From NCBI GenBank assembly GCA_963921275.4, contig OZ001293.3, forward strand, positions 6,048,001-6,112,000: a stretch of 64,000 bases of DNA. The letters are read 5' to 3'. Shown piece after piece: positions 1 through 64,000 of the stretch (its first letter is position 1; every line of letters begins with the position of its first letter). Below the pieces are notes generated by a model. The model searched no databases and had not been told where the DNA came from. It saw only the letters and a list, made by a program, of their open reading frames with translations. This DNA comes from an uncultured Hormoscilla sp. (GTDB lineage Bacteria; Cyanobacteriota; Cyanobacteriia; Cyanobacteriales; Desertifilaceae). The position numbers were made by a program, and so were the translations under genes.

Positions 1-529
1 CATTCTCCTCATCTAAACTATCGTAATATGCTGCCATTTCTGCATCCAATTTGCGATTGTATGCTTCTATATATGCCAGCATATCATCGAATTGCGGATC
101 GTCTTTGAACATCCCTGCATCCTGTATCCAGGGGTTATCCGGGTTTTCTTTCTTCATTTTTTCTATTTCCTCCTCACTCAGGGTTTTGACCGGTGCTGTC
201 GGATATTTTAAGTAATCCTTTTTCACCTCAACCACTCTTTTAATTAAGTCTAAATCATCCTGCCGAATATCCACAAATTTCAGTGATTTTTCGATCTGTT
301 CTTCAGGGAAATTTTCGTACAATTGGGCTATGGCGGTAAACACAACCGACCAAGTCAGCCTCTCCAGATTCGGAAATGACAGAATTACCCTCTGATCTTG
401 ATTGAAAGCAGCGGCGATCTGGTCGTAAATCTTTTGACCGTCATGACCTGCTAGCGAATCATTAGTGGGGACAATTCTCTCACAGAATATTTCGATCTTC
501 TCACTTGTGTGACTTTTGAGTTCTAACAT
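1..529 (-). CDS. STAS-like (DUF4325-type) protein with an antitoxin-like C-terminal tail; runs off the window edge
   Basis: Read manually, not in the ORF track: ATG at 529 gives MLELKSHTSEKIEIFCERIV...GQKIYDQIAAAFNQDQRVILSF...AIAQLYENFPEEQI...NPWIQDAGMFKDDPQFDDML, open to position 1. Confidence 0.65.
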   Translation of the reverse strand, partial: MLELKSHTSEKIEIFCERIVPTNDSLAGHDGQKIYDQIAAAFNQDQRVILSFPNLERLTWSVVFTAIAQLYENFPEEQIEKSLKFVDIRQDDLDLIKRVVEVKKDYLKYPTAPVKTLSEEEIEKMKKENPDNPWIQDAGMFKDDPQFDDMLAYIEAYNRKLDAEMAAYYDSLDEEN

Positions 530-736
530 AGTTAAGGAGCCTCTGAAAATGACTACGTTAATATTATAGCAATAAATTATCAGATGTCAACTACGCCCCC
601 TCAGAAACCAGGTTGGTCAGCGATTTTAGCCTCTTTCCGTGGCGGCTCCAGAAAACCCAGGGGTTTGAACCCCTGGCGGGCGATCGGGCGATCGGACTAC
701 GGGGAGGGTGGGGTGGGGAGGGGAGGGTTTCGCCAG

Positions 737-935
737 TATACTGCGAATGGTCAGGAACTGCGTTTTTTTGGGCAGTAAAAAATGTCATTGCGAGGGGGGG
801 TAATTGAGAGATACTTGTGCTTTCACCAGATACTCCCCCCCCGAAGCAATCTCCAGCGCTAGGGAACGGAGATTGCTTCGGGGGACTCGGGCGTGGAGTT
901 TCGATAATCTCGGTAAATGCCCCCTCGCAATGACA
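737..935. repeat. Cloverleaf palindromic repeat (TGTCATTGCGAG...CGAAGCAATCTC...GAGATTGCTTCG...CTCGCAATGACA) with an adjacent 44-nt conserved flank
   Basis: Nested inverted repeats at 783-935; related copy at 53213-53412. Confidence 0.75.
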
Positions 936-1007
936 CCATTGACACATTCAATCCGGCAAAAAGCGCAAGTCGATCCCTTTGAAAGTATCGCCCAGAAACC
1001 TGGTTTC

Positions 1008-2422
1008 TTAAATTGTTGCAGATTGAGTTCCCGTTTTAACTTTAAGGGTCAAGCCACCGATATTAATTTTTTGGTCATCGCTCAAATTTTGCTGCTGTTG
1101 AGTCATCACGTTATCTAAAATAATCTCCCCTGCTTGCATGTAAATCTTCACAGCTATCGGGGGGAAACCTTGGTCTTTGCGCAGATAAATATGCGCGTCC
1201 AATGAACTACCCAATAATACTAGCTTTTCTCCTAGGGAAATGATAGTCTGTTCTTTGGGAGTCCAATTTACCACTAGCCAAGCAGACCGGGTGAATTTCT
1301 CTATGAGGGCGATCGTCAAACCGATGCAGAAACCCAGAATAGCAGCACTGACGAGTCGTCCGACTACATCGCTGAAAATACTGGCTGCTAAGAGGAACCC
1401 CAGGGCCCCAACTGCGCCGCCGCCGCTGCCAGCTAGTAATGCCCGGCGCTTGTCTAAATTGGGTACGAACCAAGCCATTCCCCGACCTAAGAAGCCTCCC
1501 GAAATTGTCCAGGCGATCGTCCGACTGACTGCGGACCAGCCCCAACCGCTAGTTGCTACTAACCCGAAGAGTAACTGACCTGCCGCTCCTGCTATTATAC
1601 CTGCTATCAGGCTGCCGCTAGCCCCTTTAATTGCTTCGGGAAGGGTGAGTAAGCGTCGGCGCAGGTAGTAGTTCTGACCGATTATCAGGGCTAATGATGT
1701 CCCCAATGCTAAAAATGCTGTCCAACTGCCAATCCGCAGGATAGCATAAATTAAAGGATAATTCCCTGTTGGTCCTGTCTCCAAGATTTGTCTGCCATAG
1801 ATGACTTTCTCCGCGTCTCGGAATGCCCGATCGAATTCACCTGACTGGGCGTAGAATACCAGTTCTGGGTCTCTCCAGTCAGTTGAGTTAGGTAATTAGT
1901 ATCGGCGTCCCCAGTCCCTACGGCTATGATATTTATCCCCTCAGTTTTAGCAGATTGGGCTGCTGCTAGGGTTAAGCCTTTGGAATTAGGTAGTCCGTCC
2001 GTGAATAGCAGGATGTTGCGACTTAGTGATGTCTTTTGCAGTTCGGTCACGGCGGCATTAATTCCCTGGGCCATCTGCGTGCCTCCCCCATCCCCTAAGG
2101 ATGCGATCGCCCTCTGAATGCTATTTCTATCTGATGTCAAGTTGGCCGCCACCCGCACCTTGCTGCCAAACCCGATCGCCGCAAACCTATCCTCCGACAG
2201 TTCTTGACGCCGTACAAACTCTGTAGCTGCTGCTTTTACTTCTGTTAATTTCTGGCCATCCATGCTACCCGAAGCGTCTATTAATAGGACGATCGCCTGG
2301 GGGATGCGATCGATCGTCGGAGGCAGTTCGGTTAATGCCAGTAGCAGTTCTCCGCATAGCCAAGCTGCGAGCAGACATCCCATTGCTCCGTACAATCCAA
2401 ACTGCAGCGGTTTTCCTGCCAC
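1008..2422 (-). pseudogene. vWA domain + multi-TM + C-terminal FHA-like protein, split by a frameshift near 1870
   Basis: ORF 1751-2422 has MIDAS DASGSM, GGT and LFTDG; ORF 1008-1784 has Gly-rich TM helices and an FHA-like end; the overlap is a nonsense tail. Confidence 0.7.
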
Positions 2423-2478
2423 TCAATCTTCTCAAAATTATCTTTATCTTATTGTCTCCTCTTTACTAGATTCCATAT

Positions 2479-3120
2479 CTATTTTTTATCTTCCAACTGA
2501 GACGCTAGATCCTGAAGATAGTTTTCTAATCTTATCTTGCTAGCATCCTCGAAGTTGTTAAGTTCTCTGTCTGTTACTCTATTGCCAGTGCAACGCTTTC
2601 CGCCTTTGCTGAAAGGGACGATCGCGATTTTTGTTTCCCCGCCCCGTCTTGCCAAATCTCGATTAAACTCTTCGATCGCCTGCAGCGCCCCGGATAGTTT
2701 GGTCGTACCACTGTTATCCGATCGCTTCATGCTGCCGCTAAAATCTAGGAGAACGATTATCCATGCTGGAGGAGGTTCTGCTTCTTTGGGATTTTTCCAG
2801 TCTAGAATATCCGCGCGATCGAGGGTTTGACAGGCATTGTTATTAGATTCGCCTTGGGATTGACAAATCTTCAAAGTAAAATCCTGCTCTTCCAGACCCA
2901 CCACTGGTCTATTATTAGCATCTTTCACCTTGACCCGCACGGTCACCCGTCCCCGGTCTTTATCCACCCTCGGGGTACCGATAATTTCCGCCGTTTTCAC
3001 CTCCTGATTCCAACTGGGACCAATGAAACTACTCACCAGTAACAGGGATAAACTAAGCCTCCGGATCCAAGAAGCGATTGTAATAGACGAATCTGAACAG
3101 TTTCTTACCATTATAACCAC
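2479..3120 (-). pseudogene. Exported vWA-domain protein, apparently C-terminally truncated
   Basis: Signal-like N-terminus, VTVRVKVKDANNRPVVGLEEQDF, LLDFSGSM; ends before the later T/TDG motifs of vWA. Confidence 0.55.
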
Positions 3121-3192
3121 CTTGGTCCACGTGAAATGCTATAATATCGTTATGCTTTAACTCAATTTTTCTTTTTGTCCATCTACTTATAT

Positions 3193-3284
3193 TAGACCTC
3201 TTGCATTTATGCCAAAATGGATCCAAAATGGGGGCTGAAAGTATTGCTATTGCGTAGCCAACATTTACTTTTGCAAGACGTCTA
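3193..3284. mobile_element. MITE with terminal inverted repeats TAGACCTCTTGCA / TGCAAGACGTCTA
   Basis: 13-nt imperfect terminal IRs, no ORF. Confidence 0.55.
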
Positions 3285-3480
3285 TTATAACATTAGGTAG
3301 CTTAAAGGCTATTATGCCAAAACGACAATATTTCCTGGATGGGAGGCAGAGCCTCAATCTTCCGTTCCCTGCCTGAGTCAGGGAACGAGAGCTGTAACTA
3401 CCGGTTGCGTCTGGTGGGCGGTGCCCTACAAAATCAATTTTCCATTCACAATTTTCCATTAACCATTCACCATTCTCCAT

Positions 3481-4800
3481 TCAATTTGATATCAGATTAG
3501 CGATCGCATCTGCCTGCAAGCTTTTGAAAGTCCTGTCACCACTATCGATTATCCCATTAGCATCAATTCCCTTCCGACTCTGGTATGTTCTAATGGCCTC
3601 AATCAGCCTTTTCATTTCCGTTTGGTCTCCCCGTTCCACAGCAGCGGTATAATCTAGATAGGGAGCTCCAAGAGTTGACTTAATTGCCGTCACAATGTTA
3701 ATGTAGTTTTGTTGTACCCTGGCCTTCCTTAAATATGGGTCATTCTGCAACTCATAGATTATTCTCCCTAGGGCAGGTTTAGTTCTTTTCGCAAATTGAA
3801 ACAATTCCGTTGTCTTAATATCCCGCTTTAAGGACTCAGCCGTTTCCGACCCTGGTTCTATGTAACCAAGAGGCTGGCCGATTTTTCTCCTTTGATATAA
3901 AGATATGGCCTGTACCCATCTTTGTTTAGCCGCCTTCAACCTTTCGGGAACCCCGGCAAACTCGCGTTTTATTGCCCCTCCATACTGGAGGTCAAACTCA
4001 CTTCCCAGCAGGTCTCTGAGTCCCAAAATGATAATTTTTTCACTAAACTTCCGTTCCCCTTCATTTGCCGTCAGCAGTTCCTTCTCACTCAGGTCTGCTA
4101 CGATTTGCTGTAGGGCTTTCCTGGTGGTCTCGAATCTCCCCAATGGTTCTACATTTGAATCACTATTTGCCTGATTTGTCCCTGTCGGACGCGATATACT
4201 AAACAGCGAACTCCTTGATTTTCCTGTTAACCCGAAAGGATTTATGGGCAGGCTGACCAAGAAACCACTCACTGCTGCCAATATTACTGCTATAATGATT
4301 CTCATCGCATTCCGGGCTTCTGGATCGATCAGCCATTCTATTAACCATGATATCAATCCATAGGCGATAATTACTATTATTGGATCGGCATTGCGCAGGA
4401 AAAACAGGAAGCTAACCAACAGCGCTATTCTCGCCAACCAACCGGGCTTTCCGGACATGAAAAAGAGAACTTTTTCACTCCAGGTTGGCTCTCGCTTTAC
4501 CTTCAGACCACAATACATGGCATCCAATTGCTTACCAAAGCTGCGATTAAATACCTTTTGCGGTACTTGACCATAACTCACTTGGTGAAAATATGCTGCT
4601 ATCTCATAGGCATCTAATATTTCTTGTTGTGAGTCTTCCGTCTTTCCCGACCAGGCGGCATCACCCAACCTCGTAAACAAATCTGCTAATGGTTCATAGG
4701 TGGTCTCCTTGCTTAAATTGTCTCTCCAGTAGCTTTGGAGATTTCTCCACATGTATTCTCCACATTCAAAATCGTTTTCGTTCTCGTTTACTTGCACCAT
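3481..4800 (-). CDS. Membrane protein with C-terminal repeated peptidoglycan-binding-like helical units
   Basis: TM segments; two AI..YQ...G.I..G..T units (AISLYQRRKIGQPLGYIEPGSET, AIRTYQSRKGIDANGIIDSGDRT); may be the 3' part of 4808-6046. Confidence 0.55.
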   Translation of the reverse strand: MVQVNENENDFECGEYMWRNLQSYWRDNLSKETTYEPLADLFTRLGDAAWSGKTEDSQQEILDAYEIAAYFHQVSYGQVPQKVFNRSFGKQLDAMYCGLKVKREPTWSEKVLFFMSGKPGWLARIALLVSFLFFLRNADPIIVIIAYGLISWLIEWLIDPEARNAMRIIIAVILAAVSGFLVSLPINPFGLTGKSRSSLFSISRPTGTNQANSDSNVEPLGRFETTRKALQQIVADLSEKELLTANEGERKFSEKIIILGLRDLLGSEFDLQYGGAIKREFAGVPERLKAAKQRWVQAISLYQRRKIGQPLGYIEPGSETAESLKRDIKTTELFQFAKRTKPALGRIIYELQNDPYLRKARVQQNYINIVTAIKSTLGAPYLDYTAAVERGDQTEMKRLIEAIRTYQSRKGIDANGIIDSGDRTFKSLQADAIANLISN

Positions 4801-4807
4801 TTTATCT

Positions 4808-6046
4808 CTAGTTAAATGAACTACTAATTAGGCTTAAGTCACTTCTGACATTTTCATATATATTCTCTCTAAATTTGGCCCAAACTCCTTCTTTTGTTGT
4901 TAATAACCAAAACACATTCTCTACTGGGATCTGCCGATATATCATTTGCTCTAGGGCGATTTTTATCCCCTCCCCTAGTAATGGTTCTAGTCTCCGATAT
5001 TCATGAATTCGCAGTTGAAATTGAAACTTGGCTGATGCTATTTGCTGAGGTGTTTCTTGGTTTTTCTCGTCCTCTGGCTGCAACCACTTCAGAAACTCTG
5101 GTAATGTCTCTGGTAGGGCGATCGCCCTGAGAGTTAGCAGTCTAGCATCGTTAGCATGAGGTATTCCCATGAAAGCCTTTGTCGCACCCAGCCGGTTAAA
5201 TATTTCTGACCATTGGACTTTAGTTACTGCCTGATTTTGTAAGGCAGTAGCTATATTTTCCACTCGATCTTTCCTGACCTGGGCATTATTTACCAATGCC
5301 TCGATCTCTGATTCTATCGCCAGGATTTCCGAGTCTGGTGCTGGTAGTTTGCTGTCATCGCTGACTATATTTTCCCTGATTTCTGCCAGCTGCTGATATG
5401 CGCCTTCATTCGCTGTCTGAATAATGATAAAAGTTTCTGGTCTGCACAGGCCCACTACATTATCTGCCCAGGATACTGGTTGGCGGCGACTGGCCTTCAG
5501 TTCGGCCATTCTGTTAATCATTTGGGGAGTAACGTTTTGGGAAGGTTCTACCAGCAGAGGGGCCGTGGATTCACTCAACCAATTTTGCCAATTACGATCT
5601 AAGTTTACCTTGGGTTTTCTACTCACCATATGCACTTCTTGCTGTCCTGGTCCTTTCGTTTCCCTGGGATTGAAAACCGGTAGTCGCCCTCGGACTTTCT
5701 GATAATGCTCCATCCAATCCAGTATCATCCAGAGGCGATCGGCCCCTTCCGAGAGGAAGTAGCGATAGGCGGGGAATTCCCTACCCCCTTGGTCCCGACC
5801 GCGAGTTACTATAGCGATTACCGACCAATCCGACTCGCCAGGCTTATTGCTCAACACCACGCGCCCGATCGCCGTTGGTTCGTAACTCTGAGCAGCCTCC
5901 GATACCTGGAATAACTGGTCCTGGATTGCTCTTGTCACCGGTTTTGGCAGTTCGCGCAGGGTTGAGTTTCCGTGATCTCCTATCTGGAAACCCTTGGTTT
6001 CACCCTCTATGTGGGTGCTAAATTCGTGTATTTCGATGGTCTCCAT
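4808..6046 (-). CDS. Hypothetical protein, possibly GTPase-associated (GAP1-N-like) domain
   Basis: 412-aa ORF with RBS GGAGG; motif VTRGRDQGGREFPAYRYF; context next to a GTPase-like gene. Confidence 0.5.
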   Translation of the reverse strand: METIEIHEFSTHIEGETKGFQIGDHGNSTLRELPKPVTRAIQDQLFQVSEAAQSYEPTAIGRVVLSNKPGESDWSVIAIVTRGRDQGGREFPAYRYFLSEGADRLWMILDWMEHYQKVRGRLPVFNPRETKGPGQQEVHMVSRKPKVNLDRNWQNWLSESTAPLLVEPSQNVTPQMINRMAELKASRRQPVSWADNVVGLCRPETFIIIQTANEGAYQQLAEIRENIVSDDSKLPAPDSEILAIESEIEALVNNAQVRKDRVENIATALQNQAVTKVQWSEIFNRLGATKAFMGIPHANDARLLTLRAIALPETLPEFLKWLQPEDEKNQETPQQIASAKFQFQLRIHEYRRLEPLLGEGIKIALEQMIYRQIPVENVFWLLTTKEGVWAKFRENIYENVRSDLSLISSSFN

Positions 6047-6194
6047 CTGCTGATCCTCCCTTTGTCGCCAGCGCTAAGGCCCTACTTCGCCAGTTCTTTG
6101 CCTCGGCTTGTCAGCTTATTATATCATTGACTGGGATTTTTGAGAGGCGATCGCCTATTTGCTCAACCGGCGACCACAAACCCTCACCCCCACA

Positions 6195-6253
6195 GGCCCT
6201 CACCCTAAAGGGTGGGGCTACAAGAACAAAGCCCGCCTGCGCGGGCTTGATGA
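6195..6253. repeat. REP-like element (CACCCTAAAGGGTGGGGCTAC...AAGCCCGCCTGCGCGGGCTT)
   Basis: Two hairpins; degenerate copies at 26413-27330 (intron-interrupted) and 27666-27723. Confidence 0.7.
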
Positions 6254-6410
6254 TATTTTGGGGATGGGACCGCTAAAATGGCCCTGGGAGTTGCTGGAGG
6301 ATGGCGCGATCGGGGGGCTGCCTACACCGGTACACTGTGTGACACTGCCAGTCTGGGCCCTGATTGTTGCGATTATAGGGGCGAGATGGAGGGGTTCAGA
6401 TGTTCTGCGC

Positions 6411-7160
6411 CTATAATCTTTCTGATTTCAGTTTTGCTTTTACAGCACTTTTCAAGTCGTTGTATGTAATTCCGTCCGCATCTATGATGCCATCAGCTTT
6501 CCAATATTCTCTTTGGTATACTTTTGTCTTCTGGTATGCGTTGATAGCATCAATCATTATTTTAATTTGCTTTTTATTTCCATTTTTAACAGCCTGTGTA
6601 TAATCCAACTCCATAATTACAAGACATTCCTTGATTGCCTTTATAATCGTTTTTCGTAGCAGATAACCTTCCCTTAATCATTGTCATTTTGCAACTCCCA
6701 TATCATTCTATCGAGCGCTGGTTTCGTTCTTTCGGCAAAGGTAAATAGCTGTGTTCCCTTTATGTCTTCTTTTAACGCTTTAGCCGTCTCCTCTCCAATA
6801 ACTATGGTTCCATCTCCATTATTAAATTTAAGCTTTTCCTCCTGATACAAAGATATCGCATTCACCCATTTATGTTTAGCCTCCCGCAATTTATTAGGTT
6901 CGCTAGCAAACTCATCTTTAATTGCGCCTCCATACTGAAGGTTAAACTTCTCCTCCCGATCTAGAACTTCTCTAAGTCCTAGAATTACAATTTTTTCACT
7001 AAACTTTCTTCCCGCCGCATTTGAGGTTTGTCGCTGTAGTTCAGCCTGAAGCTCGGCAACAATTGCCTTAAGCGCTCGACTGGTTGTATTGAATCTCTCA
7101 AGTAGTTCAGTCTCCGAGTCGCCTTCTGTAGCAGTCTCCTGTGAATCTGTCCGACTATTT
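6411..7160 (-). pseudogene. Broken paralog of the C-terminal half of 3481-4800
   Basis: RKFSEKIVILGLR, QYGGAIK, AKHKWVNAISLYQ, LFTFAERTKPAL and ADGIIDADG align with the 3481-4800 protein; N-terminus deleted, internal break near 6670. Confidence 0.75.
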
Positions 7161-8608
7161 GATGGATATTTTTCCTTTATTCAAGCATATCACAATATGC
7201 CGAGCTTTAGGACAATCTTCACGAAAAAACTTTACCCATCTGTAAAACCGGTTACACCACTGCTGTTGTGTAGGTATTTTCTGTTCATCTAAATTGACAT
7301 GCTCTCTCAAAATTTCCCGATAAGGGGGAAGGATCAGAAGAATTCCCTCACTTTTGCGGGCCGTCTCCAAGAAGCTATTCCATTCATCAGGGTTATCGTA
7401 CTGCCAGGGCGGAACATTTCCCCCGGAGAATCTATCCAGTCTACAGGAATCTGGCTTTTACCAGTAGGTAGTTTTACTTGAACATTTAGGTGATTCTTTT
7501 CAATTTTCTCAGTTGGTTTAGCTGTACCATCTTTATTCAGGCAGAACTCCCTAAGATACTTGTAACTGTACTCGTAACTATTATTATTTAGCGAAACATT
7601 GACAAATTTGCCATTCGGGTTGGCCAACTCGACCACGAGGTGAGTTTTGCCAACAAAGCGATCGCCTATATAGGTCGGGGTCGAACTGGTACTCACGTAC
7701 CAACCCTCCAAGAGCGAAACCTGAAGAGCGACTGGAACCGCACACGGCTACTGGTTTGATAAGCCCTTGTCATGGGCAGGTAACTTTTGGATTACTCCCA
7801 TTGTCCCTTGTCCTATGAAATTTTGCCCCTTATGGTCAGTCGTGGAGCCGTTAGCTACCTAACTCCGGAAGGTTTGCGGGGGTGAACCAGTAAACCACTA
7901 AATCCGCTCTTTACTTACATGTCCCTTATATTTGGGGCTCTGAATTTTTACCCGGTTAGGATTTAATCCACCATTACTCCCTAGGATTGCTCCTGGTTTA
8001 GTACATTTAAGGGCTACTATCTCCCAGAACTTCTTACCATATCCGTCCTACGTCTGCATATCCTAGGCATTACCCCAGGCTTTGGCTTCTTAGGACATCC
8101 CTCCCACGTGGGCTTGCGCTTGACATCTAACTTGTCCGTCAGTAGGACAGCACCACGGGGGTTACTTCGTTCCCTGGTATCATTTCACGAGGCTTTTAGG
8201 TCTCACCTCTACACTGGCAGTCGTTTCGGGTACGATATCAGTGATTGATTAGCACTGATACGCGGACTACATGCACATTTTGTGCCAAGCGTGTCAGCCT
8301 CTTTTCGCTTGTTCGTGGTGACGATGCTTACAGGGATTTGCTTGTTCTAACCATGAACCTCTTTCCTATCGCGCAGCGTGGCGCAGCCATGCGGCGTCGG
8401 TCCCTGGGCTGAGACCTTATCCTTCATTTAAGTCCTTGCTCCACACCACGGCGATGTGGCTCCGCAGCACTAAGGACCGGTGTCACCCCCGCACCTGGGG
8501 AAGGGGAATTTAACCCCCATGATGACCAGAGTTATCTGGCTAATGGAACCAGACCCGACTTTCACCATTACTGGTTTACGCCGGAACGAATCGCACAACC
8601 ACTCCCAC
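7155..8608 (-). pseudogene. Small P-loop GTPase-like gene interrupted by a group II intron (exon1 8597-8608, exon2 from 7672); frameshifted near 7395 and truncated near 7165
   Basis: Spliced N-terminus MGVV|YIGDRFVGKTHLVVELAN (Walker A), then WIDSPGE (DxxG) and, in another frame, IVICLNK (NKxD-like). Confidence 0.7.
7673..8596 (-). ncRNA. ORF-less group II intron A (IIB/CL-like, 924 nt)
   Basis: 5' GTGCGATTCGTTC; DI closing GGGAACGAAG; degenerate DV starting AGCCG; DVI ending TCGACCCCGACC; EBS1 AATCA pairs with exon TGGTT; removal restores the host frame. Confidence 0.9.
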
Positions 8609-9520
8609 GTCAAACCCCCCTGTATCTGGTACCAACCGGACATGAGGGTCTAGGCATCTGGCGGACAGTTGCTAGATAGTATAGCATAGCCCAATTATTT
8701 TTCCCAGCCCCAGGATATCAACATTCTACATCATATATTCTATAGCGGCAGATCTATTTTATGCAATCCCCTGGGCCCTACTGGCAAAATCCCCCTCAAC
8801 CAAATCCTGGACCGGTCCCGTCACCCGACTTCCTGCCACTCCCCCACTCTCAAGTGCGATCGCCTCTCTATCTTACCACTCCCAGTTCCTGCCCCGATCC
8901 TACTGCCAGTCCTTGCGCCACTTAAGTAGTCAGCCCTCATCGCCACCATCCAATCATATCTAAATCTGTGGCCATTTCTGGTATTATTCCCCTAACCCCA
9001 GAACTCCTTCTTCTTCTCCCGCCCCAGGGCGATCGTCCTTCATCCCCTCTTCACAAAAGTTTACCATTCAGTATAATAACTATGTTGCAGTGCCACTTTT
9101 TGTGGTCTAATAATGCTTCATCCTCCAAACGGGCAAACGCTTTAGCGTTTACTACAAACGGGCCCGATCGGCTGAGATTGCGATCGTTTTCTAGTCAGGA
9201 ATCAAATCACTCATCGCCAAGATTATCTACCATGATACCATGAAAAAGCAACAGTCATTCTTAAATCTACAATATCTAGATATAATAGGCAAAAAACTCA
9301 GAGCATATATCTATTAAAATACTGTAATTTTGAGACGAATTGTGGGAAAATAATATCCCAGAAAACTATGAGATACATGAGTTGAAGAACCTAGTACAAA
9401 GGAGGTAAATAATATGATGTTGCAGATAGCAGAACGGCTAAGTTATCGGCGCATGGTCGAGGGTATCGTTAAGTCTCTATTGAGGAAAAGGAAAAAAATA
9501 AGCATCTAGGCGAGAAAACC

Positions 9521-9943
9521 ATGAAAAAAATTCAGATGCAAACAGAAACCGATTTGAAAGCATTAGAAATGGTTTTGCAATGGTACGATCAGCTACAGAC
9601 TCTACCAATTCCCAAAGGAGTTTGGATGGAGTGCCAACTGGCCCTAGCGGAAGGTTTTACTAACGCAGTTCGCCATGTGCACAAATATCTGCCATCGTCA
9701 ACTATGATTGAACTGGAAGTCAAGGTGTTCGGCGATCGTTTAAAGATGAAAATTTGGGATTGCGGAAAGTTATTTGACTTCCAGGCCCAATTGCGGAAAT
9801 CTCTGGCAGAAACAGAGGAGTCCCAAGCAGAAAAGGAAGGAGGAAAAGGTGTGTTCTTATTGCAGCGGATAGCAGATAAACTCAGTTATAAACGCACAGA
9901 TGATGGACGCAATTATCTGGAGATCGTCAAGCATTTTTCATGA
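9521..9943 (+). CDS. Anti-sigma regulatory factor / RsbW-like kinase (HATPase_c_2)
   Basis: LALAEGFTNAVRH N-box, IWDCG, EGGKGVFL. Confidence 0.85.
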   Translation: MKKIQMQTETDLKALEMVLQWYDQLQTLPIPKGVWMECQLALAEGFTNAVRHVHKYLPSSTMIELEVKVFGDRLKMKIWDCGKLFDFQAQLRKSLAETEESQAEKEGGKGVFLLQRIADKLSYKRTDDGRNYLEIVKHFS

Positions 9944-10106
9944 GTTTGATATTTCTATAGGTTGGGTTTCCCCACGTTACCCAACCCCGAGGATGTTGTA
10001 CATGCTGTCGGTTGGGTTTCGTGCCTCAACCGACGATAAATGCGATCGTAATTCCTTTGGCAACAGATCGACCGTGCTTTTAACAGTAATTTGAGTTGTT
10101 CTGGCG

Positions 10107-10451
10107 TCATAGTGTGATTCCTTCTTTATGGATGTTTCTTAATAAAGAACTGTGGCTATTAAGAACCTGATATTCATCGATAAAAAAGCAGCTAATTACT
10201 TCATTATTTTGCAAATATAAATCTGCTACAAGGTCTAGACTTCTGTCAATCTCTTCACAGGGTTGTACTGGTCCGGAGAGGACAACCAGAACATTAATGT
10301 CAGATCCAAACTCGGCATCACCCCGCGCTTGAGAACCGTAGAGAACCATTTGCATCAGGCGATATGCGTATAGTTCCCGAAAGCGATGCTTTAATTCGGC
10401 GAGAATGGCCATAATTTGGGGATTGATAGTGGGTTGCAGGGCGATCGGCAT
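10107..10451 (-). CDS. Minimal nucleotidyltransferase (MNT antitoxin); partner HEPN gene reduced to a stub
   Basis: LYGSQARGD..GSDINVLVV; an ATGA-overlapping ORF (MTPEQLKLLLKARS) degenerates immediately. Confidence 0.8.
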   Translation of the reverse strand: MPIALQPTINPQIMAILAELKHRFRELYAYRLMQMVLYGSQARGDAEFGSDINVLVVLSGPVQPCEEIDRSLDLVADLYLQNNEVISCFFIDEYQVLNSHSSLLRNIHKEGITL

Positions 10452-10582
10452 AGCTCAAACCTAATACTCAATCTCTAGTATAGCTCGTTATTTGATGCTT
10501 GCGATCAGCAAACGCTAAAGCGTTTACTACGAACCTGCTATACTGGAAAGCAATTGATTAACCACAACCACCAGGAGACCAC

Positions 10583-10822
10583 ATGATTGCTCGGACTATC
10601 GAAAAAACCCAAGAAAGCTCAAGCATTGCCAAAGCAGTGATGGCGAAGCTACAGGAGTTACCCTTAGAGCAGCAGCAGGAAGTTTTAAACTTTGTGGAGT
10701 CTTTAGCACAAAAATTAGCTCCGCACGAGATCAACTTCCCCCCAGGGTCAACATACCTGAGTTCATATCGACTACCAAATTCCGAGTTTTCAGCCACTTA
10801 CGACCTAAAAGACATTCCTTAA
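10583..10822 (+). pseudogene. DUF2281-like antitoxin fragment
   Basis: KLQELPLEQQQEVLNFVESL motif; the tail overlaps the convergent gene. Confidence 0.5.
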
Positions 10823-11099
10823 CTTCTATCCCTGTATAAACAGGAATATCAAATTCTTCTCCATCTATCCGCACTTTGCCAGCATACATGTCAAAGTCTG
10901 CTTCTCCTTGTGCTAGTCTCAGCCTGCGATCGCGCAAATATATCCAACCAAATCCCTCTAAATCCTGAGAATTAATCGCTAGCCAGCCAGAAAAGCCTGT
11001 ATCCAGCATGGCATCTACTGCTAATTCTAAGCCATCAGCATCTATCAACTCAATTTCAAAGAATAATTCATCATCACTCCCAAACTTTCCTTGAATCAT
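10731..11099 (-). CDS. Clan AA (retropepsin-like) aspartic protease
   Basis: AMLDTGFSG and CLLGRKWL motifs. Confidence 0.85.
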   Translation of the reverse strand: MIQGKFGSDDELFFEIELIDADGLELAVDAMLDTGFSGWLAINSQDLEGFGWIYLRDRRLRLAQGEADFDMYAGKVRIDGEEFDIPVYTGIEVKECLLGRKWLKTRNLVVDMNSGMLTLGGS

Positions 11100-11467
11100 A
11101 TTTTACCAGATACACCTGTTTCATTAATCACGAACATGACAATCTTAGCTGACTGGTGCTTCTGACGCGCCATTTGCGTAGCGATTTCTTCATCCTGATG
11201 AAGAAAATAATCCCCACTCTCAGGCTCGATCGCCATAAACCAATTATAGTGAGTTTCGAGCAACTCGGGCTTGAGGCGATCGAAAACCATCTGGCAGCGC
11301 TGACGACGTGCTGCTCTTTCGGCTTGCCACTGCGCTAATTGAGCTTCTGACCACTGGATTTCTGGGAATATTCTGCCCCGTCGCACTTTGCGAGTCTCAA
11401 TCTGATTCATTTTCAGTTCTCCCTTTTGTGAACTATCTGTCTTTTTATCCCATTCGGGTTCTCTCAA
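11096..11467 (-). CDS. Small hypothetical protein translationally coupled to the aspartic protease (likely start 11410)
   Basis: HYNWFMAIEPESGDYF motif; ATGA overlap. Confidence 0.7.
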   Translation of the reverse strand: MREPEWDKKTDSSQKGELKMNQIETRKVRRGRIFPEIQWSEAQLAQWQAERAARRQRCQMVFDRLKPELLETHYNWFMAIEPESGDYFLHQDEEIATQMARQKHQSAKIVMFVINETGVSGKI

Positions 11468-11489
11468 TTAACAAATGCTCAATTCTCAA

Positions 11490-12278
11490 TTAAGCCCCCA
11501 TTCCGGAATAATGCTTCAACCCTCGCCGCCATAGCCAGCGATTTAAGGCATAGAAGATCATTCCCCAGCCCAGCATCGTCATTAACCCGCGGGGCACATT
11601 CACTGGCAAACCGACCAAAATTGCGGCTGGGAAATGCAAGAAATAGGGGAACTGCGTCCAAAGCGCTATCTCCCGCACCACTGGGGGAAACACCTCCAGG
11701 GGCGCGATATAACCAGAGAGAAACAGATACAACAAAAACCACAGTTGCTCGATCGCACTTGCCCTCTCCGTCCAAAAGGCCAACAGCGCCGCAGTATATT
11801 GGATCGAAAACCGGACTATAAAAGCCAGGACAATTACCAGGACAAACAGCAGCAGATTCCCTAAAGTTGGCAGCCAAAACCCTTGGGGATAAAGGGCAAA
11901 AAATAAACCCAGCACCACCAGCAAAAACGGCGATCGCGCCACCCGTTCTGACAAGTGCTGCGCCAGGTGACGCCAAACCGGGTCAATTGGCTGTAGCAGT
12001 TGGGGAGATAACTTACCCTGCACCACTTGTTCCTCAAACTCCCAGATCACCCAGACGATCGTCAATTGCCGCACGGTAAAAACTGCGATAAAGTAACGGG
12101 CAAAATCAACTGGAGCTAACCCAAAGCGTCCCGAACCAGCCGCTTCCATCCAGATGCCCATCATAATTAACGACATGCTGCCAGATAAAGTCCAGAACAA
12201 TAGTTCCGCCCGATATTCCAGCATCATAGCATAGTAAGTCACTAGCAACACCCTGGCTTTTCTGAGCATCTGGTTCAT
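11490..12278 (-). CDS. ABC-2 family permease
   Basis: Multi-TM; MLEYRAE, GKLSPQLLQP, LSGYIAPLEVFP. Confidence 0.9.
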   Translation of the reverse strand: MNQMLRKARVLLVTYYAMMLEYRAELLFWTLSGSMSLIMMGIWMEAAGSGRFGLAPVDFARYFIAVFTVRQLTIVWVIWEFEEQVVQGKLSPQLLQPIDPVWRHLAQHLSERVARSPFLLVVLGLFFALYPQGFWLPTLGNLLLFVLVIVLAFIVRFSIQYTAALLAFWTERASAIEQLWFLLYLFLSGYIAPLEVFPPVVREIALWTQFPYFLHFPAAILVGLPVNVPRGLMTMLGWGMIFYALNRWLWRRGLKHYSGMGA

Positions 12279-13258
12279 GAGACAACTCCCGTCTGAAATA
12301 CTTGCCCCACCACCTGTTCGATCGGGGGGTCAGTCACAGTCAAATCCGCTACATCCAACTCCGTCAGCAATCGCGTCACAGTCTTAGTCAGTTGTTCCCT
12401 GCGCACCAGGAAGCGCACCATCTGACCTATCACTGCTTCAATCTCACCATAGTTAGATAACACCTCTTGAGGATACTCCTGGGCGAAATCTACCTTCACC
12501 TCCCGATAGGGAGCAAAGCGCTGCAACAGTCCTTCTAGAGAGCCATCATAGACTAGCTGACCCGTATGCATCAGCAGTACCCGCCGACAGAGGGCCGTGA
12601 TATCTGCCATGTAATGACTTGTTAAGAGTACAGTCGCCTGATAGCGCTGATTGTACTCCCGCAAGAAGTCTCGCACGCTCACCTGAGCATTAACATCCAG
12701 TCCGAGGGTAGGCTCATCCAAAAATAGTACCTGGGGACGGTGCAGCAGCGCCGCCAATAATTCCGCTTTCATCCGTTCCCCCAGAGAAAGTTTCCGCACG
12801 GGTTGGGTTAACTTTCCCTCTAGTGTTAACATTTCTGTCAGTTCCCCGACCCGTAAGCGAAACTCTCTTTCTGGGATATTGTAAACAGCCCCATTAATCC
12901 TCAGAGAATCCATTGCTGGCAAATCCCAGAGTAACTGCTGTTTTTGCCCCATCACCAAAGTAATTTTCCGCAAAAAAGCAGCCTGACGCCGAAAGGGGAC
13001 GTAACTAGCAACTCTCACCTGACCGCCGGAGGGATGAATCAGACCCGCCAGCATTTTCAGCGTCGTGGTCTTACCCGCGCCATTAGCACCCAAAAATCCT
13101 ACTACCTCACCCGCTGTGATCTGGAAGGAGACATTCTGAACAGCTTTCACATCTCGGTAGGTGCGTTGCAGGAAGTGGCGCAATGTCCCCTGCAGTCCTG
13201 GTTCTTTGACCGCTACTGGATAGACTTTGCTCAAATCCTGGACTACAATGCTCTGCAT
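12275..13258 (-). CDS. ABC transporter ATP-binding protein
   Basis: GANGAGKTT, LSLGERMK, LFLDEPTLGLD, SHYM. Confidence 0.95.
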   Translation of the reverse strand: MQSIVVQDLSKVYPVAVKEPGLQGTLRHFLQRTYRDVKAVQNVSFQITAGEVVGFLGANGAGKTTTLKMLAGLIHPSGGQVRVASYVPFRRQAAFLRKITLVMGQKQQLLWDLPAMDSLRINGAVYNIPEREFRLRVGELTEMLTLEGKLTQPVRKLSLGERMKAELLAALLHRPQVLFLDEPTLGLDVNAQVSVRDFLREYNQRYQATVLLTSHYMADITALCRRVLLMHTGQLVYDGSLEGLLQRFAPYREVKVDFAQEYPQEVLSNYGEIEAVIGQMVRFLVRREQLTKTVTRLLTELDVADLTVTDPPIEQVVGQVFQTGVVS

Positions 13259-13355
13259 CAGCTTTACCTGTTACGATCCTGATGCCATCCTATACCAATC
13301 TGGGATTGTGGTTAGGGGTTTTTGCCATGCATCCCGAACGCATCGAAACAAGGTT

Positions 13356-14195
13356 CTACTTGGAAGCTAGTTTTACCTTACCTGCTAATCCCACTGCTTG
13401 TAGCAGCTGAATTGTCATCCAAGTCAGGTCAATTTCCCACCATTTCAGACCGTGGCGAGCCGAATATTGAAAGGCATGATGGTTGTTATGCCAACCTTCA
13501 CCATAGGTGACCAGGGCCACCCACCAGCAGTTGGTAGAGCGATCGTCCGAGTCATAGGTACGATAGCCAAACATATGGGTAGCACTGTTAACGAACCAGG
13601 TGCAGTGAAACACGACAACTAGGCGGACAAAAATTCCCCAAACGACAAAAGGCCAACCTCCCAGCAAGTATAGCAATACTCCCAAAGCTATTTGGATAGG
13701 GAAAAAGTAGTTTTGCAAAAACTGATAAACCGGGTCATCTACAATATCTTGGGTGTAGCGATAGATTTCCCGATCTTCGGGGATATGATATAGCATCCAT
13801 CCCATGTGGCTCCACCAAAAGCCACGAGATGAGTCATGGGGGTCCCCCAAAGCATCCGAGTACTTATGATGCTGGCGGTGCAGACCGACCCAATCAATCA
13901 CTCCCCCTTCGCAGGTGAGGGAACCGCAGAAAATGAGAAAATACTCCAGCCATTTAGGAGTCTGGAAACTGCGGTGGGTGACCAGGCGATGGAATCCTAG
14001 TGTAATTCCCAATCCACCAGTTATCCAGTGTAAGAGGACTGCCAGACCCACTGCGGTCCAAGTAAAGTTACTGGGCAGCAATGCAAATAATGCCCCAATA
14101 TGGACTGCTATCATAAATACGATCACGGGCCATTTCCGGCGTAGTGGCGTTGCAGGCAACGTCTCGTCGATTTGTTTTGAAGATGTGATTGTCAT
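13356..14195 (-). CDS. desC: Acyl-lipid delta-9 desaturase
   Basis: His boxes HRLVTH, HRQHH, HNNHH; GEGWHNNHH. Confidence 0.92.
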   Translation of the reverse strand: MTITSSKQIDETLPATPLRRKWPVIVFMIAVHIGALFALLPSNFTWTAVGLAVLLHWITGGLGITLGFHRLVTHRSFQTPKWLEYFLIFCGSLTCEGGVIDWVGLHRQHHKYSDALGDPHDSSRGFWWSHMGWMLYHIPEDREIYRYTQDIVDDPVYQFLQNYFFPIQIALGVLLYLLGGWPFVVWGIFVRLVVVFHCTWFVNSATHMFGYRTYDSDDRSTNCWWVALVTYGEGWHNNHHAFQYSARHGLKWWEIDLTWMTIQLLQAVGLAGKVKLASK

Positions 14196-14296
14196 GAAAA
14201 TTTATTTTACCTCATATTCAATCTAACGGATAATTAACTCCGCGCACAAGATCTGGCGAAGCTCCTTCCTGCCCACAGGCGACCCATGAGGTTTAA

Positions 14297-15526
14297 ATGA
14301 ACAGCCCGAAAGCGCTACAAGATGCTCAACAAGCACTTTTGCAGATTTTTCAAGCAATTGACGCTCAGGTCAAGGATAATCTCCAACGGGTCCTAGATGC
14401 TTTTCGGCGTCATCGCCTTGGGGCTCATCATTTTGCTGGCGTCACTGGCTATGGTCATGATGATTTGGGGCGTCAGACCTTGGATAAAGTGTTTGCTGAG
14501 GTTATGGGTGCGGCCTCGGCGATCGTCCGGGTGCAGTTTGTCTCTGGAACCCACGCGATCGCCTGTGGGTTGTTTGGGGTGCTGCGGCCTGGAGAGGAAA
14601 TGCTCTCGGTTGTTGGCGATCCCTACGACAGTCTTGAAGAGGTTATCGGTTTGCGGGGACAAGGTCAAGGTTCCTTAATTGATTTTGGTATTAATTACCG
14701 TCAGATGGATCTAACTCCGACTGGTACTGTGGACTGGCAGGCCCTATCGCAAGCTGTGACAGCAAAGACTCGTCTGGTCTTCATCCAGCGTTCCTGCGGC
14801 TATTCCTGGCGTCCCAGTCTCTCGATCGCCGATATCGAACGCATCGTGCAGTTGGTTAAACAACAAAATCCTGACACGATCTGCTTTGTCGATAACTGCT
14901 ATGGCGAGTTTATCGAAGACCGGGAACCACCGGCTGTAGGAGCAGATCTGATTGCGGGTTCTACGATCAAAAATCCTGGGGGGACGATCGCCCCATCTGG
15001 GGGTTACATTGCGGGTCGAGAAGACCTAGTAGAAACAGCTGCCTGTCGCCTGACGGTACCGGGAACTGGCAGTACGGGAGGGGCGACGTTTGACCAAAAT
15101 CGGCTCATGTTTCAAGGCTTATTTTTGGCTCCGCAAATGGTGGGAGAAGCGATGAAGGGCAATCACCTGACTGGCTATCTGTTCGATGGCCTGGGCTATC
15201 GAGTCAATCCTACACCAATGGCGAAGCGCCGGGATATCATTCAGGCTATTCAACTGGGTTCAGCAGCCAAACTGATTGCCTTTTGTCGGGCCATTCAGCA
15301 GCATTCCCCTGTAGGTTCCTATCTCGACCCGGTTCCAGCGGAATTTCCTGGTTATGAAAGTCAGTTGGTGATGGCCGGGGGCACATTTATTGATGGCAGT
15401 ACCTCTGAGTTTTCTGCGGATGGCCCCTTGCGGGAACCATATATTGCCTTTTGTCAGGGGGGGACTCATTGGACTCATGTGGCGATCGCCCTAGAAGCTG
15501 CCATTGCCGCAGTTGGGCCAGCTTAG
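14297..15526 (+). CDS. Methionine gamma-lyase family / aluminium-resistance PLP protein (YnbB-like)
   Basis: GYGHDDLGR, FVSGTHAI, VDNCYGEF, GSTIKNPGG, FIDGSTSEFSADGP. Confidence 0.9.
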   Translation: MNSPKALQDAQQALLQIFQAIDAQVKDNLQRVLDAFRRHRLGAHHFAGVTGYGHDDLGRQTLDKVFAEVMGAASAIVRVQFVSGTHAIACGLFGVLRPGEEMLSVVGDPYDSLEEVIGLRGQGQGSLIDFGINYRQMDLTPTGTVDWQALSQAVTAKTRLVFIQRSCGYSWRPSLSIADIERIVQLVKQQNPDTICFVDNCYGEFIEDREPPAVGADLIAGSTIKNPGGTIAPSGGYIAGREDLVETAACRLTVPGTGSTGGATFDQNRLMFQGLFLAPQMVGEAMKGNHLTGYLFDGLGYRVNPTPMAKRRDIIQAIQLGSAAKLIAFCRAIQQHSPVGSYLDPVPAEFPGYESQLVMAGGTFIDGSTSEFSADGPLREPYIAFCQGGTHWTHVAIALEAAIAAVGPA

Positions 15527-15541
15527 TCATCCCGCAGGGGG

Positions 15542-16062
15542 TTTAACTCGTTCCTATTTTTGAGGCTCTGCCTCCTGAGATTGCCTCATTTATCCTCTGG
15601 CAATCACATGCACCAACCATGTCAACGGACATAATATCATCGGGGGCAGTCCCCTCCCACCAAGGGTTCCGAGGCGGAGCCTCGGAACCAGGCCGAAGGA
15701 GTTCGGAGTTTAACTCGTTCCATGACTCCGGCATGGAACGTATTTTTGAGGCTCTGCCTCCTGAGATTGCCTTATTTATCCTCTGGCAATCACATGCACT
15801 AAACATGTCAACGGACATAATATCATCGGGGGCAGTCCCCTCCCACCAAGGGTTCCGAGGCGGAGCCTCGGAACCAGGCCGAAGGAGTTCGGAGTTTAAC
15901 TCGTTCCATGACTCCGGCATGGAACGTATTTTTGAGGCTCTGCCTCCTGAGATTGCCTTATTTATCCTCTGGCAATCACATGCACCAACCATGTCAACGG
16001 ACATAATATCATAAGAGGCAGTTCCCTCCCACCAAGGGTTCCAAGGCTCCGCCTTGGAACCA
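15542..16062. repeat. Three tandem copies (186-bp period) of a multi-hairpin REP/MITE element
   Basis: Unit has GTTCCATG..CATGGAAC, GAGGCTCTGCCTC and GGTTCCGAGGCGGAGCCTCGGAACC hairpins; copy 1 lacks the first hairpin. Confidence 0.9.
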
Positions 16063-16164
16063 GAAAAGGGGGGCGATCGCCCCCCTTTTCTGTCGTCCTA
16101 CAACCATCAACATTTAATATTGAATGCGATCGGGAGTTTGACCCTTCTGGACATTTTTCTCCTA

Positions 16165-16635
16165 AGCGCTATTGGAAAAACTGAATACCCTACCTATCTT
16201 TCGTAGACAAATACGCGCCTGGCTGAAGGCAGGTGTGATAGATGGGAAGAAAATGTTTGAGACAGAGGAAGGAACTCCCCAGGGTGGGGTTATATCGCCT
16301 TTGTTGGCAAATGTGGCCCTACATAGACTAGAGGAGGAAGTAAAATCCTTGGCAGGAAAAAACACAGTTAAACAGAAAGAAAGGAATGCGAACTAACGTT
16401 CAGAGAAGGAGATAGATGGGAAGTAGACCACATCGAACCGCTATCATTGGGTGGTAAAGACCGGTGGGATAACATCCAGCTATGACACAAACATTGTCAC
16501 CACAGAAAGATAACCAGAGATGGAAGTCGTCGTATTATTGACTTGGATGGCATTATCGAGGAGCTGGATGAGGTGAAAATCTCACGTCCGGTTTTGAATA
16601 CTCCTCGGTCCGGTAACTCCCTGGCTTAGTTTAAA
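16165..16635 (+). mobile_element. 5'-truncated, internally deleted group II intron remnant
   Basis: RT segment GTPQGGVISPLLANVAL fused to HNH segment WEVDHIEPLSLGGKD, followed by DV/DVI (GAGCTGGATGAGGTGAAAATCTCACGTCCGGTT...TTAGTTTAA). Confidence 0.88.
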
Positions 16636-17237
16636 GCTATGACGACTGGGATATGTCAAAACCAGAGAAGGTTATGTACAAACATGGCCATTTTTGGTTC
16701 ATAATTGACTAAAATAGGTATATACTTGGCCAAGCTAAGTATATACTAAACTATGTTAAATATATACTAAACTATGTATTAATAAAAATAAGCTAAATAT
16801 TAGCAAAATTAAAATAAATATTAGCAAAATTAAGGCAAATTTTGACAAAAATAAGCCAGGTTTAAGCAAAACTAAATTGAGTGAGTTATACAAATTAAAA
16901 AGGCTGATAGCCTTGCCAGCCTTAGCTTATAGAATCTGGCGAGCCTCGTAATATTCTTAATAAAAAGTTACAGTTGATAATCCCCATCTATTTTCTCAAT
17001 TTAATAACTACGAAGCACTCCCTGCACTGTTCCGGAAAAATCGGAGATCCCGGGTAGGGAGTCCGGAGTTGCCAGATCCGTCGTTAGACTCACTATACCA
17101 TAAACGAGGCGAGGTTATCGCCTTTATTCCTGTCCTCCTAGAACGACAATTAACTATCAACATTTTGTGAATAGCTAATTGTAAATGACTAATTGCCACT
17201 CTCAATTCTTAATTCTCTCCGAACCATTCTCAACTCT

Positions 17238-17712
17238 CTATGAACCATCAGCATATGCTGCCGATGGCATGGGCACTTCCTTCACCGTTGGTAGCTGACT
17301 TAGGGTGAGACGGGTAGTGGTGGTGCCACCTGAGAGTTTATTGAGGAGTTTGGGTTTGGGGTCGTGGATTGAAGATAGGGCAGATCAGGCGATCGCCCGG
17401 TTGCCAAGGTTGTCCAGCCCGTACCACTTGTAGCATGTTTTGCCGTTCTAGCAACAGGGGCACTACCTTGCCCGCATCAATTAATGCTTGCAGATAAGTC
17501 TGTTGAAAGGCAAACCCCGGATCTTGAAGCACCGTTTCCACCAACTTCACTTGGCCGTCATCCAGATACTGGTTCCAATTCTTCAAGGGTAAATCAAAAG
17601 TCAGGGCGGGCTGAACTTTGCTGGATGTAGACTTACGTTGAGGATTTTTAGGAAACACGGCCAAGACTCGGGGCGGATCGAATTCCTCTGCGGCCCGCTG
17701 TGCTAACATCAC
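17238..17712 (-). pseudogene. C-terminal fragment of the cation/proton antiporter whose N-terminus is at 24503-25051
   Basis: LAQRAAEEFDPPRVLAVFP...GDRLI; frameshift near 17375; tail KLSGG...LPTVKEVPMP. Confidence 0.75.
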
Positions 17713-17732
17713 TACTTGTGACCCACTACCGA

Positions 17733-18499
17733 AATATGATTAGTTTTTCCAGTTTCTTTACCTACTGCTTTATGACGCTTTTTGGGAATTACTTGTTATA
17801 TGCTTCCCAAAAATCAGTGTAACAAACCACACATTGTCGATAGACACTCGGTAAAGATTTCCACAATTGTTTTGCTGATTCACGACTGCGCTTGCCCACA
17901 TAAACTCCTACAATTTCTCTTGTTTTTGTATCAAGCGCCAACCAAATCCATTGCTGGTTTTCTTTATTCCCAACAAAAGACCACATTTCATCACATTCAA
18001 TAGTCAATTTACCTTTTTGCTTGTCTGAAACCTTTATCTGACGGGGAGTTTCGGCATATTTTTTATTAACATACTTCTGCAACCATGTTTGTGAAATCTT
18101 TACTCGACGCGCAATACCTGCCAAAGATATTCTTTCAAGTAAGAGCGCATCTATATTCTTTTTCTTTTCAGACGATATCCGCTTTATTATCGGATTTTCA
18201 ATAAATTACCTGCCACATTTTTTACAGAGATATTTTGGCTTTTTATTATGAGTACTACCATTTTTTACTGTTCGCTCACAATTACAATAAGGGCAATTGG
18301 GTCGCGACCCTAAATATGATGATGTGTTCATAAGTCTATACTAGCTTTTGACTAATAACAATCTAGCATTTTCTGATGCGCTCTATATGAGAATATTTTA
18401 TCCCTGCTATAAATTTGGCTAATTTATCAAGAGAAAAAATGTTATATCATTCCTAAGAAAAGTAAGGATTAATAGAGGGATGGAATGTTCTATCACTAC
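17733..18499 (-). mobile_element. IS1-family element, defective
   Basis: Zn ribbon CPYC..KNG..KYLCKKCGR* with an in-frame stop; ECDEMWSFVG, YTDFWEAY; truncated at TNHI; GTAGTG-type end near 18499. Confidence 0.85.
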
Positions 18500-18514
18500 A
18501 TATTTATCAATACC

Positions 18515-18964
18515 AAAAAATGCTCCCCATTGGCAGATATATCACCAACGAGAGTATAGATAGGCCGGAGGCTCGCCTTGTCGCACGACCGGTAGTAACA
18601 TGTTTTCTGAGGAGGGAAGAGGATCTGGAATCCCCTCGACCTCTAATATTATCTCTGTCGCTACCGGTGATTTATAAGCGCGGACCATGCTGGGGGTTAC
18701 GGGGCTGCACACTGATCATTTGCTTAAATTTTGAAATATTTTGTTGCAAAAGTTTACGTGCTTGGGAGATATTCTGGGTTTTTTTCCGCTAATATGGTTA
18801 GAGAAAGTCCCCCAGAAGGAATAGTTGAGCGAACAGACAGGAAAAAAATACTCCCTATTGGCAGATATACCACCAACGAGAGTATAGATAGGCCGGAGGC
18901 TCGCCTTGTCGCACGACCGGTAGTAACATGTTTTCTGAGGAGGGAAGAGGATCTGGAATACCCC
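18515..18964. repeat. Two ~120-bp direct repeats (18515-18634 and 18843-18964)
   Basis: Near-identical sequences with about 4 differences. Confidence 0.9.
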
Positions 18965-19098
18965 CCCATCCCTAATTATCCAACAGCTGCCATCGGCCGT
19001 TTCCTTCCGGTCACGGGCGATGCTAGGTCGAAAAGGCGGCAGTACGCCAGATGTTTGCTTTAACTTGAGAAAGATTTCTTTACAATGGAGATAAATTG

Positions 19099-20102
19099 AT
19101 GAAAACTATTCCAGCCGACTATATCTTCTCCGAACAAGAGAATGCGAGAATCACGCAAAGACTCCTATCAGTCAAGACCAATCCTTATAAGGACTATGCT
19201 AGATCCAGAAGGATATTTGGGAAGTAATTGCTGAGGGTAACGTAATTCCACAGGATTTCACAAACTTTTGCCATGCACGTTACTACGCAAATCAGTTTGA
19301 AGAGCCGTATGTCTACCTACGTAACTGTCCGGTTGATCCGGATTTACCTGAGCTAGATTTAGATAACCCAGTAGTGGATAAACGAAACCGTAAATTGACT
19401 TATGTTGCTGAGGGATTTCTTCTGATTTATGCAAGGTTAGCAGGTCAGGAGCCAATTGGTTACATAAACGTCAACGATGGTGATATATTCCAAGACATTC
19501 ACCCAATGAAATCGCTGATGGATACGCAGTCTCAGAAAGCCTCCAAATCGATTTACTTTCATAAAGATCTCGCTAATCACTTTGTGCGACCTGATTGGGT
19601 CAATATCCTGGGCCTTCGGGGCTCAACTGAAAACGAAATCTATACTTCTTTCGTCCGGAACAAAGACCTCATCGAGTATCTCGATCCGCAGGTAGTTAAG
19701 CAGCTCAGGAAACCGGACTTTTACACGCCTTTTGACGATCTAACCCTTGCATCTTCAAATAAAGAACAAGGGCGCGCACCGGAGCACCCAGTGCTTGGTG
19801 GTGCGGAAAGCTACGACATCCGCTTTTTTGAAAACCGTACCATTGGTATCAATAAAAAAGCTCAGGAAGCTATCGCTGAAGTAGTGCGTGCTCTACACAT
19901 ATTGAAAAAACCTCTGTTAATTTTGAAAGGTGACTTCATTGGCTCAGCTAACAACGAGTGCATTCATAACAAGGATGTGGTACATATAGGTAACGAAAAA
20001 GCTGTTTATAATCGCTGGCTTATGAAGACTGTAAATGTTAAATCACTTGATGCTCACAAGACTCATATGCGCAATGGTGAAATTAGAATCGTTGATGGTT
20101 AG
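19099..20102 (+). pseudogene. Fe(II)/2-oxoglutarate dioxygenase (clavaminate synthase/TauD-like), frameshift near 19203
   Basis: GGAG RBS + ATG 19099 (MKTIPADY...NPYKDYAR) shifts into QKDIWEV...YLRNCPVD; HKD...H triad (FHKDL, CIHNK) and RWL. Confidence 0.75.
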
Positions 20103-20245
20103 TGCTACAGCAAGCAGTCATGAATGTGAGGTCTAAATCCCTGTGAACCCATACTATTTGAAAATCATTTCACAATCAGAGCTGTTTGCTGTACGAACCA
20201 GTATGTTTTCGGTTTGGTAGAATTTGAGATGAAATCCTGCGAAAT

Positions 20246-23200
20246 ATGAATGAATTTGTCACACACTTTGATTTGCGAAATTACTTGTTCGCTGGTGCGC
20301 TGCAGAACCCTGCAGTCGAATACGGCAATGACGCGATCGCATACAATAATATTATAGAGCGCATCGAGCAACGTACTAAGGCATTTCTTCCTTTTCTTAA
20401 GACTGGAGACATAGTCGCCATAAATCGGCCGAAATCTCCTGAATATGTCGTTGATTTTCTTTCGGTTCTATTTTGCGGCGGCATTGTAATGCCCATCGAC
20501 GGTGCTCTGCCAGCATATCGGCGCTCTCAAATGGTAAATATTGTCCGGCCGCGTGTCCTAATTGCTGCTGATGGGAATATTACGCAAGACAGAAGCGTTC
20601 AACCATCGGCTGTTTCAATGAACGGGCCGTGTCCGGACAAGGGTACGGCGAATAGCGCGCCCTCCGGACACGGTAGACGAGCAGCTTACGTTTTTTTTAC
20701 TTCTGGAAGCACCGGTCGGCCCAAGGCAATTTTAGGATCTTTGGATGGGCTAGTCGAGTTTATCCGCTGGCAAGGAAAAGAGTTCAAGATTGGTCCAGCC
20801 GATCGCGTGTCATTTCTAACTGGGCTTGGGTTCGACGTGTCTCTACGCGATATCTTACTCCCCCTTATGCATGGTGCAACGCTTGTTATTCCAAGTGAGA
20901 ATGATTTAGCGAGTCCTCAAAGCACTGTTGCCTGGCTTGTGGAACGCGGGATCACAAGGACTCATGCCGTTCCATCCGTCGCTCGAATATGGGCACGCGC
21001 TCAGCAAGATGATAGACTTGCTCTAAAAACGCTGTTTTTAGCTGGGGAAAAGCTCTTAGCTGTCGCTGTCGATGAGCTTCGCCAGGCTTTTCCTAACATC
21101 ACAGAGTTCGTGAATCTGTATGGGCCGACCGAAACTACCCTAGCCAAGTTCTTTTTTCGTGTGAAACCCGAGATCAATTACCCTAACGGAGAAATTCCAG
21201 TAGGTTTACCTATACCTGGAGCTGATTTCAGACTTTCTGGGAATGGTGAGGTAGGAGAAATCGTCATCTCCACGCCACATGCAAGTTTCGGGTATATAAA
21301 TGCTTCTGAAGAGGAGAATAGTCGGTTCACTGTCGCCGATGGACTGACAACATATTACACTGGTGACTTGGGACGCATCACTAATCAGGGTGAGTTGGTC
21401 GTCGTCGGACGGATTGACGATGAATTGAAGGTTAACGGAGTTCGCGTGCATCCAAATGAGGTGGAGTATGCACTCAGTCGTCTTGACATGATCGATGATG
21501 TTGCAGTAGTTGGTGTCAAGCTAACTGAAGACAGCGAGTCTCGACTCGCTGCATTTTGGACCGCGAAAGCAGAAGTTGACACCTGTGCAGCAGATGCACC
21601 ACGCTCAGACGCTCTGACATATCTGCCGCAAGCTATCGTGCCGACTATCTGGCGGCTGTTAGACTTGTTGCCGCAAAACGCGAACGGCAAAATCGACCGC
21701 GCCTCTCTTCGAAAACATCTTTACCAGAGCACTACAACTACTCAAGCGCCAGTCACCGATACTGAGAAATGGGTGCTGGACGCTGTTGCGAACATTTTGT
21801 CAATCCCGACGCCAGGGATCGAAGACAACGTTTTTGCATTGGGTTGCACATCCCTGCATATCGCCTTTCTGATTGGTAGAATCGAAGATGACCTGAAAAA
21901 ATCGCTCGAATTCTCTGATTTGTTCAGAACCTCCGTCCTGAAAGATATCGCTGCGACGATCGACGCTGCGCCTGCAAAAGAAGCTTTCCACATCCCTCCC
22001 ATCGGGGAGAAAAATCGGTATCATATGTCGCCACAGCAGCGCCGCTGGTGGAACATATACATGCCTAAAGGAAACCGCTCTTGGGCAACAATGGTACGAG
22101 TTGTTCGATTTGATAAGCTAGTTGAAGCGAACACAGTGCGTGAGGCACTCTTCAAACTTGTCGTTCAGCAGGACTCGATGGGCCTTTGGTTTGATGAAAG
22201 CGGCCCTGACATAATGCTCGCGAAAGTGGTTTGTCCCTCACTAGCAGATATCGACGTCGCACAACACGATCTTTCATCCCTGTCGCAGCAAGACGCCGAC
22301 AGCGCACTGAATGACATTCGGCTCCGTGTTGCTAATAGTGAGATTGATACTGGCAAGTGGCCACTGTTTCGCGTGCATCTCGTTGCCCTTCCTGACCAAA
22401 AATCCACTGTAATTTTCGCGATTCACCACATGGTCAGCGATGGCTTCTCAATGGGGTTGATTGAAAACGCTCTTCACTGCGCAGTGGCCGGCAACGATCC
22501 GAAAAGGCCACTGCTGGCGTTCAACTACTTGGATTATGCAGCCTGGGCTACCGATCGCGAACTTCATACCTTCGGTGATAGATCGCCAGCAAAAGACTAT
22601 TGGCAGGATGTGTTTAGAGCGCCCTATAAAAAACACATCTTCCCAGAGCTTTGGCAGGGGCCCGATCGCGATCGAGGGCAGGGATACTGCCGTGAAGTTC
22701 CACAAACGTTACGCGCGGCTATTACGAAGCTTTCCCAGCAAGAGCATGTGACGGAATTCAGCATTTATTTGGCCGCTAAGATGCTTGCCTGGCATCATCT
22801 TTTGAAGCAGGACGATCTGGTGATTGGTACCCCAGCTGCCGGACGCGATATTCCAGGCACACAGGAGCTGATCGGGAATTTTATTTCACTGGTATGTATT
22901 CGCAGCCGATTACAAAAAGGTTTGTCTCACATCGAATATGTAAGACAAATTATGCAATCGGTGGCGCTGGGTATGACTCACCAAAATTATCAGTACGACC
23001 GTCTAGTAAAAGATCTCGGCATGGAATTTGAGCAAGCACGGTTTCCACTCACGACGATCTTTATCAGTTATTTGAATTTTGAAGCCATGCGGTCCACCCC
23101 CTTGTCTCACAGGGAACTTGGCTTCTCAGACCTGGGTTTCGCCGTGAAATTTGACTTGATGTCATATGTGCGGGAACACAAGGATGCGACCAGTCTCCAA

Positions 23201-23299
23201 GTTCAGTATCGCAATAATCTCTTTGAAAAGCCCAAGGTTGAAGAATTTGTTGATACCTGGCTGTCTGAATTGGCTCGAGTCACAGCTTCAGAGAGATGA
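20246..23299 (+). CDS. Single-module NRPS with A-T-C architecture
   Basis: FTSGSTGRPK, YGPTETT, YTGDLG, NGKIDR; T domain FALGCTSL; terminal C domain HHMVSDG; no TE. Confidence 0.92.
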   Translation: MNEFVTHFDLRNYLFAGALQNPAVEYGNDAIAYNNIIERIEQRTKAFLPFLKTGDIVAINRPKSPEYVVDFLSVLFCGGIVMPIDGALPAYRRSQMVNIVRPRVLIAADGNITQDRSVQPSAVSMNGPCPDKGTANSAPSGHGRRAAYVFFTSGSTGRPKAILGSLDGLVEFIRWQGKEFKIGPADRVSFLTGLGFDVSLRDILLPLMHGATLVIPSENDLASPQSTVAWLVERGITRTHAVPSVARIWARAQQDDRLALKTLFLAGEKLLAVAVDELRQAFPNITEFVNLYGPTETTLAKFFFRVKPEINYPNGEIPVGLPIPGADFRLSGNGEVGEIVISTPHASFGYINASEEENSRFTVADGLTTYYTGDLGRITNQGELVVVGRIDDELKVNGVRVHPNEVEYALSRLDMIDDVAVVGVKLTEDSESRLAAFWTAKAEVDTCAADAPRSDALTYLPQAIVPTIWRLLDLLPQNANGKIDRASLRKHLYQSTTTTQAPVTDTEKWVLDAVANILSIPTPGIEDNVFALGCTSLHIAFLIGRIEDDLKKSLEFSDLFRTSVLKDIAATIDAAPAKEAFHIPPIGEKNRYHMSPQQRRWWNIYMPKGNRSWATMVRVVRFDKLVEANTVREALFKLVVQQDSMGLWFDESGPDIMLAKVVCPSLADIDVAQHDLSSLSQQDADSALNDIRLRVANSEIDTGKWPLFRVHLVALPDQKSTVIFAIHHMVSDGFSMGLIENALHCAVAGNDPKRPLLAFNYLDYAAWATDRELHTFGDRSPAKDYWQDVFRAPYKKHIFPELWQGPDRDRGQGYCREVPQTLRAAITKLSQQEHVTEFSIYLAAKMLAWHHLLKQDDLVIGTPAAGRDIPGTQELIGNFISLVCIRSRLQKGLSHIEYVRQIMQSVALGMTHQNYQYDRLVKDLGMEFEQARFPLTTIFISYLNFEAMRSTPLSHRELGFSDLGFAVKFDLMSYVREHKDATSLQVQYRNNLFEKPKVEEFVDTWLSELARVTASER

Positions 23300-23434
23300 G
23301 GGGATACGAGCAAGATACGTGTAAAATAGTGCCACCTCTCCTGAAAGCCTTTCCCAGACTGACTTTCAGATTACTCAATAACTGATGACACGTCCCCCCT
23401 TTTTCTCCAGAAAACTCGATCTACTAAATCTTTT

Positions 23435-24343
23435 GTGCAACAGGTACAGATTATGTTTCCATATGCTGGCGAAGGCTTTGCGCTTGCGGCAGCCCTTTGT
23501 TGGGCAATTGGCCCCCTTATCGCCTATCGTGGCGTCGAAGCGCTGGGAACTTTTCGTTTCTCGATGTTTCGCTTCGCTCTGTCTGCCACTTCACTCTTTA
23601 TCTTAGCAGCAACTTTAGAGTCGCTTGACTTTTCTAACACGCGTACGGTCCTACTCTTAACTATTTCGGGTATTGTAGGCATCGCATTTGGTGAAGCATG
23701 TCTCTTTCAGGCAGTTTATTTTCTCGGGCCTCGCATCGCCTCTATCATCTTTTCTTTGCACGCACCACTGACTGCGTTCGTCGGCGCGGCAATTTTTAGT
23801 GAAACAATCTCAGCCGTTGCGCTCAGCGGCATATTACTCTCGCTCGGCGGTGTTTACATGGCAATTTTCTTTCGCTCTCAGTCAGAGGTGTCCGGCGGCG
23901 AGTGGTATAAACCTAGTAAGAATACGGGCGGACTTCTACTCGTTGGACTAGCTGTTATCTTTCAGATAATAGGAGCGCTTCTGTCAAAAGAAGTAATGTC
24001 TAATACTTCGCCTTTTTTTGCATCATTTCTTCGTACAGCTAGTGTGACCGTTGCTTTTGCGCCAATCTTCATCACTTTGCGTGAGCGGAAGCGAATAGTG
24101 CAATTCAGTGACTTCAAGTTTGTGGCATTGAGTGCGTTTGTCAGCACTATTGGCGGTATGACGTTTTTATTAGCAGCATTTGCCAATACCGAGATTTTCC
24201 GTGCAGTTATACTTGCCTCTTTATCACCAGTCCAATACATTATAATTATGTCGATATGGCGTAGAGAAAACTTCCCTTTAGGTGCATGGATTGGCACCTT
24301 TGTAACCCTAGTTGGCGTCGTAATGACCATAGGAAGTGCATGA
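23435..24343 (+). CDS. DMT/EamA family transporter (likely start ATG 23453)
   Basis: About 10 TM helices in two repeats; ALAAALCWA. Confidence 0.85.
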   Translation: MQQVQIMFPYAGEGFALAAALCWAIGPLIAYRGVEALGTFRFSMFRFALSATSLFILAATLESLDFSNTRTVLLLTISGIVGIAFGEACLFQAVYFLGPRIASIIFSLHAPLTAFVGAAIFSETISAVALSGILLSLGGVYMAIFFRSQSEVSGGEWYKPSKNTGGLLLVGLAVIFQIIGALLSKEVMSNTSPFFASFLRTASVTVAFAPIFITLRERKRIVQFSDFKFVALSAFVSTIGGMTFLLAAFANTEIFRAVILASLSPVQYIIIMSIWRRENFPLGAWIGTFVTLVGVVMTIGSA

Positions 24344-24415
24344 GTGACACCTAACATAATCTCTCACCACATCAAATTCATAGAAATTACGATGAAATGC
24401 ATCCCCAAACCCAAA

Positions 24416-25051
24416 CTAGCCGCTCATGAATTCATGGAAAAAGTGCTGCTCATTCTGATGCTGGCATGGACTTATTCTTGGTAAGAATGGACTTATTCTT
24501 GGCGGATCGGCATCGCCGCCATTTAAGACCACATCTAGCACTAAGACAGCCAGAATAGCTCCCACTGGGTCGATCAGCACCCCTTCACTTTCCAGTAAAG
24601 TGGCTACTTGCCGATCGACCTGTACCTGCTTGAGCAGCGGACCAATCACCGTCGGTCCGGTGACCACCACCAAAGAGGCGTAGAGAAAGGCCAGCGGCCA
24701 GGGGAATTCGGCTAAGAAATGAGCAGCAACTCCACCTCCAATGAGAGTGATTATAGGCCCGATCGTGACTAAATTCCGGAGACTGCTAGAAATTTTACTC
24801 AAGTCTCGCACTTTCAGATTTAGTCCCCCTTCAAACAGAATTAAAGCAACTGACAGAGAGACAATCACTTCTAGACCATCTCCCAGCAACTGGGGATGAA
24901 CCAAACTCAAGCCATCTGGTCCCAAGAGGACGCCGAACAATAGTAAGAATACGATGCCGGGGACTTTCAGATATTTACCCAGCACTTGAGCGGCGATGCC
25001 TGCCATGACCGTAATCACCATCAGCACAGTAATATCAAAAGGTGCTTCCAT
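24416..25051 (-). pseudogene. N-terminal fragment of an NhaP/CPA1 cation-proton antiporter, broken near 24503
   Basis: ILFEGGLNL, VVTGPTVIGPLL, EGVLIDPVGAIL, then a foreign tail PRISPFLPRISP. Confidence 0.85.
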
Positions 25052-25131
25052 AATGCAATGTTTTGTTTGTTGTCGCCCAGTTTGTTGTGGCGCTAAAGCG
25101 CCAGAGATGGGCATTGCCCACCCTACGCTAC

Positions 25132-26373
25132 CTATTCTGGCAACTGATACTGGGATACAATCCGCTGGGCATATTCTGGCACATGTGCTGCTAATTTCTC
25201 TGGGTGATGGCGCTTCACGTACAGATAATTGCGAGTGAAGTGGGAATCTATGGAGAAACGAGCATATTCTAAACCTTTTGGTCCAATTTTTTCAATTACC
25301 ACACCCATGAGTTTGGCGGCCCACATGGGGAGAGTAACGCCTTTGTCATAGGCGGGAATGCTTTGTTGCACTGCTTGATGCCTGTCTCCTTTGGACATCA
25401 CGGGCATAGTTTCCACTAGCTGATCTACTAAGTCTAGCATTTCTTGTCCCCGATCGTTCCGAACTAGAATCCACTGCCAACCAAAGGGTGCGCCCATGTA
25501 GCCTACGACTAAGTCTGCCAGAGAATTGACATAATCAAAGCAACTCATGCAGGAGGGGGCAAAGACATCTTTGAGTTCTTTGGTATTCAGTCCGAAAAAG
25601 GGTACTTTTTCTATGGAACCATCTGCATGTTTGAAATAAACTTGGAAATCCTGCATGAATTCATAATGTACTACGGTATCGGGCGATCGGCTGGTGGTGT
25701 CCAGGAATTTCTGCAACCCGGCGCGAGTAACGTTATCTACGCAGGGAGTGCCTAAAACGTAGAGTTTCTCTAATCCTAGCTGTTTCTCGACGGCCCGTAA
25801 TGCTTCGATCTGGCAACCGACGCCGATGACTAGCAGGCGCTGCATCCCGGATTTTTCCACTTCCTCTAATACGGAAAGGTTAGGAGAGAGGGTGGGTTTG
25901 TTCACCCGGGCGGCGAGAATTTCTTCAGGCGATCGGGCGATAATGGGCATGGGTTGAAAGCGGTCTTCTTTGGTGTTTTGCACGCAAACTACCCCTTCGA
26001 CTTTACCGCTAGTTAGCATTTCAATGGCAATAGCGCTGACAATACCCGTCCATTGTGCCCCTTCTATGGGTTCAGTTTTCCGCGCGGCCATCATGGTTTG
26101 ATGGACGCCGAAGTAGCAATCATCCTCGTTGTCTAGGTCGCGCGATCGCCCGTGGGTTTGGGTTTCCAGTTGGGGGATCTGCTGATTAAGAAAAGCACAG
26201 GCTTCTTTGACATAATGGATGTAGTATGTATCGCACAGCCCGCATTCGCTACAGAGTTCCTTGGCAGGGCGAGGGCTACCGGGTTTGAGGGCTTTGGCCT
26301 TTTTGTGCTTGGGGGTTTGTTGTATGGTTAAGGTCATTCTTTCTGCTATACTGATATCTGCTTTCTCAACCAT
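25132..26373 (-). CDS. bciB: F420 hydrogenase beta-family protein; ferredoxin-dependent 8-vinyl reductase
   Basis: CSECGLCD, GAQWTGIVS, CMSCFDY, typical cyanobacterial N-terminus KHKKAKAL. Confidence 0.88.
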   Translation of the reverse strand: MVEKADISIAERMTLTIQQTPKHKKAKALKPGSPRPAKELCSECGLCDTYYIHYVKEACAFLNQQIPQLETQTHGRSRDLDNEDDCYFGVHQTMMAARKTEPIEGAQWTGIVSAIAIEMLTSGKVEGVVCVQNTKEDRFQPMPIIARSPEEILAARVNKPTLSPNLSVLEEVEKSGMQRLLVIGVGCQIEALRAVEKQLGLEKLYVLGTPCVDNVTRAGLQKFLDTTSRSPDTVVHYEFMQDFQVYFKHADGSIEKVPFFGLNTKELKDVFAPSCMSCFDYVNSLADLVVGYMGAPFGWQWILVRNDRGQEMLDLVDQLVETMPVMSKGDRHQAVQQSIPAYDKGVTLPMWAAKLMGVVIEKIGPKGLEYARFSIDSHFTRNYLYVKRHHPEKLAAHVPEYAQRIVSQYQLPE

Positions 26374-26433
26374 ACCTTAGAAGCGATCGGGTGCATCTCA
26401 TATTTGCGTCGCCGCCCGAACCCTAAAGGGTCC

Positions 26434-27304
26434 GTGCGATTCGTTCTAGCCTAACGTGGTCAAACACGGAACGCTAGCCCGGTTTCATTAGCCGGGAACT
26501 CTGACCGCATGGGGGTTAAATTCCCCTCCCCCCAGGTACGGGGGTGACACCGGTCCTCGGTGCTACGAAGCGACATCATCGTGGTGCTAAGCGAGGACTC
26601 AAATGTAGGATAACTGGCAGCCTAAGCCGGTGACGCCGCTAGGAAAGATATCCAAGGTTAGAGCAGGCAAACATGTGCAAGCCTCGTTATAAGGAACCAG
26701 CGAAATAAGGCTATATGCGCTGGCCTAAAAAGGAAATGGTAGCTAGTATTAGTTTTAGACTCTGGCTAATATAGTACTCAAATAGCTCCCGGGGTATAGT
26801 GTGGACCTAAAGGTATCGCGAAATGTTGTTAGGGAACGAAGTAACCTCTCGTGTGCTGTCCATCAGGACAAGTTAGATGTTAAGCGCAAGCCACGGGGGG
26901 AGGGATGGCCCAAGAAGCGAATGCCCGGGGTAATTCCTGGGATAACATCTACAGTAATGTAGATGATGCTGGGTAGCCAGCGCTGACGTGGGTCGGTGAT
27001 ACTAGGAAGCTGCTGGAATGAGTAATCCTAAAAAGCCACGGAACTAATCCGAAACGCAAGTGGAGGATAAGGTATGGATAACTGGTAAAACTGACTTGAA
27101 AATGGTGATACTAACGGTTATCAGAACAACCACTCGCTAAACCAGGAAAGGGAAGAAAAGACAGGCGGCAAGGGCTAACGGAAGTAATTCCTATTAAGTC
27201 TACCTATGAAAAGGGCCTAGTACCCAGTAGCCGGATGCGGTGAAAATCGCAAGTCCGGTTCCTCAAGGGAGGGTCGGGAAGCGATTCCCGGCTCGACCCC
27301 ATCC
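26434..27304 (+). ncRNA. ORF-less group II intron C (~870 nt; 3' end 27302-27304) inserted in a REP element
   Basis: 5' GTGCGATTCGTTC; intact DV AGCCGGATGCGGTGAAAATCGCAAGTCCGGTT; DVI ...CTCGACCCCATCC; EBS1 GACTCT pairs with exon AGGGTC. Confidence 0.92.
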
Positions 27305-28159
27305 GGCTACAGATTTCATACCCGCCTGCGAGAGATGTCTCCAGAGAGCTTGATATCCCCCGGACGCACTTCGATGCCTACCGTTCCGGAAAAATCGGGA
27401 TGCTACGCTGCGCGATCCCAAGTATTTCTTTTTTGAAAACGATATCTATCCAGCATTTGAGTAATAAAAACTCGACTACGGCGCGATCGCATTTCTCCCA
27501 AGTCTGAATATTCTTGATTTGTTCTGGGGGGACCGCCGATGCAGTCCTCCATAGCACGACAGCGGCAACCCTATGATAATACCGATCTACCCACAATTAT
27601 CATAGAAACAGAAGAGTCGTGCTCAGGCACGGAAGGTGCGCGTCAGAATTGAGATTTGATTGATCGCGAACCCGTGCATGGTCCGGCTACACATTCCATA
27701 CCCGCCGGCGCGGGCTTGATGACGGACACCGAAAGCTCTCCGGAGACATCGAAGCTATGCTCGACGTAAAAAAAGATGACCAAAATTACTCTACTAATTC
27801 AACTACTTTTGAGCCGCACCCATCACTTGACGGGACAAAATGTCGATGTCGTAAGGGCAATACGAGTAGTGCGCCCTTTAGACATCTCAGCCGACTCTGG
27901 GCTTTCTCCCTAAATGGCGTTGGCCTCCAAGGTCGCAGCCTACGCTCACACACCTTAACAATAGAAATATTTTATCCGGGAATAACTTCGGAACTCCAAA
28001 GAGTGACTAAGTCATTCCCTGGAAAAATTATTCATTTCTAGGAGTAACTGTTCATTTCCAGGAGTAACTGAATCATTCCACCAAGTACGAGAGTCATTCC
28101 GTGGCGTCACAACTTTTTGCTTTGACGTGAGACAAGATTACCAAAGGGCAGTTGAGTAA

Positions 28160-28260
28160 CTCCAAGGCCGGAGTAAGCACCTCCAAAGCCGGAGTAAGCA
28201 CCTCCAAGGCCGGAGTAAGCACCTCCAAGGCCAGAGTAAGCACTTCCAAGGCCGGAGTAA
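28160..28260 (+). repeat. 21-bp tandem repeat CTCCAAGGCCGGAGTAAGCAC, ~5 copies
   Basis: Directly visible; degenerate ~20-21-bp periodicity also at 27990-28110. Confidence 0.9.
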
Positions 28261-28268
28261 AATCGGGG

Positions 28269-28374
28269 GGGTGTGGTCTTGCGCCCGTTGGTAAGTAGTT
28301 CGTAGTTCGACCTTGCGGGCTATATTACATGCATCATCGATGCACCCGGCTATCAACTATTTGTGACCGCACCC
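28269..28374. mobile_element. MITE-like element with GGGTGYGGTC terminal inverted repeats
   Basis: GGGTGTGGTC...GACCGCACCC; related element at 33095-33179. Confidence 0.55.
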
Positions 28375-28580
28375 TTCTGAGGGCCCAAAACGTCACCGGT
28401 TACTACTTATCACCTGTGGCGAGCTTGCTGTTCCCAATGAGGAACCAAAAAATGAAGTATAATTCCCTCCCTAACAAAGCAGGAAATGCTACTACTGTAT
28501 AGGGGAGAGCTAAAAGCTTCCCTCAAGGTCGCCAGTGACCAACCCCGAAATCCAGTTCATCCTCATCATCAGGAGATATT

Positions 28581-31500
28581 ATGGCTGAATTTAACGTCGC
28601 ACCGTCAGCAGAACTATCCCAAGCCATTATCACTTCCAGTAATAACGGTGAGGCAGATACCATTAACATCACGGGAGATATTACCCTGACGGGGTTGCTA
28701 CCCCTTATTGAAGAAGACGTCGAACTCACGATAGATGGGAACAACAACACCATTAATGGCAACAACCAACACCGGCTGTTCTTTGTCAGAAGAGGTGTGG
28801 TCAAGTTCGATGACCTGACCTTTAGCAACGGCCAGGCCCAGGGAGGCAATGGCTGCGGCGGGGCGGCAGGCATGGGCGGTGCCCTGTTTGTCTTTGAGGG
28901 GACGGTCACGGTGACCGATAGCACTTTCCAGAATAATAGCGCCATTGGTGGCAATGGCGGCACGGGAGGTGTGGGTGGTAATGCTAATTTCGTCACTCCT
29001 ATTCCTGGTAATAATGGCAGTGACGGCAGCTTCGGCAGCAACGGCCGCAACGGCGGCTTCGGCAGATTAAGCGGCGGCGGCGGCGGCCCCGGCGGCTTCG
29101 GCGGCGGCGGCAGCCCCCGTGGCTCCGGCCTCCGTGGCTCCGGCGGGTCCGGCGGTTCCGGCGGCTTCGGCGGCGGCGGCGACGGCGGCCTCAGAGGCGG
29201 CTTCGGCGGCTCACCAATAGCAACCGGAACCGCCAGGGCATGCCCAACAGCCTGCCGACCGTGACCCTCACACAGGTAACCTTCTCGGGCAATAGCGCCG
29301 CTAATGGTATGGTAACGCCCACTCCAGCGTCCATCATGTCGGGCACAGTCCTGAACAATAACGATCTGTTCGGCAACCAAATCACCCGCAACTCCCGTCC
29401 TACAAACCTCGAACTCAGCAACAGCAGCATTGATGAAAACCCCGCAGTCAATAGCCTCGTAGGGACTTTCTCCACTACCGACCCCGACGTTTCCGATACC
29501 TTTACCTACCAGTTAGTCACAGGCGACGGTGCCGATGATAACGACGCCTTCACCATAGAAGGGAACTCACTGCTAACTAACAGTTCCTTGGACTTTGAGA
29601 CAAAATCGAGTTACAGCATCCGCGTCCAGACTACCGACTCTGCTGGGGCCAGTTACTCGGAGGCCTTGGCTATTGGCATCAACAATGTTGCCGAACCTCC
29701 TACCGACATCAACCTCAGCAGCAGCAGCATCGATGAAAACTCCACATTGGGTAGCGTTGTAGGGACTTTCTCCATTACCGACGACGATAATGAAGATACC
29801 TTTACCTACCAGTTAGTCACAGGCGACAGTGGCGATGATAACGACGCCTTCACCATAACAGGGAACTCACTGCTAACTAACAGTTCCTTAGACTTTGAGA
29901 CAAAATCGAGTTACAGCATCCGCGTCCAGACTACTGACTCTGCTGGGGCCAGTTACTCGGAGGCCTTGACTATTAACGTCAACAATATTATTGACGAGTC
30001 TCCTACCGACCTAGTTCTCAGCAACCGCAACATTGATGAAAACTCCGCATCGGGTAGTGTCGTAGGGACTTTCTCTACTACCGACCTCGACGTTTCCGAT
30101 AGCTTTACCTACCAGTTAGTCACAGGCCCTGGTCCCAATGATAACGACGCCTTCACGATAACAGGGAACTCACTGCGAATTAACAGTTCCCCTGACTTTG
30201 GACTTTGAGACCCAGTCGATTTACATCATCAAAGTCCAAACTACCGACTCTGCTAATAATGCTTTGGAGGAGGTCTTGATTATTGACGTGAACGATGTTG
30301 CCTCATCTCCGACGGACATCAATCTCAGCAGCAGCAGCATCGATGAAAACTCCCCATTGGGTGCAGTTGTGGGGACTTTCTCCACTAGCGACCCCGAGGA
30401 TGAAGATAGCTTTACCTATATGCTTGTCTCAGGCGTTGGTGATGATGATAATGACGCCTTCACCATAGTAGGGGACTCACTGCGAATTAACAGTTCTTTG
30501 GACTTTGAGACTCAGTCGAGTTACAGCATCCGCGTCCAGACTACCGATGCTACTGGGGCCAGTTATGAGGAGGCCTTGACTATTAGCGTCATTGATGTTG
30601 CCGAACCTCCGACGGACATCGACCTCAACAGCAGCATTGATTCTAACTCCCCATTGGGTGCAGTTGTGGGGACTTTCTCCACTAGCGACCCCGAGGATGG
30701 AGATAGCTTTACCTACATGTTTGTCTCAGGCGTTGGTGACGATGATAATGACGCCTTCACCATAGTAGGGGACTCACTGCGAATTAACAGTTCTTTGGAC
30801 TTTGAGACTCAGTCGAGTTACAGCCTCCGCGTCCAGACTACTGACTCTGCTAATAACGCTTTGGAGGAGGTCTTGACTATTAACGTCAACTCAGTTGCCT
30901 CCTCTCCTACCGACATAGTCCTTAGCAACAGCAGCATTGATTCTAACTCTCCATTGGGTGCAGTTGTGGGGACTTTCTCTACTACCGACCCCGACGTTTC
31001 CGATAGCTTTACCTATATGCTTGTCTCAGGCGTTGGTGATGATGATAATGACGCCTTCACCATAGTAGGGGACTCACTGCGAATTAACAGTTCTTTGAAC
31101 TTTGAGACCCAGTCGAGTTACAGCCTCCGCGTCCAGACTACCGACTCTGCTAATAACACTTTCTCGGAGGTCTTGACTATTAATGTCAACTCAGTTGCAG
31201 AAAACTCCTCTCCTACCGATATAGTTCTTAGCAGCAGCAGCATTGATTCTAACTCTCCATTGGGTGCAGTCGTGGGGACTTTCTCTACTACTGACCCCGA
31301 CGTTTCCGATAGCTTTACCTACATGCTTGTCTCCGGCAACAACGCCTTCACCATAGTAGGGAACCAACTGCTAACTAACAGTTCTTTGGACTTTGAGACT
31401 CAGGAGATTTACAGGATATTCGTCCAAACTACCGACTCTGCTAATAACACTTTCTCGGAGGTCTTGACTATTAATGTCAACTCAGTTGCAGAAAACTCCT

Positions 31501-32375
31501 CTCTTACCGATATAGTTCTTAGCAGCAGCAGCATTGATTCTAACTCTCCATTGGGTGCAGTTGTGGGGACTTTCTCTACTACCGACCCCGACGATGGAGA
31601 TAGCTTTACCTACATGCTTGTCTCCGGCAACAACGCCTTCACTATAGTAGGGGACTCACTGCTAACTAACAGTTCTTTGGACTTTGAGACTCAGTCGAGT
31701 TACAGCATCCGCGTTCAGACTACCGACTCTGCTAATAACACTTTCTCGGAGGTCTTGACTATTAATGTCAACTCAGTTGCAGAAAACTCCTCTCCTACCG
31801 ATATAGTTCTTAACAGCAGCAGCATTGATTCTAACTCTCCATTGGGTGCAGTTGTGGGGACTTTTTCCACTACCGACCCCGACGATGGAGATAGCTTTAC
31901 TTACCAGTTAGTCTCCGGCAACAACGCCTTCACCATAGTAGGGGACCAACTGCTAATTAACAGTTCGGAGGACTTTGAGACTCGATCGAGTTACAGCATC
32001 CGCGTTCAGACTACTGACGTTACTGGGGCCAGTTACTCGGAGGCTTTGATTATTAATGTGAACGATGTTGCTGAATCTCCTACCGACCTCAACTTCAGCA
32101 ATACTCAATGGCCCCTAACCCTCAACCCCCAACTCCTAACTCGATCGCGTAGCGTGCGCGCTGGACGCGATCGCGCTAGCAGGAGGTTTGAGTTCCGATT
32201 TTTCCGGAACGGTAGATTTGGCGATCGTCTCTCAGGGCCTCGATACCTGGATTAACTTTGAAGGGGAAACCCTGCAGGGGATTTCAAAGATTTACGTGAG
32301 CGATCAGAAGGGCACTCCTCTCCTACCGACCTAGAGTTCAGCAACAGCAGCATTGTCGTATTCGTGGGGACTTTC
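28581..32375 (+). pseudogene. Large surface adhesin: Gly-rich beta-helix-like N-terminus + about 9 cadherin repeats; fragmented
   Basis: Repeats PTDI.LS.SSIDENS..G..VGTFSTTDPD...LDFET.SSYSIRVQTTD; frameshifts near 29240 and 30198 (GACTTTG duplication); insertion near 32104-32314. Confidence 0.88.
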
Positions 32376-32391
32376 TGGCGGGTTTCTTAAT

Positions 32392-32978
32392 TCAAATTGG
32401 CAACTTCATCTCGCGAATGGAATAATCCAACAATTCCATCGGATGCATCAGCGTCATTTCCTTTCCTTGCAAATGCTTCTTAATTTGCAAGGAACAACCG
32501 GGGTTAGCAGAAGCTATTAACTCCGCACCCGTATTCAACAAATTTTTCACCTTTTGCTGTCCCAATTCATCGGCCACTTCTGGTTGCAGCATATTATAAA
32601 CCCCCGCACTGCCACAGCACAAGGCTGCATCTAGGGGTTCCCGCAGCTTGACTCCCGGAATTTGCTGCAATAGCTGACGCGGTTGCACACTAATCTTTTG
32701 TCCGTGCAATAAATGACAAGCATCTTGATATACTATTGTTAACTCTCCATCCTGCAATGGTGAAAGTTGCGCCGTCAATCCTACCTCTGCCAAAAACTCT
32801 TGCACGTCCCTGACTTTACTGACAAATGCTTTCGCTTTTTCCCTATAATTGGGGTCATCTGCCAGCATATGTCCGTATTCTTTCAGGGTATGACCGCAAC
32901 CTGCGGCATTAATGATTATATAATCTACTCCCGTCCCGGCAAAGCTGTCAATCATCTGTCTGGCCAAAGCTTGCGCCT
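32392..32978 (-). pseudogene. glcF: Glycolate oxidase iron-sulfur subunit, C-terminal half only
   Basis: NAAGCGHTLKEY, YQDACHL, CCGSAGVYN, ANPGC; 5' part replaced at 32979 by a repeat end. Confidence 0.85.
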
Positions 32979-33094
32979 GTATGGTCAAAACCCGTTGGTA
33001 CACGGCTGGCGCCGCGCTGCGCGATCGGCCTCGCCTTCTGTGTCCCCGGTGAGGTTTCTTTTGGGTTTAAAACCTCTCCGTCGGGGTTTTAAAC

Positions 33095-33179
33095 GGGTGT
33101 GGTCTTGCGCCCGTTCGCAACCGTTCACCGTTCTTTGTGAAGAGTTCCCCACTAATACAACTACTTTTGACCACATCCC
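33095..33179. mobile_element. MITE-like element with GGGTGTGGTC / GACCACATCCC ends
   Basis: Shares 21 nt with the 28269 element. Confidence 0.55.
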
Positions 33180-33246
33180 GCGGCACGGCCAAAGCGATCG
33201 CAGCCATCACTTAAGTTGCCTTTAAAGCACACAAGGAGCTGATATT

Positions 33247-34191
33247 ATGAATCCAGGTCTTCAAAAATGGCACCAACACTACCAACCGATGATCGATTCT
33301 GGAACGATTCGCCCGGGCAACGAACCGAGAATTATAATACAGGAGAGCGAAGCAATCGTAGAGAATGCGGTGGTTTTAGTACATGGCTTAAGCGACTCTC
33401 CTTATTTTATGCAAGCGATCGGCAACAAATTCTACGATCTGGGGTTTAACGTGCTGATGCCTTTGATGCCCGGACATGGCATCAACTCATCTGAAGAGGC
33501 TGAGAAAAAAATGGATAACCTGGATATCAAGGATTGGTTTGCTGAAGTTGCCTTTGCTGTCGCTTGTGCCCGAGACCTGGGCCAGAAAGTCTCTATTGGC
33601 GGCCTATCCAATGGCGGACTGCTCAGCACCTATCATACCATTGTTGCTCCCCAGGAGATAACCGGAGGACTCTTTTTATTTTCCGCTGCCCTCGATATTG
33701 GCGATATTAAAGAAAATCTCCTCCGCGCCGATAATTTCCTGGTTTCCTTTGTACTGGAAACTGCGGAAAATATCCAAGAATCTGAAAGAGGACCGCTGGT
33801 CAACAACGAACTCAATCCCTATCGATATTCCTGGATTCCCATGAATGGTAACGTTCAACTCTCTGACTGTATTAAGGAAATCGAGAATTACTACGATCGC
33901 CATAATCAACCCAAATATAGCGATATCGAGCAGCCCGTCTTTGCTGCTCATTCTGAAAGTGACAAAGCTGCCAGCATTGCCGAAATTGAACTCTTGATCC
34001 GGAATCATCCTCAAAGCGAAACCAAAACCGAATTCTTTAGAATGAAGGAAAAATTCAACGTTCCCCATGCTAGCGTTGTTCTGGCCGAAAACCTCTATTC
34101 CCCCATGGGCGAACCTCAAGAAGGAAAAAATATCTTTTTTGACGACATGATGCAAGCAATGGAGCGGTTTATCGAAAAACATCTGCGATAA
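33247..34191 (+). CDS. Alpha/beta hydrolase (esterase/lipase)
   Basis: VHGLSDSP, PGHG, GLSNG nucleophile elbow, HSESD, VPH. Confidence 0.85.
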   Translation: MNPGLQKWHQHYQPMIDSGTIRPGNEPRIIIQESEAIVENAVVLVHGLSDSPYFMQAIGNKFYDLGFNVLMPLMPGHGINSSEEAEKKMDNLDIKDWFAEVAFAVACARDLGQKVSIGGLSNGGLLSTYHTIVAPQEITGGLFLFSAALDIGDIKENLLRADNFLVSFVLETAENIQESERGPLVNNELNPYRYSWIPMNGNVQLSDCIKEIENYYDRHNQPKYSDIEQPVFAAHSESDKAASIAEIELLIRNHPQSETKTEFFRMKEKFNVPHASVVLAENLYSPMGEPQEGKNIFFDDMMQAMERFIEKHLR

Positions 34192-34394
34192 GCAATTCCA
34201 AGTGCAAAATTGTCAATTTTGCATTTGGAAACCAGATTTTTTTGTCAAAACCTGGTTTATAGACGAGTAGTGAATCTGGCCGCAGCTAACATTTCGATGC
34301 ACCCAACGTAAGTTCTCGGTTCGGAGTTCTCGGTTCGGAGTTAGGGTGTATCTAGACTACTTGTCCGATTATTTACTTGGACTTCCCTACTAAT

Positions 34395-34898
34395 TCAACA
34401 AATGCTCGATCGCACCCCAATTACATCGTAGCGCACGTAATTCCCAAATTTTGTATTATTTGCCAAAATTAACTCAGTGATTTCAATCTCGTTAGCAGCG
34501 AGTTTGTTGCGGTCTTCTTCTTCAGGAAAGCAGCAGGAGAAAAAAACACGATGTAGCGTAAATCTTTCGGCCATTCCGAAATGTTTGATCGTCTGGGACA
34601 CAAAATCTAGATTACTGCGCCGATCGCGGACATCGAATTGTCGCAAACAAAGCAGGTTTTGAGCGAGCGCGGGCAGATGGGCATCAATGCAGACAATTTC
34701 TGCTTGGGGCGCGTAGAGTCCCAATACCGCTGAGGAAACGCCCACAAAAGTGCCAATTTCCAGAATGCTGCGAGGATTTTCTGCCTCTACTATGTTAACG
34801 ATCTCTTGGGCATCTTCAATTTTGATGGAGGCATTTTCTACAAATGCCCGATCGAGTCCTGGCTGAGTCAAAAAATCTATTGCTTGGGCGCGGGCCAA
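34395..34898 (-). pseudogene. Class I SAM methyltransferase fragment (Methyltransf_24-like)
   Basis: ILEIGTFVGVSS motif; both ends look damaged. Confidence 0.6.
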
Positions 34899-34930
34899 CT
34901 AGCAGCGAGATCATCACTCCTCCTCGTTCT

Positions 34931-35683
34931 TTAAACTGTCAATAAGTGTAATAACAAAGTTTCCGTCCACTCCACAACAGCACCGTAGCTGTCCCCCGTA
35001 TGTCCTCCCAATTTGTGATTAAACCAGGCCCCGACCAGAAAGGCGATCGCCCCTGCTTCCAGCGCTATCCCTATTGCTTCGGATAGCTTTTCGGGTGCCA
35101 CGATCGCCTGCAGGCTGGTTAAACCCAGCAGCAAAACCAACATGGGGACGACATCCCCAACGGAACGAATTGCTTCTTTGTGAAAGGCGCCTTTACCCGT
35201 AGGTTTGAGGTAGGGATAGCGCAGAATTGCCAGCATCTGTCCCCAACGTCCCCAACCCGCGACCATTATTAATGCCAACCAGCGATCAGTCTCTATTTCC
35301 GTTAATGCGGCTGTTTTCAACAGGAGGATGCTAGCGCAGGCGATCGCTCCAAATGCTCCCGTGGCACTATCTGCCATCACCTGCAGACGCCGTCGGGGAT
35401 CTGTTAGCGCCAACCCATCTGCCGTATCCATCGCCCCATCCAAGTGCAGTCCTCCCGTTATCCCCACCCAGGCCACCACCACCAAAGCGCTACGACTCAA
35501 GACAGGCATTCCCAACATTGCTAAAAGCCCATCCAAAATGGCTAGTAAGCCACCAATTAATAGCCCGATCGCCGGGGCTAATTTTGCCACTCCCTGGAAT
35601 TCCAACGCCCAAGAACCTGGCACTGGCAGACAAGTATAGAAGGAGATCGCAGCTGCGATCGAGGTAATAAGCTTTGTCGCCAA
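34931..35683 (-). CDS. cobS: Adenosylcobinamide-GDP ribazoletransferase
   Basis: [26 protein letters not shown]. Confidence 0.95.
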
Positions 35684-35797
35684 AATTGACCCTCCAAATG
35701 TTAGTTATCAGATTTGTCATCAGCAAGCTTTGGGAGCAGATTTAAATGAATAAGATTATAAGCTGAAGAGGTCCGATGTAGCAGAAAAATAGGAGAT

Positions 35798-37183
35798 ATG
35801 TCACAAATACTGAGGCAGGGTGTCACGATCGCAGGAGTGGCCACAGCAGTTGTCCCGGAACAGGGTAGTATAGGCATTGTGCGGGTGTCCGGACCAGAGG
35901 CGATCGCCATTGCCCGCACCCTCTTCCAAGCATCGGGAAAACAAGCTTGGGAAACTCACCGCATCCTCTATGGTTACCTGCGCCATCCCCAGACGAGACA
36001 GCTGGTAGACGAAGCCTTGTTACTAATTATGAAGGCTCCAAGATCCTATACCCGGGAAGATGTGATCGAATTCCACTGTCACGGTGGCATGATAGTGGTA
36101 CAGCAAGTCTTGCAACTGTGTTTAGAACAGGGGGCCCAACTGGCGCAACCGGGAGAATTCACCCTGAGAGCATTTTTGCACGGACGCCTGGATTTAACTC
36201 AAGCCGAGAGTATAGCTGACTTAGTGGGGGCCCGATCGCCCGAGGCGGCCCAAAGAGCTTTAGCTGGTAGCATGGGTAAATTAGCCCAACCCATCCGGAA
36301 ATTACGGAGTCGCTGTTTGGATATTCTCGCTCAAATAGAAGCCCGGATAGATTTTGACGAAGATTTACCGCCCTTGGATGAAGCAGCGGTAATTGCTAGC
36401 ATTGAGGAGATGGTAGCAGAGTTAACCGATATTCTCGCAACAGCAGATCGAGGGGAATTATTGCGCAAAGGGCTCAAGGTTGCTATTGTCGGACGCCCCA
36501 ACGTGGGAAAATCTAGTTTGTTGAATGCTTGGAGTCGGAGCGATCGGGCGATCGTCACCGACTTGCCCGGTACTACCCGGGATGTGGTAGAATCTCAGCT
36601 AGTAGTGCGGGGAATTCCCGTCCAAGTGCTGGATACAGCCGGTATCAGGGATACAGCCGATCGGGTGGAGAAAATCGGCGTGGAACGAGCGTGCATCGCC
36701 GCCAAAACAGCCGATCTAGTCTTGCTCACCATAGACGCGGAAGCGGGATGGACGCCAGGGGATGAGGTAGTTTACTCCCAGGTAGGCGATCGACCCTTAA
36801 TTCTGGTCATCAACAAAATTGACCTGGTAGAAACAATTGATAAATTATCCTACCCCAAGACTATTACTCGCGCAGTAGCCACCGCCGCCACCCAGAATCA
36901 GGGAATTGCCGATTTAGAACAAGCGATCTCGGAAGCTGTTAATGCTGGTAATATCAAAGCAGCTAACTTAGATTTCACCATTAATCAACGCCAAGAAGCT
37001 GCCTTGAATAAAGGTAAAACTTCCTTGCAACAAGTCAAAGCTACCATAGCAGAGCAATTACCGCTAGATTTTTGGACCATTGACTTACGAGGGGCAATTC
37101 ACGCCCTCTCAGAAGTGACCGGTGAAGAAGTAACTGAATCTATGCTCGATCGCATCTTTAGTCGGTTTTGTATTGGCAAATAG
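35798..37183 (+). CDS. mnmE: tRNA modification GTPase
   Basis: [24 protein letters not shown], terminal FCIGK. Confidence 0.97.
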
Positions 37184-37234
37184 CTCCCTGACCTTAGCTA
37201 TCATTGTACTACTCGCTGGTGATGAGGCAGGCTC

Positions 37235-37879
37235 GTGAACAAGCAACGATCGATTAAAGTTAGTGAATCCCCTGATAATCAATCGATCACAAAGAAATAT
37301 GAAAAATACAGCGTCACGGGATTTTATCAGCACTTTGGGGATGATTACAGGAATCCTCACGAACCTGCGATTAACAGGATGATTCAAGTTGCTGTCCAGA
37401 AATGGCCCCTGGATTTGCATAAGGTATTAGACTTAGCTTGTGGCAGCGGGGAAGTTACTTTAGCCCTAAATAATTTGGGATATGATAACATAGATGGCAT
37501 CGATCCATATACATATAATGCTTATAGCCAACGCACGGGGAAAGCAGCAGAAACATACAGTTTTGAAGATATTGGCAATGGAATACTCTGGGGGAGATAT
37601 TATAGTTTAATTATTTGTAGCTTTGCTTTGCATTTGCTGAGTGAATCCCGTCTGCCTATAGTAGCATATCACCTGAGTACGATCGCCGATTCTCTAGTGA
37701 TTATCACCCCTCACAAGCGCCCTCACTTGAAACCGGAATGGGGATGGCAGTACCGGGATGAACTGGTATTAGACTTCGTTGCGGACCAGTATTTGCATCA
37801 AGTCCATTTTTATCCGTGGCTTATCGTATGCTTGGGATTGAGTTTGGACTTGGGGCGTCTTCTTTGTCACCGGTATTGA
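37235..37879 (+). CDS. Class I SAM-dependent methyltransferase (C-terminus possibly replaced)
   Basis: VLDLACGSGE, CSFALHL. Confidence 0.75.
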   Translation: MNKQRSIKVSESPDNQSITKKYEKYSVTGFYQHFGDDYRNPHEPAINRMIQVAVQKWPLDLHKVLDLACGSGEVTLALNNLGYDNIDGIDPYTYNAYSQRTGKAAETYSFEDIGNGILWGRYYSLIICSFALHLLSESRLPIVAYHLSTIADSLVIITPHKRPHLKPEWGWQYRDELVLDFVADQYLHQVHFYPWLIVCLGLSLDLGRLLCHRY

Positions 37880-38259
37880 CCGAACCGCCGTCCGTTGCAG
37901 TATCCCACTGTTGGTGTTCTTCTCGGGGGACTGGTTGCTTCTCTGAACATATTGACGAGTCATAATTCTGTTCTCCTTTTTTCTATTCTACCTCTTGCAT
38001 CCGTTTCTTACCATGGCAATCGCCCGCTCCTTATTTGTTTTGTGGCCTCTCTATTTTATTTCCTAACGCTATCTTTATTCTTGCATCGTTTTACTGAATT
38101 CCTGTAGACTTTTTCCTAATTTTTTTCCTCTTCCCCGAAGGGGGCAAGGGATTGAGCCGATTTTTTGATCGACTCAATCCTTTGCCAATTAAAGGTTTGA
38201 CTGATTTTTAGCCTATCGTATCAAACCCTGAGGTCTAAGGCATTCTAGCTTCCATTTAA

Positions 38260-38736
38260 CTAGACATAACCAGTGCCAGCGTGAAGATTAAGGGCATAAT
38301 CTCGATAACGTTCCAAATCTGCCTGGAGGGTGGATTCTACAATTTGACCCAGAAATAGGTTATCCATCACTGGACCGAGAATGCCAGGAATAGCGTAAGC
38401 AACGGTTAGCTTCACGATACTGCTGCCGTGACGGTCATAAAAACGCACGGCCCCTCGGTTAGGCAAGCCATTCACTGATTCCCACTGAATAATCTGCTGT
38501 GGCACTACCTTCACTATGCGAGACAACCAACTGAATTGGAAGGCCCCTGAAGCCAGTTTCCATTTGGATAACTCTCGATTCTCCTCTAGTATCTGAACCG
38601 AATCAATCCATTTCATCCAGCGGGGCATCTGTTCTATATCAGACCAGAGGTGCCAGGCTAACTCAATGGGAACCTCTACCTGTATTTGTACAGTATGTTC
38701 TAACCAATCTGCCATCTTGCTAATTGGGCGTTGCAC
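38260..38736 (-). CDS. SRPBCC / polyketide cyclase family protein next to zds (likely start MADWLEH)
   Basis: WSDIEQMPRWM, GLPNRGAVRF. Confidence 0.88.
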   Translation of the reverse strand: MQRPISKMADWLEHTVQIQVEVPIELAWHLWSDIEQMPRWMKWIDSVQILEENRELSKWKLASGAFQFSWLSRIVKVVPQQIIQWESVNGLPNRGAVRFYDRHGSSIVKLTVAYAIPGILGPVMDNLFLGQIVESTLQADLERYRDYALNLHAGTGYV

Positions 38737-38912
38737 AACAACGGGATGATAAGGGTTGAAAATTGTTAATTGTCAATGGTCAATTGAAATAGTTATAGAT
38801 GTTCATAAATAGAAAAATAACCCCTTGGCAATTTTCCTCGTTCCCTGGGGACCGCCTGGGAACGGAAATTCAAGACCATTGACTGCTATCATGCCAAAAA
38901 TGTGCAACGCCG

Positions 38913-40352
38913 CTAATTGTTTATTGCTGCTAAAATTGCTTTTGCAGCTTGACGTCCGGAGAGAGTAGCACCTTCCATGCTGTCGATGTAGTCTTGCTGG
39001 GTGTAGCTACCGGCCAGGAAAAAGTTAGCTACTGGGGTTTGCTGCGGTGGCCGATAGGGATCCATGCCAGGAGCTTCCCGGTAAAGAGATTGAGCAAGCT
39101 TGACTACACTATACCAAGTCATGTTTAATTCCCGTGCGGAAGGGAATAGATCCTGGACTTGCTCGAGCACATGCTGGGCGATCACCTCATTACTCTGTTT
39201 GATAAACGGATCTCCGGGCGTCAAGACTAGCTGCAACAGAGAACCTTGCCCCGGACGATAATAATCTTTGGGGCTAGCTAAGGCCAAGTCCGCAAAACAG
39301 GAGAAGTCCGCATCCGGAGTATAAAGCAAATTATCCATGCCTGCGGCCTCGCGAAGTTGCTGGCGCTTTTCGGCGTCATGCAACTCCGTCACCCAACCAT
39401 CAAACCTCAGCTGTACTGTGGCGACTGGCACCGTGTCTAGTTTATAGATCCGATCGAAGGAAGGCCATTTGCGCCATTCTGAGGGTAAAAGTCGCTGAGT
39501 GCCGGGGACATCCCCCGCACAGACATAAGCATCAGCAGTTATAGTTTCTTTTGTCTCCCCTCGCGCAACCACGATCCCAGTTACCGAAGTCCGTCCTTCC
39601 TCTTCAGCAAACAGAATTTCCCGGACCCGGCGGCGGGTGTAGATTTTCGTGCCTCGCGCTTCCAGATAGTTCAATATCGGTTTGTGCAGGTATTCATCGG
39701 GGGAACCTGCCAGCATCCGCAAGACCGACGCTTCGCTTTTTGCCGCAAATAGCTGGAAGATCGTCAGCATGCAACGGGCCGAAATATTTTCCGTGTCGAT
39801 GAAACCCAGCGCATAGGCGATCGGGTTCCACATCCGCTTCAGGCTACCGGACGATCCTCCTTGCTTGCGGAACCAGTCAGCAAAGCTGAGGCGATCCAAA
39901 TCCCGGATCGTTTTCATCGCTCCAGTAAAGTCTACCAAACCCCGCACGATCGGGCTAGTCCCCAGAGCGATCGCATTTTGCAGCTTGTCGAGTAATGACA
40001 GCTGAGACGTGGTAAAAAATGCCTTAAGTCCGTTAAAAGGCGCACCTGTAAAGAAGCGAAAATCCAATGCGCCTATCTTACCTCCCCGGTTAACGAAGGT
40101 ATGGATATGTTCTTTCAGAAGCAGATTTTCCAATGCCCCCACCTTCTGCATCAGATCGAATAGCTGATAGTAGCAACCGAAGAATACATGTAAACCCATT
40201 TCCACATGGTTCCCCGACTCATCAACCCAGCTACCTACCTTCCCCCCCACAAAGGGACGAGATTCAAATATTTCCACTTCATGGCCGGCATCTGCTAATT
40301 CTACCGCCGTCGCCATGCCTGCTAGTCCTGCCCCTACTATTGCCACCCGCAT
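38913..40352 (-). CDS. zds: 9,9'-di-cis-zeta-carotene desaturase (CrtQ)
   Basis: [29 protein letters not shown]. Confidence 0.95.
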
Positions 40353-40487
40353 GTTCTTTTTCCCTATCTATTTCCTTGCTTATATTCTGACATCTGCTCA
40401 GCCCTAGCACTGCTTGCGCTTTTTCTCAAGAAATTTATTTTCATTCTTTTCCGCCTCCCAAAGCGCCTATCATACCCTTCCTAGGGT

Positions 40488-40611
40488 ATATAGCAAGCCG
40501 TGCAGGAGTTGTGCAACTGAGTTAATTTAAATGAAATCCTTACAAGGATTGCGGTTTCCGCCGCGTTCGCCCCTGCCGAAAATTTACACAAATGATTTAG
40601 GTTCGCTATAT
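40488..40611. mobile_element. IS630-type MITE (TATAGC ends)
   Basis: TATAGCAAGCC...ATGATTTAGGTTCGCTATA. Confidence 0.5.
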
Positions 40612-40615
40612 TATT

Positions 40616-40981
40616 TCAGGCAATTACCATTGCCATTTGTATTCCCCTTTTAATTCTCTCTAGATACTGCCTACTTATTTTACCGTATGGACCGCGTTCC
40701 AGATAGATTTTGCGCAAGGCCGAAACATTTTCACATACAGCAAGGGAATCTGTTTCCAATCCACCCTCTCCTGCGGCAATTAGAATGCGTGTGGGATTTT
40801 CGCCGCCAGCGATCTCACTTGTGAAAGGAACAACTATAACAGAGTCGCTCAACTCATCTCTGGTATTCATAGAAACCACAACTACCGGGCGTTTTTTGGT
40901 GTCATCCAGCTGACGTAATGCTCTCGATAGGTAGATTTCACCTTGGCGTGGATAGCTTCCACTTGTTTGATTAGAGTCCAT
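40616..40981 (-). CDS. PemK/MazF family toxin
   Basis: PRQGEIY, KKRPVVVVS, VIVVPFTS, GGLETDSLAVCE. Confidence 0.88.
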   Translation of the reverse strand: MDSNQTSGSYPRQGEIYLSRALRQLDDTKKRPVVVVSMNTRDELSDSVIVVPFTSEIAGGENPTRILIAAGEGGLETDSLAVCENVSALRKIYLERGPYGKISRQYLERIKRGIQMAMVIA

Positions 40982-41219
40982 CAGCGTTCCACACTTCTTC
41001 TATCTGATCTTCTACAAACTCTAACCACTCTTGTTCATCTTCAATGTCTGACTTCGGACGATTTTCGTAAAATGAACGCACTTGTTCTTCTATTTGTTTA
41101 ACATACTACAACTGCAATCCTGCTTCGAACGCCTGAGTCCGGTTATCTGTGATTTGGTCGATTTTCTTTAGAATTTCCCTATCAACCTTGACTGATATTT
41201 GTTCTTTTTCGGTTAGCAT
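40971..41219 (-). pseudogene. RHH/CopG-type antitoxin with an internal TAG at 41106-41108
   Basis: MLTEKEQISVKVDREILKKIDQITDNRTQAFEAGLQL*YVKQIEEQVRSFYEN...EEVWNADGL*; overlaps the toxin start. Confidence 0.75.
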
Positions 41220-41363
41220 GGCACCTTGTTTCATCTTCTCTTCTACATCCTCTCCTCTAATGACTAGCGTTCCACTGGCAATATCTTTCCGATCGCCCTC
41301 AAAGCTGGCTATCTTTTTCCCCACCATACCCTGCACGGCCCGAAACTGGCCCATTTTGTTCTC

Positions 41364-41690
41364 TTAAATCCTTTTTCTCAGGTTTTTGACTAAGTTAGGA
41401 TAAAGTTTAGTTAATGTTTCCTGTTTCGGCTCATCTTCTACCAGTGAATCTTCGCTTGCTGATATTTCCGTCACTACCGCATCTGTGATATCTGGATAAT
41501 ATGCGCACCAATTGCTAATTGCATCCGCCACTTCCTGATTTGACGCCTTTTTTAAATCTGCCATCAGATCATCCAGTTCCCCTATCGCTTCAACCACCTC
41601 AACCTCTTCAAATAATTCTGGTTGCCATTCAAATACTCGCAGAAACGCTGCAATAAATTCTTCATCTTCTGTCATTGCTAACTTCTCCAT
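41364..41690 (-). CDS. Hypothetical acidic protein
   Basis: 108-aa ORF with GAGG RBS. Confidence 0.55.
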   Translation of the reverse strand: MEKLAMTEDEEFIAAFLRVFEWQPELFEEVEVVEAIGELDDLMADLKKASNQEVADAISNWCAYYPDITDAVVTEISASEDSLVEDEPKQETLTKLYPNLVKNLRKRI

Positions 41691-41751
41691 TTTTCCTCAT
41701 GGTTGTTTTCAGTATTTCCTGGTTTGGAGCCTGTTCATAGCATTCTCTAAT

Positions 41752-41852
41752 TATAGCATTTCTCGAAATTATGAGGTACAGCCGCCAGTGATGAAAACCA
41801 GTGATGGCAATGCTTTCACTGTACCTCACCTTATTTATTGAAAAATGCTATA
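41752..41852. mobile_element. IS630-type MITE
   Basis: TATAGCATTT...TGAGGTACAG / CTGTACCTCA...AAATGCTATA inverted ends. Confidence 0.65.
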
Positions 41853-41970
41853 TTTTTGCTCTCATATCACCTGCTCTAGGGCCTACTGACAACTCACTAC
41901 TCACTACTGACAAGCTCCCCTGTAGTCATCAGTTGTTATTATAGCATAACTAACAACTAGCAACCACAGA

Positions 41971-43764
41971 TTATAACATCACGGGCATCCGTTGGAGAAC
42001 ACCCAGACCTAATTCTTGTTCCGATAGCGATCGCACCTCAAACAAAGCTAGCATATCTTTCAACTGAGGATTTCCCTTAGAAGCCCCCTTCATCCCCATG
42101 GCAATAATCAAACCGCAGCAACCCTTAGTTTTTTTACAGCGATCGTCCCATTTTTGTCTAGCTGCAGTATGAACCGAACTGAACTCAAACTCTTCAAACA
42201 AGTATAAATCCCCATCACCCGTTTGAAATATCCCCAAATCGAAGCTCTTGTCACTGTAGGGGTCTTCTCCTGGGTTAAAGCCAATTCCTTCCAGACCTTC
42301 AGCCGTTTGCAAATTCTGAATCAAAGCCTTTGCCTTCGGCTTAGAGGTTTGAACGATCACCACTGGCAGACCATCTCCAACTGTGGGAATCTGCTTTCGT
42401 GCCGCCTGATAGAAGTAAGCAGTTTTTCTTAATTGTTCTATACCCTCCCATGATACTACACATATACTACTTAGATAATTATCTGGGATCAGATCTTCCC
42501 GCAATAGGGGCATTTGCAGATCCCACTCATCGGAATCTTCATCGCAATCTTCATCGGAATCAGCTTCCATTACTGAAGAAACCATTTCAAACAGTTCCGC
42601 TGCTATATCCGGCAGAGTGGCAACCTTCACCTGAACTTTTTCTGCCGCCTCTTCGGCATCCGTTTGCGGTGTCTCTTCTTTTGTGCGCTTAGCGCTCCCA
42701 GGAGACACCGGAGGCAGGGTAATATTATATCGATTATTCAGGGCTGGAAACTGCTCGACCGTAATTTTTTTGCGCGAGGACTTAATAAAGCGACCTAGAG
42801 CTTCCAGCGCCACATACATGACCAGAGCCTCTTCTTCGTAGATAATTGACCGCAACCCCTCTAGTGGGTGTAAAGTCCCAAAATTCGGATCTATTTCTGA
42901 GAAGGGCAAGCTACCCAAATCCCAAGAAGACTCGTCGGAGTCAGCTAGTTCCGACTCATCGGAGAGTTCAAAAGTCAAGAACAGGCAATCTTGCTTGAGG
43001 AAGGCTTCTTCCAGCTTTTCGAGCGAGTCATGGGCCCATACCGCTGCCCGAAACTGCTTGAGAGAATCCAAGGACCGATATAGCAAAATGCCATATTCTT
43101 CACCCAGCATCCCCATCACTGAGACATAAAGGGTGCTCACATCCCAGCGGTTGAGTTCGATCGATAATACTTGGTACTCAGCCAAGATGTCCCAAGGACT
43201 CGCCTGCCAAATGTTACGTGCTTTGGAGAGCAACCCTTGAGCATACTGCGGCGGCAGTTGAGGAGGTCTGGTGATGAACTCCGATTGTAACTCTCGGAAC
43301 AGCCGATCGATCAGGGGCAGATTTGGCACATAGTCAATGGCAATGTCGAGGTCTTGGAGGACCCCTCGCAGGTAGAACTGGATTTCTCGATCGCGGACTA
43401 CTATTTTTTGGGGTAGGGCTGGTTTGGCCGGGCCCTGGGGATACTCGATCGCCCTGAGCAATGTCCGTACCACCACTTCTAGCCCTATCTCCGGTGCTAC
43501 CATATCCATTGACCGGACAATGCCTTCCGAGCCATCCACCCAAATAATGCATTCCCCTTGCGCCTCTGAGGGGACTTCTAGTTCATTGCCCTGTTCATCG
43601 ACAACCGGCAGACCAGCTGATATGGTGCGTCGATCGCCCTCCCAGACGCTGGTGATTTGTGGGAGTTTTTGCAGGCGACGGCATGTAGAGCGATTCAGAG
43701 TAGTCATAGACTCAGATTTATTGGGTACAAACGGGGGAGAAGCCAGCTGTGAGGTCAACCGCAT
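41971..43764 (-). CDS. Conserved cyanobacterial hypothetical protein (likely start MTTLNRST)
   Basis: 597-aa ORF; VWEGDRR, SVMGMLGEEYG motifs. Confidence 0.8.
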   Translation of the reverse strand: MRLTSQLASPPFVPNKSESMTTLNRSTCRRLQKLPQITSVWEGDRRTISAGLPVVDEQGNELEVPSEAQGECIIWVDGSEGIVRSMDMVAPEIGLEVVVRTLLRAIEYPQGPAKPALPQKIVVRDREIQFYLRGVLQDLDIAIDYVPNLPLIDRLFRELQSEFITRPPQLPPQYAQGLLSKARNIWQASPWDILAEYQVLSIELNRWDVSTLYVSVMGMLGEEYGILLYRSLDSLKQFRAAVWAHDSLEKLEEAFLKQDCLFLTFELSDESELADSDESSWDLGSLPFSEIDPNFGTLHPLEGLRSIIYEEEALVMYVALEALGRFIKSSRKKITVEQFPALNNRYNITLPPVSPGSAKRTKEETPQTDAEEAAEKVQVKVATLPDIAAELFEMVSSVMEADSDEDCDEDSDEWDLQMPLLREDLIPDNYLSSICVVSWEGIEQLRKTAYFYQAARKQIPTVGDGLPVVIVQTSKPKAKALIQNLQTAEGLEGIGFNPGEDPYSDKSFDLGIFQTGDGDLYLFEEFEFSSVHTAARQKWDDRCKKTKGCCGLIIAMGMKGASKGNPQLKDMLALFEVRSLSEQELGLGVLQRMPVML

Positions 43765-43780
43765 ATTTTAATCTTAATCT

Positions 43781-46183
43781 ATTAAACTAAGCAAGGATGT
43801 CACCATCCCTGCTCGTCTTCAGAACCGGACTTGACACTTTCACGTCATCCGGCTCCTCAGTAACGCCACCTTTATCATAGGTACGGCTTTGTTTACTACC
43901 ATCGCTGGCAGTCTTTATATCGTGGCAATGTCTGTGTAGTAACTGTAGGTTGTCGTACCGGTCCTTACCCCCTAATGAGAGAGGCTTGACGTGGTCAACT
44001 TCCCACTTGTCACAGTCCATAAACGTTAGTCCGCAGTGTTGGCATTTCCCTTTTTGTCTCTTGAGTAGTGTTGCTACCCTCTTACTCAGCTCGGGGCTTT
44101 TGCCTAACCTCGTACTCCAGTATGTAAGGTTCCCGTCGTATGGGCTTACTGTACCTTTCACTTTTATGTGTCTGATTATCTCAGTTTCGGAGTGTTTACA
44201 CAGCGTTATTTCATCCTCTCCTACCTTGCACCGGAATCGCCATTTACCATCCTTATTTAGAGACCAGTATTTGCGGGCAATCCAATGACTTGATTTTTTG
44301 GGATGTCTTCTTTTTGCCCACTGCCATAGGATGTTCCATAGGTAGTTATCCATGCTTGCGTAAGTCTCCGAACTCACCGCCGCCCTGTAGTAGTTTGACC
44401 ATCCCCGTATTATCTGGTTTAGTCTGCTTATCAAGGCTGCTTGAGATGCTGCTTTATGGCTGGCCACCATTTCTGATAGCCGTTCTTTATACTTCCCTAT
44501 GGATTTATTACTGGGTTTGATTAGGGTTTTGAATCCTAGGGGTATTCCGTGCGTTGATTTGCCGGTTCTGTATTTACTCACCTCATATTGCCTTATGTTG
44601 AATCCCAGGAAATCGAATCCCGGATTTTTTCCTTTTAGCGTATGAGTTATTTTTGTCTTTTCGGCTTTCAACTCTAGCCCCATTCCTTTTAGCCACTCCG
44701 CCACCGCTGTCTGCGCTCTGCCTATCATCTCCTTGTCTTCGTGCATTATCACAAAGTCATCGGCATACCTGACTACTGTCAGCGTCTGCTTTTCCTTTTG
44801 TGTCCTGGCGAGTTTCTTCACTGCCTCCTCTAACCGGTGTAGGGCTATGTTGGCCAGCAGTGGTGATATGACTCCCCCCTGGGGTGTCCCCGCCTCGGTT
44901 GCATGCCATTCCCCTTTGTCCATCACCCCGGCTTTTAACCATGCCCGTATTTGCTTACGGATTGGTGATGTTGTATTCAGTTTTTCCAGTAGCGCTCTGT
45001 GGTTTATCTTGTCAAAGCATTTTGCAATATCGGCATCCAAGACCCACTTGGGTTTGTACCTGATGCTTAGGAATATTGCTTCAATTGCATCGTGGCATCC
45101 CCTACCCGGTCTGAACCCATAAGAGTTCCCTTCCATATGCGCCTCCCATTCCGGTTCGAGCGCAATCTTGAGGAGCCCCTGTGTCGCACGGTCGTACATC
45201 GTTGGTATTCCTAAAGGACGCTTCTCCTCTCTCCCCGGCTTTGGTATCCATACACGACGTGTAGGTTTGGCCTTATTTGAGATTTCAATTTGTCTTACCA
45301 GTTCTGAGCGTTGCTTTGGGGTCAGTGCTTTTATACCGTCCACTCCCGCCGTCTTCTTTCCCTGGTTGTCTTGAGTTACCTGTCGTACCGCTAGACTTTT
45401 GGCAGCCCGGGATTTTACCAGTAACCTTTGGAGTCTGCGAACTGGTCGCTTATTACGCCTTCCATTGCCGCTCTGTAAATTCGCTTTTGCAACTTAAAGA
45501 CTACCCGCTCCAGCCGAGGCCAGGGGCTATCCTTCCATTCATTCATCGATTCGGAAACCCTGCTCATGACGTATGCATTGCTACTTACAACTTCACAATT
45601 GACGTTACCGTGAGGGCGTCAGCATATCCCATCCATTGCAGATAGGCGTTGGCTTCTCCTCGAAATCTTTCCCAGATACAACCTGCCAAATGAAAGCAGA
45701 TGTTGCGCCTGTGGTGGCTACTCAACCTATCGACCGGTAGTTGAGAGTATGTATCTGGTTTACTTCGTTCCTCTAGATGATTGGTCGTAGTTTTAGATGG
45801 ACTCTATATGCCGGGTTTGTTGTCAGTGCTTATTGGTCGGGGACAAAACCGCCAATGACCTATATCCTTTCCCTTTTGGGCCAGCGTATTAGCCTTATTC
45901 CGCTGGTTTGGGTTGACGACACTTATGAGCCTTCGCTTTCGTTCATCATGACTACTTGCTTGACGGTGACCGGTTTTGGCTACCAGTCAGGGCGCCTTTC
46001 TCTCCCGCTTTACGGATTGATGCCATCGCTACCGTCGGGTGAGTGCTGTCACTCCTGCACCTAGAGGGGTGGGCTTTCACCACCATCATCTAGAAGTTAT
46101 CAGGGCTAATGGAACCCTGCCAGTGGTCCCTCGCCGGTGTTCCTCTATTGGTTCACCGGTGATTTACACTGAACGAATCGCAC
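43781..46183 (-). mobile_element. Full-size group II intron (IIB/CL-like, 2403 nt), intergenic
   Basis: 5' GTGCGATTCGTTC at 46183; DV GAGCCGGATGACGTGAAAGTGTCAAGTCCGGTT; 3' end TTAGTTTAAT; EBS1 TTGTCC pairs with exon GGATAA. Confidence 0.95.
43787..45567 (-). pseudogene. ltrA: Group II intron RT/maturase/HNH protein with a frameshift in RT0 near 45455
   Basis: ATG 45567 MSRVSESMNEWKDSPWPRLERVVFKLQKRIYRA shifts into RRLQRLL...DNQGKKTAGVDG; PQGG, YADD and HNH motifs intact. Confidence 0.9.
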
Positions 46184-46316
46184 TTATCCAGACCCACCAT
46201 AACAAAATCATACTCTCTGCTGCCACCATCAGCAGTTAATTCCCGAGCCGCCACAACCGGAGTTCCTCGATAGAATAGACAGAAGGATTTATACTGCGTT
46301 AGGAGTACGGCCAACG

Positions 46317-47572
46317 ATGACACAAGCAACTCAAGCTCAACAACGAGGCATCCTGATGACGGCAGCTGCCAAAGAGCATATGCTCGGACTACGGGAAAAA
46401 CAAGGGAAAGACCTCTGTCTGCGGGTTGGAGTCCGCCAGGGGGGTTGTTCGGGATTGTCCTATATGATGGATTTTGAAGACCCCAGCCAGATATCAGAGT
46501 CCGATAAGGTCTATGATTATGATGGCTTCGTGCGATTCGTTCCGGTATAAGCCAGTATGGTGAAAATCGGGTCTGGTTCCATTAGCCAGATAACTCTGGT
46601 AATCATGGGGGTTAAATTCCCCTCCCCCAGGTGCGGGGGTGACACCGGTCCTCGGTGCTGCGGAGCCACATCACCGTGGTGCTAAGCGAGGACTCAAATG
46701 AGGATAGCTGGCAGCCTAAGCTGGCAACTCCACTAGGAAAGAGGCTCATGGTCAGAACAAACAAATCTCCGTAAGTATCGTTACATAGAACCAGCGAAAA
46801 GGCTGATTGCGCTGGCCCAAAAGGGAAAGCAGTTCGCGTATCAATGCTGTGGCCTCATTGATATCGTACCCGCTCAGGACTGCCGGTATAGAGGAGAGAC
46901 CTAAAAGCCTCGCGAAATGATACCAGGGAACGAAGTAACCCCTCGTGTGCTGTCCAATAGGACCAGTCAGATGTGAAGCGCAAGCCACGAGCGGGAAAGA
47001 TGGCCCGAGAAGCTAATGCCTGGGCGGTGTCTTCCGCATGCTCTTGTCCTGAAGGACAAGAGCATGCGGAAGACGCCGGGTAATGCTCATGGATATGCTG
47101 ACGCGGGTCGGTGATATCAGGAAACTACTGGTATAAGTAACCTCAAAACGTCATAAACCCGTCCGCAACGTATAGCGCAAGCGAGTTGAGGATTGAGGGA
47201 TGTATAACTGGTAAAACGGACACGCAAATGGTGATCCTAAAGGTTTTTTAAAGCCACTCACCAACCAGGAAAGGGGCTAAATTGCAAGTAGTAAGGGCCA
47301 ACGGCGAGTAATCCCTAGTAAGCCTACCCATGTCAAGGGCCTGGTACCCAGTAGCCGGATGCGATGAAAGTCGCACGTCCGGTTCCGAACGGGAGGGTTG
47401 GGAAGCGATTCTCAGCTCGACCCCTAATCAGGTCGTCTGCGACCCCAAGAGCCTCCTCTATCTCTATGGCTTGCAGCTGGACTACAGCGATGCCCTCATT
47501 GGCGGTGGCTTCCAATTCACTAACCCCAATGCTACCCAGTCCTGCGGTTGCGGCAAGTCCTTTTCTGCCTAA
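46317..47572 (+). CDS. iscA: Fe-S cluster assembly A-type carrier, join(46317..46529,47429..47572), 118 aa after splicing
   Basis: Exon1 ...GGCSGLSY...YDYDGF + exon2 [14 protein letters not shown]...[16 protein letters not shown] join in frame and restore all three conserved Cys. Confidence 0.95.
46530..47428 (+). ncRNA. ORF-less group II intron B (899 nt) in iscA
   Basis: GTGCG...CCCCTAAT; intact DV AGCCGGATGCGATGAAAGTCGCACGTCCGGTT; J2/3 AGA matches the terminal U; EBS1 GTGGCC vs IBS1 GGCTTC. Confidence 0.95.
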
Positions 47573-47623
47573 TGGTGATTTGTGACTAGAACGGAAGTAG
47601 GGTGGGCATCGCCCACCTTGCTG

Positions 47624-47754
47624 CTAAGCTGTCGCGCATCGCTCACTGCATATTTGGCTATCGGATTAAATCGTGGCAACCCTCGACCCCTAAGCGTTTC
47701 AGCAACCCAGCCTGCCCCATTTGGGACTATGCAATTTAAATGCATCACAGCTTA
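47624..47754. mobile_element. MITE with TAAGCTGT...GCAT inverted ends
   Basis: TAAGCTGTCGCGCAT / ATGCATCACAGCTTA. Confidence 0.55.
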
Positions 47755-47816
47755 CCGGTACTGTCTGGACTGGATAATTTTTGATTGACTAAAAGGCAAA
47801 TATAAGGTATATTGAC

Positions 47817-48239
47817 ATGTCTAAGGCAGCAGAAACCCTGTTTAATGAGGGAGTCGAACGATATCAAGCCGGTGAAGTGGCGGAGACCCTGATTCCGGTG
47901 TTCAAGGAGATTTGCGATCGCTCTCCGAAAAACAGCGCCGCTTGGACAAGTCTAGCATGGCTGTATCTGTTGGAGTCCAAACCAAAATCGGCGTACAAAG
48001 CCGCACTCAAAGCGGTGAAACTCAATCCCGACGATCCTCAGGCACGAGTTAATTTGGCCGCTGCGATGCTAGAAACTAACCGCAAGGGCGTCCGAGAACA
48101 TGTCGATCGGGCCCAGTCCTTGATCGTGGGTTTTGCCGAATTGCGGGAGGAAGTTAAAGCCAATTTTGCAGACGGATTAAGCAGAAAGCCCGATTGGCAG
48201 CACTTAAAGCAGATCGAAAAGTGGCTGTTTGAGCTTTAA
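47817..48239 (+). CDS. TPR-repeat protein
   Basis: AWTSLAWLYL, AVKLNPDDPQARVNLA. Confidence 0.85.
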   Translation: MSKAAETLFNEGVERYQAGEVAETLIPVFKEICDRSPKNSAAWTSLAWLYLLESKPKSAYKAALKAVKLNPDDPQARVNLAAAMLETNRKGVREHVDRAQSLIVGFAELREEVKANFADGLSRKPDWQHLKQIEKWLFEL

Positions 48240-48329
48240 TTAGCCCACAGCTGACCTATCGAGTGGAATTATACCACAAGTTCTGCGATAACTAAGCGCT
48301 TTTCTTACCTGAGCAGATAGAGGCAATCA

Positions 48330-48578
48330 ATGAAAGAGCGACTGATCGATTGGCTGAATTTGGCTTTAACAGCGAATATATTTTTGGTTTTATGCAGTTT
48401 CGCCTGGTTAATACTGGCTGTTTTGGGCAAGGCTACGGGTATTCCCCTGGGTTGGGACGTCTGGTATCAACTATGGGAACCGGTGTTCACCCCGGCCATT
48501 GGCATCTTGGTGGCCGGTGCCATTATTAGTGGTATAGCTAGTTGGGTGGCTAAGCGCCTGAATTCAGATTCGACCTGA
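48330..48578 (+). CDS. Small two-TM cyanobacterial membrane protein
   Basis: WYQLWEPVFTPAIGIL; hydrophobic pattern; RBS. Confidence 0.8.
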   Translation: MKERLIDWLNLALTANIFLVLCSFAWLILAVLGKATGIPLGWDVWYQLWEPVFTPAIGILVAGAIISGIASWVAKRLNSDST

Positions 48579-48595
48579 TTATATCGTAGATGCTC

Positions 48596-51500
48596 TTAGC
48601 CATCAGCTTCAGCCGCCAAAGCATTATCAATACAAGTCTTTAACCTGTCTGCCAACACCCGCACATGAGGTTCGGCCAGCATACTAAAGTGGTCGCCGGG
48701 AACTCTGATGAGCTCGATAACGTGTTTTTCCCAACCCATTGCTGGGCTGCCTCAAATAAATCGGCAATGTTACTTCCCGGACACGACCTAACAGTTCTCG
48801 AACAGTAGGATTACCATTCAGGTTAGTCCGCAGCACTACGGTGTTGATGAAAAATCCAATCAGTTGCTCGATTTCCGGTCGATTGCGACCTGCTACCGGA
48901 GTGCCCAGGACGATATCTTTACTCCCAGCGAGACAGCAACAGCTTGAATGCTGCTAGTAAGGTCATAAAGACTGTGACTCCTTCTTGTTGGCTTAATGCT
49001 TTGATAGATTGACTTAAGGTTTGAGAAAGGAGCAGAGATTGCTTTTGACCTGTAAAGGTTTGGACTGACGGGCGAGGTCTGTCTGTGGGTAGTTCCAGTA
49101 AAGGTGGCGCACTTGCTAATTGTTGTTTCCAATAGTTGAGTTAGGTTTCCTTGAGGTTTCCCTGGAACCACTCTCGCGGCCACAGTGCATAGTCCGCATA
49201 TTGAATTAGCAAGTCGGCGTCGGGGGACTTTTGGCCACTGCTTCTAGCTTCATACAGTGCCGATAATGAGTGCCATAATACCCCCATTGACCAACCATCG
49301 GAGATGATGTGATGCATGGTTAGCATCAACACATGGGATTGGCAATTCAGTTGTAGTAAGGTCACCCGCAGTAGAGGAACGAACTCTAAATCAAAAGGTT
49401 TTTGAGCCTCTTGTATGACTAGGCGCTGGACTTCCGCCTCCCGTTGAGCCTCTGGCAACTGTTGTAGGTCCATGAGGGATAGGGGAGTTGGCGTGGTCGA
49501 GGCAATTACCTGAATGGGAACCCCATTTTCGCTAGTGAACCTTGTCCGCAGAATTTCGTGACGGCTGATGATTTCCTCGAGGGCAAGTTCTAGAGACTCG
49601 ACCGATAACTTTCCTTCCAGTCGCCAAGCACTGGCTATATTGTATGTAGCGCTTTTTCCTTCAAGTCGATCGAGAAACCAGAGTCTTTCTTGGGCAAAGG
49701 AGAGGGCTAGTTTGACATCTGCTGTTCTGGGCGTGATGGTTGATGCTGGGACATTTCCGGCTGTTTGACGAGCTGTTTCTATGACTTGAGCGAGTTCCGC
49801 TACGGTGGGCGCTTCAAATAAATGGCGCAGGGGTAATTCTACTGAGAATACCTCCTGTATCCTGCAGATGACTTGAGTGGCTTTGAGGGAATGTCCTCCT
49901 AATTCAAAGAAGTTGTCATAGATGCCGATTTTTTTCCTGACGAGAACTTGACTCCAAATTGCAGCTAGCAGTTCTTCTGTGGGACTGCTGGGCGGGACAA
50001 ATGTGGTGTCACTGGCGGCTGAAATATCTGGTGCTGGCAACCCACGGCGATCGACTTTGCCATTGGGAGTTAGGGGCATTGCTTCCAAAAGAACGAAGGC
50101 GGAAGGCACCATATAGTCGGGGAGTTTGCTCTTGAGTAAGTCCCTCAAGTTGCTAATGGTGAGTTCAACCTTGCCAACGACATAAGCAACGAGACGTTTG
50201 TCGCCAGGTAGAGGCGAGAACCCGGGGAGTTGCTAAAGGGTTGGGAATGAATTTTTGTGCGGTTAGGTTTGGGCGGCCCTTATAGCCTCGGGCTAAACCA
50301 GCACCTCCGATATGCATTTCACCGGGAACGCCGATGGGTACTGATTGGAGATGGCTGTCTAGGATGTAAATTTGAGTATTGGCGATCGGACGACCAATGT
50401 GAGGCGACACAAAATCTCGATCGTCAGATATAACCAGTCCAGAAGTCGTCACCACGGTATTCTCAGTTGGCCCGTAGTTGTTAACCAACTTAAACGAAAT
50501 AAAATCGTCCGGAAAGCGAGAAAGTTTATCTCCACCTGTCAGCATAATTCGCAAAGCAATATTTGCTCGCCAATCCAGAGATAGCAACTTTTATGCTAGT
50601 GGTGTAGGGACAAAAGTAATTGTTATTTGCTTTAACAGGAGCCAATCGCGCAGCTTTTCTGGGTCGAGAATATTCTCAGCTTTCACCAGATAAATAGTGG
50701 CTCCGGCTGTTAGGTAAGGCCACAATTCCCATACGGCAGCATCAAAAGCTGTTCCGGCTATCTGAGTGGATCGGTCTGATGAAGCGATCGCAAAATTTAT
50801 TTGGTGCCATAAAACTAAGTTTATAAGTCCCGAGTTCCGAATTAAAACTCCTTTAGGTCTGCCCGTTGAACCCGATGTGTAAATTACAAAAGCTAAGTTG
50901 TTAGCTTTTGTTTTATTGACAGGGTTCTCTTGACCTTCTGAGGCAATAACATCCCAATCGGAATCCAACAAAATCACCTGGGCAATACTTGAGGGGAGTT
51001 CGGAAACCAACTTAGATTCTGTTAACAAAACTGGCACTTCCGAATCTGACAGCATATAATTCAAGCGCTCTGTCGGATAATTAGGGTCTAAAGGCACATA
51101 AGCACCACCGGCTTTGAGAATCCCCAAGAATCCCACCACCATATCAATGGAACGTTCTACACAAATCCTCACCAATACTTCCAGGCCTACTCCTAGAGAT
51201 TGTAAATAATGTGCAAGTTGATTCGCCCGACTATTTAACTGACGATAGGTCAATTGCTCATTTTCAAATACCACTGCCACCGCATCTGGTGTGCGCTCTA
51301 CTTGCTCTTCAAATAACTGATGTATGCACTTGGACTGAGGATAATCGGTCTGAGTATTATTCCACTCCACCAGCAGTTGGTAGCGTTCTTCTGGGGACAG
51401 TAAGTTTAAGCGAGCAATCGGTTGGGTTGGGTCGGTAGCAATGGCACTAGCAAAAATGGCAAACTGGCATTGCATTCTGGCAATGCTCTGCGAGTCAAAT

Positions 51501-52844
51501 ATTTTCGGATCGCAGACCCAGCAGCATTCTGTTCCCTCTTCCGGCAGGACAACGGTGAGGCAACTCTCAGACTCGCTCGAAATTTCATAATTGTCTAATT
51601 TCCTGACCCGTTCCACCACAACTGAGAATCTAGGCGTCTTTTTTAGTTCTGGTATCCGGGCAAAAATATCGCGTCCATAAGTCTTGTGCTGTCGGATTGT
51701 GTTGAGTTCATGCCCTAGGGTATTGAGCAGTTCTTCAAAGTTTTGTTCCGAGTCTATCTCGATGCGTAAATGGATTGAGGAGGCAAAAAAGCCCTCTACC
51801 CTCGCCCACTCTCGTTGCCGCTCATCTGCGTACCCGATATCGAAACGTTTCGTTGCGCCAATCCGAGACAAATAGCCCACAAAAGCCGCCAAGAGGAAGT
51901 CTGCTACGCTCCAACTTCTCTGACACCACTCCCAGAAAGTCAACAGTTCCTTGGATAAAGTCATCTGTCGGCTCTCGGATTCTCTGGGCTGACCGAACGC
52001 TCTAGCCAAAGCTGCATATGGCAACGAGACAGGTTCCAATGTCGTTAGCCTTTTGACCCAGAATGCTTCATGCTAGCAAATTTCGCGATCGCATTGAGAT
52101 AGATGCACTGCCAACTCTGGCGATCGGTCTGCTAAACGATATCCTTCATACAGCCCGGATGAAAGCATCGATCTCCTCGGCACGTCGGTTCCAGGAAATC
52201 ACGCATCCTGCCTCCGGTCTCTGATAGCGTCCGAAATAGCTGCGATCGTCCAGCTTTTGTTTTCGTGGCCAGACTCCACCGGAAGATAGCTCGTCAATTA
52301 ACTGCGTAAAGGAATCGATCGCCGCATCATAACATTTTACATTCAGAGTCAAGGCGGTTTCCTCGGGTGCGATGTCGAGTACAACCTGTTTGAGAATATC
52401 CCCTGTATCAACTCCCTCGTCCATCTGATGCCAAGTAATCCCATGACTTTTCTCCCCATACATCAATGTCCATGAAGTTGCATGGACTCCCGCATATTTC
52501 GGCAAAGGAGCATCGTGGTAATTTATGGCACCCAATCGCGGCAACTCTAAGACCTTTTTCTTTAAAATGTAGGAATTTACGATACTAAACAGAGAATCAA
52601 ACGGTTGCTGGCTTAAAAACTCGGTAATTTCCACCGATGGCCGATCCTGATTTCGGTAAGGTATCCCTCGTTCTTTTGTCCAGTCACCGATTAATGAATC
52701 TGAGGAGACCACACCGCCTATTTTATGACCGCGAGCTAAAATAATTTGGGCACATTGGATGGGTAAACTTCCCTAGCCAATAATAAAACAGCTAAAAATT
52801 TTCCCTCTCGGCTTTTCTGTCCTTTGATTCTCTGTTCGCTTCAT
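48596..52844 (-). pseudogene. Decayed NRPS: formyltransferase - C-like - A - T - C - (deletion) - TE tail
   Basis: INYHDAPLPKYAG and DEGVDTGD; YTSGSTGRPKG; FFELGGHSL; HHIISDGWS; PGDHFSML; several stops and frameshifts. Confidence 0.9.
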
Positions 52845-53212
52845 TAGCCCTTTTCTCCTTTGTTTGTTTCTGATAGGGGGACAACGCGGGTTAGAATGTA
52901 GATAGGCAAGCTCTATGGCACGCTGTCCTTAAAGGCTAGTTTTCCCACTCTTCCTACACCCTACACCCTACATCCTACACCCTAATTTCACCCTACACCC
53001 TCCTTGACTCAAAAAGGCAGTTCCTCTTGGACATTGAGAGATTATCTGGCGATTCTCTGCTGCCTTGAGTTTGCCTACTACTGTATTTATAGTATCAAGC
53101 AAACGACTGTAGGTTAGTTGAGACCGACCAGCAGCGACAATAGAGCTATGTCTTGGGGATTTTTCTTGGCCCTAGCCTCAAGCATATGGTATACTCCCAA
53201 AGGGATTGAATG

Positions 53213-53412
53213 TGTCCGGAGCGAGGGGGGAAATCCCTGACCGAAGCAGTCCGGAACACGTAGATGATCCCCCTCCGAAGCAATCTCCTACCCAGCGCCG
53301 TGGATATTGCTTCGGGGGGGTTAATCCTACGACACAATGCTTTCAATTCGACCCACCCTCGCTCCGGACATTACTGCCTTAAAAAGCGCAGTTTTTGACC
53401 GTTCGCAGTATA
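53213..53412. repeat. Second cloverleaf palindromic repeat with the shared flank
   Basis: TGTCCGGAGCGAGGG / CCCTCGCTCCGGACA outer stem; CGAAGCAAT / ATTGCTTCG inner stem. Confidence 0.75.
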
Positions 53413-53948
53413 TACTTGAATTTTCTCTAGAGCTTGTTTTGGCGTTCATAATCTTCTGTCAAAAGGTCAGGTAAGCCTGTTTAGCATGACCAAAACATTT
53501 TCTCTTTCACTTTTACCTCACTTCCCTATTCTTCCTTACCCATTCTCGGGTGTCAATGGTGATAATACTGAATCTTAAGCGCAACTTCAAACACTTATAT
53601 CTAGAACCGGTCTGCCGCCACTTGCAGGATGCTAGCTTAACATGAACTTATTTTTTTAGGAATAACTCAAGTTGCTCCCTACACAAACACAATGCCTAAA
53701 GAAGCTCTCCCCTGCCGTTTTCTAGTTCCAATAGAGACTATATTTATTCATTTTAGCCTCTATTTTTCTCAAGAACCTCGTCTTCGGGTATATTTTTATC
53801 GGTAGCAACTTGGGTTAGGAATAAAGCTATTCCTAAAACTACTTGTAAGTCCTGCTTCCTGTTCGGCCAGCGCTCTCGATCAGATATTACCTGTTCAACA
53901 TCATAGCATGTGCAATATCTTTTGAACCGAATTGACAGGCAATTCCAA

Positions 53949-54875
53949 CTATCGATCACCCAGGATCTGCTCTAAAGCTGATTTCACGGTCCGATATTGA
54001 TACTCAAAGCCCGAGTCCAAGGTGCGTTTGGGCAAAACCTGTTGACCTTCCAGAACTACCTTGGCCCCATCTCCCAATAATAACTCTAAAGCTATGTTGG
54101 GCACTGGCAACCAGGAAGGTCGTTTTAAGACAAGTCCCAGATTCTGGCATAATTCCGATAACCGGACTGGGTTGGGTGCAGTGGCGTTGAATACTCCTTC
54201 AACTTCCCGATGACCTAGGGAAAACAAAATCAGGTTAACCACGTCCTCTCGGTGAATCCAGGAGAACCACTGACGACCGGTGCCTAGGGGACCGCCGACA
54301 AACATTCTGAAGGCGGGTAGCATTTTGGCTAACGCCCCTCCCATGCCCAGGACAATGCCCAGGCGCAGAATCACCAGTCGCACCCCAGCATCTTTTACTT
54401 TCTGAGCTTCCGCTTCCCATTGGGTACAGACATTCGCCAGAAAATCGGCACCCGCTGGACTGCTTTCGACAAAAGTGGCCGTTTCGCTAGTGCCATAGTA
54501 GCCGATCGCGGAAGCATTCACCAACACTTGGGGCTTGGGGTCGGCCTTGGATATCGCTTCCACGATTTTTGCAGTCCCAATGAGGCGACTATCTCCGATC
54601 GACTGCTGGTATTTTGGAGTCCAGCGTTCGGAGGCAATGGGCGCACCCGCTAGGTTTACCACCGCGTCACAGCCTGCGATCGCTCCTTGCCAGTCCCTTG
54701 ATGCCGTGGGTCTATAGGTGACAATTTCTAAATTACCGAAAGCAGTAGGAGGAAAGACTCGCTTGGCCCTGGTTCCGTCGCGACTGAGAACCAGTATTTG
54801 CTCTCCTTGTGCATGTAGACGCTCTACTAACCGACTACCGACAAATCCCGTCGCACCTGTAATTGCTACTTTCAT
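53949..54875 (-). CDS. TIGR01777 family NAD-dependent epimerase (ThyD-like)
   Basis: MKVAITGATGFVG, NLAGAPI, SWIHREDVV, FNATAPNPV. Confidence 0.92.
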   Translation of the reverse strand: MKVAITGATGFVGSRLVERLHAQGEQILVLSRDGTRAKRVFPPTAFGNLEIVTYRPTASRDWQGAIAGCDAVVNLAGAPIASERWTPKYQQSIGDSRLIGTAKIVEAISKADPKPQVLVNASAIGYYGTSETATFVESSPAGADFLANVCTQWEAEAQKVKDAGVRLVILRLGIVLGMGGALAKMLPAFRMFVGGPLGTGRQWFSWIHREDVVNLILFSLGHREVEGVFNATAPNPVRLSELCQNLGLVLKRPSWLPVPNIALELLLGDGAKVVLEGQQVLPKRTLDSGFEYQYRTVKSALEQILGDR

Positions 54876-55183
54876 AGACCTCACCTCCACTTGCTCTAGT
54901 TTACAACACTCCGGGAAGGTGCATCTGACTTTTGCTGCTAGCATATTCGCTCCGGAGCCCAGAAACCAGGTATATGGGAAAAACCTGGTTTCTTAATCTG
55001 GTGTCGAGCTTGCGGTGTAATACCATTTTGGAAAAACAATACTACAATTAGTTTCAGCATCATCTTTTTAGTCGGTATAACACCGAGTGATCGCGCAGCG
55101 CGGCGTCAGCCGTGCGCTATCGGCCTTTGGGTTTGAACCGGAAGGTGTCGAGTGGGTAGTGTTCAGGAGATGTCCCCGAGGTA

Positions 55184-55483
55184 GTGCGGGAAATCTTGTG
55201 CGCACAATATCGATCGGAAGCCGAATCAGATCCTAACGGATATGTTTCCACTCCCACCTTGTCCCTGACGCGCAAATTGATTCGGCAAAATGTGGTGATA
55301 TCCGCCTTGGAGCTGGCGATCGAACATCTAAGGGACTTTAGCTGTGAAAGCGACGGCAACATCGTCACCTGTCGCAGTCTTGACTCTATGTGCCCAGAAC
55401 CCTACGATGGTCGTTACGCCAAGTACAACGAACCGACTTGGGTGATTGAACAACATACAGAGCCCTGCATTGCAAAGCAATAA
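55184..55483 (+). CDS. Hypothetical protein (possibly a fragment)
   Basis: 99-aa ORF only. Confidence 0.35.
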   Translation: MREILCAQYRSEAESDPNGYVSTPTLSLTRKLIRQNVVISALELAIEHLRDFSCESDGNIVTCRSLDSMCPEPYDGRYAKYNEPTWVIEQHTEPCIAKQ

Positions 55484-55575
55484 TAATTTTACAGAAAACC
55501 GGGTTTTTTAATTCCTGCCTGGTCCCCGATTGTAGTAGACTTGATTTTCATCCGATCGAATATTTTGATAGTCCA

Positions 55576-56265
55576 GTGCTGATATCTGCCTCTGTTATTG
55601 CCTTAGAGTTAAAACTTGCCGTCGTAGCAGTCTGGTTGGGAGTCCTGTTCCTGCTAGCCGCGTGGCTACATCGCGACACCCAGACCGATGCCGAAATCGT
55701 CCGCAAGGTGGTTCACATTGGTTCGGGTAATGTAATTTTGCTAGCCTGGTGGCTGGCTATACCGGCTTGGATCGGGATTTCGGCCTCGATCGTATTTAGT
55801 GCGATTACCGTCACCTCCTACTTCGTGCCAATTTTACCAGGTATCAACAGTGTGGGACGGCAAAGTTGGGGGACATTTTTCTATGCTGTCAGCATCGGAT
55901 TGCTAGTTGCGGCATTTTGGCCCTTGCAACAACCCCAGTATGCCGCCTTGGGAGTCTTGATGATGACCTGGGGAGATGGTTTAGCTGCGCTGATCGGTCA
56001 GCGATCTGGACGTCATCAATATTATGTCTGGGGGATACAAAAGAGTTGGGAAGGTTCTGGGACGATGTTCGCAGTCTGCTATCTTATCTGTAGCCTGATT
56101 TTCCTCGGAGTCTATGGCAATCTCTGGCAAACCTGGCTGCTGAGTTTGGTTGTGGCTGTGGTGGCTACCGGTTTGGAAGCTTTCTCTAAATTGGGCATTG
56201 ATAATCTGACCGTACCCTTGGGGAGTGCTGCCGTGGCTTTTGCTTTAATGCAGATGGCGCTATAA
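55576..56265 (+). CDS. Phytol kinase / cytidylyltransferase-family membrane protein
   Basis: RKVVHIGSG, WGDGLAALIG, KSWEGS, DNLTVP. Confidence 0.9.
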   Translation: MLISASVIALELKLAVVAVWLGVLFLLAAWLHRDTQTDAEIVRKVVHIGSGNVILLAWWLAIPAWIGISASIVFSAITVTSYFVPILPGINSVGRQSWGTFFYAVSIGLLVAAFWPLQQPQYAALGVLMMTWGDGLAALIGQRSGRHQYYVWGIQKSWEGSGTMFAVCYLICSLIFLGVYGNLWQTWLLSLVVAVVATGLEAFSKLGIDNLTVPLGSAAVAFALMQMAL

Positions 56266-56339
56266 TGACAATTAAAATTATTATAGCGTTGTAGAGGCAG
56301 GTTGAATATTCATCCAATTTCTCTAATAAATAAACAAGT

Positions 56340-57566
56340 TTATAGTAGATTTTGCCCCTTTACGTATATGGGTACAGGGCGGCGATCGCCAAGGAGATGC
56401 AGGTATCGATCGGGAACATCCTGAACCAGTTCTGGCTCTGGAATTGTTTCACAACGGGGCACAGAGAGAATCAAAGGCTCATCAAAGGACTTGTTAAAGA
56501 ACTGGCTTGCTATTTCCCGAGCAAGTATTTCTGACATCAAAGATGGAACTGCATTACCAATCTGTCTTTGGATTTCTGTTTGAGGACCATTAATTTTGAA
56601 GTTCTTGGGAAAAGTCTGAATTGCGGCCATTTACTGCCAGGAAAGTTTTCTGTTTTGCCAATGAAATGGGCCAATAGCCGAGCCAGGCTGAGCTTGGATA
56701 GTCCAGCTTGGTAGTCTTTTTGATAGTTTGAGCAAGAAACTCCAATACCTCGTCCTCCATCCAAATAAAGGCAAGCCACCCTTGCGATCGGTGTGCCAAA
56801 GGTAGTTCTCATTTTCTGGTATAGACGGCAGCAAATCAGCCCACTTTCCGCCAAGCTTGAGTTTCTGGCTCTTGTCCTCTGGAATATCTCCGATCGCTTC
56901 CCATGCAGAAATATAAGGGCTAAACCCCATATTACTGAGGAAGGTAGTTTCTGCCTCTTCAATAGGAATGTGAGTTGGTTGAGGAAAACGAAAGCGTTTG
57001 CCATTTATCGCAGCAATCAGAAAAAAACGCACGCGCATCTGTGGCACGCCATAATCAGCAACATTTAGAACCGCCCAAGCAGGACTATAATTAACACCAC
57101 AACGACAGTTGATCTCGCTGATTCTTTCAATAATAAACTGAAAACCCTCTTCCTTGCCGTTATAGTTCAGCCCATGCACATTTTCTAACAGGAACACCTT
57201 GGGCAGTATATCCTCAACGAACCGGAAATAGTGAGAGAGTGTATTGGCACGTAGATCTTTCAGTCTGAGTGTATCTCCTTTGCTCCAATAGGCAGACTTT
57301 GAGAAGGGTTGACAGGGAGGACCGCCAAGGAGTACATCACAGGAACTCTTTTTGGTGCCAATTATTCTAGCGATTTCACTGCTAACAACTTCTTCTACGG
57401 GAGCATGAAGGACATTTTCTCGGTGATTGAGACGTAATGTATTGACTGAATACTTGTCATAGTCATTTGAGAACTGGATCTTGAACCCAGCAGCTTCAAA
57501 ACCGTAGTCAAGTCCACCACACCCTGAGAACAGACTTACGGCTTGAAAATCAGATTTCTGGGTCAT
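56340..57566 (-). pseudogene. C5 DNA cytosine methyltransferase with an in-frame stop at 56631-56633
   Basis: LFSGCGG, GPPCQ, LENV, Q.R.R; motif X QIGNAVP lies after the stop in the same frame. Confidence 0.9.
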
Positions 57567-58573
57567 AAACTACCTCCGTTTTCTTTCTGTTGATGGCACC
57601 GATGATATCTGCGAGACCATTTTTTGAGATCCGCTCAAAAATCTCTGACCAAGGCTTTGTCTCTTCGGCAATGGAAATATGCACGTTTACTTCTGCGCTT
57701 GCCCCAGTACCCCAGGCGCGAAGACCTATGCCAGGAGTCCGCTTTGGCTTCTTCTGGAGTATGCGGATCGACTTCATTGCGGAGATCAGATGAAACTCGG
57801 GATTGGCAAACTCATCCCGAATGCTATCCCAATGGCGAGTCGTCATTCCGTAGACAAACTTGTCTTCTGCATCTCTAATTCTTGTACCGGAGTAGTCATT
57901 TATGATTCTCCAGACGATAGCCTCATTGTCATCAAACAATGGAATCAGATGAGTGTTGATAGACTCGACAATAGTATAGTCGATCGCCACTACGTAAAGG
58001 AGGTTTGGTTCTTTTTCTATAGCATCATAGGCTTTATAGACGGGGATTGGAATGCAGTCATCAGGCTTCAAGCCAACGAGTTGCTCCGCATTTTCAAATC
58101 GCGTCCCTGCATTTTTTACATTGACAGGAAGACGTAATTTGCCTTCGGTAAGAGTGAAGTCAATCAGGGTGTGTCCTGACTCTCTATCGTCTTCATAGTC
58201 AACTGTACTACGTTGGCATAGCAAATTATCAAGTTTTTCGATAAAACGTTGCAGCTGGGAAGAGCTTTGTGATTGGGTTTTCCGCAGATCCTGTTTTGGT
58301 TCTTGGCTTAATTCTACACAGGAAACCATCTCGCACAAGTGTGGGGACAATTTCCCGTGCTTTGGTGAGGGAAAAGCAGCCCCTCTCATACAGGTGACGT
58401 GCGACAGCTTCTTGTGAACGCTCTTGGTTTATTAACCACAGATAAGCCTTTGAAGTCCAGTGCCTATCCATCGCGAATCTGGAAGGACGGCTTGTATGGC
58501 CTGCGCTGCTTCTGTTTCGGTATAGTTTATATTCGCCATTAGCAATTTTCCATAGCGTTCCGGCGTCGCGCAC
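57550..58573 (-). pseudogene. Putative type II restriction endonuclease, frameshifted near 58245
   Basis: Overlaps the MTase start; IDF...NVKN PD-(D/E)xK-like core; N-terminal part in ORF 58229-58573. Confidence 0.6.
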
Positions 58574-58618
58574 TGCGTATACGCAAATACAAATGCATGC
58601 ATTATCGTTGCTCCCTTA

Positions 58619-59407
58619 CTATCTTAATCCTTGTTGTCGCAAAAGTGCATTTGCCCAAGCTGCATCTGTTTGGGATAAGCGCGGCACGGGTTCTTGAGAG
58701 TAATCGATCTTCAAGTCGTAGCTACCAATGTCATATATTCCAGTTAATAAATCTCGTAAGTCTATAACTGGTTCGGGATCTTCGGCACGCAATGGCAAGG
58801 GAAACGATGGAATTTGATTTTGGAGGTTAAAGGCATATAAATCGGCTTTGGGACGCTGTTGACCGCGACTAACTAAAATCCGATAGTGACTTTTGATTCC
58901 CTTATTGACAATTGGCATCTGTTTCCCCGATCGCAGTAAATCTATTTCCACAAAATTAGTCGAACTTCCTAAGATTTGCTCGCGTTTCGTGAGATAAGCA
59001 TCTCGTCCTTTTCCCATTCTTTTATTAACAGGAGATAAGACTTCAATGCTAGTTACAACTTTCTTGGTTGCCACCTCCTTGATTTCTAAATAACCTTGCC
59101 GAACAGTTATTGGCATTGGTAGGGTTACTGTTATTGGTTCTGCTGTCGGTGCCGCCACCGCAACTGCCGTGGGGTTTGAGGTACTAATTTTACCTGCTTT
59201 TGACAGCACCGATACATCGGGAATACCCACAAGCAAAGATTGTTCGTCGTTGCTTTCATACATTCGTACTTCTACCGAAACCACATATTTCGGACGTAGT
59301 TGAGGCGATAATGATTGCGCGATCGCCGTTATTAAAAAGTGATGGAATCCCGGCCATAAATCAGGATGTTCCAAATAGGTATCCATGCCGGGAAATGGGG
59401 ATGGCAT
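58619..59407 (-). CDS. DUF4058 family protein
   Basis: MPSPFPGMDTYLE, IEVLSPVNK, VEIDLLR. Confidence 0.9.
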   Translation of the reverse strand: MPSPFPGMDTYLEHPDLWPGFHHFLITAIAQSLSPQLRPKYVVSVEVRMYESNDEQSLLVGIPDVSVLSKAGKISTSNPTAVAVAAPTAEPITVTLPMPITVRQGYLEIKEVATKKVVTSIEVLSPVNKRMGKGRDAYLTKREQILGSSTNFVEIDLLRSGKQMPIVNKGIKSHYRILVSRGQQRPKADLYAFNLQNQIPSFPLPLRAEDPEPVIDLRDLLTGIYDIGSYDLKIDYSQEPVPRLSQTDAAWANALLRQQGLR

Positions 59408-59517
59408 TAGTTTTCCTCCTTATCGGTTAAGTCTAGCAACTATTATATCTTAATACTAGATTATCCGCTTGTAAACTTAGGAAATTGGGGCGATCGCCTC
59501 CGTGAGCGCGACATAAA

Positions 59518-60113
59518 TTTAGTCTTCTACTTCCTTTTCTTCTTCCTCAAACCGGACATACTCGTACAGATCCGTTAAGGATATTTCAAACTAAACCGAT
59601 ACTAGAGATAAAACCGACTCTTCTGATTCTAGGTAACGAATTAACCAGTTGTCATCATCATTTTTGATATAATGTTCTACATCAAACCTGTATTGGTCGA
59701 TCGTGATATATTCTTTAAAAGTGGGAATCTATCGATAAAATTGAAACTTATCTCCTCGATTGTAATTGCGGGTTTAATTGGATAGCACTTCCACAATGAC
59801 AGCAGGATTTGTGACCGTATCTTTGCGGTTATCATGGTAGGCAATATCGCCACAGATAATTTGCAAGTCTGGGTAGGTGTAGCGGGGATGGGCAGGGATC
59901 CAGAGGCGAACATCACTGCTAAAAAAGCTGTTTTTTTGGCCCCGCCAACTTTAAGAAAGCAACTAAATTGAGCGCAATGCGATTATGATTCGCAGTGCAG
60001 CCCGTTATGGATGCAATTTCTCCGTTGTGGTATTCGTGTTTGATGTCCGACTTGGACTCCAATGCCAAATATTCTTCTGGAGTGTAGGTGTGAGGCTTTG
60101 CTTGCACTAACAT
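59518..60113 (-). pseudogene. Uma2 family endonuclease, frameshifts and stops
   Basis: YTPEEYL..E..KHEYHNG, YTYPD, VIVEV, DRGDKF spread over different frames. Confidence 0.85.
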
Positions 60114-60129
60114 GGTTGATATCCTGGTC

Positions 60130-60233
60130 GTTTGTAGTAAACGCTAAAGCGTTTGCCGTTTGTAGTAAACGCTAAAGCGTTTGCCGTTTGTAGTAAACGC
60201 TAAAGCGTTTGCGGGTTTGTAGTAAACGCTTTA
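60130..60233. repeat. Tandem REP array GTTTGTAGTAAACGCTAAAGCGTTTGCC, ~4 copies
   Basis: 28-29-bp palindromic units without spacers; single copies near 9135 and 10510. Confidence 0.9.
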
Positions 60234-60503
60234 GGGAACTCCAAGTAAATAATCCTCCTTTAGGATCCAGTAGTCCAGATGCACCAGTTGGTACAGCGAT
60301 AGAAATTGGGTAATTTAACCTAAGTTGCTACCTATAGAACCTCAACTCCTTGCAAAGCGCCAAAATCAGCCAAAATCAGCCAAAATTACCTTGTGATTTA
60401 CCCCAAAACAGCATTTTGGCGAATAAATTTACCAAAATGGCTGTCTGGGAGGTCGCAATTTTTATAGGTAGCAACTTGAGTTAATTTATTTTTTGGAAGT
60501 CCC
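60234..60503. mobile_element. MITE (GGGA(A/C)TTCC-type ends, TTA duplication) containing a nested 166-bp element (60317-60482)
   Basis: Outer IRs GGGAACTCCAAGTAAATAA / TTATTTTTTGGAAGTCCC; inner 18/20-nt IRs flanked by an AATTT duplication. Confidence 0.75.
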
Positions 60504-60893
60504 TTAGCATTTTAGCGATCGCATCGGGGCAGGGCATCAGTGAATTGAGCGGATGTTCCGACCGATTATCTTCTGCGGTGCCCCGGAGATCGTCCCAGAA
60601 TTGTAGATGCTGCGCCGACCCGGGACCGGTTGCACCTTCGATGTCCCCCAGAGGGGACGCGCTATTCGCACTACCCCAGAGACATCGCGAAGTCATTCTG
60701 ACGCCAGTGCCAAAGATGGTGACGGAGAAATAGCTGCGTTGGGTTAGAAGTGAAAATTGCTATAAATCAAAAGCCCTGGAATAGAGTTCTTCCAGGGCTT
60801 CATTTTTACAGAGAATATTTATCATGCCAACAACTAGAGCAGCTGGACATATCTGCTCCGATCTCCACTAGCTGGATGAAAATCGGTCAGTTA

Positions 60894-61028
60894 TTATACC
60901 CAATGGCTGTAAAAATCGCCATCAAATGGTTGTACGCCAATGGATGGGTAGTCTTCACCATTAGGACGAAAGATTTCGTTGAAGGCTTCCACTAGATATT
61001 GGATCAGTTCATTCATGGAAATTTTCAT
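60894..61028 (-). CDS. Conserved cyanobacterial small protein (44 aa, possibly Norf1-like)
   Basis: GGAG RBS; MKISMNELIQYLVEAFNEIFRPNGEDYPSIGVQPFDGDFYSHWV; below the ORF-track cutoff. Confidence 0.7.
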   Translation of the reverse strand: MKISMNELIQYLVEAFNEIFRPNGEDYPSIGVQPFDGDFYSHWV

Positions 61029-61417
61029 CGTACCATCTCCTTCTTAAATGACTTGCTATATCTCCATCATAGGGGCTGTAATCGTGAATGGGATCGATAC
61101 TATAGGATTATTAATATTTTGTTACTTTTGGCAATATTTTATGTAAAAAAACTACATAAAAATAATTTGATTAAGTTATATTAAGTCAGTTATCAGGCCG
61201 AAACCACTTGATTGCAGTGATTATAAGCCCTCTAGCTGGGAGATCGAGCCACTAGCTTTAGTAAAAGCAATAACTCCGATCATTGTTACAGTTTGTAACG
61301 AACTTCTGAGCGATTGCCGGTATATACAGGGATAAAGTTACTATCATCAAAAGACACGCGCAGTCAGACTGACAATGGCTGCCTGTTATGCCTGTGTTGG
61401 TCGGGACTAGCGCCGGT

Positions 61418-61529
61418 AAACGCTAAAGCGTTTACTACAAACCCGCAAACGCTAAAGCGTTTACTACAAACCCGCAAACGCTAAAGCGTTTACTACAAAC
61501 CCACAAACGCTAAAGCGTTTACTACAAAC
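61418..61529. repeat. Tandem REP array, 4 x 29 bp, inverted relative to the 60130 array; contains the nadB stop codon
   Basis: AAACGCTAAAGCGTTTACTACAAACCCGC units. Confidence 0.9.
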
Positions 61530-63216
61530 GATTCTTTTTGGCGTTGACAGGGAAAAGTTCTATCCGATCGCCGACTACTACAGTATGCACTTCCCACGCA
61601 GCTGCCGTTTCAGGATAATCTTTGCGATAATGTCCGCCCCGACTTTCGGTGCGAAATATTGCACTTTTGAGCATTAAATAGCCGATATCCAATAAATTCA
61701 TCGTTTCTGCCGCAATTTTTAATTGTTGGGAGGCAATTTCCGACTCAAATTGGATGCTTTCGGTGGCCGATAAATTCAAAATATATTTGCCAATCTCTAA
61801 ATCTGCCAACTTCCAACGCCAGGAACAAACTTGAGAGATCGCCTCTTCTAACACAGACTGCGTTCGACAAATCCCCGCACTATGCCACATTAAGGCCGGC
61901 AACTTTTCTCTCACCAACTCTACCTGCTCTATTTCCCTACTCCAGTCTCCCTTGAACGCTGTCAAAGACTCGTCCACCTTACTATCTACCCTATGGTGGG
62001 CGGTGGCCACCCTACCGCTAACTGGTTCCACTTCCAAAGAAAGCAGTTGCGCGGCAAACACAATACATTCTAACAAAGAATTGCTCGCCAAACGATTTGC
62101 TCCATGCACTCCCGTACTGGCAGTCTCGCCAATGGCATATAACCCCAGTATAGAAGTAGCATTCATCAAATCAACCGCCACCCCTCCCATCCAATAATGA
62201 GCAGCGGGTGCTACTGGTATCGGTTGCTGGAAAACATCTACCCCCCACTGCTGACATGTTTGGATGATATTCGGGAAACGATAGCGAACCCTTGAGGGGA
62301 CGATCGCTCGCAAGTCTAAATATACATTAGCCGTTGCCGGATCTGGGGCGGTTTTTTCTAAATGGTTAAAAATTGCCCGACTGACCACATCTCGCGGCGC
62401 TAACTCTCCTTTGGAATGGTAATCAAAGGCAAAACGCCTGCCCGACCCATCTACCAAATGGGCCCCCTCTCCTCGTACCGCTTCGCTAATCAGAAAGTGA
62501 GGTGCCCTCGGTTGGCTGAGGGCCGTGGGATGAAATTGCACGAATTCTAAATCCCGCACTGCTGCCCCCGCCCGCCAAGCGAGGGCGACTCCATCTCCGG
62601 TACTTACTGAGGGGTTGGTGGTTTTGGCGAATATTTGACCCCCCCCACCGGTGGCTAAAATTACTGCATTTGCCGGAAGCCACAGGATTTGATTTTGGTA
62701 CAGGAGGCTGATACCCTGGCAGCGGCCGGTTTGGGGGTTTTGCCACAAGCTGAGGGCAAAGGCTTGGGATAATAACTGGATGTTGGGGCGTTCCGATACT
62801 CTAGCTGTGAGGATCTCAACGATCGCCCGTCCAGTGGTATCTTGAGAATGCAGGACTCGGGACCGAGAATGGGCAGCTTCTAGGGTTGTTGCTAGTTTGT
62901 TATTAACTGCGTCAAAGGCTACTCCTAGTTTTACTAAGGAGGCGATCGCTTCTGGGGCGTTTTCTACAAGAAATTCTGCTGCGGCGCGATCGCACAAACC
63001 TACCCCTGCATTTAAGGTATCTTCCAGATGCAGTTGGGGGGAGTCGTTGTCCGCTATTGCTGCCGCTATTCCTCCTTGGGCCCATTTACTCGAACCGGTT
63101 CGGAGTTTGTCTTTAGTAACTAGGCCCACGCGATAGCGTTCTGACAGACACAGGGTAGCATAGAGTCCGGCTGCTCCCGAGCCCACTACGATAATATCAA
63201 AGGTCGAGTTGTTCAA
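61522..63216 (-). CDS. nadB: L-aspartate oxidase
   Basis: GSGAAG, WAQGGI, EAAHS, QFHPT, HYWMGG, HGANRLASNSLLE, ESRGGH. Confidence 0.96.
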   Translation of the reverse strand: MNNSTFDIIVVGSGAAGLYATLCLSERYRVGLVTKDKLRTGSSKWAQGGIAAAIADNDSPQLHLEDTLNAGVGLCDRAAAEFLVENAPEAIASLVKLGVAFDAVNNKLATTLEAAHSRSRVLHSQDTTGRAIVEILTARVSERPNIQLLSQAFALSLWQNPQTGRCQGISLLYQNQILWLPANAVILATGGGGQIFAKTTNPSVSTGDGVALAWRAGAAVRDLEFVQFHPTALSQPRAPHFLISEAVRGEGAHLVDGSGRRFAFDYHSKGELAPRDVVSRAIFNHLEKTAPDPATANVYLDLRAIVPSRVRYRFPNIIQTCQQWGVDVFQQPIPVAPAAHYWMGGVAVDLMNATSILGLYAIGETASTGVHGANRLASNSLLECIVFAAQLLSLEVEPVSGRVATAHHRVDSKVDESLTAFKGDWSREIEQVELVREKLPALMWHSAGICRTQSVLEEAISQVCSWRWKLADLEIGKYILNLSATESIQFESEIASQQLKIAAETMNLLDIGYLMLKSAIFRTESRGGHYRKDYPETAAAWEVHTVVVGDRIELFPVNAKKNRL

Positions 63217-63334
63217 TTTTTTCTCCAGATTTTAGAATATTTTTATAACTCTAACTTCTAAAATTTACACTACCTTAACATATTTTTGGTAAACTTCACT
63301 ATAATAAAAAGGCAAGTGCCTTCAGGAGCAGATA

Positions 63335-64000
63335 TTGGTGGAAGATATCCAACTGACGATCGATCCGTCGGACTATAGCCTGTTAACGGACCTTTACCAA
63401 CTGACAATGGGTGCCTGTTATGCCGGTGAAGGTCTGGACCAGCGATGGGCCAGCTTTGAGCTGTTCCCCGTCGTCTGCCAGCCAGTTTTGGCTATTCGAT
63501 CGCAATGGGTTTGGCTCAAGCTGTGGACTACCTAGAGAAATGGCAGTTTAGTTCCACCCAGCTGAAGGCTTTGCGATCGACTGGGATTTTTGAGGGGGCC
63601 CCAGCAAGCTTCTGGTCCCTGCTAGCAGATGGCCACTTCAGCGGGGATGTCTGGGCAGTGCCAGAAGGAACAGCGGTGTTTCCTGATGAACCGGTGCTGC
63701 GGGTGGAGGCCCCATTATGGCAAGCTCAACTGGTAGAGACTTACCTGCTGAATGCGATTAATTATCAAACTCTTTGTGCGACAAAATCGGCTCGGATGCG
63801 GGATGTGGCAGGTACAAGGGTGCCACTGCTGGAGTTTGGCACCAGACGGGCCTTTAGTCCTCAAGCTTCGGTTTGGGCGGCCCGGGCAGCATTAGCAGCG
63901 GGGTTCGATGGCACGTCTAATGTGCTGGCAGCAGTTAAGCTGGGACGCAAGCCTGTGGGAACCATGGCTCATGCTTTGGTGATGGCGATCGCCTCCCTAG
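63335..64000 (+). pseudogene. pncB: Nicotinate phosphoribosyltransferase, frameshift near 63466, runs off the window
   Basis: LLTDLYQLTM...FELF, then the shifted frame RRLPASFGY...EFGTRRA...GTSNV...GTMAHA. Confidence 0.88.

Follow-up and report, generated by a model that had tools for sequence, protein, structure and literature searches.

A structured and covarying domain IV in the ORF-less group II introns of a Hormoscilla genome, with a probable role in docking intron proteins in trans

By analogy, and as far as the published account goes, the closest precedent for the introns described here is the TeI3/TeI4 system of Thermosynechococcus elongatus (Mohr, Ghanem, Lambowitz 2010, PMC2882425). 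According to this report the ORF-less TeI3 introns have retained DIVa1 and DIVa2 of domain IV (DIV) with covarying loops, and they are mobilised by the proteins of TeI4 "driver" introns; in this respect the Hormoscilla introns fall in part into an already described subclass, an ORF-less family with a retained, covarying DIV (PMC2882425). DIVa of IIA introns is cited there as a region critical for binding. The ORF-less introns of Trichodesmium erythraeum are described as being spliced by a trans-encoded maturase (PMC4649490, PMC4424553), and for the introns of a Trichodesmium twintron 215 and 317 nt of DIV are given besides the ORF (PMC4649490). The view behind the original prediction, that the DIV of ORF-less introns is normally short or decayed, is therefore not general in cyanobacteria. 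ORF-less bacterial introns with a short DIV are reported to occur nearly always beside related ORF-bearing introns (PMC4424553). In a 2022 survey that covered 1,790 representative genomes of bacteria, the highest number of group II introns per genome was 101 (PMC8919778).

As originally predicted, the window, i.e. the whole stretch of 64,000 nucleotides from contig OZ001293.3 of an uncultured Hormoscilla sp. that was analysed, contains three ORF-less introns: A at 7673..8596 on the minus strand, B at 46530..47428 on the plus strand (899 nt, 5′ GTGCG, match to Rfam RF00029 at 47350-47428) and C at 26434..27304 on the plus strand. They share the 5′ start GTGCGATTCG, and GTGCGA is the 5′ start of 388 of the 407 paired elements of the genome. 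The DV-DVI regions of B and C scored 45.0 and 44.4 bits against RF00029, both above the gathering score of 40. Intron A, which has a UUCC DV loop instead of the usual GAAA type, stayed below this score with its DV-DVI; it aligned to B and C over the full length with a mean column identity of 80%. A, B and C are group II introns, probably of the bacterial, chloroplast-like IIB-type.

Intron B is inserted in sense orientation and in frame in an IscA/HesB-type Fe-S assembly gene, at profile position 58/60. Exon 1 (46317..46529, plus strand) matches positions 2-58 of 106 of TIGR00049 (E 1.4e-10), and exon 2 including the stop codon (47429..47572, plus strand) matches positions 60-105 of 106 of the same profile (E 6.4e-18) as well as positions 67-110 of 110 of Pfam PF01521. 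Contigs of two runs join position 46529 to 47429 and leave out exactly the 899 nt with GT..AT ends, which defines the intron boundaries. This exon-exon joint is carried by a metatranscriptome contig. Because the joint also occurs in a run marked "DNA?", one contig of which represents an intron-free B site with identical flanks, the RNA contig is indistinguishable from a transcript of an intron-free allele, and it was rejected as proof of splicing. In the RNA run the depth was about 800 for intron contigs versus about 5.6 for the exons; the former is close to the copy number, and the depth is therefore uninformative on expression. A second copy of B was found at another site of the genome. Both sites have TATGATGGC upstream, and the sole differences between the two copies are at 47248-47249. 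The hairpin tip of DIII of B, outside of DIV, has an insertion of a 54-nt palindromic repeat (47025..47078). Genome-wide, this repeat occurs at 31 loci with a length of at least 30 nt, and 9 of these loci are within paired introns.

The DIV of intron B comprises 240 nt (47110..47349, plus strand) and was characterized by alignment, pair counts and de novo RNAalifold. The DIV of C has 231 nt (26995-27225) and that of A 292 nt (7753-8044). B and C, which are identical at 157 of 228 aligned DIV positions, have a type 1 architecture of about 215-240 nt, and A has a type 2 architecture of about 290-315 nt. All elements of the type 1 fold are given here for the plus strand of B. The basal helix P1 is formed by 47110..47121 and its partner 47340-47349 (GATATCAGG/CCTGGTACC in B, GATACTAGG/CCTAGTACC in C); 98% of the cells of its 10 pairs are paired and 4 pairs are changed on both sides. 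P1 is common to the ORF-bearing introns, and it covaries there, too. In P2, ACTACT (47124..47129) pairs with AGTAGT (47287-47292), and the C counterpart is GCTGCT/GGCGGC; both sides are changed in 6/6 pairs, with 100% of the cells paired and 4-5 pair types per position. P3 (47140..47144 with 47273-47277) has 5 pairs, of which 3 are changed on both sides, and 90.7% paired cells. A hairpin arm at 47148..47206 (alignment columns 40-98) varies in length among clusters and was left out of the column-wise count, because the alignment is unreliable there. The P4 region (47208..47268) is delimited by CTGGT (47208-47212) and ACCAG (47264-47268), which are invariant and therefore give no covariation evidence for or against the helix. 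It encloses a candidate pseudoknot, in which CGGA (47217-47220) would pair with 47247-49 and would cross a pairing of GGTGA (47230-47234) with TCACC (47258-47262); in each arm one pair covaries (GC7/AU5/GU2/UA1 and GC8/AU6). H1 (47295..47325) consists of an outer stem (47295-98 with 47322-25) and a GUAA-capped inner hairpin (47303-07 with 47312-15), which are 95% and 93% paired and have 2 + 2 pairs with both sides changed. H2, a CCC-AUGUCAA-GGG hairpin at 47327..47339, adjoins the 3′ strand of P1 and is changed on both sides in 3/3 pairs. Thus, the basal helix, ACTACT/AGTAGT with its C counterpart, CTGGT/ACCAG, the GUAA-capped hairpin and the CCY-ATG..AA-GGG hairpin were all found as the original prediction had quoted them, the latter two also in A.

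Covariation of the DIV helices was confirmed beyond the pair of B and C for representative sets of both types. The pair counts were performed with one representative per 94% cluster, near-identical copies were left out, and the rows are paralogues of one genome. For the 16 cluster representatives of type 1, 95.2% of the cells were paired versus 84.7% after shuffling, a value that was reached by 0 of 500 shuffles, and for the 18 representatives of type 2 the values were 96.2% versus 86.3%; this shuffle control does not keep the relatedness of the rows. Slid controls, which keep it, yielded 2-5 pairs with changes on both sides for type 1 and 3-7 for type 2, versus 21 of 42 and 30 of 53 pairs in the tested structures, which were drawn from the same alignments and are thereby favoured over these controls. 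When three rows from records of other species were added to each set, de novo RNAalifold recovered the same helices, with 57 pairs (37 compensatory) and 40 pairs (21 compensatory). These rows, which are 56-78% identical, still form the helices in that fold; once they were added crudely to the alignment, just 25-31 of 42 and 37-48 of 53 pairs remained in them. The folding energies of the single sequences were not better than those of shuffles (z -0.07 for B, -0.67 for C). The mean identity between clusters was 0.748 and 0.734 for the DIV versus 0.779 and 0.756 for DI-DIII, and the DIV has changed at no higher rate than the catalytic core. Long stretches are near-invariant to a degree that pairing does not require, for example in the type 1 P4 region and the type 2 core CCGCGAACCUUCCGGAG. 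Rfam 15 at gathering score had no DIV match within the window, and a permissive Rfam search with five DIVs gave RgsA as best match (E 0.69, 14.7 bits versus a cut-off of 88.4).

The genome holds 359 ORF-less copies in 60 sequence clusters. Their DIV is complete and of type 1 in 262 copies, complete and of type 2 in 73, and partial in 24. Intron C belongs to a cluster of 141 copies, with 140 full-length BLAST matches at an identity of at least 98%, and intron A to a cluster of 3; judged from such identities, most copies appear to be very young. The 16 clusters with a partial DIV comprise 22 copies with a maximum of 4 each, while the 44 clusters with a full DIV comprise 337 copies with a maximum of 141. 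The difference in copy number had a Mann-Whitney p of 0.034 for clusters that are not independent, and the association of a full DIV with copy number is weak (p 0.03-0.05). In view of the two architectures and the 16 truncated clusters, none of the central modules is essential by itself. Covariation, core-like identity and the low copy number of truncated variants all speak for the earlier view of the DIV as a structured RNA under selection rather than a decayed coding sequence.

The DIV fold is conserved across the 60 clusters and three other Hormoscilla sp. records. A DNA search with the DIV of B in 401 genomes of the phylum, for which two candidates per genome were scored, returned the two own copies and two marginal matches with E values of about 1e-3. 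A 19-mer of H1 matched 95 times in the own genome; in a sample of 400 other genomes it had no match. In a scan of the whole collection it was found at 26 loci, and only 7 of these, from three Hormoscilla sp. records, were intron-like by BLAST; a locus in a "Cyanobacteria bacterium" MAG and 18 loci from other phyla were not. A 19-mer of the type 2 core matched at least 120 metagenome loci (about 140 estimated), and among those listed none matched a DIV profile or the intron protein, and they are therefore regarded as chance matches. A literature search revealed no report on group II introns of Hormoscilla, and "spongeliae" likewise gave nothing relevant.

The claim that the DIV lacks an RT-like coding trace held for most of its length, but not for its 3′ end. 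A blastx comparison of 55 DIV regions with five intron proteins gave a best E of 0.022 in a minus frame, and the longest sense stop-to-stop frames within the DIV have 36 (B), 42 (C) and 49 (A) residues. However, the C-terminal tail of the intron protein is still readable, as the frame entering DV encodes THVKG in B, TYEKG in C and AHDKG in A, versus THDKG in the intron-protein tail. In ORF-bearing introns H2 lies within the last codons of the intron protein, as CCC/GGG, TCC/GGA or CCT/AGG. Near the 5′ end of the B DIV an AAGUA motif with ACGUCAUAA (47135..47156, plus strand) apparently corresponds to the intron-protein leader with its start codon (ACGTCATGAGC in ORF-bearing introns). Both kinds of introns share the leader AAGUAGC..ACGUCAUG, which holds the start codon in the ORF-bearing introns; this codon is lost in B (ATG to ATA). 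Of the 48 ORF-less representatives, 45 carry AGTA within nt 21-40 of the DIV, and 7/7 ORF-bearing introns carry AGTAG in the DIV 5′ region. As nhmmer with the profiles of both DIV types yielded nothing significant against four ORF-bearing introns (best E 2.3), the homology of the 5′ leader is based on position and short motifs, judged by eye. For the central 130-220 nt of the DIV no counterpart was detected among the ORF-bearing introns of this genome (nhmmer E 2.3, blastx E 0.022), and therefore a helper that has adapted to its own intron would have no obvious need of them. In part the DIV does resemble eroded intron-protein sequence: its ends match the DIV and protein ends of ORF-bearing introns, while its central part has no match.

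The original prediction had regarded the DIV as defining a distinct ribozyme lineage, which was not borne out. On a tree of DI-DIII with 47 representatives the DIV type needed 20 changes versus a shuffled mean of 22.1. Clear mosaics were seen among the ORF-less introns, and the same ribozyme backbone occurs with either DIV type. Owing to recombination between 5′ and 3′ halves the DIV type does not track the ribozyme tree, and therefore it marks no distinct lineage; judged from these comparisons, the DIV appears to be a swappable 3′ cassette. It is tempting to speculate that DIV-DVI is an exchangeable adapter cassette, in which two structured DIV modules would be shuffled among ribozyme backbones via recombination or template switching of the reverse transcriptase, and in which the module would set the helper subfamily that is hijacked by an ORF-less intron. 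This extension is rather unlikely; if true, a modular parasite of a parasite would explain how a single genome acquired hundreds of helper-dependent introns. A literature search for ORF-less introns in connection with template switching and recombination found nothing relevant.

Candidate helper proteins are encoded in the genome. One ORF-bearing group II intron of this putative helper type, encoding an RT-X-HNH protein, lies in the window at 43781..46183 on the minus strand (RF00029 57.2 bits, 5′ GTGCG at 46183). Its protein has RVT_1, GIIM and HNH domains; in this copy the frame is disturbed in the N-terminal part, and the tblastn match begins at residue 40. In the genome 22 tblastn matches span at least 585 of the 591 residues of the intron protein, and at least three frames are uninterrupted (591, 591 and 609 residues), so that a helper is at hand. 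The idea that the DIV might replace maturase function was not upheld in view of these matches and uninterrupted frames. The intron-protein subfamilies of the genome have identities of 100, 77, 69 and 44% to the protein F1. The nearest solved structure is chain C of 6me0, annotated as "maturase reverse transcriptase" (E 8.7e-93), which we take to be the T. elongatus TeI4h particle.

Taken together, the DIV of B probably serves as a folding scaffold and as a docking site for the reverse transcriptase/maturase of the ORF-bearing introns of this genome, and protein recruitment in trans is the most plausible role that can be derived from the sequence comparisons. The ORF-less lineage would have arisen through loss of the ORF from DIV. 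The basal helix, the start-codon leader and the last codons, which can also form a hairpin, would have been retained thereafter, and the rest of the DIV may have been kept or built up into two alternative compact architectures. The in-frame position of B, the intron-free allele of its site, the second B site and the 140 near-identical full-length matches to C are indirect signs of the activity of these introns. Binding of the helper protein to the DIV would promote splicing and retrohoming, and DIV-DVI halves could have been swapped among ribozyme backbones through recombination or template switching.

It seems unlikely, though not far-fetched, that after loss of the ORF the DIV has been selected purely as a scaffold for folding and stability, which compactly closes the gap between DIII and DV and resists nucleases, with a central part devoid of specific protein contacts. 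The lack of an ORF-bearing counterpart of the central module is in accordance with this view, and so is the service of unrelated-looking architectures and swapped cassettes to the same backbones, which fits a generic structural role. A short hairpin would suffice for this purpose, yet the 16 shortened clusters have at most 4 copies each, the long near-invariant stretches of the P4 region and the CCGCGAACCUUCCGGAG core go beyond pairing needs, and the leader motif common to ORF-bearing introns has been kept in 45/48 representatives. A second job of the DIV, exerted in cis or once the intron is excised, for example as a small regulatory RNA, as a decoy of host nucleases or defence proteins, or as a specificity tag for a helper subfamily, has a slim chance. 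The coexistence of two discrete conserved architectures with cassette exchange, the invariant core sequences and the presence of several intron-protein subfamilies would be compatible with it, but no Rfam family matched (best E 0.69 at 14.7 bits), and the expression data are inseparable from copy number.

Very little probability is assigned to a DIV that itself stabilises the active ribozyme fold and enables splicing without an intron protein. The DIV is as conserved as the core, and B resides in a probably needed gene of the single-copy type and therefore must splice somehow. Yet the genome contains many helper genes, the recent spread to new sites needs a reverse transcriptase anyway, the same backbone works with either DIV type, and we know of no contact of DIV with the catalytic core in group II introns. 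Hardly credible, and already disfavoured, is a neutral remnant in recently copied elements, the covariation of which would be apparent through the relatedness of the copies. The youth of most copies, with 140 full-length matches of at least 98% in line with the cluster of 141, could be taken in its favour, as could a shuffle control that does not keep relatedness. However, the counts used one representative per 94% cluster, the slid controls, which do keep relatedness, give 2-7 double changes versus 21 and 30, P2 has 4-5 pair types per position, and de novo folding recovers the helices with the rows from other species included (56-78% identity).

Docking of a helper protein would bear on a more general question. 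Spliceosomal introns presumably descend from group II introns, and the step of interest is how introns without a protein become dependent on a shared machinery for splicing and mobility. Compared with the classic Thermosynechococcus case and its 17 copies, this genome contains a far larger number of natural variants. With 359 copies in 60 clusters, two architectures, 16 truncated forms and recombinant backbones it therefore represents a ready-made mutational series of what an ORF-less intron must keep in its DIV for service by a helper enzyme.

In the intron Ll.LtrB, DIVa is the high-affinity binding site of LtrA and holds the ribosome-binding site and the start codon. The ORF-less Hormoscilla introns similarly keep a counterpart of the start-codon leader, to which a helper protein may bind; unlike the IIA intron Ll.LtrB, they are of the IIB-type and the start codon is lost (ATA for ATG in B). 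They share the lack of an intron protein with the short-DIV bacterial and the organellar ORF-less introns, the DIV of which is described as minimal or decayed and which are mostly immobile (PMC4424553). In contrast, the Hormoscilla DIV has 215-315 nt and is conserved and paired, and the copies have been recently mobile. With Trichodesmium they have in common the occurrence of ORF-less introns with a large non-coding DIV in protein-coding genes of a filamentous cyanobacterium, and presumably the reliance on proteins of related introns (PMC4649490, PMC4424553). The ten ORF-less introns described for Trichodesmium contrast with hundreds here, and covariation of the DIV, which was analysed here, is not reported in the accessible text on the Trichodesmium introns (PMC4649490, PMC4424553).

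The likeness to TeI3/TeI4, as far as it is described, includes the presence of cyanobacterial ORF-less introns beside related RT-X-En introns, a structured DIV with covarying parts and apparent remnants of the ORF ends, and the spread to new sites with twintron-like nesting (PMC2882425). Unlike the 17 TeI3 copies, 359 copies in 60 clusters are present here (PMC2882425). Also unlike TeI3 in its published description, no N-terminal coding remnant and no single shared deletion breakpoint were found by blastx and nhmmer, and the ORF-less ribozymes are only patchily similar to the ribozymes of the ORF-bearing introns of the genome. Two DIV architectures, truncated forms and recombined 5′ and 3′ halves further distinguish the Hormoscilla introns from that description. 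The DIV fold extends known biology and is not a new kind of element.

The three ORF-less group II introns of the window at G000:C1:6048001-6112000, A (7673-8596, minus strand), B (46530-47428, plus strand) and C (26434-27304, plus strand), proved to be the elements originally named: they share the 5' start GTGCGATTCG and could be aligned end to end, with a mean column identity of 80%. In a window scan with Rfam, group II DV-DVI was matched at 47350-47428 and 27226-27302 on the plus strand and at 43781-43857 on the minus strand; the DV-DVI of the minus-strand intron A remained below the Rfam gathering score. With the termini of the three introns as nhmmer queries, 461 5' ends and 414 3' ends were found throughout the Hormoscilla genome (7.03 Mb, 7 contigs). 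They could be paired into 407 elements, 388 of which start with GTGCGA, and the paired elements occupy 358,273 nt or 5.09% of the genome. No ORF was present in 359 elements of 600-1150 nt, which form 60 clusters at 94% identity, with 141 (C), 72, 17, 16, 14, 8 and fewer copies; the A cluster has three copies and the B cluster two. RF00029 yielded 867 first-look candidates genome-wide, and almost all of the 150 that were scored matched, therefore the genome contains further intron families. For comparison, no genome exceeded 101 group II introns in a 2022 survey of 1,790 representative bacterial genomes (PMC8919778). The DV terminal loop of the 359 ORF-less copies reads UGAA (332), UUCC (17), CUCC (4) or UAAA (3), with three unmatched; intron A has UUCC instead of the usual GAAA-type loop. 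Clusters k4 (14 copies), k11, k38, k42 and k46 are devoid of the usual DIV end and DV 5' strand (no CAGTAGCC), and in their copies ..CCTAAGGACAAGCCCCAGCGG precedes the DV loop.

Domain IV (DIV), which spans 47110-47349 in intron B, was extracted by a motif rule from the representatives of 48 clusters out of 60; the 12 left out include the 72-copy cluster. Two architectures were found, type 1 (16 representatives of 205-245 nt, including B and C) and type 2 (19 of at least 270 nt, including A, reduced to 18 by removal of one duplicate). The remaining 13, of which 12 are shorter and one is odd in form, were excluded from the pair counts. The type 1 structure (alignment A2) has 42 pairs in 8 helices, and 95.2% of its cells are paired versus 84.7% after shuffling, a value reached in none of 500 shuffles. 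The type 2 structure (alignment A3) has 53 pairs in 9 helices, and the respective values are 96.2% and 86.3%. Both sides had changed at 21 pairs of type 1 and 30 pairs of type 2, versus 2-5 in six slid controls and 3-7 in slid controls, respectively, whereby both structures had an advantage over the controls, because they were drawn from the alignments tested. The same helices were found de novo by RNAalifold, using each set together with three rows from other species (type 1: 40 pairs, 21 compensatory; type 2: 57 pairs, 37 compensatory). The originally noted covariation of DIV helices was confirmed. This includes helix P2 (ACTACT/AGTAGT), in which both sides had changed at 6 of 6 positions, but not helix P4 (CTGGT/ACCAG), which is kept as originally noted and is invariant in the type 1 representatives. 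A search of Rfam revealed no family fitting DIV, and its single-sequence folding energies were unremarkable.

RNAalifold also proposed a candidate pseudoknot, in which the helix CGGA/UCCG crosses GGUGA/UCACC, with one covarying pair per arm. The sole difference between the two B copies, TT versus CC at window positions 47248-47249 and G000:C1:1800956-1800957 (C1 being the contig that contains the window), is located in the 3' strand of a candidate pseudoknot arm, where CC replaces two G-U pairs by G-C pairs. Contigs of run X1 also have CC at this position.

Between clusters, DIV has diverged about as much as DI-DIII (identities of 0.748 and 0.779 for type 1, 0.734 and 0.756 for type 2). Profile coverage revealed a full type 1 DIV in 262 of the 359 copies, a full type 2 DIV in 73 and a partial DIV in 24. 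The 16 clusters with partial DIV have 22 copies in total and at most four each, versus 337 copies in the 44 clusters with full DIV (Mann-Whitney p 0.034, Fisher p 0.048, with clusters that are not independent).

The original prediction that DIV marks a distinct ribozyme lineage was not upheld. In a tree built from DI-DIII of 47 representatives, the DIV type required 20 changes, versus a mean of 22.1 after shuffling, and 46 of 200 shuffles were equally low. Forcing type 2 together, a group defined after viewing the tree, lowered the log-likelihood by 510 units (AU p 3e-65). The identity between clusters k6 (type 1) and k14 (type 2) is 100% across about 400 nt of DI-DIII and 30-56% thereafter; k6 and k25 have 74-80% identity in the 5' part and 98-100% from DIV onward. 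Intron B and k27 are 97.8% identical in DI-DIII, and k27 and k13 have identical DIV-DVI. Because of these mosaics, which in stark form comprise 5 of 1081 pairs at strict thresholds, DIV-DVI halves appear to have been swapped between 5' ribozyme halves, by recombination or template switching. A 54-nt perfect-type palindromic repeat (47025-47078) is inserted in the tip of a DIII hairpin of intron B, near the DIII/DIV point of mosaic switching. It recurs in either orientation at 31 genomic loci with a length of 30 nt or more, 9 of them within paired introns, and resembles a small palindrome that is mobile or prone to recombination.

Intron B is inserted in frame into an IscA/HesB-type gene, the two parts of which match TIGR00049 positions 2-58 and 60-105; the genome has a single further copy of such a gene, a distant paralogue. 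In a sponge metagenome run labelled 'DNA?', contigs contain the intron-free site with identical flanks, which fixes the exact boundaries of B and shows that its insertion was recent. The same exon joint was found in an RNA contig, which is not proof of splicing. The second B copy resides at a different site, and TATGATGGC is present upstream of both. A 19-mer of hairpin H1, which has a GUAA-capped inner hairpin, occurs 95 times in the genome under study and was absent from 400 other sampled genomes of the phylum. When one genome was scanned for each species, intron-like matches were confined to three Hormoscilla sp. records with 1-6 matches each (at most two mismatches). Because both DIV types are present there at full length, both architectures are older than the expansion in the genome under study. 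No genuine type 2 core was among the 120 loci listed, of about 140 estimated, in a scan of the metagenome collection.

The ORF-bearing introns of the genome, e.g., at 43781-46183 (minus strand) and C1:5882626-5884999, encode RT-X-HNH proteins, and the frame continues via DV into DVI. A DUF6930/DUF7309 gene (41971-43764) starts 17 nt beyond the end of the former intron, whose N-terminal frame is disturbed (tblastn match from residue 40; longest ORF 518 aa, GTG start). The basal helix P1 is common to ORF-bearing and ORF-less introns, with compensatory changes between subfamilies. The start codon of the ORF-bearing introns lies within the leader AAGUAGC..ACGUCAUGAGC, and the counterpart in ORF-less introns is ACGUCAUAA or similar (AGTA in 45 of 48 representatives). 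Hairpin H2 is located within the last codons of the ORF-bearing introns and covaries there (CCC/GGG, TCC/GGA, CCT/AGG). Because P1, leader and H2 are shared and the residual frame into DV reads THVKG (B), TYEKG (C) and AHDKG (A) versus THDKG in the intron protein, the DIV ends were most probably inherited from an ORF-bearing ancestor. For the central 130-220 nt no counterpart was detected in the ORF-bearing introns of the genome, and the similarity between ORF-bearing and ORF-less ribozymes is no more than patchy, which argues that the ORF-less lineage is old or stems from a helper type absent from the genome. In ten cases, the tblastn match to the intron protein ends at residue 464 (e.g., G000:C1 1058434-1060631, 1148473-1150670 and 6408882-6411182), and each of these matches abuts, at a distance of about 5 nt or less, the 3' terminus of an oppositely oriented C-family ORF-less intron; these junctions may represent a composite that recurs or a preferred target within the helper gene. 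The 3' part of an ORF-bearing intron persists in decayed form at 16200-16640 (plus strand), where RT and HNH coding fragments precede a lone DV (RF04357, 61.9 bits) at 16558-16598. Directly upstream, at about 15540-16060 (plus strand), a unit of about 180 nt containing ..tttttgaggctctgcctcctgagattgcc.. is repeated three times in tandem.

An established case of ORF-less introns served by the proteins of related introns is TeI3/TeI4 of Thermosynechococcus elongatus (PMC2882425). An explanation of this type is the best supported for Hormoscilla: the ORF-less derivatives would retain a structured DIV, and proteins of related introns would mediate splicing and mobility. The position of DIV, the shared motifs and this precedent suggest that the helper docks on DIV; a purely structural role of the central module is a serious rival. 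The Hormoscilla introns are new in their scale, in two alternative DIV architectures with no recognisable common deletion, in the candidate pseudoknot and in the putative cassette exchange.
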